NCBI GenBank assembly: GCA_963814375.1
Contig: CAWFCQ010000006.1
Coordinates: 96,001-160,000 of the forward strand
DNA from: an uncultured Chloroflexia bacterium
Lineage (GTDB): Bacteria; Chloroflexota; Limnocylindria; QHBO01
Direction: 5' to 3'
DNA length: 64,000 bases
Every line of letters starts with the position of its first letter. The stretch's first letter is position 1. Position numbers and translations under genes: made by a program. The notes below the pieces were generated by a model. It saw only the letters and a list, made by a program, of their open reading frames with translations. It had not been told where the DNA came from and did not search any database. Below are positions 1 through 64,000 of the stretch, one piece after another.

Positions 1-529
1 TGCGAAGGGCTCGATCGGCGTCGAACGGAGCACCCGACGCGAACAGTGCGCGGGCTTGCGACTCGCCGATCTTGGGCAGCACGAAGGTGCTGATCACCGC
101 CGGGATGATGCCAAGGCGGGTCTCGGGGAACCCGAAGGTCGTGCCGGCGGTCGCAATCACGATGTCCGCGACCGCGCAGAGGCCCATGCCGCCGCCGAGC
201 GCCGCTCCCTGCACGCGGGCCACGACCGGGACGGGGCAGGTGTCGATGGCGGTGAGCATGGCCTGCATCGCCGCCGCGTCTCGCTCGTTCTCGTCGATGG
301 ACAGCCCGATCGAGCCCCGCATCCACTCGACATCCGCCCCGGCGCAGAACACGGCGCCGGACCCGCCCAGGACGACCGCGCGCAACGCGCCGGCCGGCTC
401 GCGGCCGAACGCCTCGAACGTCACGCGCAGCTCTCCGATCAGCTCCGCGTTGAAGGCGTTGCGGACCTCGGGGCGGTCGAGCGTTACCCGCGCGAGCGAG
501 CCCTCACGTGAGACCTCGAGCACGCTCAT
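1..529 (-). CDS. Enoyl-CoA hydratase/isomerase family protein (likely methylglutaconyl-CoA hydratase); runs off the window edge
   Basis: Hand translation from ATG at 529 gives MSVLEVSREGSLARVTLDRPEVRNAFNAELI, a crotonase N-terminus. ATGA overlap with the upstream stop; near an MCC beta subunit gene. Confidence 0.85.
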   Translation of the reverse strand, partial: MSVLEVSREGSLARVTLDRPEVRNAFNAELIGELRVTFEAFGREPAGALRAVVLGGSGAVFCAGADVEWMRGSIGLSIDENERDAAAMQAMLTAIDTCPVPVVARVQGAALGGGMGLCAVADIVIATAGTTFGFPETRLGIIPAVISTFVLPKIGESQARALFASGAPFDADRALR

Positions 530-1335
530 CGGCCGCGTCGTCGATGGAATGGCTCGGCGACGGCGCGCACCTGCGTCAGCAGTGGTTCCTCCAGCCACAC
601 GACGTCGGTCCCATCGGGCACGTCGACCGTGGCCGACGCGCCAACGTCACCGACCAGGCCGAGCATCAGCCTCGGCGTGCCGTCACTCGCATCGGTCTCG
701 ACCAGGTATGCCGCCTCGACGGCCGTGTCGCGCAGCTCGTCGGAGATGGTCGTCTCGAGGGGTCGGGTGTCGGTCGAGGCGAGGCGGACCCTGATCGAGA
801 TGCGGGAGGTCGGCTCGAAGAGCGGCTCGCCGCTGCCGGGGATGTTGCCCGCGGCGAGCGCGGCAAGCTCGCCGAGGTCGAATCGATACGGAACCGGGCC
901 CGCCGGATCCATGATCGCCGGCATGCCGGCGGCCGCAAGGTTGGCAACGGCGATGCGCGCCGGGAGCGGGAGATTGCCGGTTTGCGCCGGTGCCCAGGCG
1001 GCGAGCGCCGCGAACGAGCCGAAGACCACGCTCACGGTCTCGCCACCGCTCTCGCGGGCCAGCATGACGCTGATCTCGACCTGCTCGTCGTCGGTGACGG
1101 CCGATGCCAGCGCCGCCTTCGCCTCATCGCCGTGCTCGGGCGGGACGGGAAGCAGAAGCGTCCCGCTCATCAGGGTCCGGTAGAAGGCGACGAGCGGCCC
1201 GCGATCGCCGCGCGTCTCCGCCTCGCGAGCGGCGAGCATGGCGTCGAACAGGTTCGCGGCGCTCTCCTCCAGCGATCCTGAGGGCGTGGAGCGATCGTGT
1301 GAGCCCGGCGCCGGGCGGTCATTGCCAGGATCCAT
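526..1335 (-). CDS. SseB-family protein
   Basis: FYRTLMSGTLLLPVP...VVFGSFAALAAWAP pattern and C-terminal VEAAYLV...LMLGL domain. Start set at MDPGND. Confidence 0.6.
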   Translation of the reverse strand: MDPGNDRPAPGSHDRSTPSGSLEESAANLFDAMLAAREAETRGDRGPLVAFYRTLMSGTLLLPVPPEHGDEAKAALASAVTDDEQVEISVMLARESGGETVSVVFGSFAALAAWAPAQTGNLPLPARIAVANLAAAGMPAIMDPAGPVPYRFDLGELAALAAGNIPGSGEPLFEPTSRISIRVRLASTDTRPLETTISDELRDTAVEAAYLVETDASDGTPRLMLGLVGDVGASATVDVPDGTDVVWLEEPLLTQVRAVAEPFHRRRGR

Positions 1336-1375
1336 CGGTCGGGTGAGCCTAGCGGATGCTGCTAGCATCGGCTCC

Positions 1376-2164
1376 ATGATCCGTGGCATCGATCACCTCG
1401 TCATCGCCAGCCCTGATCCTGACGTGGCCGCGACCGAGCTCGAGTCGAACCTGGGCCTCGCGGCCGTCGGCGGCGGACGCCACCCCGGGCGCGGGAGCTT
1501 CAACCGGATCGTCTGGCTGGCCGACGGCAGCTACCTCGAGCTGGTCGGCGTCGACGATCCGGAGCTGGCGCGCCAGGGCGCTGTGGGCGCCGCGGTGGTC
1601 CATGCGCTCGAGGCTCACGGCGGCGGGCTTGCGACGTACGCCCTCCGCGACGATGACCTCGAGGCCACCGCGACCGCGCTCGGGGCGATCGGGACGTTCG
1701 GTCCGGTGGCCCACGGCAGCCGCACGCGGCCCGATGGCGAGCTCGTCGAGTGGTGGACGGCGCTGCCGGTCTCGGAGCTCGCTCCTGACGCCACGCCATT
1801 CCTCATCCAGCACGCCTACACCGGCGCCGAGTGGAGCCACGACGCGCTCGCCGAGCGTGCAACTTACCGCCACCCGATCGGCGCCCCCGTCGCCCTCGCC
1901 CGCCTGGACATCGCAACGGCCGAACCTCCGGCCACGGCAGCGACGATCCACGACGCGCTGGGGATGGACTTCTGGGCCGTCGCCGACCTGGCGGTGGCGG
2001 AGACGGGGCCGCACGTCATCCGCCTCGTCCCGCGCCGCGAGATGCCGGTGCCCGCGGTCGTCACGCTCGCGGCCGACGTGGACGCTCCCCGCACGGCGGA
2101 GCTGCTCGGCCTCCGATTCGACGTGGAGCGCGCCGAGCTCCCCGTCCGCGTCGCAGATCGCTGA
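1376..2164 (+). CDS. VOC/glyoxalase-like family protein
   Basis: MIRGIDHLVIA...GGRHPGRGSFNRIV...YLEL...RTRPDGELVEW...PFLIQH. Confidence 0.85.
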   Translation: MIRGIDHLVIASPDPDVAATELESNLGLAAVGGGRHPGRGSFNRIVWLADGSYLELVGVDDPELARQGAVGAAVVHALEAHGGGLATYALRDDDLEATATALGAIGTFGPVAHGSRTRPDGELVEWWTALPVSELAPDATPFLIQHAYTGAEWSHDALAERATYRHPIGAPVALARLDIATAEPPATAATIHDALGMDFWAVADLAVAETGPHVIRLVPRREMPVPAVVTLAADVDAPRTAELLGLRFDVERAELPVRVADR

Positions 2165-2177
2165 CGGATCCCTCCGG

Positions 2178-2498
2178 CTATCGGTCGGGCGGGGGCACCT
2201 CGGAGTCGCCCTGGCCCGCGGGCACGTCGTGGCTGTCCGCCTGGATCGGCTCACTCGCGGGGGCCGGCTCCGCGGCAGCCGGATCGTTCGCCGGCGCCGC
2301 GGCCGACGTCCCCACCGCGTCGCTCGCGCCGCGATTCATGCCGACCAGGACCATCGCGGCGCCGATGATTGCGACCAAGATCCCGGCGAACGGCTGGAAG
2401 TCGTCGACGAGCTCCATCAGGCTGAACTGAAAGCCGACCAGCGGCAGCAGCAGCGAGCCGGCACCGATGATGATGAGAAAGACGCCCCATCCGACCAT
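2178..2498 (-). CDS. Small hypothetical membrane protein (2 TM helices, acidic tail)
   Basis: Two hydrophobic segments followed by an Ala/Pro/Asp-rich tail. Confidence 0.6.
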   Translation of the reverse strand: MVGWGVFLIIIGAGSLLLPLVGFQFSLMELVDDFQPFAGILVAIIGAAMVLVGMNRGASDAVGTSAAAPANDPAAAEPAPASEPIQADSHDVPAGQGDSEVPPPDR

Positions 2499-2575
2499 CT
2501 GAACGATTCCTCCCTCGGCCGACGGGCGCTCACCGTGACGCGTCCGGGCTCGGCGCGGGTCAGTCTAGCGCCGGC

Positions 2576-4174
2576 TCACATGCGGAAGAGGCTGAAGCCC
2601 GGCTCGGGGATCGGTGCGTTGAGAGCGGCGCTGATGCCCATGGCCAGGATGCGCCGCGTGTCGACCGGGTCGATGACCCCATCGTCCCACAGCCGAGCCG
2701 TCGAGTGGTACGGGGACCCCTCGCGCTCGTACTTGGCGAGGATCGGCGCTTCGAAGGCGTCACGATCCGCATCGGTCGCGAACTCGCCGCGCACCGTGGA
2801 CAGGACGCGGGCGGCCTGGGCTCCGCCCATCACGCTGATCCGGGCGTTCGGCCACATCCATAGCTGGCGAGGCCCGTACGCCCGGCCCGCCATGCCGTAG
2901 TTCCCGGCCCCGAAGCTGCCGCCGATGATGACCGTGAACTTCGGCACGTTGGTCGTGCTGACCGCGGTGACGAGCTTCGCTCCATCGCGGGCAATGCCGC
3001 CAGCCTCGTACTCGCGTCCGACCATGAATCCGGTGATGTTCTGGAGGAAGACGAGCGGGATCCGCCGTTGCGAGGCGAGCTCCACGAAGTGCGCCCCCTT
3101 CAGCGCCGACTGGCTGAAGAGAATCCCGTTGTTGGCGATGATCCCGACCGGGTAGCCGTGGAGACGGGCGAAGCCCGTCACCAGCGTCTCGCCATAGCGC
3201 GCCTTGAACTCGTGGAAGTCGGAGCCATCGACGAGTCGTGCGATCACCTCGCGGACGTCGTAGGACTGGCGCGCATCGGCCGGGATGACTCCATACAGGC
3301 TCTCGGCTGATGCCGAGGGCTCGCGAGGCTCGGCCACGTCCCATGGCGGATCAGGCTTGCGCCATGCCAGGTTGCGCACGATCTGCCGGCCGAGGGCCAG
3401 AGCGTGCTCATCGTCCAGGGCATAGTGGTCGGCCACGCCCGAGGTGGTGGTATGGACCTCCGCGCCACCCAGCTCCTCCGCGCTCACCTCCTCGCCGGTT
3501 GCTGCCTTCACCAACGGCGGGCCGCCGAGGAAGATCGTGCCGGTGCCCTTCACGATGACCGTCTCGTCGCTCATGGCCGGCACGTACGCGCCACCGGCGG
3601 TGCACGAGCCCATGACCAGCGCGACCTGCGGAATGCGCCGCGCCGATAGCTGAGCCTGGTTGTAGAAGATCCGCCCGAAGTGGTCGCGGTCCGGGAAGAC
3701 CTCGTCCTGAAGCGGCAGGAACGCGCCCCCGCTGTCGACCAGGTAGAGGCACGGGAGCCGATTCTCGAGCGCGATCTCCTGCGCGCGGAGATGCTTGCGC
3801 ACGGTGATCGGGTAGTACGTGCCGCCCTTGACCGTCGCGTCGTTGGCAACGATCACGCACTCGACGCCCTCGACGTGGCCGATGCCGGTCACGATGCCTG
3901 CACCCGGCGCCTCATCGTCGTAGAGGCCGTTGGCGGCGAGAGCCGAGAGCTCGAGAAAGGCGCTGCCCGGATCGATCAGCAGGTCGATCCGTTCGCGGAC
4001 GGGGAGCTTCCCCCGTTCTCGATGCCGCGCGATCGAGCGGTCATCGCCTCCCGCGCCCCGGTCAGCCAGAGCCGCGGTTCGCCGGCGGAGGTCGGCGACC
4101 AGCGCGCGCATGGCGTCGGCGTTGGTGCCCGTGTCCGCGGAGTCGGGCTGGAGCGCAGTCTGGATGACGGCCAT
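2576..4174 (-). CDS. Methylcrotonoyl-CoA carboxylase beta (carboxyltransferase) subunit
   Basis: [63 protein letters not shown]. Confidence 0.92.
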
Positions 4175-4196
4175 CGCCGCCGATTATGGCCCGGCG

Positions 4197-4772
4197 TCAG
4201 GCGAGGGTGACGAGCGACACGATCTGGGTGATGTGGGCGGCGTTGAGGATCGCGACGCTGACGACATGCTCGAATGGCGGGTCGCCCTCGTGCAGCAGGT
4301 AGGCATCGGTCAGCGGCAGGAACCGCTGGTTGCGCAGCAGGTGAGGACCGACCTCGACGCCGGGTGCCAGGTGGATGTTTCCCGTGATCGTGAATGGACC
4401 GGCGACGATCGCGGCGCGCTTCAGGCGTCGGTGCAGGCGCAGCTGGCGGCTGGCGCGCCACTCGGGCGGCATCGCCATCACCACCCGTGCCGTCGCGAGG
4501 GTCTCCCACTCGCCGTTCGTACCGCCGGGCTCTCCCCCGTCGCGCGGGGGATCCGTTCGGTCGAGCGGACCCGGGCTGGGCCTCCAGAGGCGGAGCTCAT
4601 CCTGGGAGAGGAGCAGGTCGGTGACGCGTTGGCCATTTGGCGCGATCCAGCCCACGATCCGCGAGTCGGCCGTGTAGATCTCGATCGGGGCCAGGTCGAG
4701 ACTCAACGCCATGGCCGCGGTCCCCTGGATGTCAGCCGGACCGGGACCCCTCCGCCAGTTCCAGAACGTCAC
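4197..4772 (-). CDS. Hypothetical protein with two similar beta-rich halves
   Basis: GGAGG then GTG at 4772; IEIYTADSRIVGWI...RVTDLL and FTITGNIHL...FLPLTDA. Confidence 0.6.
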   Translation of the reverse strand: MTFWNWRRGPGPADIQGTAAMALSLDLAPIEIYTADSRIVGWIAPNGQRVTDLLLSQDELRLWRPSPGPLDRTDPPRDGGEPGGTNGEWETLATARVVMAMPPEWRASRQLRLHRRLKRAAIVAGPFTITGNIHLAPGVEVGPHLLRNQRFLPLTDAYLLHEGDPPFEHVVSVAILNAAHITQIVSLVTLA

Positions 4773-4879
4773 GTTGCCTCCTGCTCGGAACGGCCGCCCG
4801 AGCACTCGGGCGACCTCCACCGCAACCGTATGCTTCCGCGCGGGCTCGACCAACGGGCCGATAGTCCTACCCTGCTCCC

Positions 4880-5215
4880 ATGATCGAATTCGACCAGTTC
4901 CTCCTCGTCGACATGCGCGTCGGGCGCATCCTGTCGGCCGAGCCCCTGATCGGCGCGCGCAAGCCCTCCTACGAGCTGCGCATCGACTTCGGCGGGGACC
5001 TCGGCGAGCGCAGCAGCTCGGCGCAGCTGACGGTCACCTACCCCGACCCTTCCGCCCTGGTCGGCCGTCAGGTTGTGGCGGTGGTGAACTTTCCGCCTCG
5101 ACGGATCGCTGGATTCTCGAGCGAGGTCCTCGTCCTCGGAGCGATGGGAGACGGCGGGCAGGTCCACCTCCTCGTGCCGGATCCGCCGTGCGCGGAAGGC
5201 CTTCGCATCGGCTGA
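4880..5215 (+). CDS. csaA: tRNA-binding protein / chaperone CsaA
   Basis: DMRVGRILSAE...SSAQLT...VVNFPPRRIAGFSSEVLVLG. Confidence 0.9.
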   Translation: MIEFDQFLLVDMRVGRILSAEPLIGARKPSYELRIDFGGDLGERSSSAQLTVTYPDPSALVGRQVVAVVNFPPRRIAGFSSEVLVLGAMGDGGQVHLLVPDPPCAEGLRIG

Positions 5216-5243
5216 TGAGCGCGCCGTCTGGGATACTCGAGCC

Positions 5244-5688
5244 ATGACCGACGCCTCGACTGCGCCCCTTCGTCGGGGACGCCCCCGACGGCATGCCCCA
5301 GCTCGACCTGGCGCCACCGCAGATCGCCCGCAGCGGCGACCCGTTCGCCGCGCTCCGGATCGTTCACTTCGTGTCGCGGCTCAGACGGAACGAAACGCTC
5401 CAGCTTCGCGACGTCGTCGCGGCACTGAATGCGGAGCTGCTCGACTGGTCATTCAGCGAGAAGGTGGTGATCGCGGAGCTCGTGCAGCTCCAGGCCAACT
5501 GGGGCATCAGCTTCCATGGCGACGACCGGATCGTCCTGGATCGCAATGAGCGCGGTCACACGCTGCTCATCGTCGACTCGACGAAGATGACCTCGTTCCT
5601 CGTCAACGAGGCGCGCCGCCTGCGCGAGGCCTGCGAGGAGGAGCTCCGCCGCTTCACTCTCGGCGACGGGGTGACGACCGACTACTGA
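5244..5688 (+). CDS. Hypothetical protein, probably frameshifted near 5290 (MTDASTAPLRRGRPRR joined to MPQLDLAPP...)
   Basis: GATACT -10 lies 6 nt before ATG 5244. The protein-like frame is 5293..5688, and removing one base joins the two. Confidence 0.55.
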
Positions 5689-5717
5689 GCCGTCCGCGGG
5701 CACTCAGATCGGGCGTC

Positions 5718-6653
5718 TCAGACGCGGTCCGCGTCTCCCGCCGACTCACTGGCGGCAACGACGGGTCGGGAGGGCACATCCTCGTCGCCGATGACGGGCA
5801 AAGGCACCCGGCGCGGCCGGGGTCGGAACGGGCTCGTCTCGGGCACGACCGGGCCATCGGTCTCGGTGAGGGCGCCGCCGCGATAGGCCTCCCATACCGC
5901 CATGACCGTGTCGCGATGCGGCTTGATGCGACAGTGCTCGTCACGGTTGCCCATCTCGTCGCAATAGCCGAGCGGCACGCACTTCGGGACGAGGAAGGAG
6001 CCGAAGAAGGGGCTGACCCGGAAGACCTCGTGCCTGATCTGCTTGAACAGCTGGCGGATCTCCCACTGAGCCATCGTGCACAGGCGCAGGCCCGACATGT
6101 GGATCAGCTGGCGGAGGTTCACCGTCATGATGAGATTGGTCTGCATCGCGTTCGGGAAGATGAACCGCGCGTCCTCCGCCGGCACCTCCGCCTGGAGCAG
6201 CTGGCCGTACAGCTCCAGGTTGTCGTCGATCGCGCGCTGGAAGCGGCCGGCCAGGTCGTCGGGCAGGTCGCCATCCGTGATCGACTCGGGGATCGTGTAG
6301 TTGTCCCGCTTCTTGAAGCTCACGTAGCGCTGCGACTGCTGGTCGAAGGCGGTCCCCGCGCGGTGTCGCACGAGCTGGTGAGAGAGCGTGCGTGTCACCC
6401 CGCTGATCGCGAACGTGAAGTTGACGTGCTCGATGGTCGAGCCGTGACCCGACTCCATCACCTTGCGCACGAGGTTCTGCTGCTTCTCGTCCGCGACCTC
6501 GCGGCTCACCGCCTTGCCCCAGATCTGGTCGGGCACCTGCTCGGAGTAGCAGGTCCGGCAGGCGGTGTAGATGATCGGGAGGTAGTACTCCTCGACGATC
6601 TCCTTGGTCGGGAAGATGAGCTTGGCGGAGAGGGCGGTTGAGGTCGACGGCAT
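5718..6653 (-). CDS. thyX: Flavin-dependent thymidylate synthase ThyX
   Basis: GHGSTIEH, SHQLVRHR...QQSQRY, EDARFIFP, NLRQLIH...LRLC..AQWEIR. Confidence 0.93.
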   Translation of the reverse strand: MPSTSTALSAKLIFPTKEIVEEYYLPIIYTACRTCYSEQVPDQIWGKAVSREVADEKQQNLVRKVMESGHGSTIEHVNFTFAISGVTRTLSHQLVRHRAGTAFDQQSQRYVSFKKRDNYTIPESITDGDLPDDLAGRFQRAIDDNLELYGQLLQAEVPAEDARFIFPNAMQTNLIMTVNLRQLIHMSGLRLCTMAQWEIRQLFKQIRHEVFRVSPFFGSFLVPKCVPLGYCDEMGNRDEHCRIKPHRDTVMAVWEAYRGGALTETDGPVVPETSPFRPRPRRVPLPVIGDEDVPSRPVVAASESAGDADRV

Positions 6654-6681
6654 CCCCCGAAGTCTACCAAAGGGAACGGCC

Positions 6682-6743
6682 GATCCCACACGGTTATCCA
6701 CAAGATGTGGGGGTGTGGATTATCCGACGCCGCTATGTTGTGG
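6682..6743. promoter_or_regulatory. DnaA box(es) and a tandem NrdR-like box pair in the thyX promoter region
   Basis: TTATCCACA at 6694-6702; TGTGGATTA at 6714-6722; CCACAAGATGTGGGGG at 6698-6713 and CGCCGCTATGTTGTGG at 6728-6743, 30 bp apart. Confidence 0.55.
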
Positions 6744-6793
6744 TCTTTCGCCCCGCGTGGTCTCCCGGGTCCGGCTCCCTATACTCGCGCTCC

Positions 6794-7159
6794 ATGTCCG
6801 AGGGTCGGCCCGCCGTCATGTCGCGATCGGCGTTCCTCGAGGCGACGGACGAGCTCATCGCGACGGGCGAGGGCCTCGTCGTCAGCCCCGACTGGGACGC
6901 GTTCCGAGGGTGGCTGCTGGCGTCCGACCAGCTCCTCGAGCGGGTCTGGGGCAGGATGGACCGCTATCACCTGGCGTGGCTGAACGTGGGCCGCGACAGC
7001 GCACCACCCGGGTCCTCGCTGGATGAAGCCGGAACGCGAAGATTCGTTGCGGAGGTCGCGAGCGCCAAGCTGGCTGTCCTGCGTACGATGAGGTCGTCGG
7101 TGGAGCGACGGGGCTGGACACTGCTCTCCGATGACGACGCCGAAGAGGAGGCCCGATGA
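6794..7159 (+). CDS. Hypothetical protein
   Basis: TATACT -10 lies 8 nt upstream; ATGA overlap with the next gene; helical protein-like sequence. Confidence 0.65.
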   Translation: MSEGRPAVMSRSAFLEATDELIATGEGLVVSPDWDAFRGWLLASDQLLERVWGRMDRYHLAWLNVGRDSAPPGSSLDEAGTRRFVAEVASAKLAVLRTMRSSVERRGWTLLSDDDAEEEAR

Positions 7160-7881
7160 GCTACCAGATCGCGCCCGGCGGCCTGGCGGCGGTGCTCGCT
7201 CATCCCGACGACGAGAGCTTCGGCTGCGCCGGCGCGCTGGCCCTGGCGCACGCGGCGGGAAAGACGACACGCCTGCTGGTCGCGACCCGGGGCGAGGCCG
7301 GCACGGCCGACGGGATTCCCGATGCTTCCTTCGGTGACACGCGCGAGGCCGAGCTCATCTGCGCCGCACGGACGATAGGGCTCGACGAGGTGTCGATCCT
7401 CGACGGCTATGCGGACGGGGGCATCGCGGACGAGCCATTCGATCGCCTGGTGGACGAGATCGCCGCCTGGCTCGCCGATCGCCGCCCCGCCGCCGTGATC
7501 ACCTTCGGGCCGCACGGGGTGACGGGGCACCCCGACCACGTCGTGGTGGGCAGCGCGACCCGCTGGGCGGTGGAGAAGCTGTCCGAGAGCGGCGTCGCCC
7601 CGAACTCCATCTATGTGATCTCGCCGATCTTCGACCCCGGCGGCAACCTCTACGACCTCTCCGCCGAGGAGCAGGCGGCGACGCACCGGATCGAGATCAC
7701 CGGCTTCGCGCCCACGAAACTCGCTGCCCTCGAGTGCCACGCCAGCCAGACCGATACCGCGCGCGAGATCGCGGCCATTCGCGCCGCCATCGAGTCGGGG
7801 GAGGCGGTCTACGAGGGCTACCAGCGGGTCAGGCCGATCGTTCCTGCCCCACACCCCGTGTTCGACGAGGCCCTGCTCTAG
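7156..7881 (+). CDS. PIG-L/LmbE family deacetylase
   Basis: AHPDDE, TRGEAG, GHPDH, CHASQ motifs. Confidence 0.9.
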   Translation: MSYQIAPGGLAAVLAHPDDESFGCAGALALAHAAGKTTRLLVATRGEAGTADGIPDASFGDTREAELICAARTIGLDEVSILDGYADGGIADEPFDRLVDEIAAWLADRRPAAVITFGPHGVTGHPDHVVVGSATRWAVEKLSESGVAPNSIYVISPIFDPGGNLYDLSAEEQAATHRIEITGFAPTKLAALECHASQTDTAREIAAIRAAIESGEAVYEGYQRVRPIVPAPHPVFDEALL

Positions 7882-7930
7882 CAAAGGTGCCGTTTCGGTG
7901 CTTCCCCGCGCTTGAGGGTATCCTTGCCGC

Positions 7931-8221
7931 ATGGCAATCGACTCCGACCTCGCCAAGGTGGACGAGGTCATGACCGCCCTCTACGACATCCACGATCCGG
8001 AAATCGGGATGAGCATCGTCGACCTCGACCTCATCAAGGCCGTCGACCTCGGGACCGATGGGAATCCGACCGAGATCAAGATGGTGCTGACCACCCCGTT
8101 CTGCCCATGGGCGGGAGAGCTGATCCAGACCGTGAAGACGAAGACCGAAGAGGTGGTCGGACCGCCGGTCAAGGTGACCCTGCTGGCCGAGCGCTGGGAG
8201 CCTCCGCCCGGCCTCTTCTAG
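7931..8221 (+). CDS. Metal-sulfur cluster assembly factor (DUF59/SufT-like)
   Basis: DPEIGMSIVDLDLI...LTTPFCP. Confidence 0.9.
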   Translation: MAIDSDLAKVDEVMTALYDIHDPEIGMSIVDLDLIKAVDLGTDGNPTEIKMVLTTPFCPWAGELIQTVKTKTEEVVGPPVKVTLLAERWEPPPGLF

Positions 8222-8682
8222 GCCGGCATTTTCTCCACCAGGTCCGCCGCGTTGGGCGCTCCACCGTGGCCCTCCACCATCAGAGCCTGGAGCACCGCCT
8301 CCTCGAGCTGGGTCACCACGAACGGCTTGACCACGATCATCACCTTCTGCTCGGTGAGGTAGCCTTGGAGGTCGCTCAGCACCCGGAGGGCAGCGCTGCA
8401 CACGATCACCGGCACGCGCTCGAGCTGCCGGTCCATCCGCACCTTTTGAAGGAGCTGCCACCCCAGCAGCTCCTTCTCGCCGAAGACAAAGTCCAGGATG
8501 ATGAGGTCCGGCTTGGCGGCGCGCACTCGGTCGAGCTCGCGTGGCGCGTAGCTCATCTGGACCACCTCGAGCCCCATCTCGCTCAGGATGTCGTCGAACA
8601 GCTCGAGGATCTCCTGGGTGTCGTTGACCACGAGCACGCGCTTGCCGCGCAGCTCGGCGTGCTTCCCGGCGTCCTGGGTCAT
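8218..8682 (-). CDS. Stand-alone response regulator receiver protein
   Basis: RVLVVND...PDLIILD...PVIVCSA...KPF. Confidence 0.85.
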   Translation of the reverse strand: MTQDAGKHAELRGKRVLVVNDTQEILELFDDILSEMGLEVVQMSYAPRELDRVRAAKPDLIILDFVFGEKELLGWQLLQKVRMDRQLERVPVIVCSAALRVLSDLQGYLTEQKVMIVVKPFVVTQLEEAVLQALMVEGHGGAPNAADLVEKMPA

Positions 8683-8737
8683 GGTGCGACGTACCATGCA
8701 CGGGCGGTGCCACCGGCACCGGCTCGAGGGAGATGCG

Positions 8738-9304
8738 GTGGTGCGGATCTACACGCGAAAGGGTGATACGGGCACTACGGGCCTGCTGTTCGGAGGGAAG
8801 CGCGTGAGCAAGGCCGATGCGCGTACCGAGGCTTACGGGACCACCGATGAGGCCGTCTCGGCCCTCGGGCTGGCACGCGCATCCATCGGTTCCGCCACTG
8901 ACCGAACCGAGGCCCGGCTGACCGAGCTGATCGTCCGGCTCCAGCGCGAGCTGTTCGTGGTCGGCGCCGAGCTCGCCACCGGCCTCGATCGACGCGACCG
9001 GCTGACGGACGGCGTCTCGCGAGTCACCCCCGAGATGGTGAGCGCCCTGGAGGCCGAGATCGATGCGCTGGAAGGGCTGGTCGAGCAGCCGAAGGAGTTC
9101 GTCGTGCCCGGCGAGTCGGCGACCGGCGCCGCGTTGGACCTGGCGCGGACGACGACCCGCCGCGCCGAGCGCCGCGCCGTGGGCCTGGCCGAGATGGGCG
9201 AGCTCCCCGACTCCCAGGTCGTGCCGTACCTCAACCGGCTGGCGGACCTGCTATTCGTGGCCGCCCGCGCCGCCGATGGAGGCTTCCTTCCGGTCCGCGA
9301 CTGA
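8738..9304 (+). CDS. PduO-type cob(I)alamin adenosyltransferase
   Basis: RIYTRKGDTGTT...YGTTDE...RRAERR...YLNRLADLLF. Confidence 0.92.
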   Translation: MVRIYTRKGDTGTTGLLFGGKRVSKADARTEAYGTTDEAVSALGLARASIGSATDRTEARLTELIVRLQRELFVVGAELATGLDRRDRLTDGVSRVTPEMVSALEAEIDALEGLVEQPKEFVVPGESATGAALDLARTTTRRAERRAVGLAEMGELPDSQVVPYLNRLADLLFVAARAADGGFLPVRD

Positions 9305-9443
9305 GGCGTCAGCCCATCCGCGGAATCCGCGGCAATCGATGGCTCGGCGCCATGGAATCCGGAGTTGTGACGAGTAGAATCGGCGGCATGGGTGGCCGGA
9401 TTGGCCGAGCCTGCCCGCTCATCCGAGCCGAGGAACACACCAC

Positions 9444-10889
9444 ATGACCGTGACCGCGCCGCGCCAGCGGATGTTCATCGACGGCGATTGGGCCGATGCA
9501 GGCAGCGGCGAGACCGCGGCCGTGATCAACCCCGCCACGGAGGAGGAGATCGCCCAGGTCCCGAAGGGAGACGCTTCCGACGTCGACCGCGCGGTGGCCG
9601 CCGCCCGGGCCGCGTTCGAGTCGTGGTCGCAGTCGACGCCGCAGGATCGGTCGAAGGCCCTCTACGCCTTCGCCGATGCCATCGAGAAGGACACTGAGAC
9701 GCTCTCACTGCTCGAGCAGCAGAACGTCGGCAAGCCCAAGGGGACCGCCGACTTCGACGTCGAGTTCACCGTCGACAACGTCCGCTTCTTCGCGGGCGCC
9801 GCCCGTGTCGTCGAAGGCAAGGCCGCCGGCGAGTACGTCAGCACGCATACCAGCATGATTCGGCGCGAGGCGGCCGGGGTAGTCGGCCAGGTGGCCCCGT
9901 GGAACTACCCGCTGATGATGGCGATCTGGAAGCTGTGCCCGGCCATCGCCGCCGGCTGCACCGTCATCCTCAAGCCGTCTTCGATGACTCCTCTCTCGGC
10001 GATCCGCCTGGCCGAGCTCGCCGCCGACATCTTTCCCAAGGGCGTCTTCAACGTGGTCACCGGGCCTGGCTCGGTGGTGGGCGATCGGCTCATCCGCCAT
10101 CCCGACGTCGACATGGTCAGCCTCACGGGCGACACCGCGACCGGGAAGGAGATCGCAGCGGCAGCTGCGCAGACGGTGAAGCGCGTGCATCTCGAGCTCG
10201 GCGGCAAGGCCCCGGTGCTCGTCTACGACGACGCCGACATGGATGCGCTGGCGGAGACGATCAAGCTTGCCGGCTTCTTCAACACGGGGCAGGACTGCAC
10301 CGCCGCGACCCGGATCATCGTGATGGGCGACGGCTACGACCGGGCGCTGGAGGCGCTGGTCCCGGCGGTCGAGTCGATCAGGGCCGGCGATCCGGCCTCC
10401 GACCCCGAGCTCGACATGGGCCCACTGGTCAGCAAGGCACAGCAGGACCGGGTTGCCGGCTTCATCGACCGGGCGCGAGGCTACGGGGCCGAGATCGCGG
10501 CCGGCGGCGAGGCCTTCGGCGATCGCGGCTTCTTCTACAAGCCGTCCATCGTGACCGGCGTCGCCCAGGACGCGGAGATCGTCCAGAGCGAGGTCTTCGG
10601 TCCGGTCGTCACGGTCCAGCGTTTCGACGACGAGGCTGACGGCCTCGCCTGGGCCAACGGCGTCCCGTATGGGCTGGCCGCATCGGTCTGGACCAAGGAC
10701 ATCAAGCGCGCGCTGCGCGCCGCGAAGGCGCTGCGCTACGGGACGGTCTGGATCAACGACCACCTCACGATCGCCTCGGAGATGCCGCACGGTGGCTTCG
10801 GACAGTCCGGATACGGGAAGGACATGAGCTCCTACTCGATCGAGGACTACACCATCGTGAAGCACGTGATGGCGAAGATCGCCGACTGA
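9444..10889 (+). CDS. Aldehyde dehydrogenase (gamma-aminobutyraldehyde dehydrogenase-like)
   Basis: [45 protein letters not shown]. Confidence 0.88.
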
Positions 10890-10970
10890 GCTCGAGTGGT
10901 GCCGCTGGGCCGGTCGATCGAGGAGTTCACGATCGATGACCGCACGTCGCGGACCGGGGCGTGAAGGCAA

Positions 10971-11405
10971 ATGGCGACGCATACGATCGAGATCCGGCGG
11001 CCAATGGCGGACGTGTTCGACGTCCTCACCAACGTCGAGCTGACCGGTAGGTGGTATCCGGCCAAGGTGGAGGAGTGGTGGACCTCGCCGCCACCCCACG
11101 GGATCGGCTCGACCCGCCGAGCGCGGACGTGGGTGCTGGGCCGGGCGATCGAGAACGACGCGGTCGTGACCGCGTATGAGCCGCCTCGCCTGGCGGCAAT
11201 GAAGGGCCTGTCCAGGAGTGCCCCGTTCGAGGCGACGCTCAGGTTCGAGCCGGTCAACGGTGGGACGCGTGCCACGGTCGAGACGGTTTTCACCCTCTCC
11301 GGCGCCATGCGCCTCATCGGGCCGCTCTTCATTCCAGCTTACGAGCGCGGATGGGAACGCGGGCTCGAGCGGCTCAGGGCGATGATGGAGTCGGGTGAGC
11401 TCTGA
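10971..11405 (+). CDS. SRPBCC (polyketide cyclase/dehydrase-like) family protein
   Basis: IEIRRPMADVF...VTAYEPPR...GLERLRAMME. Confidence 0.8.
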   Translation: MATHTIEIRRPMADVFDVLTNVELTGRWYPAKVEEWWTSPPPHGIGSTRRARTWVLGRAIENDAVVTAYEPPRLAAMKGLSRSAPFEATLRFEPVNGGTRATVETVFTLSGAMRLIGPLFIPAYERGWERGLERLRAMMESGEL

Positions 11406-13022
11406 TCAGATGCGCTCGACCACAACCCCCTCGTTGGGTCGAAGCTCGATCGCGTCCTCCACACGCGTGGCGTCGCGGTCGCGGTGGGTGCCGATCAATA
11501 CGCTGCCGGGTCCCGTTCCCGGCACGGTCCGCATGTTTGCGGTGAGGTTGAGGATGACGTCCACCCGGCCCTGAGCCGTGACGCGTCGGAAGGCAAACGT
11601 GCCGTCGGGCGTCTGGCCGAACGGTTGAAAGTCGCCGAGCCGCAGGACCGGATGGTCTCGGCGCAGAGCGATGAGGCGGCGCGTCAGGGTGAGGATCGAG
11701 TCGGGATCTTCCGCCTGACCGGCAACGTTCGTCCGGACCGCGTCCGGTGCGAGCGGAAGCCACGGCGTCGTCCCGGGAGGCGCGAAGCCGGCGTTCGGCG
11801 AGGCGTCCCATTGCATGGGTGATCGAGCGCCGTCCCGTCCGCGACCGGGCTCGCGCCTCTCGAGCGGATCGCGCGAGTCAGTCAACGCAACCGGGACGTC
11901 GACCATGCCGATCTCCTCGCCGTAGTAGATGGTCGGCGTGCCGCGGAGGGTGAGCAGGAGAAGCATCCCGACTTTCGCCTGATCGCGACCGGCGCGCTTC
12001 GGCGAAGCGAACCGCGGCTGGTCATGGTTGCCAAGGACCCAGCTGGCCCAGGCGCCGAGTGGAAGCACGCGCTGCACGCCCTCCACCGCGGCACGGATCG
12101 CATCGGCTGTCCAGGGGCTGTAGGTGACGTGGAAGTTGAAGGGCACGTGGATCTCGTCGAGCTCCTCGCCGTAGGACTCGGCCCAGCGGTCGAAGTCCGG
12201 ATGATGGAGCTCGCCGATGCTGACCCGATCGCCGGGATAGCCGTCGAGCATGCGGTGGAAGTCCCGATACAGCGCGTGGATGTCGGGGTGGCCGAGGTCG
12301 TTTTCGTGGAGCTGCGTGATCCACGGGCCCAGCCTCTCGAGCTCGCCGGGCATCGGCGACGGGTTCGGCGGGTTATCGCGCAGCAACGGGTCCTTGAGAA
12401 TGAGCTGCGCGACGTCGATGCGGAAGCCATCCACCCCGCGGTCGAGCCAGAAACGGGCAGCATCGAACATGGCCGCCCTGACCTCCGGGTTGCGCCAGTT
12501 GAGGTCGGGCTGCTCCTTGAGAAAGGTGTGGAGGTAGAACTGCGACGTCGTCTCGTCCCACTCCCAGGATGGCCCACCGAAGAGGCTGAGCCAGTTGTTC
12601 GGCAGCTCCCCGTTCTGGCCCGCGTCGCGCCAGAAATACCAGTCGCGCTTCGGGTTGTCCCGGCTCGAGCGCGACTCGACGAACCACGGGTGCTGATCGC
12701 TGGTGTGGTTGGGAACGTAGTCGACGAGGACGCGGATGCCCCGCCGATGGGCTCCGGCCAGCAGCTCGTCGAAGTCCGCCAGCGTTCCGAAGAGCGGGTC
12801 GACGTCGGTGTAGTCGCTGACGTCGTAGCCGAAGTCGGCCATCGGCGAGGGATAGAAGGGCGAGATCCAGATGGCATCGACGCCCAGCCAGGCGAGGTAG
12901 TCGAGCCGGCTGGTGATGCCGGCAAGGTCGCCGGTGCCGTCGCCATCGGCATCGGCGAACGAGCGTGGATAGACCTGGTACACGACGCCGGTCTGCCACC
13001 AGCGCGGTGCGCTCCGCTGCAT
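11406..13022 (-). CDS. GH13 alpha-glucosidase
   Basis: WWQTGVVYQVYPRSFAD, DFGYDVSDY, PNHTSDQH, QPDLNW, GFRIDV, GNHDQPR. Confidence 0.92.
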   Translation of the reverse strand: MQRSAPRWWQTGVVYQVYPRSFADADGDGTGDLAGITSRLDYLAWLGVDAIWISPFYPSPMADFGYDVSDYTDVDPLFGTLADFDELLAGAHRRGIRVLVDYVPNHTSDQHPWFVESRSSRDNPKRDWYFWRDAGQNGELPNNWLSLFGGPSWEWDETTSQFYLHTFLKEQPDLNWRNPEVRAAMFDAARFWLDRGVDGFRIDVAQLILKDPLLRDNPPNPSPMPGELERLGPWITQLHENDLGHPDIHALYRDFHRMLDGYPGDRVSIGELHHPDFDRWAESYGEELDEIHVPFNFHVTYSPWTADAIRAAVEGVQRVLPLGAWASWVLGNHDQPRFASPKRAGRDQAKVGMLLLLTLRGTPTIYYGEEIGMVDVPVALTDSRDPLERREPGRGRDGARSPMQWDASPNAGFAPPGTTPWLPLAPDAVRTNVAGQAEDPDSILTLTRRLIALRRDHPVLRLGDFQPFGQTPDGTFAFRRVTAQGRVDVILNLTANMRTVPGTGPGSVLIGTHRDRDATRVEDAIELRPNEGVVVERI

Positions 13023-13081
13023 GGTGTGAAGGCTAGACGGATGCACCGACCCCTCGCAGGCGCCTGCTACGATCGAAATGA

Positions 13082-13537
13082 ATGACTGAGACAACGCCGC
13101 CGCCGGCAGACCCGGCTGCACCGGGGACATTGCCGGCCGGACGGACCGATCCGCTCGATCCCGCCGAGGCAGAGCGCCTCTTCCGCCGCGGTGTGGCGCT
13201 CTTCAACGGGGTGCGCTACTGGCATGCCCACGAGGCCTGGGAGACCCTGTGGCGCGCCGCGCCGGACGACGAGCGGGACTTCTTTCAGGGCCTGATCCAG
13301 GTCGCCGCCGGCCTCCTCCACCTCCAGCGCCGCAACCTGCGTGGCGCCCGCAACAAGCTGCGAGACGGCCTCGATCGGCTGGCGCCATATCAGCCGGCGT
13401 ATCAGGGCGTCTTCGTGAACGAGCTGATCGGCGAGGCCAGGCGGCTTCTCGACGACCTCGAGTCCGGCTTCCTGCCGTACCTTATTCCGCCCGTGATCCG
13501 CTTCACCGAGGCCGACGAGCCCGACTTCAGCCGATGA
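13082..13537 (+). CDS. DUF309 domain protein
   Basis: LFN...[12 protein letters not shown]...[10 protein letters not shown]. Confidence 0.85.
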
Positions 13538-14920
13538 CCGACGAGCGCGTCGAGCGCGACTCGATGGGAGAGGTTCACGTGCCGGCCAACGCCAGATGGG
13601 GCGCCCAGACGCAGCGAGCCGTCGAGAATTTCCCGATCTCGGGGACCGGCCTCGAACGTGCGCAGATCCGAGGCGCTGGCACAGATCAAGGCAGCGGTCG
13701 CATCGGTCAAGGCCGACGAGGGCCTCATGGATCGGGAGCTCGCCGATGCGATCGTCGCATCCGCCGACGCCGTCGCCCGAGGAGAGCACGACGACCAGTT
13801 CCCGATCGACATCTTCCAGACCGGGTCGGGCACCAGCAGCAACATGAACATGAACGAGGTGCTGGGCTCCCTGGCGCGGGACCAGCTTGGTCGCGACGTC
13901 CATCCCAACGACGACGTCAACCACCCGATGTCGTCGAACGACATGTTTCCCGCCTCGATTCATATCGCCGCCACCGCGGGCGTGCTGCGCGAGCTGGTCC
14001 CGGCACTCGAGCACCTCGCCGCCTCTCTCGAGCGCAAGGCCACCGAGTTCGCCGATGTCGTGAAGTCCGGTCGGACCCACCTCATGGACGCGACGCCGGT
14101 GACGCTCGGCCAGGAGTTCGGCGGCTACGCGGCGCAGGTCCGCATGGGGGTGGAGCGCCTCGACGCGAGCCTGCCGCGGGTGGCGGAGCTGCCGCTCGGC
14201 GGGACGGCGGTCGGCACCGGCATCAACTCACCAGCGGGGTTCGGCGGGCGCGTGATCGCCAGGATCGCCGCCAGCACCGGCCTGCCGCTGACCGAGGCTC
14301 GCGACCACTTCGAGGCCCAGGGCGCCCGCGACGGCCTCGTCGAGCTTTCCGGCCAGCTGCGAACCATCGCGGTGAGCCTCACGAAGATCGCGAACGACCT
14401 GCGCTGGATGGGCTCCGGACCGCGTGCCGGCCTGGGCGAGATCGCCATCCCCGACCTGCAGCCGGGGAGCAGCATCATGCCCGGCAAGGTGAACCCGGTG
14501 ATCCCCGAGGCCACGCTGATGGTGTGCGCCCAGGTCATCGGTAACGACGCCGCGATCGCCTGGGGCGGCGCGGCCGGGAACTTCGAGCTCAACGTCATGC
14601 TCCCGATGCTCGGCCGCAACGTGCTCGAGTCGATCCGGCTCCTCAGCTCCGTGAGCCGTCTCCTCGCCGACCGATGCGTGGACGGCATCACTGCCAACGT
14701 CGAGCGGCTGCGCGAGTACGCCGAGGGTTCGCCCGCCATCGTGACCCCGCTGAATGCGATCCTCGGCTACGAGGAGGCGGCGAGCATCGCCAAGCAGTCG
14801 CTCTCCGAGCGCAAGACGATCCGCCAGGTTGTCCTCGAGCGCGGCCACGTGCGAGACGGGCGCCTGACCGAGGCGGACCTCGACGAGGCGCTGGATGTCA
14901 TGCGGATGACCCGACCCTAG
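13534..14920 (+). CDS. fumC: Class II fumarate hydratase, with a +1 frameshift near 13670
   Basis: [24 protein letters not shown] in one frame; [32 protein letters not shown] in the next. Confidence 0.9.
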
Positions 14921-16164
14921 CGATCGTCCGTGCGCTCGGTCCCAGCGGCCGGGAGGTACGCATAGCGGAGCTCGCTCGTGTTGGTGGCGTTGTCGACCTC
15001 CATCCAGACCAGGAGATCGCCGGAGACGTGCGCCCGAATCGTGCTCCGCAGTGCATCTCCCTGCTGGATCTCGATCAGGCGCGCTCGATCGAGACCGAGG
15101 TCGTACACGCCGAACTTCGCGGAGTCGGCACCCCACCAGGCGACGAAGCGAGCACCCATGCTCGGGTAGTTGACGTACTCCTGGGGCCAGGCCGAGAGCG
15201 GTGAGGTCAGTCCGCTCTGCAGATCGTGGTGGTACATCGTTCCCCAGTTGAACATGTTGAACCCGGGATCGGCCTCCTTCCAGAGGATGTCGTCGTCGCG
15301 GATGAGGGGCATCGTCGCGCGTCCGGACGAATCGAGGCGTCGAGGCTCCGCGGCTGGGTCCGCGAGGTCGAGCAGATAGACGAAGCGCTCATCCGTCGTG
15401 CGATCGGCCGAGTAGCGCACCTCGCAGTAGACGAGCGATGAGCCGTAGAGGGACGGCAGCCAGAGCTCGGCCTCGGCTGCCAGACGCTCTGCGATGAGGA
15501 CCGGCTCCCAGTCGGGCGCGGTGGCCATCAGCAGCTGCGAGACCGGGCCCTGCGGCCCGCGGTCGAAGGCGGTCCAGACGACGAGGGGCCGATAGACGCT
15601 CACGCTCGGGACCAGGCTCGAGACGTCGTCGTCGCCGGGGTGCGTGTCGAGGAGGATCGCGTCCGCTCCGTCATCCGGGATGAGCCAGAGGTTCCAGGCT
15701 CGCTCGCCGCTCATCGGGAACTCGACGAAGGCGATCATCCCCAGGTCGCCGGTGATCCTCGGGATGGTGTGGTTGCGCTCCGGGTTTCGCCAGAGCAGCT
15801 CGGGGACGGCGTCGGGGCCAGGCGTGTAGCGCCAGAGGTCGGGAGCGGCCTCGAGTCCGCTGCCCTCGCCCCTGCCCGACGAATACAGGATCGACGCCCC
15901 GTCGCTGACGAAGTCGAGCATCGGATCGGTGAGCGCGGAGTCGAGGGTCTGGATGTCGAGCTCGGCACCGAGGTCCCCTCCGCCCTCGGACGCGGTCGGC
16001 CGCTGCGAAGCTGCTACCGAGCTCGCGCTCGCGTTCGCGCTCGGCTCCCGATCCGGTGAAGGAGTGGGGAGCGGGGTCGGGCTTGGGATGGTGGCCGTGC
16101 AGGCCACCATCCCGGCGACGCAGAACGCGGCCGCTGTCGCGGGCAGGCGCCGCACTCGGCTCAC
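14917..16164 (-). CDS. Putative lipoprotein, beta-propeller-like
   Basis: GTGA overlap with the upstream stop; signal peptide ending MVAC; Pro/Ser linker; repeated beta-strand units (LVVW, LVY, ILW, FVAW, LLVW). Confidence 0.65.
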
Positions 16165-17024
16165 CACACGAGCCGCTTGGTGTGGGCCATGATCATCGCC
16201 GCGATGTGGCGCATCGGGTCCCAGTACTTGCCGGTCGCGCCGCCCTCGTCCTTCGAGGAATCGGCGTAGTAGAGGCGGGAGGAGTCGGTCCCGGTCCAGA
16301 GACCGACCCATCCGTAGGCCGCGATCCAGTGGCCGGGTGAGGACACCGGACGGCTCCAGCTGGTCAGGTGGTAGGTGCCGCGGACGTCGTACGGCTTCAC
16401 GGCGATCGCCAACGGCATCTTGGAGCTGCTGATGTTCGAGCGGACCATCGCATGCAGCTGATCGGAGACCGTCCCGTCCCCGTCGTTGTCCAGGAGCGGC
16501 GACACGACCCAGTCCCAGCCGGCCGGTCGACGCGGAGCGTTGACCGTCGAGGACTCGAGACCGTCTTCCAGCTCCGGTGCGTTCGTCAGGCCGTTGACAT
16601 CGGTCTTCATCCAGCCCGCGATGGTCGTCTGCAGGTACTTGTTGGCGCCCGGCCCGGTGGCCCAGGCGTAGTTCGAGATGACCTGCCCGGTGGCGGGGCC
16701 GCAGTAGTGGCCCTTGATCTGGTCCCGGGCCTCCACGGCGAGAAATCCCTGCGGGATGGCACAGGCGTTGGGTGCGACCGCGTTTGGGGAGCTCGTCGGA
16801 GTCACGCAGTCGAGCCCGACGAGGTTGAGGCCCTGGGCTTCGACCTGGGCCACGTAGGCCTCGGCGGCCGCGACCCTCCGATCCGAGGCGGCCTGCTCCT
16901 GCGGTGTGAGTGGTCGCTCCGCGCTTGGCGGCCGAAGCGGCTTGGCGGCAGCGGCGGGACCGGCGCCAAAGGCGATGGTCAGCATGGCGATGAGCGTGGC
17001 CATGACGATACGGCTCGAGAACAT
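16161..17024 (-). CDS. Secreted C39-like (papain-fold) cysteine peptidase
   Basis: Signal peptide; Q..HYCGPAT, GHWIAAYG, YYADS; GGAGG RBS. Confidence 0.75.
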   Translation of the reverse strand: MFSSRIVMATLIAMLTIAFGAGPAAAAKPLRPPSAERPLTPQEQAASDRRVAAAEAYVAQVEAQGLNLVGLDCVTPTSSPNAVAPNACAIPQGFLAVEARDQIKGHYCGPATGQVISNYAWATGPGANKYLQTTIAGWMKTDVNGLTNAPELEDGLESSTVNAPRRPAGWDWVVSPLLDNDGDGTVSDQLHAMVRSNISSSKMPLAIAVKPYDVRGTYHLTSWSRPVSSPGHWIAAYGWVGLWTGTDSSRLYYADSSKDEGGATGKYWDPMRHIAAMIMAHTKRLVW

Positions 17025-17071
17025 GTGGGCAGCCTCCTGATCGTTGGAGGCGAGCCGGCGTTCGAAAGGGC

Positions 17072-17083
17072 GAACGGATGTTC
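17072..17083. promoter_or_regulatory. Candidate LexA (SOS) box GAAC-N4-GTTC
   Basis: cGAACGGATGTTCga, identical to the box at 63654; about 48 bp upstream of the peptidase start. Confidence 0.45.
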
Positions 17084-17438
17084 GACGCTCATCCTGCCCG
17101 ACAGTCTCTTCGCCGCCACTTACCAGCCGCTTACCGGACCGACGCGAGCGTACGAAACGCCGGCCACGCTCATCGCGGACCGGCGCATCGTGTCAAGCCG
17201 TCACGACGGGGTGCCACTACTTCAGCCCCGTATCGTTCGATATCAGGATCCCGCCGCGACGGTTCTTCGGTTGTGACCCGATCCTCGCGGATCCCGGAGG
17301 CGCCGCCCAAGGGGCGAATGTCCCGATCCCACCGGGAACTCGCCGGTTGGGCAAATCGGAGCCCGAGGCCGTGTCGGGCTAGAATCGAGCCCCGCGCCAT
17401 CCGCCGGCGCCCACGCCCTTCGAGGAGACCGATCCGTC

Positions 17439-18938
17439 GTGACCAAGACGTACCAGAACCTGATCGGTGGCGACTGGAAGGCCGCCGGCTCGGGCGCAAC
17501 CTTCACGAGCGTCAGCCCGGCCAACCACGACGACGTGATCGGTGAGTTCGCCGCCTCCGGGCCCGCGGACGTCGAGGCGGCCGTCGCGGCGGCGAAGCGC
17601 GCCTTCGGCCCCTGGAGCGCGATGCCGGCGCCGAAGCGTGGCGAGATCCTGTTCCGCATCGCCCGCCTCCTGGCCGAGCACAAGGAAGAGCTCTCGCGCC
17701 TCATGACGCGCGAGATGGGCAAAGTGCTGCCCGAGGCGCGAGGCGACGTGCAGGAGGCGATCGACGTCGCCTACTACATGGCCGGCGAGGGACGCCGACT
17801 GTTCGGCCAGACGGTCCCGTCGGAGATGCCCGACAAGTTCGCGATGGCCATCCGCCGGCCGATCGGCGTGGTCGGAGTCATCACGCCGTGGAACTTCCCG
17901 GTCGCCATCCCCGGCTGGAAGCTGTTCCCCGCCCTGATCTGCGGCAACACGGCCGTGATCAAGCCCGCGAGCGATACGCCCGCCTGCCTCGTCCGCTTCG
18001 TGGAGCTCCTCGCCGAGGGCGGGCTTCCCGACGGCGTCGTCAACGTGGTCACCGGCTCCGGCGCGGAGGTCGGAAACGCGATCGTCGATCACCCCGACAT
18101 CAGGGTCATCTCGTTCACCGGCCACACGGACACGGGAGTCGAGATCAGCACGCGCGCCGCGAAGACGCTCAAGCGCGTCAGCCTCGAGCTGGGCGGCAAG
18201 AACCCGATCGTTGTCTGGGAGGACGCCGATCTCGATCTCGCCCTCGACTCCGTGGTGTGGTCGGCGTTCGGGACTTCCGGGCAGCGCTGCACCGCGGCGT
18301 CGCGCCTGATCGTGCATCGGAGCATCCATGACGACTTCGTCCATCGGCTCCGCGATCGGGTCGGCAAGCTCGTGCTCGGCGACGGGCTGGACGACAAGAC
18401 CGATGTTGGGCCGGTCATCAACGAGACTGCCGTCGAGCGCATCGCGTCGTATGCCGCCATCGGTCGCGACGAGGCCGATCTCGTCATCGGCGGCGAGCCG
18501 GCGCGCGACGGGGACCTCGGCAAGGGGAGCTTCTTCCAGCCGACCATCTTCACCGAGGTCAAGCCCGATGCGCGCATCGCGCAGGAGGAGATCTTCGGCC
18601 CGGTCACCTCGGTCATCCCCGTCGACGACTGGGACGAGACCGTTCGGATCGTCAACTCGGTGAAGTACGGCCTGTCGACCTCGCTCTTCACCAACGACAT
18701 CAACCTCGCCTTCCGCTCGATCCGCGACTTCGACTCCGGGCTCGGCTACGTCAATCACGGAACGATCGGCGCCGAGGCGCATCTTCCGTTCGGCGGGACG
18801 AAGGCGACCGGCAACGGCCACCGTGAGGTGGGGCAGGCGTCGCTCGACTTCTTCAGCGAGTGGAAGAGCGTGTACATCGACTACTCCGGCAAGCTCCAGC
18901 GCGCACAGATCGACATGACCTTCATCGACGACGAGTAG
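17439..18938 (+). CDS. Aldehyde dehydrogenase family protein
   Basis: ITPWNFP, SLELGGKNP, GQRCTAASR, EEIFGP, HLPFGG. Confidence 0.92.
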   Translation: MTKTYQNLIGGDWKAAGSGATFTSVSPANHDDVIGEFAASGPADVEAAVAAAKRAFGPWSAMPAPKRGEILFRIARLLAEHKEELSRLMTREMGKVLPEARGDVQEAIDVAYYMAGEGRRLFGQTVPSEMPDKFAMAIRRPIGVVGVITPWNFPVAIPGWKLFPALICGNTAVIKPASDTPACLVRFVELLAEGGLPDGVVNVVTGSGAEVGNAIVDHPDIRVISFTGHTDTGVEISTRAAKTLKRVSLELGGKNPIVVWEDADLDLALDSVVWSAFGTSGQRCTAASRLIVHRSIHDDFVHRLRDRVGKLVLGDGLDDKTDVGPVINETAVERIASYAAIGRDEADLVIGGEPARDGDLGKGSFFQPTIFTEVKPDARIAQEEIFGPVTSVIPVDDWDETVRIVNSVKYGLSTSLFTNDINLAFRSIRDFDSGLGYVNHGTIGAEAHLPFGGTKATGNGHREVGQASLDFFSEWKSVYIDYSGKLQRAQIDMTFIDDE

Positions 18939-19006
18939 CCGTTCCTCTGGCCCGCAAGGGCGTCTCGCTTGCCGGTGAGCGGGCGCGGATGCGACGATGC
19001 GCCGCG

Positions 19007-19720
19007 ATGCGCCTGCCCCACTTCCCGCTGCACACGGTGCTCTTCCCGCACCTGCCGCTGCCGCTCCACATCTTCGAGGAGCGCTACCGGACGATGGCCA
19101 CCGACCTCATGGCCGATGGCTCGCCATACGGTGGACGGTTCGTGGTGAGCATGATCAGCGAGGGTCGGGAGGTCGGCGGCGCCGCCACCACGCGGGCGAT
19201 CGGCACGATCTGCGAGGTCCACAGCGCCGAGCAGTTTCCGGATGGCCGATGGTTGCTCCTCGTGGTCGGCGTGGCGCGCGCGCGTCTCGGATCGGTCGAT
19301 CACAACGGTCCGTACGCCGTCGTCGATGTCGAGGAGCTGCCCGATCCTCAGGGCGGCGAGGCGGTGGCCCTGGTGCCGTCGGTGCAGCACGCGCTGGATG
19401 CGTACCTCGCCACGGTGAAACGTTTCGTGGCCCGCACCGCGTCTGCACGGGACGAAGCTGCGGAGACCGTTGACGTGCGCGCATCCCTCGACGAAGTGCT
19501 GAAGCCCATTCGGCTGCCGGACGATCCGGTTGCCGCGAGCTACGCCGTCGCCGGCGTCCTCCAGGTCGAGCTGACCCGCAAGCAGCTGCTCCTCGAGCTC
19601 CCGGATGCCGCGGCACGGCTCCGGGCAGAGCTCGAGCTCCTGCGTCGCGAGGTCCGGCTGCTCGACGACGGCGCCATGCCGCCGATCCCCGCGAGCGATC
19701 TCGGCTACCACCCGAACTGA
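19007..19720 (+). CDS. LON peptidase substrate-binding domain protein
   Basis: LPHFPLHTVLFPHLPLPLHIFEERYRTM...PDGRW...KQLLLE. Confidence 0.88.
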   Translation: MRLPHFPLHTVLFPHLPLPLHIFEERYRTMATDLMADGSPYGGRFVVSMISEGREVGGAATTRAIGTICEVHSAEQFPDGRWLLLVVGVARARLGSVDHNGPYAVVDVEELPDPQGGEAVALVPSVQHALDAYLATVKRFVARTASARDEAAETVDVRASLDEVLKPIRLPDDPVAASYAVAGVLQVELTRKQLLLELPDAAARLRAELELLRREVRLLDDGAMPPIPASDLGYHPN

Positions 19721-19723
19721 CCG

Positions 19724-20866
19724 ATGCGGGCCACGCGCCTCGGCCCGATCAGCCTCGCGGCCGTCCTGCTCCTTGCCGCGTGTGGGGGCACGGACCCGTC
19801 GGCGACGCCGTCGAGCTCCGCTCCGCCGGCTTCCGCCGCGCCCTCGCCCAGCGTCGTACCATCCGAACTCTCTCCGTCGCCTGAGCCGTCGACCTCCGCA
19901 CCGACGCCGTCCGCACCGATCGGGACGGAGCACATCGTCCAGCCCGGTGAGGGATTGGCGGCCATCGCTCGCGCCTACGACACGACCGTCGAGCAGCTCC
20001 AGGCCTGGAATGCGGGTCGCTACCCGTCGATCGCCACGAACCCGAATCTCATCGAGCCGGGCTGGGTCATCATCGTGAGGGGCGATCCGGGCGTCACGCC
20101 GCTGCCGACTCCATCGCCGCCTCCGGCGACACCTCGTCCCACCCCGCCGTCGACGGGGGGTGGTGGCTGCACCGCCGGCAACCGCGTCGCTTCCGGATCC
20201 GCGCAGGTCTTCCGCACGATCCCGAACGCCGGCCCGGGCGTGGCCCTCACCTTCGACATGGGCGGTCGCATGGATCCGGCGGTCGACATCATGAGCTTCC
20301 TCGTCGCCAATGACGTGTGCGCCACGATCTTCGCCACCGGCGTGATGAGCCAGACGCCGCAGGGGCAGCAGGTCATGGCGATCATCCGCGCCCATCCCGA
20401 GCTGTTCGAGATCGCCAATCACACGATGTACCACTGCGACCTGGCGCGTGGCGGCGGCGGCTCCCCGTCGACGGCGCCGTGCGCCGGGACCTTCGACGCC
20501 GCGCGCATCGGTCGCGAGTTGACCGAGGCGGAGGCGATCCTGCGCAACGGCACGGGCCAGGCGTCGCAGCCGTATTGGCGCCCGCCGTACGGCTCGATCA
20601 ACCCGGCCGTGCTCGAGGCCGTCGCAGCTGCCGGATACACGAAGACATTCCTGTGGGACATCGACACCGTCGATTGGAAGCCGATTTCTGACGGCGGCCC
20701 CACCGCGGCGCAGATCGCCGCAAAGGTCGTGAACAATGCGGTCAACGGATCGAACGTGCTCTTCCACCTCGGTGGCTACGAGACGCTCGACTCGCTCCAG
20801 CTGATCGTCCCCGGACTCCGCGACCGCGGGTTTACACTGACCAGCCTCTCAGACCTGCTCCAATGA
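19724..20866 (+). CDS. Lipoprotein with LysM and polysaccharide deacetylase (CE4/NodB) domains
   Basis: LAAC lipobox; HIVQPGEGLAAIARAYDTTVEQL; ALTFDMG, NHTMYH, WRPPYG, LFH. Confidence 0.88.
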   Translation: MRATRLGPISLAAVLLLAACGGTDPSATPSSSAPPASAAPSPSVVPSELSPSPEPSTSAPTPSAPIGTEHIVQPGEGLAAIARAYDTTVEQLQAWNAGRYPSIATNPNLIEPGWVIIVRGDPGVTPLPTPSPPPATPRPTPPSTGGGGCTAGNRVASGSAQVFRTIPNAGPGVALTFDMGGRMDPAVDIMSFLVANDVCATIFATGVMSQTPQGQQVMAIIRAHPELFEIANHTMYHCDLARGGGGSPSTAPCAGTFDAARIGRELTEAEAILRNGTGQASQPYWRPPYGSINPAVLEAVAAAGYTKTFLWDIDTVDWKPISDGGPTAAQIAAKVVNNAVNGSNVLFHLGGYETLDSLQLIVPGLRDRGFTLTSLSDLLQ

Positions 20867-20886
20867 TCGACCGGGGGATCTCACCG

Positions 20887-22168
20887 ATGCGTCGCACGCT
20901 GATTCGAGTCATGGTGGCGATGCTGCTCGTGGGGCCGATGACAGCCGTGCCCGCGCTCGTCAACCCCGCGCCAGCGGCCGCGGTGACGCCGACGCCATCG
21001 GCGCCGATGCGGGTCGTCTTCGAGGCGGGCGCGCATACCGGGTACACCTTCAACCTGGCCACTGGCGCCATCACAGGTTCCAGATCGGCGACCCTCGCAA
21101 GGCCGTCGGGCGCCACCACGACACGCCGCGCCTCGATCCCCGGGCGAGGCGTGCACCTCCTCATCTCCAATGGCATCTGGGCCGGGTACTGGGTGCGCGA
21201 GTCGATCGTCGCTCATGTCGATGGAGTCGTTGGCGAGACGTCCTATGCGCCGGCGCGCCGCCTCGCGTTCCCGCCCGGTAACGTCGTTGGCTATCGCTTC
21301 GATGCGGCCTGGGGCCTGACGACCGCCAAGGTGATGACGATTGCCCGCACGTCTGGAGCCGACGCCGCCCAGGCCGCGGTGATCAACGGCATCCTCAGCT
21401 ACCGGATCGTGAACGGCGGCCTGGCCGGGTACTGGGTCCCGGCCGGCTCGTCCGGGGCGGTGCAGGCCTCTCGCCTGCCACACGGGTCCGCGCGCCGGCG
21501 GCAGCCAGCAGGTCCTGCGCACGGTCCCAGGCGCCGGCCCCGAGGTCGCCCTCACCTTCGACATGGGCGGCCGCCTCGACCCGGCCCTGTCGATCCTGCG
21601 CCGGCTCCTCCTCAATGGCGTCTGCGCGACGCTCTTCCCGACCGGCAGCGCGTCGCAGACCCCGATCGGGCAGCAGGTCCTCGCCATGGTGCGCGCTTAT
21701 CCGCAGCTGTTCGAGGTCGGGAACCACACGATGCATCACTGCGACCTCGCCGCCGGCGGAGGGGGAGCGGCATGTCCCGCCGGACCGCCGTCGCGCACCT
21801 TCGTGCAGGCCGAGCTGGCCGATGCCGCGACGATCATCCAGGCCGGCAGCGGCCAGTCGCCGATCCCGTACTGGCGTCCGCCGTACGGCTCGACCAATGC
21901 CACCGTCCAGGGGTATGCCGCCCAGATCGGCTACACCAAGACCCTGCTCTGGGACATCGACACGATCGACTGGCGGCCGCTCGCCGACGGCGGGCCGACG
22001 GCCGCACAGTCGGCGGCCAAGGTGACGGCCAACGCCGTGAACGGCTCGAACGTCCTCATGCACCTCGGCGGCTGGACCACGTTCGACGCGCTGCCGTCCA
22101 TGATCCATGGCCTCCGCGTCCGGGGCCTGACGCCGTCGACGATCTCCGACCTGCTCGACGGCTCCTGA
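20887..22168 (+). CDS. Secreted polysaccharide deacetylase paralog, with a frameshift near 21465
   Basis: Signal peptide and two repeated ..GYWV modules, then ALTFDMG, NHTMHH, WRPPYG, LMH in the shifted frame. Confidence 0.78.
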
Positions 22169-22176
22169 CTGCCGGC

Positions 22177-23541
22177 TCAGCCTCCGGTGATCGGCGCCTG
22201 GCGCTCCTGGACCTCGTCCAGCGCCTCGGCGAAGATCGCCAGGGCGGTGTCGACGTCCGTCTCCGTCGCGATCAGCGGTGGGCTGAAGCGCAGCGACGCC
22301 TCTCCACACTCGAGGACGAGCAGGCCGCGCTGGAAGGCCGCGTCCTGCACCGCCTCCGCCGCCTCGTGCGACCCGAACTCGACGCCGAGCATCAGGCCGA
22401 TGCCGCGAATGTCGCGGATCGCATCGGTCCCATCGGCGATGCGCTCGAGGCCGATGCGCAGCCGGTCACCGGCGACCGTGGCGTTCGAGAGCCCCTCGGA
22501 CTCGATGATGTCGAGGGTCGCGAGGCCGGCAGCCGCGCAGACGGGGTTCCCCGCGAAGGTCGAGCCGTGGGCTCCGGCCGACCAGGTCCACACCGACTCG
22601 CGCGCGATGAACGCGCCGATTGGCATGCCCGAGGCGATGCCCTTGGCCGTCGTGAGGATGTCCGGCTCCACGCCGGCATGCTCGATGGCCCACCAGCGCC
22701 CGGTGCGGCCCATGCCCGACTGGATCTCATCGGCGACGAGGAGAATGCCGTGCTCGTCGCAGATCTGGCGCAGCCCCTGGAGGAAGGTGGCCGGCGCGGG
22801 GAAGTAGCCCCCCTCGCCCTGGATCGGCTCGACCACGATGGCGGCGACGTCGGCCGGCGAGATCTGTCGCCCGAAGATCGTCCGCCGCAGGTGGTCGAGC
22901 TCGGCCGAGCCATCGCCTCCCGAACCCTCGCGCCAGGCGCGAATGCGCGGGAACGGGGCGTGGTGGACCATCGGCACCAGGGGCCCGAAGCCGGCCCGCT
23001 GCTTCACCTTCGAATTGGTGAGCGACAGGGCGCCCATGGTCCGCCCGTGGAAGCCGCCCTCGAAGGCGATGATTCCCGGCCGATGAGTGTGGTATCGCGC
23101 CAGCTTGATGGCGCCCTCGACCGCCTCGGTGCCGGAGTTGGTGAGGAAGACTCGCGCCCGCTCGCTGAACGGCGCGATCGAGGCCAGGCGCTCACTGAAC
23201 TCCAGGTATCGCGGCTCGTAGAAGTCGGTCGCGGCGATATGGATCAGCCGATCGGCCTGGTCCTTGATCGCCTGCACGACGCGCGGGTGCGAATGGCCGG
23301 TCGAGCAGACGGCGATGCCGGCGGCGAAGTCGAGGAAGCGGTTGCCGTCCACGTCGGTCACGACCAGACCCGATCCCGACTCGGCGACAAGTGGATAGGC
23401 GCGCGTCAGCGATGGGCTGGCGACGGCCTCGTCGCGCGCGATGATCGCCCGCGCCTTGGGACCGGGCAGCTCGGTGACGATGTGCGGCGCGGTCGGCTTC
23501 AGGGCAGCCGCAGCTGAGGAGGTAGCCTCCATGGTGGTCAT
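22177..23541 (-). CDS. Class III PLP aminotransferase (4-aminobutyrate/acetylornithine type)
   Basis: NSGTEAVE, FHGRT, EPIQGEGG, DEIQSGMGRTG, TAKGIASG. Confidence 0.92.
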   Translation of the reverse strand: MTTMEATSSAAAALKPTAPHIVTELPGPKARAIIARDEAVASPSLTRAYPLVAESGSGLVVTDVDGNRFLDFAAGIAVCSTGHSHPRVVQAIKDQADRLIHIAATDFYEPRYLEFSERLASIAPFSERARVFLTNSGTEAVEGAIKLARYHTHRPGIIAFEGGFHGRTMGALSLTNSKVKQRAGFGPLVPMVHHAPFPRIRAWREGSGGDGSAELDHLRRTIFGRQISPADVAAIVVEPIQGEGGYFPAPATFLQGLRQICDEHGILLVADEIQSGMGRTGRWWAIEHAGVEPDILTTAKGIASGMPIGAFIARESVWTWSAGAHGSTFAGNPVCAAAGLATLDIIESEGLSNATVAGDRLRIGLERIADGTDAIRDIRGIGLMLGVEFGSHEAAEAVQDAAFQRGLLVLECGEASLRFSPPLIATETDVDTALAIFAEALDEVQERQAPITGG

Positions 23542-23640
23542 TGGGGTAGCACTCCGGATTCGGAGCGGCGCGTCCTGCCCGCGCACCTTGGCTAGATCGA
23601 AGCATCCTAGCAGGCGACCCTTCAGGGCCGCCCGAGCGAC

Positions 23641-24684
23641 CTAGGACGACGAGCGAGACGAGTGCGCCGCCGTTGACGCGATTGACTCACCGATGAGCCC
23701 TGGTCCGGCGTAGATCATCCCCGTCCACAGCTGGACGAGATCCGCGCCCGCGGCCAGAAGACGGGCCGCGTCCGCGCCAGAGCCGATGCCTCCCGACGCA
23801 ATGACCGCCAATCGCGGATCACGCGGGGCGGCGACCGCGCCGGCGGTGCGCTCGAGCAGCGGGCGTCCCGAAAGCCCGCCGGGCTCACCGGCGTCGGGTG
23901 AGTCGAGCCAGGCCCGCGTGGTGGTCGTGTTGGAGAGGATCATGCCGGCGGCGCCGGCATCGGCGAGGGCGCCGACCAGCCGCGCGCGATCCGCGTGGAT
24001 CATGTCGGGCGAGACCTTGACCAGCAGCGGCCGCGCGGGGGCGGCTTCGGCGACCGCCGCCAGGAGCGAGGTGAGCCGGGCCGGGTCCTGGAGGTCGCGC
24101 AGGCCGGGGGTGTTGGGGCTGCTGACGTTGATGGCGAGATAGTCGGCCTCGCCCGCCACGCGCTCGGCGGCTGCGACGTAGTCCTCGACTGACCGCTCGT
24201 CGGGCGTGTCCCGGTTGCGCCCGATGTTCACGCCGATGACGAAGCCATCCGGCAGCCTCGGCCGCGCAGCCGCGATGCGGCGGGCGAGGGCATCGGCGCC
24301 TTCATTGTTGAATCCCATGCGGTTGACGAGTGCGCCGTCCTCCGGCAGCCGCACCATGCGTGGACGCGGATTGCCCGGCTGCGGCCGCGGCGTCACGGTC
24401 CCGAGCTCGACGAAGCCGAAGCCGAGCGCGGCCCAGCCCGCGATCGCCGCGCCGTCCTTGTCGAAGCCCGCGCCGAGCCCGACCCGGTTGCGGAAGCGGA
24501 GTCCCATCAGCTCGACCGGCGCCGCGTCGGCCATGCGGGTCCCCGCGACGAAGCCGCAGAGCCTCGGTGCCATGCGCCCGGTCGCGCCGAGCAGGCGCAG
24601 GGTCAGGTGATGGATGCGTTCCGGATCGGTACGGAAGAGGAGTGGGCGCACCGTGTGGTAGGCCGAGACGCGCCAGCTCGGCAT
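23641..24684 (-). CDS. pyrD: Quinone-dependent dihydroorotate dehydrogenase
   Basis: AGFDKDG, GTVTPRPQPGNPRPR, NRMGFNN, NVSSPNTPGLR, GGLSG. Confidence 0.93.
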   Translation of the reverse strand: MPSWRVSAYHTVRPLLFRTDPERIHHLTLRLLGATGRMAPRLCGFVAGTRMADAAPVELMGLRFRNRVGLGAGFDKDGAAIAGWAALGFGFVELGTVTPRPQPGNPRPRMVRLPEDGALVNRMGFNNEGADALARRIAAARPRLPDGFVIGVNIGRNRDTPDERSVEDYVAAAERVAGEADYLAINVSSPNTPGLRDLQDPARLTSLLAAVAEAAPARPLLVKVSPDMIHADRARLVGALADAGAAGMILSNTTTTRAWLDSPDAGEPGGLSGRPLLERTAGAVAAPRDPRLAVIASGGIGSGADAARLLAAGADLVQLWTGMIYAGPGLIGESIASTAAHSSRSSS

Positions 24685-24687
24685 CGG

Positions 24688-25104
24688 TCAGTCGTCGTGG
24701 GCGCGCGGGAAGGCCATCTCCTCCGGGTACACCGGCGGCAACGGCTCGGCATCCTCGCCGGGCGCGGGCCGCGTCGGGTCGGGCGTCATGAATTCGTGCC
24801 ACACCTCGGTGCCCGCCGAGGGCGGGTCGTCGAGCTCCTTGATGGCCACGATCCCCTCGAAGCGAATCGATCCAGCTTCGCCGTCGTCGGTCTCGTAGTC
24901 GTCCTCGTAGTCCGGGGCCATCTCGACCGCGCGTCCGAGCGCCGCCTCCTCGTCGCTGCCGTCGATCAGGACGACGCGATCCTCGACGAGGGTCACCGCC
25001 TCCGGGTCGCCGGCCATGTACGCGTACCTGAGCTGGACGGCGAACCATCCCGAGGGCTCGACGAGGGTCTCGTCGATCGGGGGCATGGCGGAGCGCGCCG
25101 TCAC
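24688..25104 (-). CDS. Acidic hypothetical protein (DUF4288-like)
   Basis: WFAV...EDRVVLI...EEAA...FEGI...GTEVW. Confidence 0.6.
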   Translation of the reverse strand: MTARSAMPPIDETLVEPSGWFAVQLRYAYMAGDPEAVTLVEDRVVLIDGSDEEAALGRAVEMAPDYEDDYETDDGEAGSIRFEGIVAIKELDDPPSAGTEVWHEFMTPDPTRPAPGEDAEPLPPVYPEEMAFPRAHDD

Positions 25105-25114
25105 CGCGGTGCCC

Positions 25115-26680
25115 TCACTCGCCGACGACGGTCTGCGACTGTTCGCGCAGGAACTGCTGGACGTAGTACGGGCCGAGGCCGCCCTTGCCTGAGGAGCCCG
25201 ACCCCTTCCAGCCGCCGAAGCTCTGGATCCCGGGCCACGCGCCGGTGGTGGCGCCCGCCCGGCGGTTCACGTACACGACGCCGGCCTGGATCGTGTCGAG
25301 GAAGCGCTGGACCTCGGCCTCGTCGCGGCTGAAGATCCCGGCGGTCAGCCCGTACGCGGTGTCGTTCGCCTCGCTGAGCGCCTCGTCGAGCGAATCGACC
25401 TCGCCGACGACGAGGAAGGGAACGAAGAGCTCGTCGCGGAAGAGACGGTGCTCGAGCGGGAGGCCGGTGACGACCGTCGGGGTGGGGTAGAAGCCACGTT
25501 CCGTATCCGCCTCGCCGCCGACCTCGACCGTGCCGCCGTCGGCCTTCGCCTCGTCCACCGCGGCGGTGAACTTGGAGAGGGCGCGCTCGTTGATGACCGG
25601 GCCCATCCAGTTCTCGCGCCGGGTCGGGTCACCGACGGCGATGCCGCGGGTCTTCTCGACCAACCTCTCGACGAACTCGCGCGCGACCGGCCGCTCCACG
25701 TAGACGCGCGAGTTGGCCGAGCACTTCTGGCCGTCGAAGCCGAAGGCGGATCGCATGACCCCCTCGGCCGCCTCGTCGAGGTCGGCGTGGCGGGTCACGA
25801 TCGCCGGGTTCTTCCCGCCCATCTCGGTGATGATCGGGCGCGGATAGTCCTTCGTGAAGCTGCGGTACAGGTCCATCCCGACCTCGTAGCTTCCGGTGAA
25901 CACCAGGCCATCGATGCCTGGGTTGGACTCCAGCTCGGCACCGACCGTCTCGCCCGGCCCGGTGACCAGGTTGAACACCCCGTCGGGAAGCCCCGCCTCG
26001 CGCAGCGCCTCGCCGAACTTCCAGCCCATGAGCGGAGCGTCCGACGACGGCTTGAGCACGACGGTGTTGCCGGCGATGAGGGCACCACCGGCCGGCCCGC
26101 CCGCCAGCGCCATCGGGAAGTTGAACGGGCTGATCACGCCGAAGACGCCATACGGACGCAGGACGGATCGCGTCTTCTCGGCTGCCGACAGGGAGCCCAT
26201 CGGCTTGACGAACCCGTCGGCCTTCTCGAACTCGTCGGCGTAGTAGCGCAGCAGGTCGGCGGTCTCCTCGACATCGCCAAGCGCCTCGAGCCGATTCTTG
26301 CCCACCTCGAGCGCCATCAGCGCCGCATGGTCGAACTGCCGCTCGCTGATGAGCTCGGCCGCGCGGCGCAGGATCGCGAGACGGTCGCGCCACGGCGTGT
26401 CGCGCCATCCGGGGAACGCGGCTCGGGCGGCAGCAATCGCGTCGCGAACGTCCTGCGCATCGCCCTTCGGGAACCGCGCCACCAGGATGTCGCGGTCGAT
26501 CGGCGAGCGGTCGTCGAAGGTCTCGTCGGCGAGGCGCTCCTCGGCGCCGATGATCATCGGGTAGGTGCGACCCAGCTCGTCGCGCGCGCGGGCGAGGGCG
26601 GCGTCGAACGCCGACTGGAGGTCCTCGTTGTCGGCAGACAGCGTGGCGTAGGTGATCTTCATGCGGGACGTGGTGGCCAT
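25115..26680 (-). CDS. Aldehyde dehydrogenase (1-pyrroline-5-carboxylate dehydrogenase-like)
   Basis: ISPFNFP, EMGGKNP, FGFDGQKCSANSR, YGLTAG, GGWKGSG. Confidence 0.88.
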   Translation of the reverse strand: MATTSRMKITYATLSADNEDLQSAFDAALARARDELGRTYPMIIGAEERLADETFDDRSPIDRDILVARFPKGDAQDVRDAIAAARAAFPGWRDTPWRDRLAILRRAAELISERQFDHAALMALEVGKNRLEALGDVEETADLLRYYADEFEKADGFVKPMGSLSAAEKTRSVLRPYGVFGVISPFNFPMALAGGPAGGALIAGNTVVLKPSSDAPLMGWKFGEALREAGLPDGVFNLVTGPGETVGAELESNPGIDGLVFTGSYEVGMDLYRSFTKDYPRPIITEMGGKNPAIVTRHADLDEAAEGVMRSAFGFDGQKCSANSRVYVERPVAREFVERLVEKTRGIAVGDPTRRENWMGPVINERALSKFTAAVDEAKADGGTVEVGGEADTERGFYPTPTVVTGLPLEHRLFRDELFVPFLVVGEVDSLDEALSEANDTAYGLTAGIFSRDEAEVQRFLDTIQAGVVYVNRRAGATTGAWPGIQSFGGWKGSGSSGKGGLGPYYVQQFLREQSQTVVGE

Positions 26681-26765
26681 CGGAGCGGCGAGCGCCTCCT
26701 GTTGCGGGGCGACGAAATCACGATGCGGTGCCGGTCATTATCGCACCGGCGAAACGCCGGACATG

Positions 26766-26806
26766 CCGAAGGCCAGGCTCCGGGGGGAGAAGAGCCTGGC
26801 CTTCGG
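26766..26806. terminator. 15-bp perfect hairpin, terminator-like
   Basis: CCGAAGGCCAGGCTC / GAGCCTGGCCTTCGG downstream of the methyltransferase gene; no U-tract. Confidence 0.6.
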
Positions 26807-26896
26807 ACGCGTCGATGATATCCGCGCCGATCCGCGCTCGCAAGGATTTCTGCGCACTGATTACGCAGGGTCGGCCCCGAGTTTCCACCCGATCCG

Positions 26897-27601
26897 TCAG
26901 TTGGCCTCAGCCGGCACGACCCGGTGATAGAGCCCGAGATTGAGGCGCAGGTAGTCCCGATGGGGTCCCATCAGGTAGGCGCGGCCGCGATCGCCGTAGA
27001 GGCGGGGCAGCAGCTCATGCGCGAGTTCAGCATCCGTGAGATCGACCCTGGCGTGGACGACCTTGATCTTGAACCGGTTGCGCAGCCACCAGCCGGTGCG
27101 CCTGTGTGTCGCCTCGATCGACTGCGCCACCACCTCCGGTTCGAGCAGCGCCGCGACGTCGTCCCTGCCGTAATAGCCGATGGCGATGAGGCGTCCTCCA
27201 GGCCGAAGCACGCGGAGCGCCTCATCCACCGCCGGCAGCGAGTCGTCATCGGGTCCGATCGCGCTCGTGAGCACGATATCGACCACGGCGTCGCGCAGCG
27301 GGAGATGAGTCGGCCCGCCCTCGACGATGCGGATGTTGGGTTGGTGGGCCTCCCCCGCCAGCCGCCTCGCCTCGGCGAGCAGCGCCGGATCGGACTCGAT
27401 GCCGTACATCCGGCCGGTGCGTCGGGCGAGGAGCATCGGATAGTGGCCGATCCCGGTGCCGACGTCCGCGATCCGCTTTCCGCTCAGCGGGACGATCCGC
27501 TCGAGAGCCTGGAGCACCTTGCGATCGGGGTCGATGGCCGCGGAGAGGCGAGCGTGGAGATCCGGATCGGCCTCGGTCCAGGCGGGCAGGATGGCCGGCA
27601 T
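26897..27601 (-). CDS. Class I SAM-dependent methyltransferase
   Basis: IADVGTGIG, LPLRDAVVDIV, RVLRPGGRL. Confidence 0.85.
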   Translation of the reverse strand: MPAILPAWTEADPDLHARLSAAIDPDRKVLQALERIVPLSGKRIADVGTGIGHYPMLLARRTGRMYGIESDPALLAEARRLAGEAHQPNIRIVEGGPTHLPLRDAVVDIVLTSAIGPDDDSLPAVDEALRVLRPGGRLIAIGYYGRDDVAALLEPEVVAQSIEATHRRTGWWLRNRFKIKVVHARVDLTDAELAHELLPRLYGDRGRAYLMGPHRDYLRLNLGLYHRVVPAEAN

Positions 27602-28239
27602 CAGGGAAGCTCCACGCGCAGCTCCGCCGGCGTGCCGTCCGGCAGCTGGAGAATTGCGTTGCCAGCGAGCACCTGGAGGTCGAAGCCGGCCGGCCCGTCC
27701 TGGCGGCGCGTGACGCTGATCGGCATCGCCAGCGTCGCCCCGGGGAGCAGCGGCCCGTAGCCGAGCGACACGGTGCCCGCCGGCTCCCCTCGCTCGCCCG
27801 GGCCGAAGACCCATTTGGTCCACGCCTGCACGAGGGGCGGCCCGCCTTCGCGGATGCGCTCCTCGGACGGCACGAACGGGGCGAGGAAGAACGAGTCGCC
27901 CAGCTCGGCGGGCCAGCGGAGGACGAGCTCATCGATCCGTGCGTCCGCCTGGCTGGTCACGGTGACGAGCAGCTCGCCGCTTCCCCCCGCAGCGACATCC
28001 GTCTCCACCGTGACCGCCACGACCCGGGCGTCCGACTCCGCGGGAAGCTCGAGGGCGAGGGACGGCTCCGGCGATGGGGTCGGCGCAAGGGTGATCGTGG
28101 CCGTCGCGCTCGGCGAGGGAAGTCTGGTGGGCGCCGCGGTCGGGCTGCGGGGAGTCGCCGGTGTCGGCGTGGGGGATGGGCCGCAGGCCGCGAGCGCGAA
28201 CGCTGCGACGATCATGGCCCGAGCCGCGCCGGCCCTCAT
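27601..28239 (-). CDS. Putative lipoprotein
   Basis: LAAC lipobox, Pro/Thr linker, beta-rich domain. Confidence 0.7.
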   Translation of the reverse strand: MRAGAARAMIVAAFALAACGPSPTPTPATPRSPTAAPTRLPSPSATATITLAPTPSPEPSLALELPAESDARVVAVTVETDVAAGGSGELLVTVTSQADARIDELVLRWPAELGDSFFLAPFVPSEERIREGGPPLVQAWTKWVFGPGERGEPAGTVSLGYGPLLPGATLAMPISVTRRQDGPAGFDLQVLAGNAILQLPDGTPAELRVELP

Positions 28240-28931
28240 GCCTCGCTCGGGCCCAGCTCGGGGAGGCGATTGCGGATCGCGTAGGCGGCGGCCTGGGAGC
28301 GGCTCTCGAGCTCGAGCTTGGCGAGGATGCTCGAGACGTAGTTGCGTACCGTCTTCTCCGCCAGGCCCATCCGCTCGGCGATGGCGCGGTTCGAGGCACC
28401 CTGGGCCAGGTGCGACAGCACCCGCCGTTCCTGCTCGGTCAGGTCGGCGAAAGCGCCTGACTCCTCGAGACGCGACGCGTTCCGGATCCGGTCAAGGACG
28501 CGACGAGCGACCGCCGGGTCGAGCAGCGAGCCGCCCGATGCGACGGTCCTGACCGCCTCCACCAGCTCGCCGGAGCCGATCCGCTTCAGGACATAGCCGG
28601 ACGCCCCGGCGTCGATCGCGTCGAAGAGCGCGTCGGAGTCGGCGTGGCTGGTGAGCATGATCACGTGGGCGTCGGGCAGCTCCGCGGTGATGGTCCGACA
28701 GGCGTCGATGCCGCTGCCATTCGGCATGCGGATGTCCAGCACGACGACGTCCGGCCGATGCGTCCTGGCCTGGCGCACCGCCTCCTCCCCGGAGCCTGCC
28801 TGCGCGACCACCTCGAAGCCCGACTGCGCGTCGAGCAGGGCGGCGAGGCCGATGCGGACCACCTCGTGGTCATCGGCTATCAGGATCCGGATGGCCGCAG
28901 CGGGGGCGGCCGCAATGGGGGGCTCGGTCAT
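28236..28931 (-). CDS. NarL/LuxR-family response regulator
   Basis: ILIADDHEVVR, LDIRMP, GYVLK, LTEQE...SNRAIA...KTVRNYVS. Confidence 0.93.
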   Translation of the reverse strand: MTEPPIAAAPAAAIRILIADDHEVVRIGLAALLDAQSGFEVVAQAGSGEEAVRQARTHRPDVVVLDIRMPNGSGIDACRTITAELPDAHVIMLTSHADSDALFDAIDAGASGYVLKRIGSGELVEAVRTVASGGSLLDPAVARRVLDRIRNASRLEESGAFADLTEQERRVLSHLAQGASNRAIAERMGLAEKTVRNYVSSILAKLELESRSQAAAYAIRNRLPELGPSEA

Positions 28932-30454
28932 GTGGGTCGGCGCACGGTGGCCACCGGCATCGTAAGGGAGAGCCGCGTGCCGCGTCCCGGCGCGCTCTCG
29001 AGCTCCACCGTTCCCTCCAGCAGCTCCGCGCGACGACGGATGTTGTCGAGCCCCTGCGCCCGCCCGCGCCTGCCGCGGTCCTGAACGGCGGACGGATCGA
29101 AGCCGACGCCGTCGTCGCGGATCTCCAGGGTGAATCGCCGCTGCGTGCACGCCATTCGCACCGCCACCGTCGTGGCGTGCGCATGACGCAGCACGTTGCT
29201 GAACGCCTCGGTCACGACGTGGTGGAGCTGGTCGGCCTGGTCCGGCGCGAGGCGCGGGCGGAAGAGACCCTCGGACTCGACCCGGAGCTCGACGAGCGTG
29301 TGCGCCTGGAGCTCGTCGGCCACCGCGAGCACGATCGCCTCCGCGTCGCGAGCCTCGAGCTCGCCGGAACGGAGGTCGAAGATCGTGCTGCGGATGTCAC
29401 CGGTGATCCGATTCAGCTCCGTCATCACCGTTCCGATCCGCTCCCGGGTCGGACTGGCCGACGGGCCGATCTCGGCCGATGCCTGCTCGAGATGGAGGCC
29501 GGCCGCGTAGATCGACTGGATGATCCCGTCGTGAAGGTCGCGACCGATCCGCTCGCGCTCGCGCAGGAGGAGCTCGCGGCGCCGGGCATCGGCGAGCGCG
29601 CGATCGGTCTCCTCGTCGAACAGCTCGAGGCTGCGGATGACCGCGAGCGCGATGGCGAGTCCGGTGATGGAGCGAAACACCTCGATCGGCACGCCGAAGG
29701 TATCGAGGAAGGTCTGCTCGTTCAGTACCGACGCGAGCGGGAACGGAGCCGGCATCGGGACCAGGCCAGCGAGCAGCGCGTAGACGGCGAAGGCCATCGA
29801 CGCCGCCGCCAGCGCGGTCCGAACGCCGGGCCCGGCCATCGGCGCCAGGAGGCCGGTCGTGCGACGCAGGGCGAACGCGACGAGAAGCGCGGCGGGGAGC
29901 GCGATCATCGCGCGGGCGAGCACGTCGCCGACGGCCAGGGGCGCGCCGACGCCCGCGAGCGCCGGGCCGATCTCCGGCGATGGCAGCCACGAGCCCGGGT
30001 CCGGGACGAATCCGGCGGCGACGGTCGAGGATAGCGCGAGCGTTCCGACCAGCCACAGCGCGACCACCGCCGATGGCACGAGGCGCAGCCACGGCTGGCC
30101 GCCGATCATCGGCAGGGGCCGATCGGCCGGACGGGTGCTGAGGATGAGCTCGACCCCGAACTGGAAGAGGAAGGCGAAGCTGATCGGCTTCATGAGCAGC
30201 TGCACGACCAGCAGCAGCTCGATCACCGGTTGGGGCAGGAATCCGGCCTGGATCGGGACGAACAGGTAGCCCCACTCCATCAGGCCGTGGACGATGCCGA
30301 ACCCGGCGAGCCAGACCAGCGGGCGGGCCAGCGGAAGCTGTGATCCGTGGCGACGCTGGAGCGCGACCGCCAGCCCCATCACGAAGAAGACCTGCCCGGC
30401 GACGAACAGGACGATGATGCGGTTGGTCTCGAACAGCTCGGCGAGCCAGCTCAC
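28928..30454 (-). CDS. Membrane sensor histidine kinase (HisKA_3)
   Basis: Multi-TM N-terminus; ERERIGRDLHD, EAFSNVLRHA, DDGVGF. Confidence 0.92.
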   Translation of the reverse strand: MSWLAELFETNRIIVLFVAGQVFFVMGLAVALQRRHGSQLPLARPLVWLAGFGIVHGLMEWGYLFVPIQAGFLPQPVIELLLVVQLLMKPISFAFLFQFGVELILSTRPADRPLPMIGGQPWLRLVPSAVVALWLVGTLALSSTVAAGFVPDPGSWLPSPEIGPALAGVGAPLAVGDVLARAMIALPAALLVAFALRRTTGLLAPMAGPGVRTALAAASMAFAVYALLAGLVPMPAPFPLASVLNEQTFLDTFGVPIEVFRSITGLAIALAVIRSLELFDEETDRALADARRRELLLRERERIGRDLHDGIIQSIYAAGLHLEQASAEIGPSASPTRERIGTVMTELNRITGDIRSTIFDLRSGELEARDAEAIVLAVADELQAHTLVELRVESEGLFRPRLAPDQADQLHHVVTEAFSNVLRHAHATTVAVRMACTQRRFTLEIRDDGVGFDPSAVQDRGRRGRAQGLDNIRRRAELLEGTVELESAPGRGTRLSLTMPVATVRRPT

Positions 30455-30484
30455 GGGCGCCGATGGTAGCGAGCGGGTGAGTCG

Positions 30485-31333
30485 TCAGCCCTTGATGCCG
30501 CCCGTCGAGAGGCCGCTGATCAGGTAGCGCTGGGCGAGGTAGAAGAAGATCACGACCGGAATGGTGACGACCACGGAGAGGGCCATCGTCCCGCCCCAGT
30601 TCTGCGTGAACTGGTTGATGAAGAGGCGCACGCCGATCGGCAGGGTGAACGCCTCCGGCCGGGTGAGGAACACGAGCGCGTAGAGGAACTCGTTCCACGC
30701 GGTGATGAAGGCATAGAAGGCGGTCACCGCGATGCCCGGGGTCGAGAGCGGGATGACGATCCGCCAGAACGCTCCGAACGGCCCGAGCCCGTCGATCTTG
30801 GCCGCCTCCTCGAGCTCGATCGGCAGCGTATCGAAGTAGCTCTTCAGCATGAGGACGCAGAACGGGATGGCGGTCGTGGCGTAGGCCAGGACGAGCGCCC
30901 ACGGCGTGTTGAGCAGGCCGAGGCGAATCGCCAGGAGCTGGAACAGCGGGACGAGCAGGATGACGGCGGGGAACATCTGGCTGGTCAGGAAGAAGCTCGT
31001 CGCGCCGCGCTTGCCGAAGAACCGATAGCGACTGAGCGCATAGGCGGCGGTCGACGCGAGGAACACGGACAGCACGGTCGTGAGCACGCTGATCAGCAGC
31101 GAGTTCCCGAACCAGTTCCAGAAGAAGCCGCCGGTCGCCGTGGTCGGGTCGAACAGGTTCTGGTAGTTCTCGAGCGTCGGGTCGCGCGGGATCAGCTCGA
31201 TCTCGGTGGAGAGGACGTCGAACTGGTTCTTGAACGAGGTCGAAACGATCCACAGGACCGGGAAGAGGGCGATCGCGCAGGCGATGATCAGGACGACGTG
31301 CGTCGCGATGCGCTCCCAGAGTGGCTGCTTCAT
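30485..31333 (-). CDS. Sugar ABC transporter permease (MalG-like)
   Basis: ELEEAAKIDG EAA motif, WNEFL. Confidence 0.92.
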   Translation of the reverse strand: MKQPLWERIATHVVLIIACAIALFPVLWIVSTSFKNQFDVLSTEIELIPRDPTLENYQNLFDPTTATGGFFWNWFGNSLLISVLTTVLSVFLASTAAYALSRYRFFGKRGATSFFLTSQMFPAVILLVPLFQLLAIRLGLLNTPWALVLAYATTAIPFCVLMLKSYFDTLPIELEEAAKIDGLGPFGAFWRIVIPLSTPGIAVTAFYAFITAWNEFLYALVFLTRPEAFTLPIGVRLFINQFTQNWGGTMALSVVVTIPVVIFFYLAQRYLISGLSTGGIKG

Positions 31334-32219
31334 CGGGACACGTCCTCAGTGCGGAACACTCGCTGGTAGGCCGTCACGAACAGGAGCAGGATCGACAGGA
31401 TGATCACCGAGTAGGTCGAGGCCAGGGCGAACTCGCCGGCCTGGAACAGGTTGTAGGACTCGGTGACGAGGATGTCGGTCTTGCCGGCCGGGCCGCCGCC
31501 GGTGGTCAGGAAGATGACGACGAACAGGTTGAAGGTCCAGATGATGCCGAGCATCGTGACGGCGACCGAGACTGACTTGAGCTGAGGAATCGTGACGTTC
31601 CAGAAGCTCTGTCGCCGGCTCGCGCCGTCAACCCGGGCAGCTTCGTAGAGATCCTGCGGAATGGACTGCATCCCGCCGAGCAGCGCGATCATCATGAACG
31701 GCACCCCGAGCCAGACGTTGACGATGATCGGGGCGATGTACGCGTACGGGAGCTCGAGAGCCAGTTCGGGCCGTCGATCCCGAAATTCTCGAGGAACAGG
31801 TTCAGGAAGCCGTAGTCCCCGTTGAAGATGTAGCGCCACGCGACGGCGCTGACGAATGCGGGCACCGCCCACGGAAGCATGAGGACGAGGCGGTAGGCGG
31901 TGCGCCCCCGGAAGCGCTGGTTGAGCAGCAGCGCAAGCCCAAGGCCGATCGTGAAGTGGAAGACGACGTTGACGACGGTCCAGACGATCGTCCAGGTGAG
32001 GGTCTCACGGAACGCCGCGCTGGTGAGGACGTTGACGTAGTTATCGACGCCGACGAACTGCTCGGTGCTCTCCGGCTTGAAGACCGTGGCCGCGTTCGAT
32101 CGGTCGAGGTCGGTGAAGCTCGAGAGGATGGAACCGATGAGGGGGTAGATGACGATCACCGCCATCACGATCACCACCGGCGTCATGAAGGCGTATGCGA
32201 CCCACGGCGCGTTCCGCAT
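31330..32219 (-). CDS. Sugar ABC transporter permease (MalF-like), with a frameshift near 31757
   Basis: FVGVDNY...LPWAVP in one frame; WLGVPFMM...DLYEAARVDGA in another. Confidence 0.85.
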
Positions 32220-32315
32220 CGTCGCGGTTCTCCTGCGGCGTTGCCGATCGGGTCCTGACGAGTGAGGTGCTCCCGAGCCGGGCCGCGGCTAGGCCCGGGA
32301 GCTGTTGATCAGACT

Positions 32316-33654
32316 CTACTGCGCGATGCGATCGGCGACGAGGGTCTCCCACGCGGCGGCGGTGTCGTCAAGCGCCTGCTGCGCGGTCTTGTCACCGGTC
32401 CAGGCCGCCTGGAAGTTCGGCCCGAAGTCGGTGTAGATCTGACCGCCCTCAGGGATGACCGGACGCGCGGTGGCGTTCTCGATCACGGTCTGGAAGTCGG
32501 CGATGACGCGGCTCTCCTGCACGGAGGGATCGTCGTAGGCGCTCGTTCGCGTCGGGAGCAGGTTCAGCTCCGTGGCGAGCCGCGCCTGGTTCTCCGTGTT
32601 GCTCAGATAGCCGACGAACGCGGCGGCGCATGCCTGCTTGGCCTCGTCCATGCCGGCGTAGAGCACGTAGCTGTGGCCGCCGATCGGCGAGCCCTTGTCG
32701 CCGTCCGGGCCGGCCGGGATGACCGCGATCCCCAGGTTCTCCGGGTCGGTGAACTCCGTTCCCGACAGCACGTCGGCGGTCGACCATGGACCGTTGAAGA
32801 TCATCGCGACCTCGCCTTCCTTGAAGGCGGTCATGGCATTGCCATAGTCGTTCGGGAAGTCGACGTCCTGGGGCGCGATCGTGCCCAGCACGTTGTTGAG
32901 GAGGAACTCGAGGCCGGCGACCGATCCCTCGTTGTTGACGAGGATCTCGGTGACCTGGCCCTCGTCGTTGACGTCGAGCAGGCCGCCACCGAACGCCCAC
33001 AGGTACGGCTGGAGCCAGTACGGCGTCGCCGCGCATGTAGAAGGCGTTCTCGAGGCCGAGCTCGCTCTGAACGGCCTCCCCGGCAGCGACGAACTCGTCC
33101 ATCGTCGTGGGCGGCTCGACGCCCGCCTCCTCGAACATCGAGACGTTGTACAGGAGTGCCAGCGCGTCGGTGACCTGCGGGACGGCGTACGTCTCACCCT
33201 GCCACTGCCCGTAGGCGAGCGGGCCGGCGAGGAAGTCGTCCCAGTCGCTCGTACAGGCCGGTCAATGGCAGCAGGTACTGCTTGTCCGCGTAGTCGGCGA
33301 TCCAGGCGATCTCGGCTCGGAAGACGTCCGGCGCCTCGCCACCGGCGGCCTGCTGGTCATACGCGGCCTGCGCGCCGTCGAACGGGATCTGCGTGACCTC
33401 GACGGTCGTCCCCTCGAAGCCCTCCGCGATCTCGGCGATGACCGGGGACTCCTGGTCGTTCATGGTGTGGGTGAACGTGATCGAGTCGACGCCCTCGCAG
33501 GCGGCGGCGGCATCGGCCGAGGGGGCTGGCTCCGACCTTGGGGCTCTGAACCGTCGGGCTCCTCACTTGCCGACTCGCCACCGCCGCTACAGGCGGCGAG
33601 CAGGAGCATGCCGGTGACGAGCATCGGCAGCAATCGGTGCAGCTTGGCTGGCAT
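32316..33654 (-). CDS. Sugar ABC transporter substrate-binding lipoprotein, with several frameshifts
   Basis: LAAC lipobox; fragments APDVFRAEIAW, AVPQVTDALALLYN, FKEGEVAMIFNGPW, ARPVIPE spread over different frames. Confidence 0.78.
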
Positions 33655-33667
33655 GGATATCGGTACC

Positions 33668-34755
33668 TCATGGACTGGGCGTGAAGGGCAGGTGTCGGCC
33701 CGCCTGCGTGTCACTGAGTTGCGGCTGCGGCGGCACCTCCTCCCCTCGGAACGGAAGCGTCACGATCGCGCGGGGCCGACGACGACCCGCGAACGACGAG
33801 ACGAGTGGGAAGTACCTCGACCACCGGTCGATGGTCGGAACCGGCGCGGATCGCCGAGATGAGTCGGTGTACGGCACGTCGCCCCTTTTCGCGGATCGGC
33901 TGGTGGACGGTCGTCAGCCGACGCGGGTCCACGACGCCGCCGGAATGTCGTCGAACCCGACGATCGAAAGGTCGCCGGGAACGCTGAGGCCGCCGTCAGG
34001 CGCCGCGGAGCCGATGTCGGCGAGCGGCACGTCTCACGGGGGATCGGACGGTCGGCGCGAGCATCGAGGACGGCGCGCCCTCGACTCCGAACCTGTCGAT
34101 GGGCGCGAAGGCGCATCACCGTCCGCCGCCGCGTCGCCCGCGCGGCCGAAGCGCGGCACGTTCAGCGACCTCCGCGCGAGATGCCGGGCTGTTCATCGAT
34201 CGGGATCCGGTGCCGGCGATCGCACGACCGCGACTCGCGGTACCCGATGCATGGAGGTGCATCCGCTCCCGATCGCCGTAGCCGATCCTCGATGCGGATC
34301 ACGTCGACGCCCTCGAAGTCCTCGGTGTCGAGGCCCACGAGCGGAGTGCCGGTCTGGCGGATCTTGGCGAGGTCGGGATGGTCCGGCACCAGGCCCAGCA
34401 GGATGAGTCCGTCGACGAGCGCCGCGTCCACCGCTCGTGCGATCGAGCCCTTGACCGGTGGAACGATGACGACGGCGATCCCCTCCTCGTCGCATACGTC
34501 GCCGATGCGGCGGACCAGCTCGGCGGAACGGACTGGCGAAGATGTCGTGCGTCGACCTCGGCCGCCAGGCCGATCTGGTCGTCGTCGTCGGGGGCCGCCG
34601 CGCGATCGGCGACGGCGATAGCGGTCGTTGGCAGCGAGCAGGATGCGCTCAGCGTCGCCGCGTTGAGGTTCTCCGGCTGGTTGAAGGCGAAGCGTGACCG
34701 CCGTCTTGCTGACGCCTGCGCGCCGGGCCACGTCGTCGATGCGGAACCGAGCCAC
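33668..34755 (-). pseudogene. LacI-family transcriptional regulator, heavily disrupted as assembled
   Basis: IDDVARRAGVSKTAV HTH; VDGLILLG; VPGDLSIVGFDDI; LTTVHQPIREKG...LPTRLVVRGSS scattered over frames. Confidence 0.75.
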
Positions 34756-34811
34756 AGCCGCTCCTGCTCCATGCGCTCCCTCCGACGGCCGGTGGGTTGC
34801 ATGCCGCCCCC

Positions 34812-34835
34812 GAACCGGTTTAGTGAACCGGTTCA
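34812..34835. promoter_or_regulatory. Tandem LacI-type operator sites
   Basis: GAACCGGTTT at 34812-34821 and the perfect palindrome TGAACCGGTTCA at 34824-34835, upstream of lacI. Confidence 0.65.
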
Positions 34836-34889
34836 GCGCGCACGCTAGCGGAGCGCTCGGCCCGATGTCAAGCGTTACGATCCGCACGA

Positions 34890-35312
34890 ATGGACACCGG
34901 TGACGACGCGCGCCCCTCGATGCCGCTTGCGGTGCGGCTCTGGTTCGGCTGGGCGTTCCTGCTGCTCGCGGTCACCGGTCTGCTGCTCGGCCGCATCGTC
35001 CAGTTCGTCGACTTCAGCGAGCGTGCGCCTTTCAGCCTGCTCGGGATCTTCATGATGGTGGAGCTCGCCGCAGTCCTCTTCGGCGTGACCGTCGCGCTCC
35101 AGCGCAAGCGCATCGCACACCGATTCGCGATCGCCATCGCGGCGCTTCCCGTGCCGATCCTGGCCGGGCTGCCGCCCATCCTGCTCGAGATGCCGGCCAC
35201 CGCCGCCAACGGGTGGTACACGCTCATGGTGCCGATCGGGCTGGTGCTCAGCGTGGTGCTGATCGTCGGGCTGCTGCGCGCCTCGAGCCGGGGCTACTTC
35301 TCCGAGCCCTGA
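34890..35312 (+). CDS. Hypothetical membrane protein (4 TM)
   Basis: Four hydrophobic segments; TACGAT -10 just upstream. Confidence 0.7.
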   Translation: MDTGDDARPSMPLAVRLWFGWAFLLLAVTGLLLGRIVQFVDFSERAPFSLLGIFMMVELAAVLFGVTVALQRKRIAHRFAIAIAALPVPILAGLPPILLEMPATAANGWYTLMVPIGLVLSVVLIVGLLRASSRGYFSEP

Positions 35313-35343
35313 CCCGCTGGGTCGCCTACCTATACTGGCCCGC

Positions 35344-35511
35344 GTGCAGCTGCTGGCCTATGCGAGGGAGGGAGCCGATCGAGCCGGGCGGCGGCTGGGA
35401 GTTCTCACGGAAACGGGCATTCACGACCTGACCGGCGTCTTCGGCCCCGCTGATGTCGGCGACGACCATGCCGCAGCCGCCGGCCTCATGGTCACGACGA
35501 GCGCCGGGTGA
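35344..35511 (+). CDS. 55-aa ORF resembling the N-terminus of an FAH-family protein (possible remnant)
   Basis: TATACT 7 nt before GTG; MQLLAYAREG...RRLGVLTETGIHDLT; GTGA overlap with tdh. Confidence 0.45.
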   Translation: MQLLAYAREGADRAGRRLGVLTETGIHDLTGVFGPADVGDDHAAAAGLMVTTSAG

Positions 35512-36560
35512 GCGCGGTCGTCGGCGCCGGGACGATGCGCGCGCTGGCCAAGACCGAGCCGGGGCCGGGCGCGCAGCTCGTCGACCGGCCGACGCCGAGC
35601 CCGGGCCCGGGCGAGGTGCTCCTGCGCGTCGATGCCGCGAGCATCTGCGGGACGGACCTGCACCTGTTCACGTGGGACGACTGGGCCGCCGAGAACCTCG
35701 TGCCGCCCCGGATCCTGGGCCACGAGGTCGCCGGGACGGTGGCGGCCACCGGCGCCGGTGTGACCCGGGTCCAGGAGGGAGATCTCGTCGGGGTCGAGTC
35801 GCACCTCTTCTGCTGGGACTGCGCCCAATGCCAGCGAGGCGAGATGCACCTGTGCCGCGACCTGCGTGTCATCGGCGTCCACACCGATGGCGGATTCGCC
35901 GAGTACGTCGTCATCCCCGAGGCGAACGCCATCGAGTCGAACGGGCTCGACCCTGCCGTCGTGGCGCTCCAGGAGCCGATGGGCAACGCGGTGCACGCCG
36001 CCTTCGTCGAGCCGATCGAGGGTCGCTCCGTGCTCGTCACCGGCTGCGGGCCGATCGGCCTCTGCGCGGTGGGGATCGCGAGGGCGGCGGGGGCGGCAGT
36101 CGTCGTGGCGACCGATACCGAGCCGTATCGCCTCGAGCTCGCGCGAACGATGGGTGCAGACCTTGCCCTCGACGCCTCCGATGCCGCGACCGAGGGGCTG
36201 ATCCGCGAGGCGACCGGTGGCGACGGCATCGACGTCGTTCTCGAGATGAGCGGCGCTCCTCCGGCGCTCGATCAGGCCCTGCGCGTCATCACGCGCGGCG
36301 GCCGCATCTCGCTTCTCGGCATCTTCGGCGAGCCGCCGCGCGTCGACCTCTCCGAGCTCGTCATCATGCAGGGCCTGCGCCTGTACGGCATCTACGGCCG
36401 CCGCATCTACGACACGTGGGAGCGGACGCGATCGCTGCTCCGATCGGGCTCGCTGGACGTGACGCCGATCATCACGCATCGGCTCGACCTGGCCGAGTGG
36501 GAGAAGGCGTTCGAGCTGATCGCCTCGCGCAACGCCGGAAAGGTCGTCCTCATCCCCTGA
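35508..36560 (+). CDS. tdh: L-threonine 3-dehydrogenase
   Basis: ICGTDLH, GHEVAG, ESH..C..C..C, EPMGNAVH, GCGPIG, GIYGRR; adjacent to kbl. Confidence 0.9.
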   Translation: MSAVVGAGTMRALAKTEPGPGAQLVDRPTPSPGPGEVLLRVDAASICGTDLHLFTWDDWAAENLVPPRILGHEVAGTVAATGAGVTRVQEGDLVGVESHLFCWDCAQCQRGEMHLCRDLRVIGVHTDGGFAEYVVIPEANAIESNGLDPAVVALQEPMGNAVHAAFVEPIEGRSVLVTGCGPIGLCAVGIARAAGAAVVVATDTEPYRLELARTMGADLALDASDAATEGLIREATGGDGIDVVLEMSGAPPALDQALRVITRGGRISLLGIFGEPPRVDLSELVIMQGLRLYGIYGRRIYDTWERTRSLLRSGSLDVTPIITHRLDLAEWEKAFELIASRNAGKVVLIP

Positions 36561-36636
36561 GAGGGCGCGTTTGCCCGGTGACCGTGGTACCCACGCGCCA
36601 TTCCATGGAAGCCTCGACCGCGGCTACACTCCGTCC

Positions 36637-37845
36637 ATGACCGAAGCCCCGGCCAGAGCCCGGAATCCGCTTGCCTTCCTCGACGGCGAGATCGAGGAGC
36701 TGAAGGCGAAGGGCCTGTATCGGAGGCTGCGGGTCGTCGAGAGCGAGCAGAAGAGCCGGTGCGTCATCGACGGGCGCGACGTGATCACGCTCTCGAGCAA
36801 CAACTACCTCGGCCTGGCCACCCATCCGAAGCTGCGCCGCGCGGCGCTCGACGCCGTCGAGCGTTTCGGGGCCGGATCCGGTGCGGTGCGCACGATCGCG
36901 GGCACCATGAGCCTGCACGAGGAGCTCGAGGCGCGGCTGGCCGAGTTCAAGCAGACCGAGGCGGTTCTCACCTTCCAATCCGGTTTCACGGCCAACACCG
37001 GCGTCATCCCCATCCTCGCGCCGGAAGGCGCCGTGATCGTCAGCGACGCCCTCAACCACGCCAGCATCATCGACGGCATCCGCCTCACCAAGGCGGAGCG
37101 CAGGATCTTCCCCCACGCCGATATCGACGCGTTGCGCAGCACCCTCCGCGAGATCCGGGCCGCCGACGCCGACCGCATCATCCTCGTCATCACCGATGGC
37201 GTCTTCAGCATGGACGGCGACATCGCCAGGCTGCCGGAGATCGTCGAGGCCGCGGAGGAGGCCGAGGCGATCGTCTTCGTCGACGACGCACACGCCTCCG
37301 GCGTGCTCGGCCGCAACGGGCGCGGATCGGTCGACCACTTCGACCTCCATGGGCGCGTGCAGGTGCAGGTCGGGACCCTCTCGAAGGCCATCGGCGTGCT
37401 CGGTGGATACGTGGCCGGACCGGCATCGCTGCGAACCGTGCTGGAGCACCGGGCCCGCCCCTTCCTCTTCTCGACCTCGCACCCGCCGGCGGTGGCCGCG
37501 GCATGCCTGGCGGCGATCGATGTGCTCGAGACCGAGCCGGAGCTGATCGATCGGCTGTGGGAGAACACGCGCCACTTCAAGGCCGGCCTCGACCGGATCG
37601 GCTTCGACACCGGTGCGTCGGAGACGCCGATCACGCCCGTCATCGTCGGTGCGGGGGCGCTGGCGCATCGGTTCAGCGACCGCCTCTTCGACGAGGGCGT
37701 ATTCGCGATGGGCATCGGCTTCCCGACGGTGGCGGAGGAGAAGAGCCGGGTGCGGACGATCGTGACCGCCGAGCACACCCGCGACGAGCTCGACATCTGC
37801 CTCGACGCGTTCGAACGCGTCGGGCGTGAGCTGGCGTTGGTCTAG
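36637..37845 (+). CDS. kbl: Glycine C-acetyltransferase (Kbl/BioF family)
   Basis: SSNNYLGL, SDALNHASIIDG, DGVFSMDG, DDAH, GTLSKA, RPFLFST. Confidence 0.88.
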   Translation: MTEAPARARNPLAFLDGEIEELKAKGLYRRLRVVESEQKSRCVIDGRDVITLSSNNYLGLATHPKLRRAALDAVERFGAGSGAVRTIAGTMSLHEELEARLAEFKQTEAVLTFQSGFTANTGVIPILAPEGAVIVSDALNHASIIDGIRLTKAERRIFPHADIDALRSTLREIRAADADRIILVITDGVFSMDGDIARLPEIVEAAEEAEAIVFVDDAHASGVLGRNGRGSVDHFDLHGRVQVQVGTLSKAIGVLGGYVAGPASLRTVLEHRARPFLFSTSHPPAVAAACLAAIDVLETEPELIDRLWENTRHFKAGLDRIGFDTGASETPITPVIVGAGALAHRFSDRLFDEGVFAMGIGFPTVAEEKSRVRTIVTAEHTRDELDICLDAFERVGRELALV

Positions 37846-37868
37846 CCCGCCCCATGCGTGAGCGGCCC

Positions 37869-38480
37869 ATGAGAGCGACCGTCCGGCCGGCGCATGTAGC
37901 GCCTCGATCGGCGCTGCCGACGAAGCCGGCGCTCGCTCCCGATGCGACCGTCGATGAGCTCGCCCGCGCCGCGACTGCGGGTGACGTCGAGGCGATCGGG
38001 CGCCTGTACGACGTCCTCGTCGGGCCGATCTATCGGTACGTGGCGGTGCGTATCCGGCGTCGCGAGGACGCAGAGGACGTGACCCATCTCGTGTTCGAGC
38101 GGATCGTGGCCGCCCTGCCGCGCTACCGGCACGATGGGAAGCCCTTCGCCGCCTGGGCCTTCCGCATCGCGCGCAACGCCGTCATCGATCACCAGCGCCG
38201 GTTACGGCCGACCGAGCCGCTGGGCGGCATCGCCGAGCCGGCGGATGGCGAGGCGCTCGAGAGCATCTCGCTGCGGGACGAGGAGATCCGCGAGCTCCGC
38301 GCGGCGATCCGCCGCCTGACGCCCGATCAGCGTGAGGCGCTCGCGCTGCGCTATGCGTCGGGGCTCTCCGCGGAGGAGGCCGCGCGGGTGATGGGACGGC
38401 AGGCCGGAACGATCCGTGGGCTGACGTTCCGCGCCATCGAAGCTCTGCGCCGCCATCTCGCCCCGGGGGTCGACCGATGA
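37869..38480 (+). CDS. ECF sigma-70 factor
   Basis: DAEDVT..VF, FAAWAFRIARNAVIDH, LTPDQREALALRY. Confidence 0.9.
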   Translation: MRATVRPAHVAPRSALPTKPALAPDATVDELARAATAGDVEAIGRLYDVLVGPIYRYVAVRIRRREDAEDVTHLVFERIVAALPRYRHDGKPFAAWAFRIARNAVIDHQRRLRPTEPLGGIAEPADGEALESISLRDEEIRELRAAIRRLTPDQREALALRYASGLSAEEAARVMGRQAGTIRGLTFRAIEALRRHLAPGVDR

Positions 38481-39631
38481 GCATCTTTCGCACCGATCCT
38501 CCCCTGACGCGCTCATCGGACGAGGCTGTGGCACGCTATCTCGAGGCGCTGCGACCGTCGCTCGAGCCGGACCCCCTCTTCAAACGCCGGCTGCGGGGCG
38601 TGGTCGTGAACCAATTCGTCGCAGCTCGCGAGGGCCTCGCCGGCCATCCCGGAACCCCTCGGCGGAGCTCGCAGATGGGCCGCATCGGCCGGGCTTCGCT
38701 GGTGGCCAGCCTGGCGCTTGCCGCGAGCGTGGGAAGCGTGATGGCAGCGTCCCAGGGCGCCATCCCCGGCGACTTGCTCTACCCGTTGAAGCGCCAGGTC
38801 GAGTCGCTCCGCGTGCGGATTCTGCCGCCCGACCTGCAGGACGAGCTGGCCGCGTACGTGCTCACCGAGCGCGTCAGCGAGCTCGGACGGCTGGCCGATG
38901 CCGGCGAGTGGGCGCTGGCCGCGACCTTGACCGAGCCGATCGCCGCGGCGATCGCCGAGCTCGAGTCGCTGGGCGGCGCCGCGGACGTCGATGGAGTCCT
39001 CGGCGCTCAGCTCCAGGCGCTCAACGGGATCGTGAGCCGCATGCCAGCCGCGACGCGGGGCGACGTGGAGGTCGCGCTGAGCCTCGCTGAACCCCCGCCA
39101 GCAGGCGCCGGCCGGGTCGAACAGCGGCGGGGCCGGGGGGAACGACCACGGCGCACCGGGGAACAATCCCGGGGGCGGAACGACCGGCGGCGGCTCGACG
39201 ACCGGCGGCAGCTCGACGAACAACGGCGGCGCCAACAACGACGGGAGCAACCCGACCGGCTCGACGAACAACGGCGGCGCCAACAACGACGGGAGCAACC
39301 CGACCGGCTCGACGAACAACGGCGGCGCCAACAACGACGGAGCCACGACCGGCCAACAACGGCGGAGCCAACAACGGCGGGACAGCGAATGATCCGGCCG
39401 ACAAGAAGGTCAGCGACGGGCGCGGGGCGCGAAGACCGAAGGCGGAGGCGGGTCGGACAGGCCCGAAGCGACGCCGAAGCCGAGCCCCGGGTCGACGGAG
39501 CAGGGGAACGGCAAGCCGTCACCATCACCGACGCCGGGCAGCTGAGCGACTCATCCGCCGTCCGGGCCTCGCCCAGCGCATCCGGCCTGACGGGAACCTC
39601 GCCAGCTTCATTGACGATCAGCCCCGGATAA
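38477..39631 (+). CDS. Putative anti-sigma factor (DUF5667-like) with a Gly/Asn-rich tail; frameshifted near 39100, true end uncertain
   Basis: ATGA overlap with the sigma gene; TM followed by AIPGDLLYPLKR..E; the shifted frame encodes GSTNNGGANNDGSNPT repeats. Confidence 0.7.
   Translation: MSIFRTDPPLTRSSDEAVARYLEALRPSLEPDPLFKRRLRGVVVNQFVAAREGLAGHPGTPRRSSQMGRIGRASLVASLALAASVGSVMAASQGAIPGDLLYPLKRQVESLRVRILPPDLQDELAAYVLTERVSELGRLADAGEWALAATLTEPIAAAIAELESLGGAADVDGVLGAQLQALNGIVSRMPAATRGDVEVALSLAEPPPAGAGRVEQRRGRGERPRRTGEQSRGRNDRRRLDDRRQLDEQRRRQQRREQPDRLDEQRRRQQRREQPDRLDEQRRRQQRRSHDRPTTAEPTTAGQRMIRPTRRSATGAGREDRRRRRVGQARSDAEAEPRVDGAGERQAVTITDAGQLSDSSAVRASPSASGLTGTSPASLTISPG
39205..39345 (+). repeat. 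48-bp coding tandem repeat, about 3 copies
   Basis: GCTCGACGAACAACGGCGGCGCCAACAACGACGGGAGCAACCCGACCG repeated. Confidence 0.9.
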
Positions 39632-39636
39632 CAGAA

Positions 39637-39667
39637 GACGGGGTAGAGGCGAACCTCTACCCCGTCC
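39637..39667. terminator. Hairpin between convergent genes
   Basis: GACGGGGTAGAGG-CGAA-CCTCTACCCCGTC, 13-bp perfect stem. Confidence 0.75.
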
Positions 39668-39732
39668 CTGCCAGGGGGGCTGGCGATCTCGGGTCGCGCC
39701 CGAAGTGCCCCGCTGGCGATTCCCGCTGCGGC

Positions 39733-41203
<1,471 letters not shown>

Positions 41204-41420
41204 GATAAATCCTTCCTGCCCCTCTGGATTCCAGCCTGGGCCCCTGAAAATGTGTGACGCCGCCGGGGATATCCCGACGACACGAGGCGAAGTATAGGAC
41301 CTTTCCCAGTACTTCGGTAGGGGTCAGCCTGGGCGGTTCGGCGAGGTTTGGTGCGGTCGGGAGCACAAAGGTCGCAGAAGTGCGGTGCCTTCGTGCACCG
41401 AGGGTCCTGGTACCGGGGTC

Positions 41421-42074
41421 CTACGAGGTCCGGCCGCGCGCCTCCAGCACCACCACCTGGGTCTCGTCGGGCAGCGAGCTGACGGTCACCTGCGCCTTCG
41501 GTTGGCGGATCGGCTCGACCGCCATCTCGTGCAGGAACTTCTCGGGACCGCCAAGGTCCTTCGAGCCGCCGTCGACGCCGAAGTGCATCGGGATCACGAT
41601 CTTCGGGCCGATCTGGGCCACGACCTCGGCGGCCTCGGTCGGCGTCAGGGTCGTCTCTCCGCCGACGGGAACGAGGAGGACGTCGACCGGCCCGAGCTCG
41701 CTGACCTGCTCGTCGGTGAGGAGATGTCCGAGGTCGCCGAGGTGGCAGATGTGGACGCCGTCGATCTCGAACGAGAAGACCATGTTCTCGCCGCGGGAGC
41801 CTCCCGCCTCGCCGTCGTGGTAGGTGCGAATGCCGGTGACGAGCAGGTCGCTGAACTCGTACTCACCCGGCCGGGTGAGGGTCAGCCCCGAGCTGATCGA
41901 GCGGGTGTAGGTGTGATCGGGATGATCGTGGCTCAGCGTCAGCAGCTCGACGTCGTGCTTGCCGGCGACGAAGCCGGTCGACGGCGGGCAGGGGTCGGTG
42001 ATGACGGTGGCGTCCTTGCCCTTCAGGCGGAAGCAGGCGCGTCCGTACCAGGTGATCTCCATCGGTGCCGGCAT
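41421..42074 (-). CDS. MBL-fold metallo-hydrolase
   Basis: ITWYGRACF, SHDHPDH, HLGDLGH, IPMH. Confidence 0.9.
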   Translation of the reverse strand: MPAPMEITWYGRACFRLKGKDATVITDPCPPSTGFVAGKHDVELLTLSHDHPDHTYTRSISSGLTLTRPGEYEFSDLLVTGIRTYHDGEAGGSRGENMVFSFEIDGVHICHLGDLGHLLTDEQVSELGPVDVLLVPVGGETTLTPTEAAEVVAQIGPKIVIPMHFGVDGGSKDLGGPEKFLHEMAVEPIRQPKAQVTVSSLPDETQVVVLEARGRTS

Positions 42075-42089
42075 GGTAGCCGGATAGCA

Positions 42090-42250
42090 CGAGCCCCGGT
42101 GCCCGCCCAATGACACCGGGGCTCGAAGGAGGGAGGGTGGAGGTAGAAACCCGCGTCGGATTTCCATCTCGCAGGGTCGAGCGTAGGCAGGTGTCTTAAA
42201 CAACCGGCTTGCCGAACCTTAAGAAACCTGAACCTTCGCCGGAGCCCGGG
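42090..42250. ncRNA. Candidate structured RNA, family unassigned
   Basis: End-to-end pairing GGGCTC-GAAGG / CCTTC..GAGCCC, internal stems, AT-rich loops and a competing 12-bp hairpin. Confidence 0.35.
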
Positions 42251-42273
42251 AAACCGCGTGGCAGAATGCGCCG

Positions 42274-43578
42274 ATGTCTGCCCAGCGCCTCGTTGCGCTC
42301 CTCGTTGCCGTCCTGGTCGTCGCCGTGATCGCGATCGTCGTGCTGAACCTCGCCGACGGCTCGGAGGTCGGTGCGCTGCCGTCGGCCTCGGCCAGCGAGG
42401 CGACATCGGCGAGTCCGACGCCCGCGGCCACCGCGACCGGCAGCGTCGAGCCGAGCGCCCCCGATGAGGAGGAGCTGCTCGCCATCCTGCGCGATATCGA
42501 GGACCAGGTCACCGAGATCCGCGGCCTGCCGCGCGCCGAGATCGGCGCCCCGGAGCTGATCTCCCGGGAGGAGCTCGGTGTCGAGCTGGAGCGGATCTTC
42601 GAGGAGGACTATCCGCCGGAGGAGCAGGCACGGGACAACGCCGCCCTGATGGCGCTCGGGCTGCTCGAGCCTGGCCAGGATGTCGCCGAGCTCCAGCTCC
42701 AGCTGCTCGGGGACCAGGTCCTCGGCTTCTACGACGATACCGAGCAGCGCATGGTGGTGGTCACCGATGCCGGCCTCGACGCCAACGCACGGATGACGTA
42801 CGCGCACGAGTACGCCCATGCCCTCCAGGACGCGGCCTTCGACTTCGACACCGTCGATCGGGATGCCGAGGGCGAGGACGACCAGGGCCTGGCGCGAACG
42901 GCGATGATCGAGGGCGACGCCACGGTGACGATGCTGGCCTGGGCTTTCCAGCATCTGAGCCCCGATGAGCTGATCGGTATCTTCGACCAGCCGCAGCCGG
43001 ACACGACCGGGATCCCGACGTGGATGATCGACCAGCTGGCATTCCCCTACAGCGAGGGAGCTCTCTGGGCGGGAGCTCTGGCAGTCGATCCGCTCGACCC
43101 CGACTTCACGGAGCTGGACGCGGCGTTTGGCGCCCCGCCCGATTCCACTGAGCAGATCATTCACATCGACTCGTGGGACCCGCGCGAGGACCCCGACGCA
43201 GTCGACGCCACCGACCTCGCCGCGGCACTCGGCGAAGGGTGGGACGAAGTCGACGAGACCACGCTGGGCGAGGAGTTCATCCGCCTCGTGCTGGAACACC
43301 ACGGCGTCAGCTCCGGTCCGGCCTCCGATGCCGCGCAGGGGTGGGGCGGGGACCGGGTCGCCATCGCCTCCGGACCGGACGACGCATTCGCGCTCGCATG
43401 GCGCCTCTCGTGGGATACGGCAGCCGATGCCGGCGAGTTCGCCGATGCCTACGGCCTGATCGCCGATGCGTTGCCCTTCCCGGCCACCGTCGTCGACCTC
43501 GGCGACGACGAGGTGCTGGTGGCGCATGCCTCGTCCGAGGAGCTCCTCGACCAGGCGGTCGAGGCGGCCGGAGGCTGA
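42274..43578 (+). CDS. Membrane-anchored acidic zinc metallopeptidase-like protein
   Basis: N-terminal TM; GFYD, AHEYAHALQD, EGDA, FPYSEG, STEQIIH, GWGGDR. Confidence 0.75.
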   Translation: MSAQRLVALLVAVLVVAVIAIVVLNLADGSEVGALPSASASEATSASPTPAATATGSVEPSAPDEEELLAILRDIEDQVTEIRGLPRAEIGAPELISREELGVELERIFEEDYPPEEQARDNAALMALGLLEPGQDVAELQLQLLGDQVLGFYDDTEQRMVVVTDAGLDANARMTYAHEYAHALQDAAFDFDTVDRDAEGEDDQGLARTAMIEGDATVTMLAWAFQHLSPDELIGIFDQPQPDTTGIPTWMIDQLAFPYSEGALWAGALAVDPLDPDFTELDAAFGAPPDSTEQIIHIDSWDPREDPDAVDATDLAAALGEGWDEVDETTLGEEFIRLVLEHHGVSSGPASDAAQGWGGDRVAIASGPDDAFALAWRLSWDTAADAGEFADAYGLIADALPFPATVVDLGDDEVLVAHASSEELLDQAVEAAGG

Positions 43579-43584
43579 CGCCGG

Positions 43585-45237
43585 CTACATCGAGTCCGGC
43601 GCGGAGATGCCCAGCAGGTCGAGGGCATTGGCGAGGACCAATCGCGTCGCATCGACCAGGGCGAGACGCGCAGCCGACAGCGCCCGGTCCTCGCCGATGA
43701 CCTTGCAGTCGCGGTAGAACGCGCTGAACGCGCTGGCCAGCTCGTACGCGTAGCGCGGCACCTCGTGGGTCTCGCGGCGGGCGGCGGCCAGGGCAACGGT
43801 GTCGGGGTACTCCAGCAGGTGGCGCATCAATGCCTGCTCGGATGGGTGCACCAGCCGCTCACCGGTCTCGGCAGCGTCCGGCTCGAGGCGCGCCTCGGCC
43901 GCGAGCCGCAGGATCGATGAGGCTCGGGCGTGCGCGTACTGCACGTAGTAGACGGGATTCTCGTTGCTCTGGCGCTTGGCAAGCTCCAGGTCGAAGTCGA
44001 TGCCGGTGGTGTAGGAGCGCGAGCTGAAGTACCAGCGCGCCGCGTCCGCGCCGACCTCGTTGAGCACCTCGTCGAGCGTGATGAACTCGCCGGAGCGCTT
44101 GCTCATCGGGATCTCCTTGCCGTCGCGGACGAACCGCACCCACGCGATGAGCGGCCAGCGCACCGCGTCGGGATCGAACCCGAGCGCGATGGCGGCGGCG
44201 CGGTTGCGCGCCACGGTGCCGTGGTGATCGGCGCCCCAGATGTAGATCAGCTCGTCGAAACCGCGGCTGAACTTCTCGGCGACATAACCGATGTCGGCGG
44301 CGAAGTACGTCGGCCGGCCGTTCGACCTGATCACGACCCGGTCCTTGTCGTCGCCGAACGAGGTCGCACGGAACCAGAGGGCGCCGTCGTCGGTGTAGAT
44401 GTGCCCGGCCGCTCGGAGCCGCTCGATGGCACGCTCCACCCAACCGGCCCCGTGGATAACGCCCTCGCTGGTCCAGACGTCGAAGTGGACGCCGAGCCGC
44501 TCGAGGCTCGACTCGATCTCCGAGCGAACGCGCTCCGCCGCCCAGCGGCCGAGGAGCTCGCCGGGATCGGCGTCGGGTGCGGCGGCCGCGGCCCACAGCT
44601 CGTCCGGCACGCCCGCCACCAGATCGGCAACGTAGTCGCCGTGGTACCCATCCGGCGGGACTGGCGCTCCGTCGCGGACCGCGAGCAGGGTCAGACCGAG
44701 GTTGCGGATCTGCTCGTTGAAGTCGTTGAAGTAGTACTCGCGAGTGACGCTGTGGCCGGTCGCCTCCAGCACGCGCGACAGCACGTCGCCGACGAACGCG
44801 CCGCGGGCGTTGCCGACGGTCAGCGGCCCGGTCGGGTTCGCGCTGACGAACTCGACGTTGATACTCGGTGGCTCCGCCAGCGTGGTCCGACCGTAGGCCG
44901 GTCCCGCCTCGCGGATCGGCCCGACCTGGCTCGCGATCCACCCCGGATCGAGGCGCAGGTTGAGGAAGCCAGGCGCGGCCACCGCCACCTCGGCAATCGA
45001 CGGCGGGGCACGAAAGTGCTCGACCAGTCGCTCCGCGATGCGCATCGGCGCGGCGCGGGCAACGGGCGCGAGCTGCATGGCGGCGTTGCTGGCGAGGTCC
45101 CCGTGGTCCGGGTTAGCGGGCCGCTCGAGCCCGATCTCCGGTACCTCAGCATCGGCCGGGATCGCGAGGTCACCGGCCGCCGTCGCGCGGTCGCGGGCAT
45201 CGGCGATCGCCGCGGTGATCTCGCTGCGGAGGCTCAT
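43585..45237 (-). CDS. argS: Arginine--tRNA ligase
   Basis: EFVSANPTGPL, EYYFND, TYFAADI, WGADH, MSKRSG, YYVQYAHAR. Confidence 0.95.
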   Translation of the reverse strand: MSLRSEITAAIADARDRATAAGDLAIPADAEVPEIGLERPANPDHGDLASNAAMQLAPVARAAPMRIAERLVEHFRAPPSIAEVAVAAPGFLNLRLDPGWIASQVGPIREAGPAYGRTTLAEPPSINVEFVSANPTGPLTVGNARGAFVGDVLSRVLEATGHSVTREYYFNDFNEQIRNLGLTLLAVRDGAPVPPDGYHGDYVADLVAGVPDELWAAAAAPDADPGELLGRWAAERVRSEIESSLERLGVHFDVWTSEGVIHGAGWVERAIERLRAAGHIYTDDGALWFRATSFGDDKDRVVIRSNGRPTYFAADIGYVAEKFSRGFDELIYIWGADHHGTVARNRAAAIALGFDPDAVRWPLIAWVRFVRDGKEIPMSKRSGEFITLDEVLNEVGADAARWYFSSRSYTTGIDFDLELAKRQSNENPVYYVQYAHARASSILRLAAEARLEPDAAETGERLVHPSEQALMRHLLEYPDTVALAAARRETHEVPRYAYELASAFSAFYRDCKVIGEDRALSAARLALVDATRLVLANALDLLGISAPDSM

Positions 45238-45278
45238 GGGCGGTCGAGTCTAGCGTCTCGACGCCGGGCCTCCGGGCG

Positions 45279-45446
45279 CTATCGCTGCGTTGCGTTCGTG
45301 GTTGCGAAGGAGAGGTCGACCGACGGCTGCTCGGCGGCGACGGCACCGCCGATGGCGAGGCTCAGGATCAACCACGCGGCGGCGAGGAAGATGAGGAGTC
45401 GGCTCGGTCGCTCGGCGACCTCGTCGCGAACGGTTGGGTGTTTCAT
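45279..45446 (-). CDS. Small single-TM or secreted protein
   Basis: MKHPTVRDEVAERPSRLLIFLAAAWLILSLAIGGAVAAE. Confidence 0.5.
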   Translation of the reverse strand: MKHPTVRDEVAERPSRLLIFLAAAWLILSLAIGGAVAAEQPSVDLSFATTNATQR

Positions 45447-45562
45447 CGAATCTGCCGATGGACCATCCATGGTGCGGTTCGGTCTGAGTCGCTGCGGATG
45501 CAAATCTCCTGCCAAACGGCACACCGTGTGCCCGGGCGCACCGCCACGAGCCGGGCGACGAT

Positions 45563-46477
45563 TCAGCGGTCGCGGGCGAGTCGCAGCTCGAGCGCCTGGT
45601 CGACGCTGAAGTCGACGAGACCCAGCGCGTCGGCGGTGACCTCGAGAAGCGCGCCGGTCGGAGCCAGTCCAATGAGCTCGCAGTGATCGACGTCGGTGCC
45701 GGCCTCGCGTGCCAGGCGTCGGACCTCGCGGACCACGTCAGGGATCCCGGTCCGCTGCCAGTCCACGAGGTTGGTGCTGACCTGGGCCATCGGCGCCTGG
45801 CCGGGGTTCTCGAGCAGGACGCCCATGGCCTGCACGGCCGGCATCCCGCCGGACGACTCGCGGATCGCGTTTGCGATCTTGATGGCCACTGCCAGCTGGT
45901 CGGTGCGCAGGTTGATGTTGAACGCGATGAGCGGCCGCCGGGCGCCGACCGCCACGGCCCCGCCGCGCGGATGGATGCGCGCCGGGCCGAAGTCCGGCGC
46001 GCGCTCCGGGTTCGTCGCGATCTCGTCCCGGATCGCCTCGTACTGCCCGCGCCGGACATCGGCGAGCCGCCGGCGGGCCGGCCGCAACGCGGCCTCGCCG
46101 TACAGGTACACCGGGAGCTCGAAGCGGCCCGCGATCTGCTCTCCGAATCGGCGCGCCAGGTCGACGCATTCCTCGATGCGCGTGGTGCCGAGCGGCACGA
46201 ACGGGATCACGTCGACCGCCCCGATTCGCGGGTGGGCGCCAACGTGCTGCTCCATGTCGATGAGCTCGAGCGCTCGCCCGACGCCCGCGGTGGCGGCACG
46301 CACCACCGGTTCGGCCGAGCCGGCGAAGGTGACGACGCTGCGGTTGTGCGTCTCGTCGCGGGAGTGGTCGAGCACCGTCACCCCATCGATCTGGCCGATG
46401 GCGCCCACGATCTCGTCGACGACGTCGGCGCGGCGGCCCTCGCTGAAGTTCGGGACGCATTCGATCAGGCCAGGCAC
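45563..46477 (-). CDS. ftcD: Glutamate formimidoyltransferase (FTCD transferase domain)
   Basis: LIECVPNFSEGRR, HNRSVVT, HPRIGAVDVIPFVP, RRGQYE, PDFGP, QVSTNL. Confidence 0.92.
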   Translation of the reverse strand: MPGLIECVPNFSEGRRADVVDEIVGAIGQIDGVTVLDHSRDETHNRSVVTFAGSAEPVVRAATAGVGRALELIDMEQHVGAHPRIGAVDVIPFVPLGTTRIEECVDLARRFGEQIAGRFELPVYLYGEAALRPARRRLADVRRGQYEAIRDEIATNPERAPDFGPARIHPRGGAVAVGARRPLIAFNINLRTDQLAVAIKIANAIRESSGGMPAVQAMGVLLENPGQAPMAQVSTNLVDWQRTGIPDVVREVRRLAREAGTDVDHCELIGLAPTGALLEVTADALGLVDFSVDQALELRLARDR

Positions 46478-46543
46478 GCGGCTGATGCTACCGCTCCGCG
46501 TCACCGAGGGATGGCGTCTCGTCCCGATGCTACGGTTCGCTCC

Positions 46544-47381
46544 ATGCCCCCCGCTGGGACGCTCTACCTCGTCGCCGTGCCGATCGGCAATCCCGATGAC
46601 CTGAGCGCGCGCGCGCGCGACGTGCTCGGAAGCGTGGGCGTCGTCGCCGCCGAGGACACGAGGCACTTCGCCACGCTCGCCCGCCACCACGACATCAGGA
46701 TGCGCGCCGTCAGCTACCACGACCACAACGAACGCACCCGCTCCGATGAGCTTCTGGCGCGGCTCGGCGCCGGCGAGGACGTCGCGCTCGTCAGCGACGC
46801 TGGCACCCCGCTGGTCAGCGACCCCGGCTACCGCCTGGTGCGCGCTGCGATCGAGGCCGGCATCGCGGTCGTCAGCGTTCCCGGACCCTCGGCGGTGACA
46901 ACGGCGCTGGCCGCGTCCGGGCTGCCGCCACACCCGTTCCGATTCATCGGATTCCTGCCCCGCACCGCGGCGGCGCGCCGGGCCGCCCTCGCGGAGGTCT
47001 CGACCGACGAGGCCACGCTCATCATGTTCGAGGCTCCGCGACGCGTGACCAGAGCGATCGGTGACGCGATTGAGGTCCTCGGCGACCGGCCGGCATGCCT
47101 TGCCCGCAACCTGACCAAGCGACACGAGCGCTACCAGCGCGGGCCGCTGTCCGTTCTGCTGGGTGAGCTGGTGCTGGAGGCAGAGGTGCGTGGAGAGTGC
47201 ACTCTTCTCATCGGCGGAGCCGGCGACGCTCGTTCGCCAGACCGACGATGCCGAGGCCGACGCCCGTCTGCTTCTGCGCGGCGGCGCTCCGGCCCGCGCG
47301 ATCCAGGACCTCCTCGTCCAGCGCCACGGCCTCTCCAAGCGTGAGGCGTACGCCATGGTCATCGCGGTGCGAGACGGATGA
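46544..47381 (+). CDS. rsmI: 16S rRNA (cytidine1402-2'-O)-methyltransferase, with a frameshift near 47230
   Basis: LYLVAVPIGNPDD, AAEDTR, LVSDAGTPLVSDPG, PGPSA, RGECTL; the C-terminus continues in another frame. Confidence 0.9.
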
Positions 47382-48175
47382 CGGCGGAGATCGTCGAGCG
47401 CGTCCGCCGCTCGGCCCGTTATCGCGACGTGGATGCGTCCATGCTCGAGCGTCTCGCCGAGGAGGAGCTATCGCGATCTCGGTCGATCGACGATGCGGTG
47501 AAGCGCGTGAAGCGGCGCCTGCACCAGGCGGTCGGCGCCTTCCAGGGCGGCACCCGCGACGCGCGTCCGGAGCGGTTGTGGACCGGCGACTTCGCCGATC
47601 CTGCCTTCCGGGCCGCATGCGCTGCCGCGCTCCACGGCCACGCCTCCGCCCGCGAGCGAGTCCCGCACCTCGACCGGTTCTACGCCGGAATCTGGGCCCT
47701 GACCGGGACGCCGTCGCGCGTGCTGGATGTCGGCTGCGGCCTCGCCCCGCTGGCGCTGCCGTGGATGGGCATCGGCGACGCGACCTACGTCGCGGTCGAC
47801 GCCGACCGACACGCACTCGAGCGGGTGCGCGAGTTCATGGAGGCCGTCGGACAGCCGCATCTCGTGCGAGCGGCCGACGTCGTGACCGAGCCGCCGCGCG
47901 ACGAGGTCGACGTCGCGCTGCTGCTCAAGCTGGTGCCGACGCTCGACCGCCAGGACGCCGAGGCGGCAAGCCGGGTCGTGCGGCAGCTTCATGCTCGCCA
48001 CGCGGTCGTGACCTTCCCGGCCAGGTCGCTGGGCGGGCACGCGCGAGGCATGGAGCGGACCTACCGGGACCGCCTCGAGCGGCTGGTGGCCGACTCCGGT
48101 CGCGTGAGCGCGGTCGCGGAGGCATCGGTCCCGAACGAGCTCGTCTTCGTGCTCAGCCTGGATGCCAATGGCTGA
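47378..48175 (+). CDS. 16S rRNA (guanine1405-N7)-methyltransferase, FmrO/Sgm/ArmA/Rmt family
   Basis: VKRRLHQAVGAF, HASARERVPHLDRFY, LDVGCGLAPLALPW, LLLKLVPTL, VVTFPARSLGG..RGM..TY, NELVFV. Confidence 0.85.
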   Translation: MTAEIVERVRRSARYRDVDASMLERLAEEELSRSRSIDDAVKRVKRRLHQAVGAFQGGTRDARPERLWTGDFADPAFRAACAAALHGHASARERVPHLDRFYAGIWALTGTPSRVLDVGCGLAPLALPWMGIGDATYVAVDADRHALERVREFMEAVGQPHLVRAADVVTEPPRDEVDVALLLKLVPTLDRQDAEAASRVVRQLHARHAVVTFPARSLGGHARGMERTYRDRLERLVADSGRVSAVAEASVPNELVFVLSLDANG

Positions 48176-49253
48176 GCCGCTCGCCACAGGTCGTGGGACG
48201 CTGGCCGTGCCGGTTTTCCTGCCCGACGCGACGCGTGCCGGCGTGCGCGGCGTGAGCAGCGAGGACCTGCGCGGCATAGGGGTCGAGGCGCTCGTGGTCA
48301 ACGCCTTTCACCTGCTGCGCCGTCCCGGGGCGCGCGTGGTGCAGGCGGCGGGCGGCGTCCATCGGTTCATGGACTGGGACCGGCCGATCCTGTCGGACTC
48401 CGGCGGCTTCCAGGTCTGGAGCCTGATTCGCCAGGATCCGAGCCGTGGGGTCATCCGCGACAACGAGGTGATCTTTCGCGAGCCGACGACCGGCGAGAAG
48501 TGGAACCTCACGCCGGAGCGCGTGATCCAGCTCCAGCTCCAGCTGGGATCCGACGTCATCGTGTGCCTGGACGATCCGACCTCCGCCGATGACCCCGAGG
48601 TGGAGCAGGAGCGCTCGGTCGAGCGGACGGTGCGCTGGGCGCGTCGCAGCCGCGAGGAGCTCGATCGTCAGGTCGCGGGCCGCCGAGACGGCGCCGCGCC
48701 GCGCATCTTCGGCGTCGTGCAGGGTGGCATGGTCGAGAGCCTTCGACGTCAGTGCGCGGCAGAGCTGGCCGCCATCGGCTTCGATGGCTACGGCTTCGGC
48801 GGTTGGCCGATCGGAGCGGACGGATCTCTGCTGGCGGATGCGCTGCGCTGGACAGCCGATGCGTTGCCGACCTCAGCGCCGAAGCACGCCCTTGGCATCG
48901 GGCGCCCGGACCACGTCGTGGCAACCTTCGCGCTCGGCTACTCGGCCTTCGACTGCGTGCTGCCCACGCGGGATGCGCGCCACGGCCGGTTGTATGCCTT
49001 CCGGCCGGGTCACGCGGGCCGGCGGCCGGCGCCGGGAGATGACTTCTACCGTGCGGTCCGCATCCACGACGCGCGCTACCGGGTCGACCACGAGCCGATC
49101 GAGGAGGGCTGTGACTGCCCGCTCTGCGCGCGCCATACGGCGGCCTACCTCCACCACCTGTTCAAGGTTGGCGACCGATCGGCGGAGCGGCTGGCCACGC
49201 TCCACAACCTGCGGTTCTACGTCCGCCTGTTCGAGCTCCTGCGCGAGCCCTAG
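48168..49253 (+). CDS. tgt: tRNA-guanine transglycosylase family protein, divergent
   Basis: DSGGFQ, FGVVQGG, FDCVLPTR, Zn site CDCPLC...HN. Confidence 0.88.
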   Translation: MAEPLATGRGTLAVPVFLPDATRAGVRGVSSEDLRGIGVEALVVNAFHLLRRPGARVVQAAGGVHRFMDWDRPILSDSGGFQVWSLIRQDPSRGVIRDNEVIFREPTTGEKWNLTPERVIQLQLQLGSDVIVCLDDPTSADDPEVEQERSVERTVRWARRSREELDRQVAGRRDGAAPRIFGVVQGGMVESLRRQCAAELAAIGFDGYGFGGWPIGADGSLLADALRWTADALPTSAPKHALGIGRPDHVVATFALGYSAFDCVLPTRDARHGRLYAFRPGHAGRRPAPGDDFYRAVRIHDARYRVDHEPIEEGCDCPLCARHTAAYLHHLFKVGDRSAERLATLHNLRFYVRLFELLREP

Positions 49254-50413
49254 CCGTGCGCCGCCGCCTGCGCGGCGTCCTCGCGGCCCAGCGTGTCCGG
49301 GTCCACGTGCCGCGCCCGCGCCAGGCGCTCCGTCAGGAGCTGGAGCGCGATGGCACCTTCGAGCAGCGGTCCGGCGAGGCCCACGACACGGCTCCCCCGC
49401 GGCAGCACGAGCCGCCCGGCGGGGGTCTCCGCCTCCGGGACGTCGCCGTCGAGGTCGTGGGCGACGATGCCGGCGGTCGGGACGCCGAGGTCGGCTGCCG
49501 CGCGTCGCAGCCGTCCGGCCCGTTCGGCCGCGAGGCCGGTTGCAGCGACCGGATCGGCCTGGATGACGATCAGCCCGGTCCAGCGCGTCGCCGCCGCCAG
49601 GTGGCCGTGGAGAACCGTTTCGAGCTCGTGCGCGGTAGCCGGAAGGCGGGCGCCCTCCTCGACCTTCAGCGCGAGCTCGCGCGCCGATATGTGATCCGCG
49701 CCCGTGCCGGCCACGAGGAGGCGATCGCAGCCCGACAGCGCGGCAGCCACCCCGGCCGCGGCCCGCGTGTCGCTCGCGCCGTCGATGGCCGACCGAATGG
49801 CCACGGCGTCGGGCCGCGCTCCACGCAACCGGGCCGCCAGCACCGCGCCCACCGTCAGCGGCGCGAGGTAGCCGATGGTGTGGCACCAGCTCTGGTCCTG
49901 CTCCTCGGTCCGCACCACGATCCGGGCGATTCGCGCGCCCGGCGATCCATCCCCGACGGTGATGAGCGCGGTCTGCGCGCCCGCGGCTCGCGCCGCGTGG
50001 ATCGCCTCGTTGGTGACCGTGGTTCCGCCCTCGTGCGAGATGGCGACCAGTACGCCGGCGGCTGGCGGCAGGCGGGCGGCCTCGAGGGCCGGAATGGACC
50101 GCGGCCGGCGCGCGAGATCTCCGCCGAGCGCCTCTCCGAGCATGGCGGCGATCCCAAGCGCGGCGTGCTCCGAGCTGCCGCATCCGGTGAGGATGATCGG
50201 CTCACCCGCGGCGTGGGCGGCGCGGATGGCCTCCTCCAGCGCTGCCATCGGTTCGTCGCGCGCGAGGCGGCGGACCAGCCGTTCCGCGACGGCCGGCTCG
50301 ACGGCGATCATCTCCGTCATCGCATAGGGCGGGCGCGCGCGGAAGCGGGGCATCTCCGATGGCGCCCACGGGTCTGGCGCGCCGGGCAGCGGTGCGGCCT
50401 GCGTGGGTTTCAC
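49250..50413 (-). CDS. SIS-domain protein (GlmS/FrlB/AgaS-like sugar-phosphate isomerase or deaminase)
   Basis: GCGSSEHA, ISHEGGT, ARELALKVEE, ETVLHG. Confidence 0.82.
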   Translation of the reverse strand: MKPTQAAPLPGAPDPWAPSEMPRFRARPPYAMTEMIAVEPAVAERLVRRLARDEPMAALEEAIRAAHAAGEPIILTGCGSSEHAALGIAAMLGEALGGDLARRPRSIPALEAARLPPAAGVLVAISHEGGTTVTNEAIHAARAAGAQTALITVGDGSPGARIARIVVRTEEQDQSWCHTIGYLAPLTVGAVLAARLRGARPDAVAIRSAIDGASDTRAAAGVAAALSGCDRLLVAGTGADHISARELALKVEEGARLPATAHELETVLHGHLAAATRWTGLIVIQADPVAATGLAAERAGRLRRAAADLGVPTAGIVAHDLDGDVPEAETPAGRLVLPRGSRVVGLAGPLLEGAIALQLLTERLARARHVDPDTLGREDAAQAAAHG

Positions 50414-50441
50414 AGCGGCATCGTAGGCCGCAACGTGGTGC

Positions 50442-50924
50442 TCAGAACGGCTTGACGACCATGAGGGTGACGATGACGGCCAGCCCGGCAGCCTCGAGCC
50501 AGCGAGCGTTGCGCACCGCGGGGTCAGCGAAGGCCGAGCGCAGCTCGTTGGTAACGGAGCCCGCTTCGCGTGCCGACGCGAGCGCCGCCTCGAAGATGCG
50601 CCCTCGTGGGATGAAGACCGTCGGCACGAGGAGGCTGATCGCGACGTAGACGACGACCGATGCAAGCATCCATCCGGTCGTCAGCCCAAGCCACTCGTAG
50701 CCCTGCGCCCAGGCGGTCGCGAGGCCCACCGGCAGGATGATCATGGACGAGCGGATCACGAGCTGCTCGAACGGGCTGGCGAGCTCCGTCAGCTCGTGGA
50801 CGCGATCGATTTTCTCCTCGCCGGATGCCCGGCCGAGCACGACCCAGCGTCCGATGAGGCCGGCCGTCAGCGTGATCGCGAGCCCCACGTGGAGGAGCTT
50901 GAGAAGCAGCGCGAGCCAGTCCAT
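50442..50924 (-). CDS. DUF2269-like membrane protein
   Basis: LKLLHVG...LMVVKPF C-terminus; 4 TM. Confidence 0.75.
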   Translation of the reverse strand: MDWLALLLKLLHVGLAITLTAGLIGRWVVLGRASGEEKIDRVHELTELASPFEQLVIRSSMIILPVGLATAWAQGYEWLGLTTGWMLASVVVYVAISLLVPTVFIPRGRIFEAALASAREAGSVTNELRSAFADPAVRNARWLEAAGLAVIVTLMVVKPF

Positions 50925-50927
50925 CGG

Positions 50928-52607
50928 TCAGGCTTCGGGGGCCATCGGGATGCGCACGCCGCGGTCGCGAGCGACCTCGAGGGCTCGCTCGTAGCCGGCA
51001 TCGGCATGGCGCAGCACGCCCATCCCGGGATCGGTGGTCAGCACGCGATCGAGGCGCGCGGAAGCCTCGGGCGACCCGTCGGCCACGACCACCATCCCGG
51101 CATGAAGGCTGTAGCCGATGCCGACGCCGCCTCCGTGATGGAAGCTGACCCAGGTCGCCCCCGCCGCGGTGTTGACCATCGCGTTCAGGATCGGCCAGTC
51201 GGCGATCGCGTCCGAGCCATCGCGCATCGCCTCGGTTTCGCGGTAGGGGCTGGCGACCGACCCCGCGTCGAGATGGTCGCGGCCGATCACGATCGGCGCG
51301 CTGACCTCGCCGGACGCGACGAGGTCGTTGATGGCAGCACCCGCCCGGGCGCGATCGCCGTACCCGAGCCAGCAGATCCGCGCCGGGAGTCCCTGCACCG
51401 GCACCTTCTCGGCCGCTAGGCGCAGCCAGCGCTGGAGGCCATCGTCGTCGGGAAAGAGCTCGGCCAGGGCGCGGTCGATGCGCGCGATGTCGGCGACGTC
51501 GCCTGACAGCGCGGCGACGCGGAATGGCCCCTTGCCCTCGCAGAACAGCGGGCGGATGAAGGCCGGGACGAAGCCGGGGAAGTCGAAGGCGTTGGCGACG
51601 CCGGCCTCCTTCGCAAACGCCCGGATGTTGTTGCCGTAGTCGAAGGTCACCGCTCCCGCGCTCTGGAAGGCGAGCATGGCTCGAACGTGCTCGGCCATCG
51701 ATCGCTTCGAACGGCGGACGTAGTCCTCCGGATCGCTGGTGCGCAATGCCAGCGCATCGGCCAGGGGCAGCCCGCTGGGAACGTAGCCGTTGAGCGGGTC
51801 GTGGGCGCTGGTCTGGTCGGTGACGAGGTCGGGGCGCCAGCCGCGCCGGACCAGCTCGGGCAGGACGTCGGCGGCATTGCCGATGAGCGCCACGGAGCGG
51901 CCGATGCGCTCCTCGCGCCAGCCATCGACCATGGCGACCGCGTCGTCGACCGTATCGGTCAGCTCGTCGACGTAGGCGACGTCGAGGCGACGGCGAGCGC
52001 GTGCCTCGTCGACCTCGACCACGATCGCGGCTCCGCCGTTCATGGTGATCGCCAGCGGCTGCGCGCCCCCCATGCCGCCGAGCCCGGCGGTGATCGTCGC
52101 CGTTCCGGCGAGCGTGCCGCCGAAGTGCTGCCGCGCCGCTTCTGCGAAGGTCTCGTACGTGCCCTGGATGATTCCCTGCGTGGCGATGTAGATCCACGAG
52201 CCCGCGGTCATCTGCCCGTACATCGTCAGACCGGCGCGCTCGAGCTCGCGGAAGTTCTCCCATGTCGCCCAGTGCGGCACGAGGTTCGCGTTTGCGATGA
52301 GGACGCGAGGCGCATCGGTCGTGGTGCGGAAGACGCCGACCGGCTTGCCCGACGCGACGAGCAGCGTCTCGTCATTCTCGAGCCGCCGGAGCTCGGCAAC
52401 GATCGCGTCGAAGGCCTCCCAGCTCCGTGCGGCGCGGCCGGTGCCGCCGTACACGACGAGGTGGTCCGGATCCTCGGCCACGTCGGGGTCGAGGTTGTTC
52501 ATCAGCATTCGCAGCGCCGCCTCCTGCTGCCAGCCCTTGCAGGAGAGCTCGGTGCCCCTCGGCGCGCGGACCATGCGGGGACCGCTCCGGGGTTCGACCG
52601 CCGTCAT
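50928..52607 (-). CDS. hutU: Urocanate hydratase
   Basis: [52 protein letters not shown]. Confidence 0.95.
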
Positions 52608-52619
52608 CCGTCGATCATA

Positions 52620-53150
52620 GGGGCGGGAGGGCACCGTGGAGGCATAGCGCCCGTCGGCGGTTTCGAGCAGGTGCGTGAGCTCGACGTCGCGAACGTGCGG
52701 ACGGGGTCGCGTCGGTCCATTCGGTCCCGTCATCAGAGCGAGACGTGGCCCGCGCGCGGTGGCGGGGGTCCGACACGCTGCGGGCCTCATCCTCGTAGAA
52801 GTGCCAACCGCATGAGGCCACCCGACCACGCGATGAGGTCCCCGAGCACGTAGCGCATGCCGGCTCCGCGAATGCGCTGCCTGTGCCAGTTCTGCGGGAT
52901 CTGCGCGGCGGCGTCTGCCGAGGGCGTCGGAGCCGAGTCGACGGACGCGGGGGGCGAGCTCCGCAGTCGCCTGCGGCGATGTCGGGATCGTCGCCGACTG
53001 GCGGGCTGGCGGGGCTCTGGCGGCGTGCCGTCGTCGTCGCGCGTGAACAGCACGGCGACGACGATCGCACGAGCAGGATGCGCCCGCGGCCGCGGCGATC
53101 AGAGGCCACCGGGTCGGTGTCGCTCGCTCGGGAGCGCGTCGCCTCACGCG
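52620..53150 (-). pseudogene. Garbled fragment of a secreted protein gene
   Basis: Fragments [51 protein letters not shown] in different frames. Confidence 0.35.
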
Positions 53151-53180
53151 CCAGGACGCTCGCGGCCCTCCCCCCCGCGG

Positions 53181-53900
53181 TCAGGGCGCGACCGAGAGGA
53201 AGAAGGCGACCGAGAATCCGAAGACCGTGGCGAGGCCGATGGCGATGCCGCCATGCTCGAACGCCTCGGGAATCATGCTGTCGGCCAGCATGGCCAGGAT
53301 CGCCCCGGCGGCGAAGGCCTGGATGACCGCGCTCGGCTCGGGCGCCATGTTGCCGAGCACCCCGAAGCCCAGCCCGGCCGCAATCGCCGAGGCGAGCGCG
53401 ACCGCCACCCACAGGCCGATGATCCATCGCCGCGAGTGGCCGGCGTCGCGGAGGTCGCGCGCCCCGGCGAGACCCTCGGGGAGGTTCGAGGCGAAGACCG
53501 CGGCAAGGAACGAGGTCGAGACGCCGAGCCCGCCGAGGAGGGACGCCCCGAGAACGATCGACTCCGGGATGCCGTCGAGCAGCGCCCCAAGCACGATTGC
53601 CGGGCCGCCTCCGGTCGGCGAGCCCGCATCGGCGCTGCGTTTCGCGCTCCGTTCGATGATCAGGTCACCGAAGAAGAACGTGAGGCCACCCGCCGCGAGG
53701 CCGAAGGCAGTCGGCCCGGTGCCCCCGATGGCGAACGCCTCCTCGGTGAGGTCGAAGGCCAGCGACGAGATGAGGGCTCCCGCGCCGAATCCCATCACCA
53801 GCGCGACCACTCGGCGCGGGATCTGGATCCAGAGCGCCATCACCGCGCCGATGACGAGCGCACTGCCCGCGAAGAGTCCCCAGAAGGCGGCCTCGAGCAC
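53181..53900 (-). CDS. ZIP-family metal transporter
   Basis: MGFGAGALIS, LDGIPES, SNLPEG, FAAGAILAMLADSMIPEAF. Confidence 0.85.
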   Translation of the reverse strand: MLEAAFWGLFAGSALVIGAVMALWIQIPRRVVALVMGFGAGALISSLAFDLTEEAFAIGGTGPTAFGLAAGGLTFFFGDLIIERSAKRSADAGSPTGGGPAIVLGALLDGIPESIVLGASLLGGLGVSTSFLAAVFASNLPEGLAGARDLRDAGHSRRWIIGLWVAVALASAIAAGLGFGVLGNMAPEPSAVIQAFAAGAILAMLADSMIPEAFEHGGIAIGLATVFGFSVAFFLSVAP

Positions 53901-53904
53901 CCGC

Positions 53905-54660
53905 TCAGTCCTCCCCGAACGGGTTCGGTCGCTTCGGCTTGTCAGGCGGCAGCTTGAAGAACTCCTCCGCGTCGGCCTTCGGTGGCATCGGCAGGGGCCA
54001 GTCGTCACCCTCATCGGGCGCGCTCGCGCGGATCAGGTCGGTCCACGCTTCGGCATCGGTCTCGCCGGAAAGCTCGCGCCGGTAGACGGGGAAGTGCTCG
54101 TCACCGGCGACGCGCTCGAAGCCGGCGGCCTCGTACACCGATGCCGGGCCCGGCGACGGCAGCCATGGGTCGGCAACACCCTCGGGATAGGCCTCGACGG
54201 CGGTGATTCCGCGTCGGTCGAGCTCGTCACACAGCGTGGCGAGCAACGAGGTCGCCGTCTCGTGGCGCTCCTCGGCCTGCATGGAAGGAGGGACCTGGAG
54301 GCAGGTGATCACCCATGGCGCCGGCGACTCGGGCAGCTCGGGGTATCGGTCGCGAATGTCGACCGCCCGCGGGTAGGCGCTCAGCGGGCCGAACTGGGCG
54401 TATCCCGCGGCGGTGCGAGCAACGGCGTCGGTCCGATAGGCCAGCAACGCATAGGAGCCGGCGAGCGCCCGACCTGCCAGCAATCGGCCGCGCTTCAGGC
54501 TCTCCCGGGCCGCCCCGCCGGCGCCCTCCTCGGGCGCGTCCCGCCCCCCATCGAGCCGCTCCCAGTAGTCGCAGGTCTGGCAGCGTGCTCCCGGCTGAGC
54601 CGGGGCCGGGATCTCGTCGAAGCTCGCCTCGTCCACGAGGGCGAACTCGAGCTCAGCCAC
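53905..54660 (-). CDS. GNAT-like protein with a CxxCxxW motif
   Basis: CQTCDYWE, GYAQFGP..YPR, VITCLQV, AVEAYP, YEAAGF; start overlaps the hutH stop. Confidence 0.7.
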   Translation of the reverse strand: MAELEFALVDEASFDEIPAPAQPGARCQTCDYWERLDGGRDAPEEGAGGAARESLKRGRLLAGRALAGSYALLAYRTDAVARTAAGYAQFGPLSAYPRAVDIRDRYPELPESPAPWVITCLQVPPSMQAEERHETATSLLATLCDELDRRGITAVEAYPEGVADPWLPSPGPASVYEAAGFERVAGDEHFPVYRRELSGETDAEAWTDLIRASAPDEGDDWPLPMPPKADAEEFFKLPPDKPKRPNPFGED

Positions 54661-56185
54661 TGGCCCGCTGGGTCGCGCCATTGGCGAGGAGGTCGCCGGC
54701 GTGGAGCAGCTCAGCGACGGCGGCGATGTCGGGCGCCGGCGGCCGGTCGGCGTCGAGATGTGCCACGCGTGCCCGGATGGCGGCGTGCGCATGCGCGACC
54801 CCGACGCCGGGGCGCATCGGCGTGCGGAAGTCGATGCCCTGGGCTGCGCACAGCGCCTCGATGGCGAGCACCTGTTCCGCCCGTTCCGTGGAGGCGCGCA
54901 GATGGAGAGCGCTCGTGGCGCCCATGCTCACGTGGTCCTCCTGGTTCGCGCTCGTCGGGATCGTGTCGACCGAGGACGGGTGGGAGAGCGTCTGGAGCTC
55001 GTTAACGAGGGCGGCGGCGGTGTAGTGAGCGATCATCAGCCCGCTCTCGACGCCGGGCCGCTCGGCGAGGAAGGCCGGCAGGCCGGAGAGGTTGGCGTCA
55101 ACGAGGCGCGCCGTCCGCCGCTCCGAGATGGATGCCAGCTCCGTCACCGCGATCGTCGCGTAGTCGAGCGCCAGCGCGAGCGGCTCGCCGTGGAAGTTCC
55201 CGCCGGAGAGGACTTCGCCGCCGGGCAGCACGAGCGGGTTGTCGGTCGCGGAGTTGATCTCGACGGCGAGGACGCGCTCCAGCTCGGCCAGCGCGTCGCG
55301 GACCGCGCCGTGGACCTGCGGCATGCAGCGCAGGCTGTAGGCGTCCTGCACCCGGTGCTCGGTGTCGGAGCGGTGCGAGTCCCAGATCTCGCTGTCGGCC
55401 ATCAGCTCGCGGAGGTGCCGTGCCGAGGCGATCTGGCCGGGGTGCGGTCGAGCCGCGACGAGGCGCTCGTCGAAGGCGGCGCCCGTCCCGAGCATCGCCT
55501 CCAGGCTCATGGCGCCGATGACATCGGCCGTCAGCGCCAGCCGCAGGGCGTCGTGGTGCGCGAGGCAGCCGATGCCCGCCATCAGCTGCGTCCCGTTGAG
55601 GAGCGCCAGGCCCTCCTTGGCGCCGAGCTCGACCGGCTCCAGGCCGGCGCGCGCCAGCGCCTCGCCGCCGCCGCCCGGCCCGGCGCCATCCACCGTCGCC
55701 TCGCCCTCGCCGATGAGCACGAGCGCGATGTGGGCCAGCGGCGCCAGATCGCCCGACGCGCCGAGGCTGCCGCGTGACGGCACCACCGGGTGCACGGCCG
55801 CGTTGAGCATCGCGGTCAGCAGCTCGACGAGGTCGGTGCGAACGCCGGAGAGCCCGACGGCGAGCGCATTGGCGCGGAGGAGGAGCATGGCCCGCACCAC
55901 CTCATCGGGCAGTGGCTCTCCCACGCCGGCGGCGTGCGACCGCACCAGGTTGCGCTGGAGCTCGGCGGTCTGGCCCGGATCGATGCGGACGTCAGCGAGA
56001 TCGCCGAAGCCTGTCGTCACGCCGTAGACCGGTGCCTCGGCCTCGACGAGGCGCTCGATCACCGCGTGCGAGGCACGCATCCGGTCGGCCGCATCGGCGT
56101 CGAGCGAGACAGGTCGCCGGCCCCGTGCGACCTCGATGACCTGGTCGATCGTGAGGTCCCGGCCGGTGAGCGGAAGGGGCGGCAT
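54653..56185 (-). CDS. hutH: Histidine ammonia-lyase
   Basis: YGVTTGFG, RSHAAGVG, GASGDLAPL (MIO motif), QDAYSLRC, NQEDHVSMG. Confidence 0.95.
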   Translation of the reverse strand: MPPLPLTGRDLTIDQVIEVARGRRPVSLDADAADRMRASHAVIERLVEAEAPVYGVTTGFGDLADVRIDPGQTAELQRNLVRSHAAGVGEPLPDEVVRAMLLLRANALAVGLSGVRTDLVELLTAMLNAAVHPVVPSRGSLGASGDLAPLAHIALVLIGEGEATVDGAGPGGGGEALARAGLEPVELGAKEGLALLNGTQLMAGIGCLAHHDALRLALTADVIGAMSLEAMLGTGAAFDERLVAARPHPGQIASARHLRELMADSEIWDSHRSDTEHRVQDAYSLRCMPQVHGAVRDALAELERVLAVEINSATDNPLVLPGGEVLSGGNFHGEPLALALDYATIAVTELASISERRTARLVDANLSGLPAFLAERPGVESGLMIAHYTAAALVNELQTLSHPSSVDTIPTSANQEDHVSMGATSALHLRASTERAEQVLAIEALCAAQGIDFRTPMRPGVGVAHAHAAIRARVAHLDADRPPAPDIAAVAELLHAGDLLANGATQRASG

Positions 56186-56226
56186 CGGTCCGTATACTAC
56201 GCACCGTGCGACGGCTGCCGGACCCC

Positions 56227-57085
56227 ATGAGCCGCCTCGTCGTTCATGACGAGGCCGCGCATCGCCTGGGCGGAGCCGTCCCGAGCCCGGCCGCGGCCTT
56301 CCTCCTTGCCGTCGTGGCGCTGCCCGCGCTCTTCTGGTTGGTGATGCTCAAGCGCACGACCACGTCGACGCTGCCCGAGGAGTGGCTGATGACGACGATC
56401 GTGCCCGCGGTCCACGGCTGGGTGGAAACGTACCTGCCCCTGGTCGACACGCTGATCATCGGCATCAGCGCGCTCGGCAGCGGGTGGTTCGTGGCGATCG
56501 CCTTCGCCGCTCTCGGGCTGCTCGCCCTCTCGCGCGGACGTCGCGACCTCGCCTTCCTGCTCGCCCTCGGCACCCTCTGCTTCCCGATGGAGTGGGCGCT
56601 GAAGTACTTCACATCGTCGGAGGCGATCAGCCTCCCCGTCCTGGTCAGTGCGATGTTCGACATCAACGGGGTCGGCCTCGACGATATCGCCGACTTTCCG
56701 GCGGGGCACGCGCTGCGGGCGACGGTCCTCTACGGCATGGCCGCCTTCTGCGTCGCGCGCCTGGCGCACGACTACCGCCAGGGCTTCATCGCGTACGCCG
56801 CGGCCGCGGCCATCATCGGTGCGATCAGCGCCACCCGCATCTACCTCGGCGCGCACTACCCGATCGACGTGATCGGCGGGTGGATAGCCGGCGGCGCGCT
56901 CCTCTCGATCCTCGTCGCGATCCACGTGCTCCGCGTCGATGAGCGCGCCCAGGAGCGGGAGCGACGGGCCGCCGGCCGGGCGTCCCCGTCGCGTGGCGGT
57001 GCCGCGCCGCGAGGGGTCGACCGCCACGACCTCCACAACCGCGCCGACCGCGCCGACCCCGCCCGTCGGCCACGTCGAGGGCTGA
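56227..57085 (+). CDS. PAP2-family phosphatase; likely frameshift near 56990
   Basis: LK...FPAGHA...TRIYLGAHYPIDV; the tail in the shifted frame ends at TGA 57083-57085. Confidence 0.75.
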
Positions 57086-57088
57086 GCG

Positions 57089-57751
57089 CTGCTCGACTTC
57101 ATCGACGAAAGGGTCATCCCGTTCGTCCTCGAGATGTACGACGCGGTGGGCTACCTCGGCGTGGCGTTCGCGGTGGCGCTCGAGACGATCGTGGCGCCGA
57201 TTCCCTCCGAGGTCATCCTGCCGATGGCCGGCTGGAAGGTGAGCCAGTCGGCGGCGGACGCCTCGGTGCTGGAGCCACTGACCAACCTGGCGTGGAACAT
57301 CCCCCTCGCCGTCCTCTTCGCCACCGCCGGCAGCCTGGTGGGTGCGCTGGTGGGATACGCCATCGGCGCCTGGGGAGGGCGTCCGCTGCTGGACCGATAC
57401 GGGCGTTACGTCGGCATCGGCGCCGAGGATCTCGACCGCGCCGACCGCTGGTTCGACCGCTGGGGCAACTGGGCGGTCTTCCTCGGCCGCATGGTCCCAC
57501 TCGTCCGGACCTTCGTCAGCTATCCGGCCGGCATCAGCCGCATGCCGATCGGGCGCTTCGTGCTGTTCAGCACGCTCGGGTCGTTGCCGTGGAACGCCGC
57601 GCTCATCGGCGCCGGCTTCGTCGTCGGCGAGAACTATCAGCAGATCGAGGCGGCGATCAAGCCGTACGAGTACCTGATCTACGCCATCGTGATCGGCCTG
57701 GTCGCGCTCGTCATCGCCCGCTGGCAGCTGGGCAAGCGCCGGGCGGCGTAG
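57089..57751 (+). CDS. DedA-family membrane protein (start uncertain: CTG 57089 or ATG 57134)
   Basis: PIPSEVILPMAG, GRMVPLVRTFVSYPAG. Confidence 0.9.
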   Translation: MLDFIDERVIPFVLEMYDAVGYLGVAFAVALETIVAPIPSEVILPMAGWKVSQSAADASVLEPLTNLAWNIPLAVLFATAGSLVGALVGYAIGAWGGRPLLDRYGRYVGIGAEDLDRADRWFDRWGNWAVFLGRMVPLVRTFVSYPAGISRMPIGRFVLFSTLGSLPWNAALIGAGFVVGENYQQIEAAIKPYEYLIYAIVIGLVALVIARWQLGKRRAA

Positions 57752-57810
57752 GTCGGCGAGGTTGACCCTCGGAACGCCACCTGCGACGATCGGACCAATC
57801 GAACGATCCA

Positions 57811-57974
57811 TCGTCTTCGGGGCGGGGTGAAAGTCCCCACCGGCGGTCGGCTCCTGCACGCAAGGGCCAGCCCGCGAACCGTACCGGTCGAGAGACCGAT
57901 GCGGCCGACCTGACCCCCGGCGCCACGCCGGGGCAGACAGGGCCGACGGTCACAGTCCGGAAGGGAGAAGACGA
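57811..57974 (+). ncRNA. FMN riboswitch (RFN element)
   Basis: TCTTCGGGGCGGGGTGAAAGTCCCCACCGGCGGT...AGCCCGCGA...CCGACGGT.ACAGTCCGGAAGGGAGAAGA, with P1 TCGTCTTC/GAAGACGA. Confidence 0.93.
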
Positions 57975-58072
57975 CCGGCTGATCGCCGCGCGCCCACCAT
58001 GCGGCCGGCGCGGGGGTGATCTGCCGGTGCGCCCCGTGTCAACGATCCACACGATCAGCGCGGGAAACACGG

Positions 58073-58897
58073 ATGAGCGATCAGATCACCGGCACAGCGG
58101 GGCTCGACGTCGCGGTCGACGCAGCCAGCATGCGGTTCGCGAAGCCGGACGGTGGCCTGGACGCCCTGGCGGACTGCAGCCTCGAGGTGGTCGCCGGGTC
58201 GTTCACCGTCGTCATCGGCCCGAACGGATGCGGTAAGAGCACCCTGCTGCGCCTGGTGGCCGGCCTGCTGCGGCCGACCGATGGATCGGTGGCAGTGGGC
58301 GGCAGCGAGCCGCACGCCGGCGATGGCCGCGTCGGCCTCTCGTTCCAGCAGCCGCGACTCATCCCTTGGCGCGACGTCGCCGACAACGTGGCGCTGCCGC
58401 TCGAGCTGGCGGGGATCGGTGCCGTTGAGCGCCAGCAGCGTGCCGGCGCCGCGCTCGAGCACGTCGGCCTCGCCGATGGCGCCCATCTTCGTCCGGCGGA
58501 GCTCTCGGGTGGGATGGCCCAGCGCGCCGGTTTGGCGCGGGCGCTGGTCGTCGATCCGCCGGTGCTGTTGCTCGACGAGCCGTTCAGCGCCCTCGACGCC
58601 CTGACCCGCGAGACGTTCGACGCGGAGCTCCAGCGCCTGTGGCTTGAGCGGCCGCGAACCGTGATCCTCGTGACCCACAGCGTGGCCGAGGCCGTCGCCC
58701 TTGCCGACCGCGTCGTGGTCATGACGCCGAGCCCTGGCCGTGTCGCGCGCGTGGTCGAGGTGGACCTGCCCCGGCCGCGCCCGACCGAGCTGGCGGGCGA
58801 GCCCCACGCCGCTCAGCTGGTCGCCGAGATTCGTGACGCTCTGGCCGCGTCGCACGCCATGGAGCTCCGACCCTGGTCGGAGCGCGGTGCGGCATGA
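58073..58897 (+). CDS. ABC transporter ATP-binding protein (probable riboflavin uptake)
   Basis: GPNGCGKST, LSGGMAQR, LLLDEPF; downstream of the FMN riboswitch. Confidence 0.9.
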   Translation: MSDQITGTAGLDVAVDAASMRFAKPDGGLDALADCSLEVVAGSFTVVIGPNGCGKSTLLRLVAGLLRPTDGSVAVGGSEPHAGDGRVGLSFQQPRLIPWRDVADNVALPLELAGIGAVERQQRAGAALEHVGLADGAHLRPAELSGGMAQRAGLARALVVDPPVLLLDEPFSALDALTRETFDAELQRLWLERPRTVILVTHSVAEAVALADRVVVMTPSPGRVARVVEVDLPRPRPTELAGEPHAAQLVAEIRDALAASHAMELRPWSERGAA

Positions 58898-59634
58898 GGC
58901 GACTGCTCGGGGGCATTGCCAGCCTCGCCGTCTTCCTCATCGCGTGGAAGCTCATCACCGTCGTCGGGGGCTACCCGGACTACATCCTCCCAGCGCCGGA
59001 GGTTGTCGCCGAGCGTGGCCTTCGCGCGATCGCATCGGGGGTGCTGTGGGAGCACCTCGCCCTGACCATCATCGAGGCTGCGCTGGGCTTCATCCTCGGC
59101 GCGACGGCCGCAATCCTGGTGGGGATCGCGCTGGGGAAGTCGCTCGGCGTCGAGCGCGTCCTCTCCCCCTATCTCGTCGCGGCCCAGGCGGTGCCGATCC
59201 TGGCCCTGGCGCCTCTCCTTGACATCTGGTTCGGCGGCGGCCTCTCGGCGCGCGTCGTGATCTGCGCCCTCATCGTCTTCTTCCCGATCACGATCGCCAC
59301 CATGGTCGGGATCCGATCGACCGACCCGCTGCTTGACGAGATGATGCGCAGCCTGGGGGCCACCCCGGGCCAGGTGACGCGCCTGCTCGAGGTGCCCTCC
59401 GCCCTGCCGGTCATCTTCGGCGGCCTCCGCGTCGGTGTCACGCTGGCCGTCATCGGCGCCGTCGTGGCGGAGTGGGCGGGTGCCTCCGCCGGGCTCGGAG
59501 TCCTCATCAACATCGCCAACCAGGGCCTCTTCGACACCCCGCTCATGTTCGTCGCCCTCGTCGCGCTCGCGATCATCGGCCTCGTCTTCTACGGCCTGAT
59601 CGTGTTCGCCGAGCGACGCCTCATCGCCCGCTGA
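58894..59634 (+). CDS. ABC transporter permease (RibX-like)
   Basis: TauC/SsuC-type permease: ILPAP, FFPI, GAVVAEW. Confidence 0.88.
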   Translation: MRRLLGGIASLAVFLIAWKLITVVGGYPDYILPAPEVVAERGLRAIASGVLWEHLALTIIEAALGFILGATAAILVGIALGKSLGVERVLSPYLVAAQAVPILALAPLLDIWFGGGLSARVVICALIVFFPITIATMVGIRSTDPLLDEMMRSLGATPGQVTRLLEVPSALPVIFGGLRVGVTLAVIGAVVAEWAGASAGLGVLINIANQGLFDTPLMFVALVALAIIGLVFYGLIVFAERRLIAR

Positions 59635-59644
59635 AAGGAAACCG

Positions 59645-60637
59645 ATGCTCCCCCCACGCCGCGCGCTCCTGCTCATGCTCCTCGTCATGACGGCATGCAC
59701 CCCGTCCGGATCCGCGGGCACCGCATCGGCCAGCGAGCCGCTGCGCGCCGTAACACTCGTGCTCGGCTTCCGGCCGGATGTGCAGTTCGCCCCGTTCTAC
59801 GTGGCGCAGCAGGAGGGCCACTACGCCGATGCCGGCCTCGAGGTCACGATCGAGCACCACCAGGCGCCGGACGTGCAGCGCCTCGTCGCCGAAGGAGAAG
59901 CCGAGTTCGGCGTGGCAGACGCGACCGATGTCATGATCGCGCGCACCTCGGGCATCCCCGTCCGATATGTCTCGACGCTCTACCAGAGCTTCCCGGTGGC
60001 GCTCATCGGGCATGCCGGCGAGGTGCCCACCGATCCGGCCGACCTGGCCGGCAGGACGATCGGCACGCCAGGGCGATTCGGGTCGTCGTGGCACGCTCTG
60101 CTGGCGCTCCTCGATGCGGGCGGGCTGAGCGAGGACGACGTCACGATCCGCGAGTACCCACAGTTCAACCAGGTCGACGGCCTGGCCAACGGCGACGTCG
60201 AGCTGATCACCGGCTTTCGCAACAACGAGCCGCTCCGCCTGGAGGCGCGGGGGATCGAGGTCGACCTGCTCACCGTCGATGAGGTGGCGCCGCTCCCCGG
60301 TCCGGGCGTCATCGTCGGCGACGAGCTCCTCGCGAGTAACTCGGATCTGGTGCGTGCCTTTGTCGAAGCGACGGCTGCGGCCCAGGCCGACGTGATCGCC
60401 GATCCCGACCTCGGCTTCGCGGCCGCCGAGGCGGCGGTGCCGACGATCGCGGAGGACCCCGACGTCGCCCGCGAGGTCCTCGACGCAACCGTGGCGCTGT
60501 GGGAGGGAGATGGGTTCGCGGACGGCGCGATCGACGAGGAGCTATGGAGCTCCGGCTACGAGACGATGCTTCGCCTCCAGCTCATCGATGGATCGGTGCC
60601 CGTCGAGGAGATGATCGACACGACGATCGTGAGATGA
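59645..60637 (+). CDS. NMT1/THI5-like substrate-binding lipoprotein (RibY-like)
   Basis: MTAC lipobox; GFRPDVQFAPFYVA..GHY; NNEP. Confidence 0.85.
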   Translation: MLPPRRALLLMLLVMTACTPSGSAGTASASEPLRAVTLVLGFRPDVQFAPFYVAQQEGHYADAGLEVTIEHHQAPDVQRLVAEGEAEFGVADATDVMIARTSGIPVRYVSTLYQSFPVALIGHAGEVPTDPADLAGRTIGTPGRFGSSWHALLALLDAGGLSEDDVTIREYPQFNQVDGLANGDVELITGFRNNEPLRLEARGIEVDLLTVDEVAPLPGPGVIVGDELLASNSDLVRAFVEATAAAQADVIADPDLGFAAAEAAVPTIAEDPDVAREVLDATVALWEGDGFADGAIDEELWSSGYETMLRLQLIDGSVPVEEMIDTTIVR

Positions 60638-60673
60638 GGCGAAGGCCGCGTGGCGGCCCCCACCTCGATCGGT

Positions 60674-61330
60674 TCAGCGGGGCTGCAGGCCCCCGGAGGT
60701 CTCGGCGTCGTCGGTCGACTCCTCCTCGCCTCCTGCGGCAGCGGCTCCAAGTCCGGCACGCTCGTCCGCGGTCCAGGCACTGCCCGAACCGGCCTCGGTC
60801 GCTGCGGCGGCACTGAGTCCGGCTCGCTCGTCGGCGGTCCAGGCACTGCCCGAACCGGCCTCGGTCGCTGCGGCGGCAAGTCCCGCACGCTCGTCCGCGG
60901 TCCAGGCACTGCCCTCTGCTCCCGACACCGCGGCGGCTCCGGCCGACCCGGCATCGTTGGCGGAGAACGAGCTCAGGCCAATCCCGGCGCCGGCTCCCAG
61001 GGCCACGCTGCCGACGAGCACGCCGGTCACGAGCAATCGCTTGCGGAACGCGTCGGCGTCCTCCCGCGACGGAACGTGAATGCTGATGGCGTGGCCCTCG
61101 GTGTCGTCGTCGCTCTCGACGATGACGCGGAAGCGGTTGCCCGTGCCCTGGCCGTGGCCCTCGGTGTCCGCGTCATCCTCGTCGGCGAGGCGGATGCTGA
61201 CCTCAGCGGATCCAGGCTTCTGAGCGAGAATGCGATCCAGCCACTCCTGGTCGCCCTCGGGCACGAAGCGAAGCTTCTTGGCGTGGCCCTCGGTGTCATC
61301 CCCCAGCTCGATGATGTAGTCGTCTGGCAT
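60674..61330 (-). CDS. Hypothetical single-TM protein with 3x DTEGH and 3x GSAWTADERAGL repeats
   Basis: GGAGG RBS; clear coding bias; repeats visible in both DNA and protein. Confidence 0.75.
   Translation of the reverse strand: MPDDYIIELGDDTEGHAKKLRFVPEGDQEWLDRILAQKPGSAEVSIRLADEDDADTEGHGQGTGNRFRVIVESDDDTEGHAISIHVPSREDADAFRKRLLVTGVLVGSVALGAGAGIGLSSFSANDAGSAGAAAVSGAEGSAWTADERAGLAAAATEAGSGSAWTADERAGLSAAAATEAGSGSAWTADERAGLGAAAAGGEEESTDDAETSGGLQPR
60735..60915 (-). repeat. 60-63 bp coding tandem repeat, 3 copies
   Basis: GCTCGTC(C/G)GCGGTCCAGGCACTGCCC core repeated. Confidence 0.9.
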
Positions 61331-61548
61331 GTCGCGACCTCCGACCGTTCGGTTCCAGGCCCGCGATCATGGCCGCGGACACTGCTCGGATCGACAGTAT
61401 CGGTGTCCCGATCGCTGGCGTGCATGCGACCGGACCGCGCCACTGTCAATTGGACGACAACACAACCCACCCGCCGTGTCGGCGGAACGACCGGACAGCT
61501 GTCTGCGCGTCGCTACCGCGACAGCACTGATCGATCGAACATACCGGC

Positions 61549-61728
61549 ATGGATGCCGACGCCCGAGCCGATGCGACCCGATTCGAACAGCTCTGCCTGC
61601 TGCGCGAGCTGTATGCCCGCCGCGCCGAGCGCGACCGGGTCGGCATCATGAGCATGCGCGATGCGATGCGTTACGCCGAGGTGCTGCTCAGCTCGGTGAC
61701 CCCGCCGCCGGCCGAACGCTCGGTCTGA
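61549..61728 (+). CDS. 59-aa hypothetical protein (not in the ORF track)
   Basis: MDADARADATRFEQLCLLRELYARRAERDRVGIMSMRDAMRYAEVLLSSVTPPPAERSV; GC3-rich codons. Confidence 0.5.
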   Translation: MDADARADATRFEQLCLLRELYARRAERDRVGIMSMRDAMRYAEVLLSSVTPPPAERSV

Positions 61729-62579
61729 GGGTTCCCGGCCGCGGCCGCTCGCTCGGCCGCCTCGACCGTCTGGCGCAGCACCATCATCGGCGTCACCGGG
61801 CCGATCCCTCCCGGCACCGGCGTGATCGCCGCCACCACCGGCGCGACCGTCGCGAAGGCCACGTCACCCACGATGCCTCCCGCGGTCGCGTTGATTCCGC
61901 AGTCGATGACGACGGCCGAGCGGTTGACCATCTCCGGCCGGATGAGCTCCGGAGAGCCAGCGGCCGCCACGAGCAGGTCCGCCCGCCTGGTCTCGCGCGC
62001 CAGGTGCCTGGTGGCGCGGTGGCAGACGACCACGGTGGCGTCACGGGCCAGCAGCAGCGACGCCACCGGCCGGCCGACCACGGCCGAGCGGCCGACGACG
62101 ACCGCGCGACGGCCGGCGATCGGGATGCGGTGGGCCTCGAGCACGGCGACCACCGCCAGCGCGGTAGCCGGCACGAATGCCGGCTCCCCGCGGGCGAGGC
62201 GCCCGGCGCTGGTGGGGGTTGCGCCATCGACGTCCTTGACGGGGTCGATCAGCTCGACCAGGCGCCGCCCGGCGCTCGGATCGGCGAATGGCTGGGCCAC
62301 GACGATGCCTGTGACCGTCGGGTCGCGGTTGAGGCGCTCGATCGCCGTCCTCGGGTCCGCCTCGGCCGGCACCTTCTCGGGCGTCACACCGATGCTGCGA
62401 GCCGCACGCTCGAGGCTTGCCGCGTACACCGATGCCGCCTCACTGGCACCATCACCCAGGATCGCCAGCACGGGAGGGGACCGCTCACCGTCGGGTCCCG
62501 TCAGTGCCTCGACACGATGCCCGAGCTCGCGTCGCAGGTGAGAGGCGAGCTCGCGGCCGTCGAGCAGCCGAGCTGTCAT
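61671..62579 (-). CDS. folD: Methylenetetrahydrofolate dehydrogenase/cyclohydrolase FolD
   Basis: KDVDG, FVPAT, VGRSAVVGRP, VIDCGIN, TPVPGGIGP. Confidence 0.9.
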   Translation of the reverse strand: MTARLLDGRELASHLRRELGHRVEALTGPDGERSPPVLAILGDGASEAASVYAASLERAARSIGVTPEKVPAEADPRTAIERLNRDPTVTGIVVAQPFADPSAGRRLVELIDPVKDVDGATPTSAGRLARGEPAFVPATALAVVAVLEAHRIPIAGRRAVVVGRSAVVGRPVASLLLARDATVVVCHRATRHLARETRRADLLVAAAGSPELIRPEMVNRSAVVIDCGINATAGGIVGDVAFATVAPVVAAITPVPGGIGPVTPMMVLRQTVEAAERAAAAGNPQTERSAGGGVTELSSTSA

Positions 62580-63214
62580 CCGATCCGAGCCTCGACGGCT
62601 TCCCGCATCGCGGCTTCGCGAGCGTCGATGTCGACGAGCAGCGCTTCGAGGGCCGAGGGCGCCTCGGTCGCGAGCGGATCGTCGGCGGCGAGCGATGGGA
62701 GGTTGATGCGGACGTTCAGCGCGGCGCCGCGCATGGCGGCTCCCGCAAGCAGGCCCCCGACCCCGACGTCGCTGATGGCATTGCCGTTGCCGATCGGGCT
62801 CAGACGCTCGGCGAGCCCCAGCACTTCGGATGCGCGATGCACGGTATCGAGCGGCACACGCGTCGCTTCCCGGACCGCGCCGGCCAGCTGCGTGGCGCGC
62901 AGCTGTTGCTCGCGGAGGCTGGCCTTCGGCAGCCTGCGCGCTCGGACGACCGCGTCATACGCGACGGCGTCGAGGTCCGCGAGGGTGGTGAGCTCGGACT
63001 GAAGCGCCGCGGCAGCCAGCCCGATCTCGGTCAGGGAAGCCTCGTGCTGGGTCGCGCCCGGCCTGCCGGTGCTGAGCGACACGACCATGTGAATGAGTGC
63101 AGCGCCCATCGCCCCGGCGAGGGCGGACGCGCTCCCGCCGCCCGGCACGGGTGCGCTGCTGGCGAGCTGGGCGAGCAGCTCACGGGCCGGCAAGTCGCTT
63201 GGTCGGTCGTCCAT
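62576..63214 (-). CDS. Formiminotetrahydrofolate cyclodeaminase (FTCD_C) family protein
   Basis: LASSAPVPGGGSASA, SDVGVG, ALNVRINL. Confidence 0.9.
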   Translation of the reverse strand: MDDRPSDLPARELLAQLASSAPVPGGGSASALAGAMGAALIHMVVSLSTGRPGATQHEASLTEIGLAAAALQSELTTLADLDAVAYDAVVRARRLPKASLREQQLRATQLAGAVREATRVPLDTVHRASEVLGLAERLSPIGNGNAISDVGVGGLLAGAAMRGAALNVRINLPSLAADDPLATEAPSALEALLVDIDAREAAMREAVEARIG

Positions 63215-63301
63215 CGGGGACCGGGGACCCTCGTGTGGGACGCCGGCGCAGAGATCGGCCCGGCGTGGTGCCGGGCCGATTGTAGGCGTGGTCGCCTCGG
63301 A

Positions 63302-63562
63302 TCAGGCGGCGCGCTCGACCGCCTCCAGGTACCAGTGCCGCCCGTCGTAGGCGATCGAGGCGCGACCGCCATCGGCCGCGCGCACGACGAGGGTCACGCG
63401 CGGGCCGCGGTCTGCGGGGTATGCGGCGCGCTCATCGCGGACGGCATCGAGGTCAACGACACGGAGGTGATGCCCGTCGCCCCAGCTGACCTCACGCGGC
63501 CGGCCGGCGGTGCGATCCCAGCGGACGCTGGCGAGAACGGGTGAGATCTGTACGAGTGCCAT
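63302..63562 (-). CDS. Small hypothetical protein downstream of dinB
   Basis: GGGAG RBS; RPREVSWGD...VRDERAAYP...WYLEAV. Confidence 0.7.
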   Translation of the reverse strand: MALVQISPVLASVRWDRTAGRPREVSWGDGHHLRVVDLDAVRDERAAYPADRGPRVTLVVRAADGGRASIAYDGRHWYLEAVERAA

Positions 63563-63620
63563 CGGTCGCTCCCATGATCGGATTCGTGATCCAGTTGGTG
63601 TTCACCTGTTCGTGGCACTC

Positions 63621-63676
63621 GAACAAGTGTTCGATTCAGACGTGCAGCATACCGAACGGATGTTCGATTCGTCAAG
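63621..63676 (-). promoter_or_regulatory. Sigma70 promoter with two LexA-type SOS boxes
   Basis: GAACAAGTGTTC at 63621-63632 and GAACGGATGTTC at 63654-63665; minus-strand TTGACG-18 bp-TATGCT. Confidence 0.8.
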
Positions 63677-64000
63677 CGTCTTCTTCACGGGCCGGCGCCT
63701 CCGGGCGCTCGCCGAAGTCGAACCGGCGTTGGGGTCGCTCGCGGAGCAGTCGGGCACGGGTGATGGCGCGCTCGCCGAAACGCTCGCGGACGGCATCGAT
63801 CGAGCGCGCCAGGCGATCGCTGCGATCGGGCGCGTCGAAGAGGGTGAGCTGCTGTGCATCGGTCAGGTTGATGGCAGTGAGCCCGATGAGCCGCACGCCG
63901 CGCCCCTCGACGATCGTCCGGCGCAGGAGCGCAAGCGCTGCCTCGTACAGCGGCTCGGACTCCCTGGTCTGGCGCGGCAGGGGCGCCTGACGGGTCAGCG
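63672..64000 (-). CDS. dinB: DNA polymerase IV (Y family), C-terminal part
   Basis: LTRQ...VRLIGL...QLTLF clamp-binding motif...IDAVRERFG. Confidence 0.85.
   Translation of the reverse strand, partial: LTRQAPLPRQTRESEPLYEAALALLRRTIVEGRGVRLIGLTAINLTDAQQLTLFDAPDRSDRLARSIDAVRERFGERAITRARLLRERPQRRFDFGERPEAPAREEDA

Follow-up and report, generated by a model that had tools for sequence, protein, structure and literature searches.

The stretch of DNA analysed here (the window, 64,000 nucleotides) comes from the chromosome of a soil Chloroflexota bacterium and carries an operon of three genes on its forward strand. The first gene, rsmI (46544-47381), codes for the 16S rRNA C1402 2'-O-methyltransferase and is split by one frameshift in the assembly. 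The second (47378-48175) encodes a 265-residue homologue of the FmrO/Rmt-family 16S rRNA (guanine1405-N7) methyltransferases. The third (48168-49253), named TGT2 in the following, encodes a paralog of the tRNA-guanine-transglycosylase family in which Trp-Pro replaces Leu231-Ala232. The overlaps that chain the genes, described before in an interpretation made without database searches (the sequence-only reading), can be read directly: the FmrO start lies on the TGA stop of rsmI in an ATGA (47378-47381), and the TGT2 start lies on the FmrO stop in ATGGCTGA (48168-48175). An alternative in-frame ATG of TGT2 is located at 48162, but alignments with relatives begin only at its residue 3 (48168).

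A single leaderless promoter had been proposed for the three genes. A putative -10-like hexamer of the TANNNT type, TACGGT, was noticed by eye at 46531-46536, 7 nt before the rsmI ATG, and no Shine-Dalgarno sequence was seen by eye ahead of this start codon. The consensus scan of 46300-49600 yielded neither promoter-like nor terminator-like sites, so that the proposal is neither supported nor excluded. Short, near-identical contigs from an RNA library cover FmrO and TGT2, which may point to expression of these two genes. Co-transcription across the gene junctions was seen in none of the read contigs (four runs, 151-602 nt).

The assignment of the first gene to rsmI stands, the intactness of its frame does not. 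The product scores 201.6 bits against the equivalog profile TIGR00096 (residues 7-226; cut-off 167.9), and PF00590 matches 46544-47344 at E = 1e-33. This N-terminal frame terminates with the stop codon at 47342-47344; the C-terminal part is read in a different frame that ends at the stop 47379-47381 within the ATGA overlap. In that other frame, the C-terminal 52 residues are 62-80% identical to those of relatives. By comparing both window frames with seven intact relatives, the shift was placed at about 47221-47250, in a variable linker between ...LLIGGA and ...AEADARLL. Both parts share one frame in 16 of the 18 relatives that hold both of them; a single intact frame including the C-terminal helical part is absent from the window assembly. 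Because queA of the same assembly is likewise divided between frames, an assembly error is probably the cause. If the frameshift were real, the strain would be without RsmI. Public reads from four runs gave contigs of only 151-602 nt, none of which cleanly bridges the frameshift, and even the best read sets contain no more than 0.18 of the sampled words. Indels occur near 47242-47308 in the read contigs; they stem from different relatives.

The product of the second gene contains the four FmrO/Sgm motifs quoted in the sequence-only reading, which appear in the translation as HASARERVPHLDRFY, DVGCGLAPL, LLLKLVPTL and VVTFPARSLG. PF07091 confirms the family with E = 1.6e-48 and 165.8 bits (cut-off 27), and the match extends over the whole profile (1-255 of 255), N-terminal domain included. 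The score of 217.8 bits against NF000466, the NCBIfam Rmt equivalog, is below the cut-off of 250. The window protein is therefore a member of the FmrO family by Pfam that lies outside the NCBI equivalog threshold. The relatives found in the PDB were Sgm, RmtB, RmtC and ArmA only; of the solved structures, 3lcu (Sgm) is nearest with 139 bits, followed by 6pi9 with 128.5 bits. Like Sgm (3lcu), RmtB (3frh), RmtC (6cn0) and ArmA (3fzg), the window enzyme is of full length and possesses the N-terminal 30S-binding domain.

Thirteen SAM-binding or function-critical residues of RmtC are listed in bioRxiv 10.1101/712810: K20, R50, H54, Y60, S107, R111, D160, D188, R211, Q212, K236, R241 and M245. Their equivalents in the window FmrO are R14, K45, H49, F55, S90, R94, D141, D167, R191, Q192, R216, H221 and M225, and the set is retained with few changes. 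Identical are the equivalents of H54, S107, R111, D160, D188, R211, Q212 and M245, which include the SAM-binding residues R111, D160, D188 and Q212 and the activity-critical H54 and M245. The basic character is kept at the positions of K20, R50 and K236 (conservative replacements). Y60 is replaced by a Phe, which is also found in RmtD, RmtG and RmtF. The sole non-conservative change is R241 to His; 26 of 33 Chloroflexota homologues contain an Arg at this position. Furthermore, the 16S rRNA of the same genome contains the target sequence GTACACACCGCCCGTCA. We infer that the window FmrO would make m7G1405 and confer resistance; the NF000466 score below the threshold and the His in place of the critical Arg241 speak against it.

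Members of the FmrO/Rmt family are known from aminoglycoside producers and from mobile elements, and the closest solved relative, Sgm, comes from a producer. The window gene might thus serve the self-resistance of a producer or have been acquired recently as a mobile resistance gene. Its surroundings argue otherwise. A scan of 20 neighbouring ORFs from 32.3 to 62.6 kb, which include argS, FTCD, HutU, HutH, FolD and parts of ABC transporters, yielded no mobile-element or aminoglycoside-pathway gene (four ORFs were without a Pfam match). No step in GC content marks the operon, and the genome is 2.5 Mb in size. Moreover, 23 of 24 genomes of the genus and several classes of the phylum share this operon. 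Both explanations were rejected on the context given by these neighbouring ORFs and are considered extremely improbable, which agrees with the earlier description of a chromosomal locus with no mobile element or antibiotic cluster in the window. Given the presence of FmrO in nearly the whole genus, the housekeeping neighbours and the lack of a GC step, the operon is taken to be chromosomal and vertically inherited.

The linkage rsmI-fmrO-tgt, for which conservation in related genomes had been named as a check, is kept in 19/19 same-genus loci, as far as the loci reach, and recurs across Chloroflexota. FmrO is found in 23 of 24 genomes of the genus and in 53 of the 110 genomes of the family, representing 6 of its 22 genera. 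The housekeeping context postulated before is correct with respect to the ordinary chromosomal neighbours, but the operon is not universal: only some genera of the family and 64 of 301 Chloroflexota genomes contain FmrO. Due to this patchy occurrence, the module is not essential for Chloroflexota ribosomes.

For the third gene, the sequence-only reading had assumed an ordinary queuosine tgt, so that the cluster would modify both rRNA and tRNA anticodons. PF01702 matches TGT2 at E = 7e-98, the TIGR00430 score of 315.1 bits marginally exceeds the cut-off of 306.75, and NCBI labels the plasmid homologues Tgt. However, the genome contains two TGT genes. The canonical one (TGT1; 480.7 bits with the Pfam profile) is located beside queA on another contig (C4), whereas the window copy reaches 327.6 bits and is not linked to queA. 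Exactly two TGT genes were also detected in all five distant Chloroflexota genomes tested. Neither the queA linkage nor the single copy expected of a queuosine-pathway gene thus applies to TGT2, and the branch that separates it from TGT1 is long (SH-aLRT support 100%). In addition, TGT2 is restricted to FmrO-bearing genomes, and it lacks the Leu231/Ala232-Glu235 switch considered below. An ordinary tgt is therefore a doubtful identification, to which we give little credence, and the proposed action on tRNA anticodons is not borne out: the canonical queA-tgt pair lies elsewhere, and the window copy is a distinct paralog that was found only together with FmrO. Since TGT2 is narrowly above the TIGR00430 cut-off, an activity on G34 of tRNA is possible. 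DpdA and archaeosine TgtA belong to the same superfamily, and their scores are weak: TGT2 reaches 24.1 bits with the DpdA profile NF041059 (cut-off 200) and 95.2 bits with the TgtA profile (cut-off 350). A search of a protein atlas returned generic TGT clusters only.

The active site of TGT2 was compared with that of the bacterial Tgt from Z. mobilis (TIGR00430; PDB 1ozm); all statements on the pocket are based on this alignment, from which the residue numbers were counted. Both enzymes share the fold family, Gly229-Gly230, Gln203 and the CxCxxC...H zinc site. The equivalents of the catalytic residues Asp102, Asp156 and Asp280 and of Gln203 are invariant in 36/36 TGT2 sequences. The same holds for three of the four zinc ligands; the fourth, a Cys, is present in 35 of the 36. 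In contrast, Leu231-Ala232 is replaced by Trp-Pro in all 36 sequences. Position 235 is occupied by a Glu in 13/13 TGT1 sequences, is variable in TGT2 and contains an Ala in the window protein. Five residues, W215, P216, D22, A23 and R276, are invariant in the 36 TGT2 sequences, and all 13 TGT1 sequences differ at each of them. Further differences from bacterial Tgt are the motif FLPDAT instead of FMPVGT and two insertions, one of 4 and one of approximately 13-15 residues. According to PMC3660597, the 231/232 peptide of Tgt forms with Glu235 a switch that reads guanine versus preQ1 and makes room for either. The switch that reads N7 of the guanine thus appears to be lost or rebuilt in TGT2, with the catalytic residues kept. 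By its residues, TGT2 is a well-defined and catalytically intact subfamily, which the database entries inspected list as an ordinary Tgt.

TGT2 travels with FmrO, while the canonical Tgt is kept separately. In the set of 301 Chloroflexota genomes, 61 contain TGT2 and 64 FmrO. FmrO is present in all 61 TGT2 genomes, and TGT2 was never found alone; as the genomes are related to each other, the counts are not independent. The two genes are adjacent (less than 400 nt apart) in 56 of the 61 genomes, and in 71 of 80 GTDB loci TGT2 lies beside FmrO in varying gene order. FmrO without TGT2 was observed in one full-length case among the 301 genomes (G434). Of five genomes tested that have FmrO but no neighbouring TGT2, three possess no TGT2 anywhere. 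The ORF P0245 was considered as an FmrO-TGT fusion and rejected; P0245 and P0127 are frameshift-ridden ORF calls of the same clade. A complex prediction for FmrO and TGT2 gave a score of 0.00, which is evidence neither way. The FmrO-TGT2 pair is adjoined by RsmI in most loci, and in nine loci from Anaerolineaceae RsmF comes after FmrO-FmrO2. These recurrent neighbours (RsmI, RsmF and the second FmrO), as well as the RsmH of the plasmids described next, all modify 16S rRNA positions 1402-1407.

Clinical plasmids carry TGT2-type genes as well, upstream of rmtD1, rmtG, rmtE2 and rmtB2 and hence beside the methylase gene as in the window. The plasmid-encoded Tgt proteins share 46-48% identity with the window TGT2, but 36% with TGT1 of the genome that contains the window. 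The rmtG plasmid has the arrangement rsmH-TGT2-rmtG-rsmI (fragment) and shares with the window a C1402 methyltransferase, TGT2, a G1405 methyltransferase, RsmI and the same overlaps. Unlike the window operon, the plasmid arrays occur in pathogens, are flanked by IS91/ISCR-type elements and IS26, and have TGT2 preceding the methylase. Next to the clinical rmtE, TGT2 is present only in truncated form, and the methylase consequently works without it. rmtA may also have an upstream "tRNA ribosyltransferase" gene. The rsmH-tgt-rmtG-rsmI array is described for Klebsiella and Enterobacter plasmids in PMC9311965 (section 3.8), which cites Passarelli-Araujo 2019, and PMC3904158 reports a "tRNA ribosyltransferase" upstream of rmtG in Kp13; the passages concerned handle tgt as an ordinary tRNA-modification gene. 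The literature search returned no paper that treats the tgt beside rmt genes as a distinct paralog or gives it a function.

These loci bear on the suggestion that the window gene is an environmental reservoir or an ancestor-like form of the resistance enzymes. In its favour, the clinical rmtG, rmtD1, rmtE2 and rmtB2 loci keep pieces of the module in the form of TGT2, and the rmtG locus additionally keeps rsmH and the rsmI fragment. A direct ancestry is not supported for any of the clinical Rmt enzymes: in a FastTree phylogeny of low resolution, the window FmrO groups within a Chloroflexota clade that is distinct both from the RmtB/D/G/F clade and from ArmA/RmtC. Its identity to the clinical enzymes is 24-37%. 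In contrast to these, it is chromosomal, vertically inherited and derived from a non-producer lineage.

Gene identities, conserved residues, linkage and co-occurrence are directly established. On balance, we favour, with somewhat more confidence than doubt, a chromosomal decoding-site operon in which FmrO makes m7G1405 and TGT2 depends on FmrO, acting downstream or because of it. The vertically inherited operon would act on the 16S rRNA of the organism itself and modify its decoding site at the top of helix 44. RsmI would methylate the 2'-O of C1402, and the FmrO-family enzyme would methylate N7 of G1405 on assembled 30S subunits. As with the Rmt/Sgm enzymes, m7G1405 would protect the ribosome from 4,6-disubstituted deoxystreptamine aminoglycosides. 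TGT2 would be a dedicated paralog and a still competent base-exchange enzyme whose N7-reading peptide switch is gone, and would act downstream of, or owing to, the FmrO modification. Its substrate would most likely be the decoding-site region of the 30S subunit and otherwise a tRNA; we rate the decoding-site region slightly below an even chance.

Alternatively, TGT2 may be a tRNA enzyme of new specificity, with respect to the tRNA, the position or the base, that compensates for decoding by m7G1405 ribosomes. Such a role would explain why TGT2 depends on FmrO and is retained only together with it. To our knowledge, tRNA is the substrate of all bacterial TGT relatives of this length that have been characterised. 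TGT2 scores above the TIGR00430 cut-off and shares 33-40% identity with solved tRNA Tgt enzymes (E about 1e-71), and the residues D22/A23 (in FLPDAT versus FMPVGT), D271 and R276, which differ invariantly from TGT1, could retune RNA recognition. Effects of Arm/Rmt methylation on fitness and translation are known and are reportedly the subject of Lioy 2014, a reference cited in PMC13602947. However, the neighbours of TGT2 are 30S methyltransferases and not tRNA enzymes, the canonical TGT1 is already in the genome, and the data name no candidate tRNA or base. We regard this alternative as rather unlikely.

A bolder and specific form of the favoured explanation sees in TGT2 an rRNA transglycosylase, for which m7G1405 would be the leaving base and would be exchanged for a different one. 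Methylation of N7 would make the glycosidic bond labile, and the Trp-Pro pocket could not donate a hydrogen bond to N7. In general chemistry, aromatic residues stack on m7G, and m7G is a good leaving group. In favour of this form, TGT2 was never seen without FmrO in 301 genomes, whereas FmrO does occur without TGT2. Moreover, the changes cluster at the N7-reading peptide (Trp-Pro in 36/36, Glu235 unconserved), the catalytic residues being invariant, and the recurrent neighbours RsmI, RsmH, RsmF and second FmrO act on 1402-1407. On the other hand, cloned Rmt enzymes alone give m7G1405 and resistance, rmtE keeps only a fragment of TGT2, and we know of no rRNA substrate for any TGT-family enzyme. 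As regards the incoming base, matches to QueC and QueF are missing from the genome (89% complete). The pocket geometry is taken from sequence alignment, and a literature search on m7G1405 together with transglycosylases gave only a general review. An exchange of m7G1405 is thus improbable in our estimation. The wider proposition that TGT2 is the first rRNA base-exchange enzyme, swapping either m7G1405 or a neighbouring guanine of helix 44, is speculative and likewise improbable. If it were true, the native product of the resistance-methylase module would not be m7G but a further-modified decoding-site nucleotide, and the rmtD and rmtG plasmids of pathogens would have received the two-step module as an intact unit.

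In pathogens, exogenous Rmt methylases cause pan-aminoglycoside resistance. Under the favoured explanation of an FmrO-dependent decoding-site operon, the locus would represent a native setting of the FmrO/Rmt family, which is widespread but patchy in Chloroflexota. The module neighbours kept at the clinical rmtB2, rmtD1, rmtE2 and rmtG loci narrow the kind of donor to be sought. Through the exchange made by TGT2, a new RNA modification of the decoding centre might come to light, and the operon as a whole argues for a ribosome-tuning role of Rmt-type enzymes that preceded their role in resistance.

The window corresponds to positions 96001-160000 of contig C6 (G000:C6). Its operon at 46544-49253 comprises three genes, all located on the plus strand. 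The source assembly (2.52 Mb in 8 contigs, about 70% GC) is 89% complete, and the record names of near homologues include 'Candidatus Limnocylindria bacterium' and 'Chloroflexota bacterium'. The first gene, rsmI, starts at 46544 and matches TIGR00096 with 201.6 bits (cut-off 167.9). The second (47378-48175) codes for a protein of 265 residues from the FmrO family, and the third (48162/48168-49253) for a tgt-type protein, TGT2, which matches PF01702 (E 7e-98) and TIGR00430 (315.1 bits, cut-off 306.75). The gene overlaps named in the sequence-only reading, ATGA at 47378-47381 and ATGGCTGA at 48168-48175, were confirmed. The upstream gene is indeed related to RsmI by its profile match, but its reading frame is broken at approximately 47221-47250, within a variable linker; in 16 of 18 relatives both parts lie in a single frame. 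On contig C4, outside the window (G000:C4:342043-343060, loci L024 and L025), the match to queA, which immediately precedes the canonical tgt, falls into two pieces that do not share a frame. The assembly seems to carry frameshift errors, and because queA is also split in it, the break in rsmI is probably an assembly error. The proposed leaderless promoter was not recovered: a scan gave no promoter-like site, and the sole feature that speaks for it is a hexamer, TACGGT, at a distance of 7 nt from the ATG on its upstream side. An RNA library yielded short, near-identical contigs that cover the FmrO and TGT2 genes, though DNA carry-over is possible.

The operon is surrounded by ordinary metabolic and translation genes. 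Among 20 neighbouring ORFs subjected to a Pfam scan, four gave no match; the others include argS, folD, ABC transporter parts and genes of histidine utilisation. The latter, coding for formiminotransferase (45563-46510), urocanase (50928-53147) and an aromatic amino acid/histidine ammonia-lyase (54653-56185), lie on either side of the operon and are read from the minus strand. The starts of the formiminotransferase gene and of rsmI are only about 33 nt apart; the two genes are therefore arranged divergently.

The middle gene matches the full PF07091 profile (E 1.6e-48), and all four FmrO motifs claimed beforehand were found in its translation. With the generic Rmt model of NCBI it scores 217.8 bits, which is under the cut-off of 250. 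Its only relatives of solved structure are Sgm, RmtB, RmtC, ArmA and one further G1405 methyltransferase. The window protein was aligned with RmtC taken from a plasmid record; for RmtC, 10.1101/712810 names the residues that bind SAM or the 30S subunit or take part in catalysis. The functional positions R14, K45, H49, F55, S90, R94, D141, D167, R191, Q192, R216 and M225 are kept, and the sole exception is His221, which corresponds to Arg241 in RmtC. Furthermore, the canonical GTACACACCGCCCGTCA surrounding C1402 and G1405 is present in the 16S rRNA of the same genome. It is credible that the window protein is a G1405 methylase. An unrefined FastTree phylogeny of 203 family members places it within a Limnocylindria clade (support 98), which in turn belongs to a broad Chloroflexota group (support 96). 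Neither the RmtB/D/G/F clade (support 99) nor ArmA/RmtC falls into this group. Because these positions are separate, the tree identifies the window enzyme as a cousin of the clinical methylases and not as an ancestor from which they derive. A tree legend in 10.1101/712810 includes Chloroflexi homologues, and in a 2026 review (PMC13602947) actinomycetes and plasmids are the only places for which m7G1405 is listed. A metagenomic protein of 907 residues (P0160) combines an N-terminal SMC_N/AAA ATPase part with a full FmrO domain (residues 654-904) and reflects either a genuine fusion or an error in gene calling.

The third gene had been taken for an ordinary tgt. However, the genome has a separate canonical gene, TGT1, with a higher score (480.7 bits compared to 327.6 bits for the window copy), which carries the motif GGLSVGE and follows queA directly on contig C4. 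Likewise, each of five distant Chloroflexota genomes tested contains exactly one TGT1 and one TGT2. For a comparison of residues, the window TGT2 was aligned to Z. mobilis Tgt, and 36 TGT2 were compared with 13 TGT1 sequences. Asp102, Asp156, Gln203, Gly229-Gly230, Asp280 and the zinc ligands (Z. mobilis numbering) are kept in TGT2. In contrast, Leu231-Ala232 is replaced by Trp-Pro in all 36 sequences, and a proline at position 232 has no NH to offer. Position 235, a Glu in all 13 TGT1 sequences, is unconserved in TGT2. FLPDAT replaces the FMPVGT of TGT1, D271 and R276 are specific for TGT2, and two insertions are present. According to PMC3660597, the 231/232 peptide, together with Glu235, flips to present either its NH (to N7 of guanine) or its carbonyl (to preQ1); the alignment suggests a changed pocket in TGT2. 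In a quick IQ-TREE calculation, with Limnocylindria TGT1 as the only outgroup, a long branch with 100% SH-aLRT separates TGT2 from TGT1. At TGT2 residue 139 (window position 48576-48578), the Pro of the window protein contrasts with a Cys in 35 of 36 TGT2 sequences, the counterpart of Cys158 in Z. mobilis Tgt; either the strain is exceptional at this site or the sequencing is in error. No match to QueC or QueF was found in the 89% complete genome, though queA and the canonical tgt are present. Any 7-deazaguanine base would therefore need salvage, a route that the organism probably uses for preQ1 or some related base. Given the second, canonical gene and the altered motifs, we regard it as quite improbable that TGT2 is a redundant Q34 enzyme.

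The occurrence of TGT2 follows that of FmrO. Among 151 genomes of the class, TGT2-type matches are confined to four genera (g1, g18, g19 and g25) of the family to which the window belongs. Among 110 genomes of the family, FmrO is present in the same four genera and additionally in g38 and g43; the other 16 genera gave no FmrO. In a survey of 301 Chloroflexota genomes, TGT2 is present in 61 and FmrO in 64. All 61 TGT2 genomes contain FmrO, and not a single TGT2 without FmrO was seen in this survey; of the three FmrO-only genomes, two hold just a fragment of the gene and one holds it in full length. The genomes in all these sets are related, so that the counts overstate independence; among them are the unpublished genomes G006 (genus and family sets), G109, G118 and G144 (class), G144, G181 and G195 (family) and G253 (phylum). 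The direction of dependence is informative: FmrO is able to stand alone, TGT2 was never seen alone. The distance between the two genes is below 400 nt in 56 of the 61 TGT2 genomes and 5.7-6.4 kb in two others; in the remaining three they lie on different contigs. Of 80 named GTDB loci fetched with the FmrO alignment, 71 show FmrO adjoining a TGT2-type gene that carries the GGWP motif; in eight such a gene is absent beside FmrO, and one ends at a contig edge. Five genomes in which FmrO lacks this neighbour have TGT2 elsewhere (two cases, one directly after rsmI) or not at all (three cases). The linkage persists while the gene order varies between RsmI-FmrO-TGT2, FmrO-RsmI-TGT2, RsmI-TGT2-FmrO and TGT2-FmrO-FmrO2-RsmF. 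Operons of the Limnocylindria type were also seen on contigs filed as Steroidobacteraceae, Binatia and Zixiibacteriota MAGs (L036, L038, L061), which are probably mis-binned. Two MAGs, one filed under Tepidisphaeraceae (L095) and one under Vicinamibacterales (L110), contain FmrO homologues without TGT2.

The same module is found on clinical plasmids. A K. pneumoniae plasmid has a 'Tgt' gene upstream of rmtD1, and a truncated one precedes rmtE2. The surroundings of rmtG consist of the overlapping genes rsmH, Tgt, rmtG and a 98-residue N-terminal RsmI fragment, followed by an IS91-family element; a 'putative tRNA ribosyltransferase' upstream of rmtG is mentioned in PMC3904158. On a Providencia plasmid the order is Tgt, metallophosphoesterase, rmtB2. 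On this rmtB2 plasmid (L132; NZ_CP118864.1, 4995-8354), corA is located ahead of these genes and a fragment of a cation:proton antiporter gene behind them; together with the metallophosphoesterase they may be further remnants of a donor chromosome. The plasmid Tgt proteins contain FFPDAT and GGWP, share 46-48% identity with the window TGT2 (336-347 bits) compared to 36% with TGT1 of the source genome (205-211 bits), and form a clade sister to Chloroflexota TGT2 in the quick IQ-TREE calculation. Literature searches brought up no paper in which this tgt is recognised as a paralog of its own with a link to the methylases, or in which a function is assigned to it.

By analogy with characterized enzymes, the neighbours of the FmrO-TGT2 pair would all act on 16S positions 1402-1407. 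The product of RsmI is Cm1402. In nine Anaerolineaceae loci (L087, L097, L098, L102, L105, L106, L108, L111 and L112; e.g. L105:6834-7739 and L105:7721-9223), a second, divergent FmrO (25-36% identity to the window protein) follows the first in tandem and precedes an RsmF-type 16S m5C methyltransferase. In E. coli, RsmF generates m5C1407; for Thermus, PMC13602947 gives C1400, C1404 and C1407 as its targets.

Beyond the observed gene identities, conserved residues, linkage and co-occurrence, we commit ourselves to the prediction that TGT2 is an active transglycosylase, that it is not a queuosine enzyme, and that its role depends on FmrO. Its substrate may be RNA of the 30S decoding site, for which we see somewhat less than an even chance; the narrower version, in which m7G1405 itself is the leaving base, appears unlikely. 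The dependence on FmrO would also fit a tRNA enzyme of new specificity that compensates for m7G1405 ribosomes, which we consider rather doubtful next to the decoding-site neighbours; some chance is left for TGT2 doing something else. From what is known of the families, FmrO would N7-methylate G1405 on the cell's own 30S subunits and RsmI, if intact, would methylate C1402. The methylation of G1405 would make the cell intrinsically insensitive to 4,6-disubstituted aminoglycosides.
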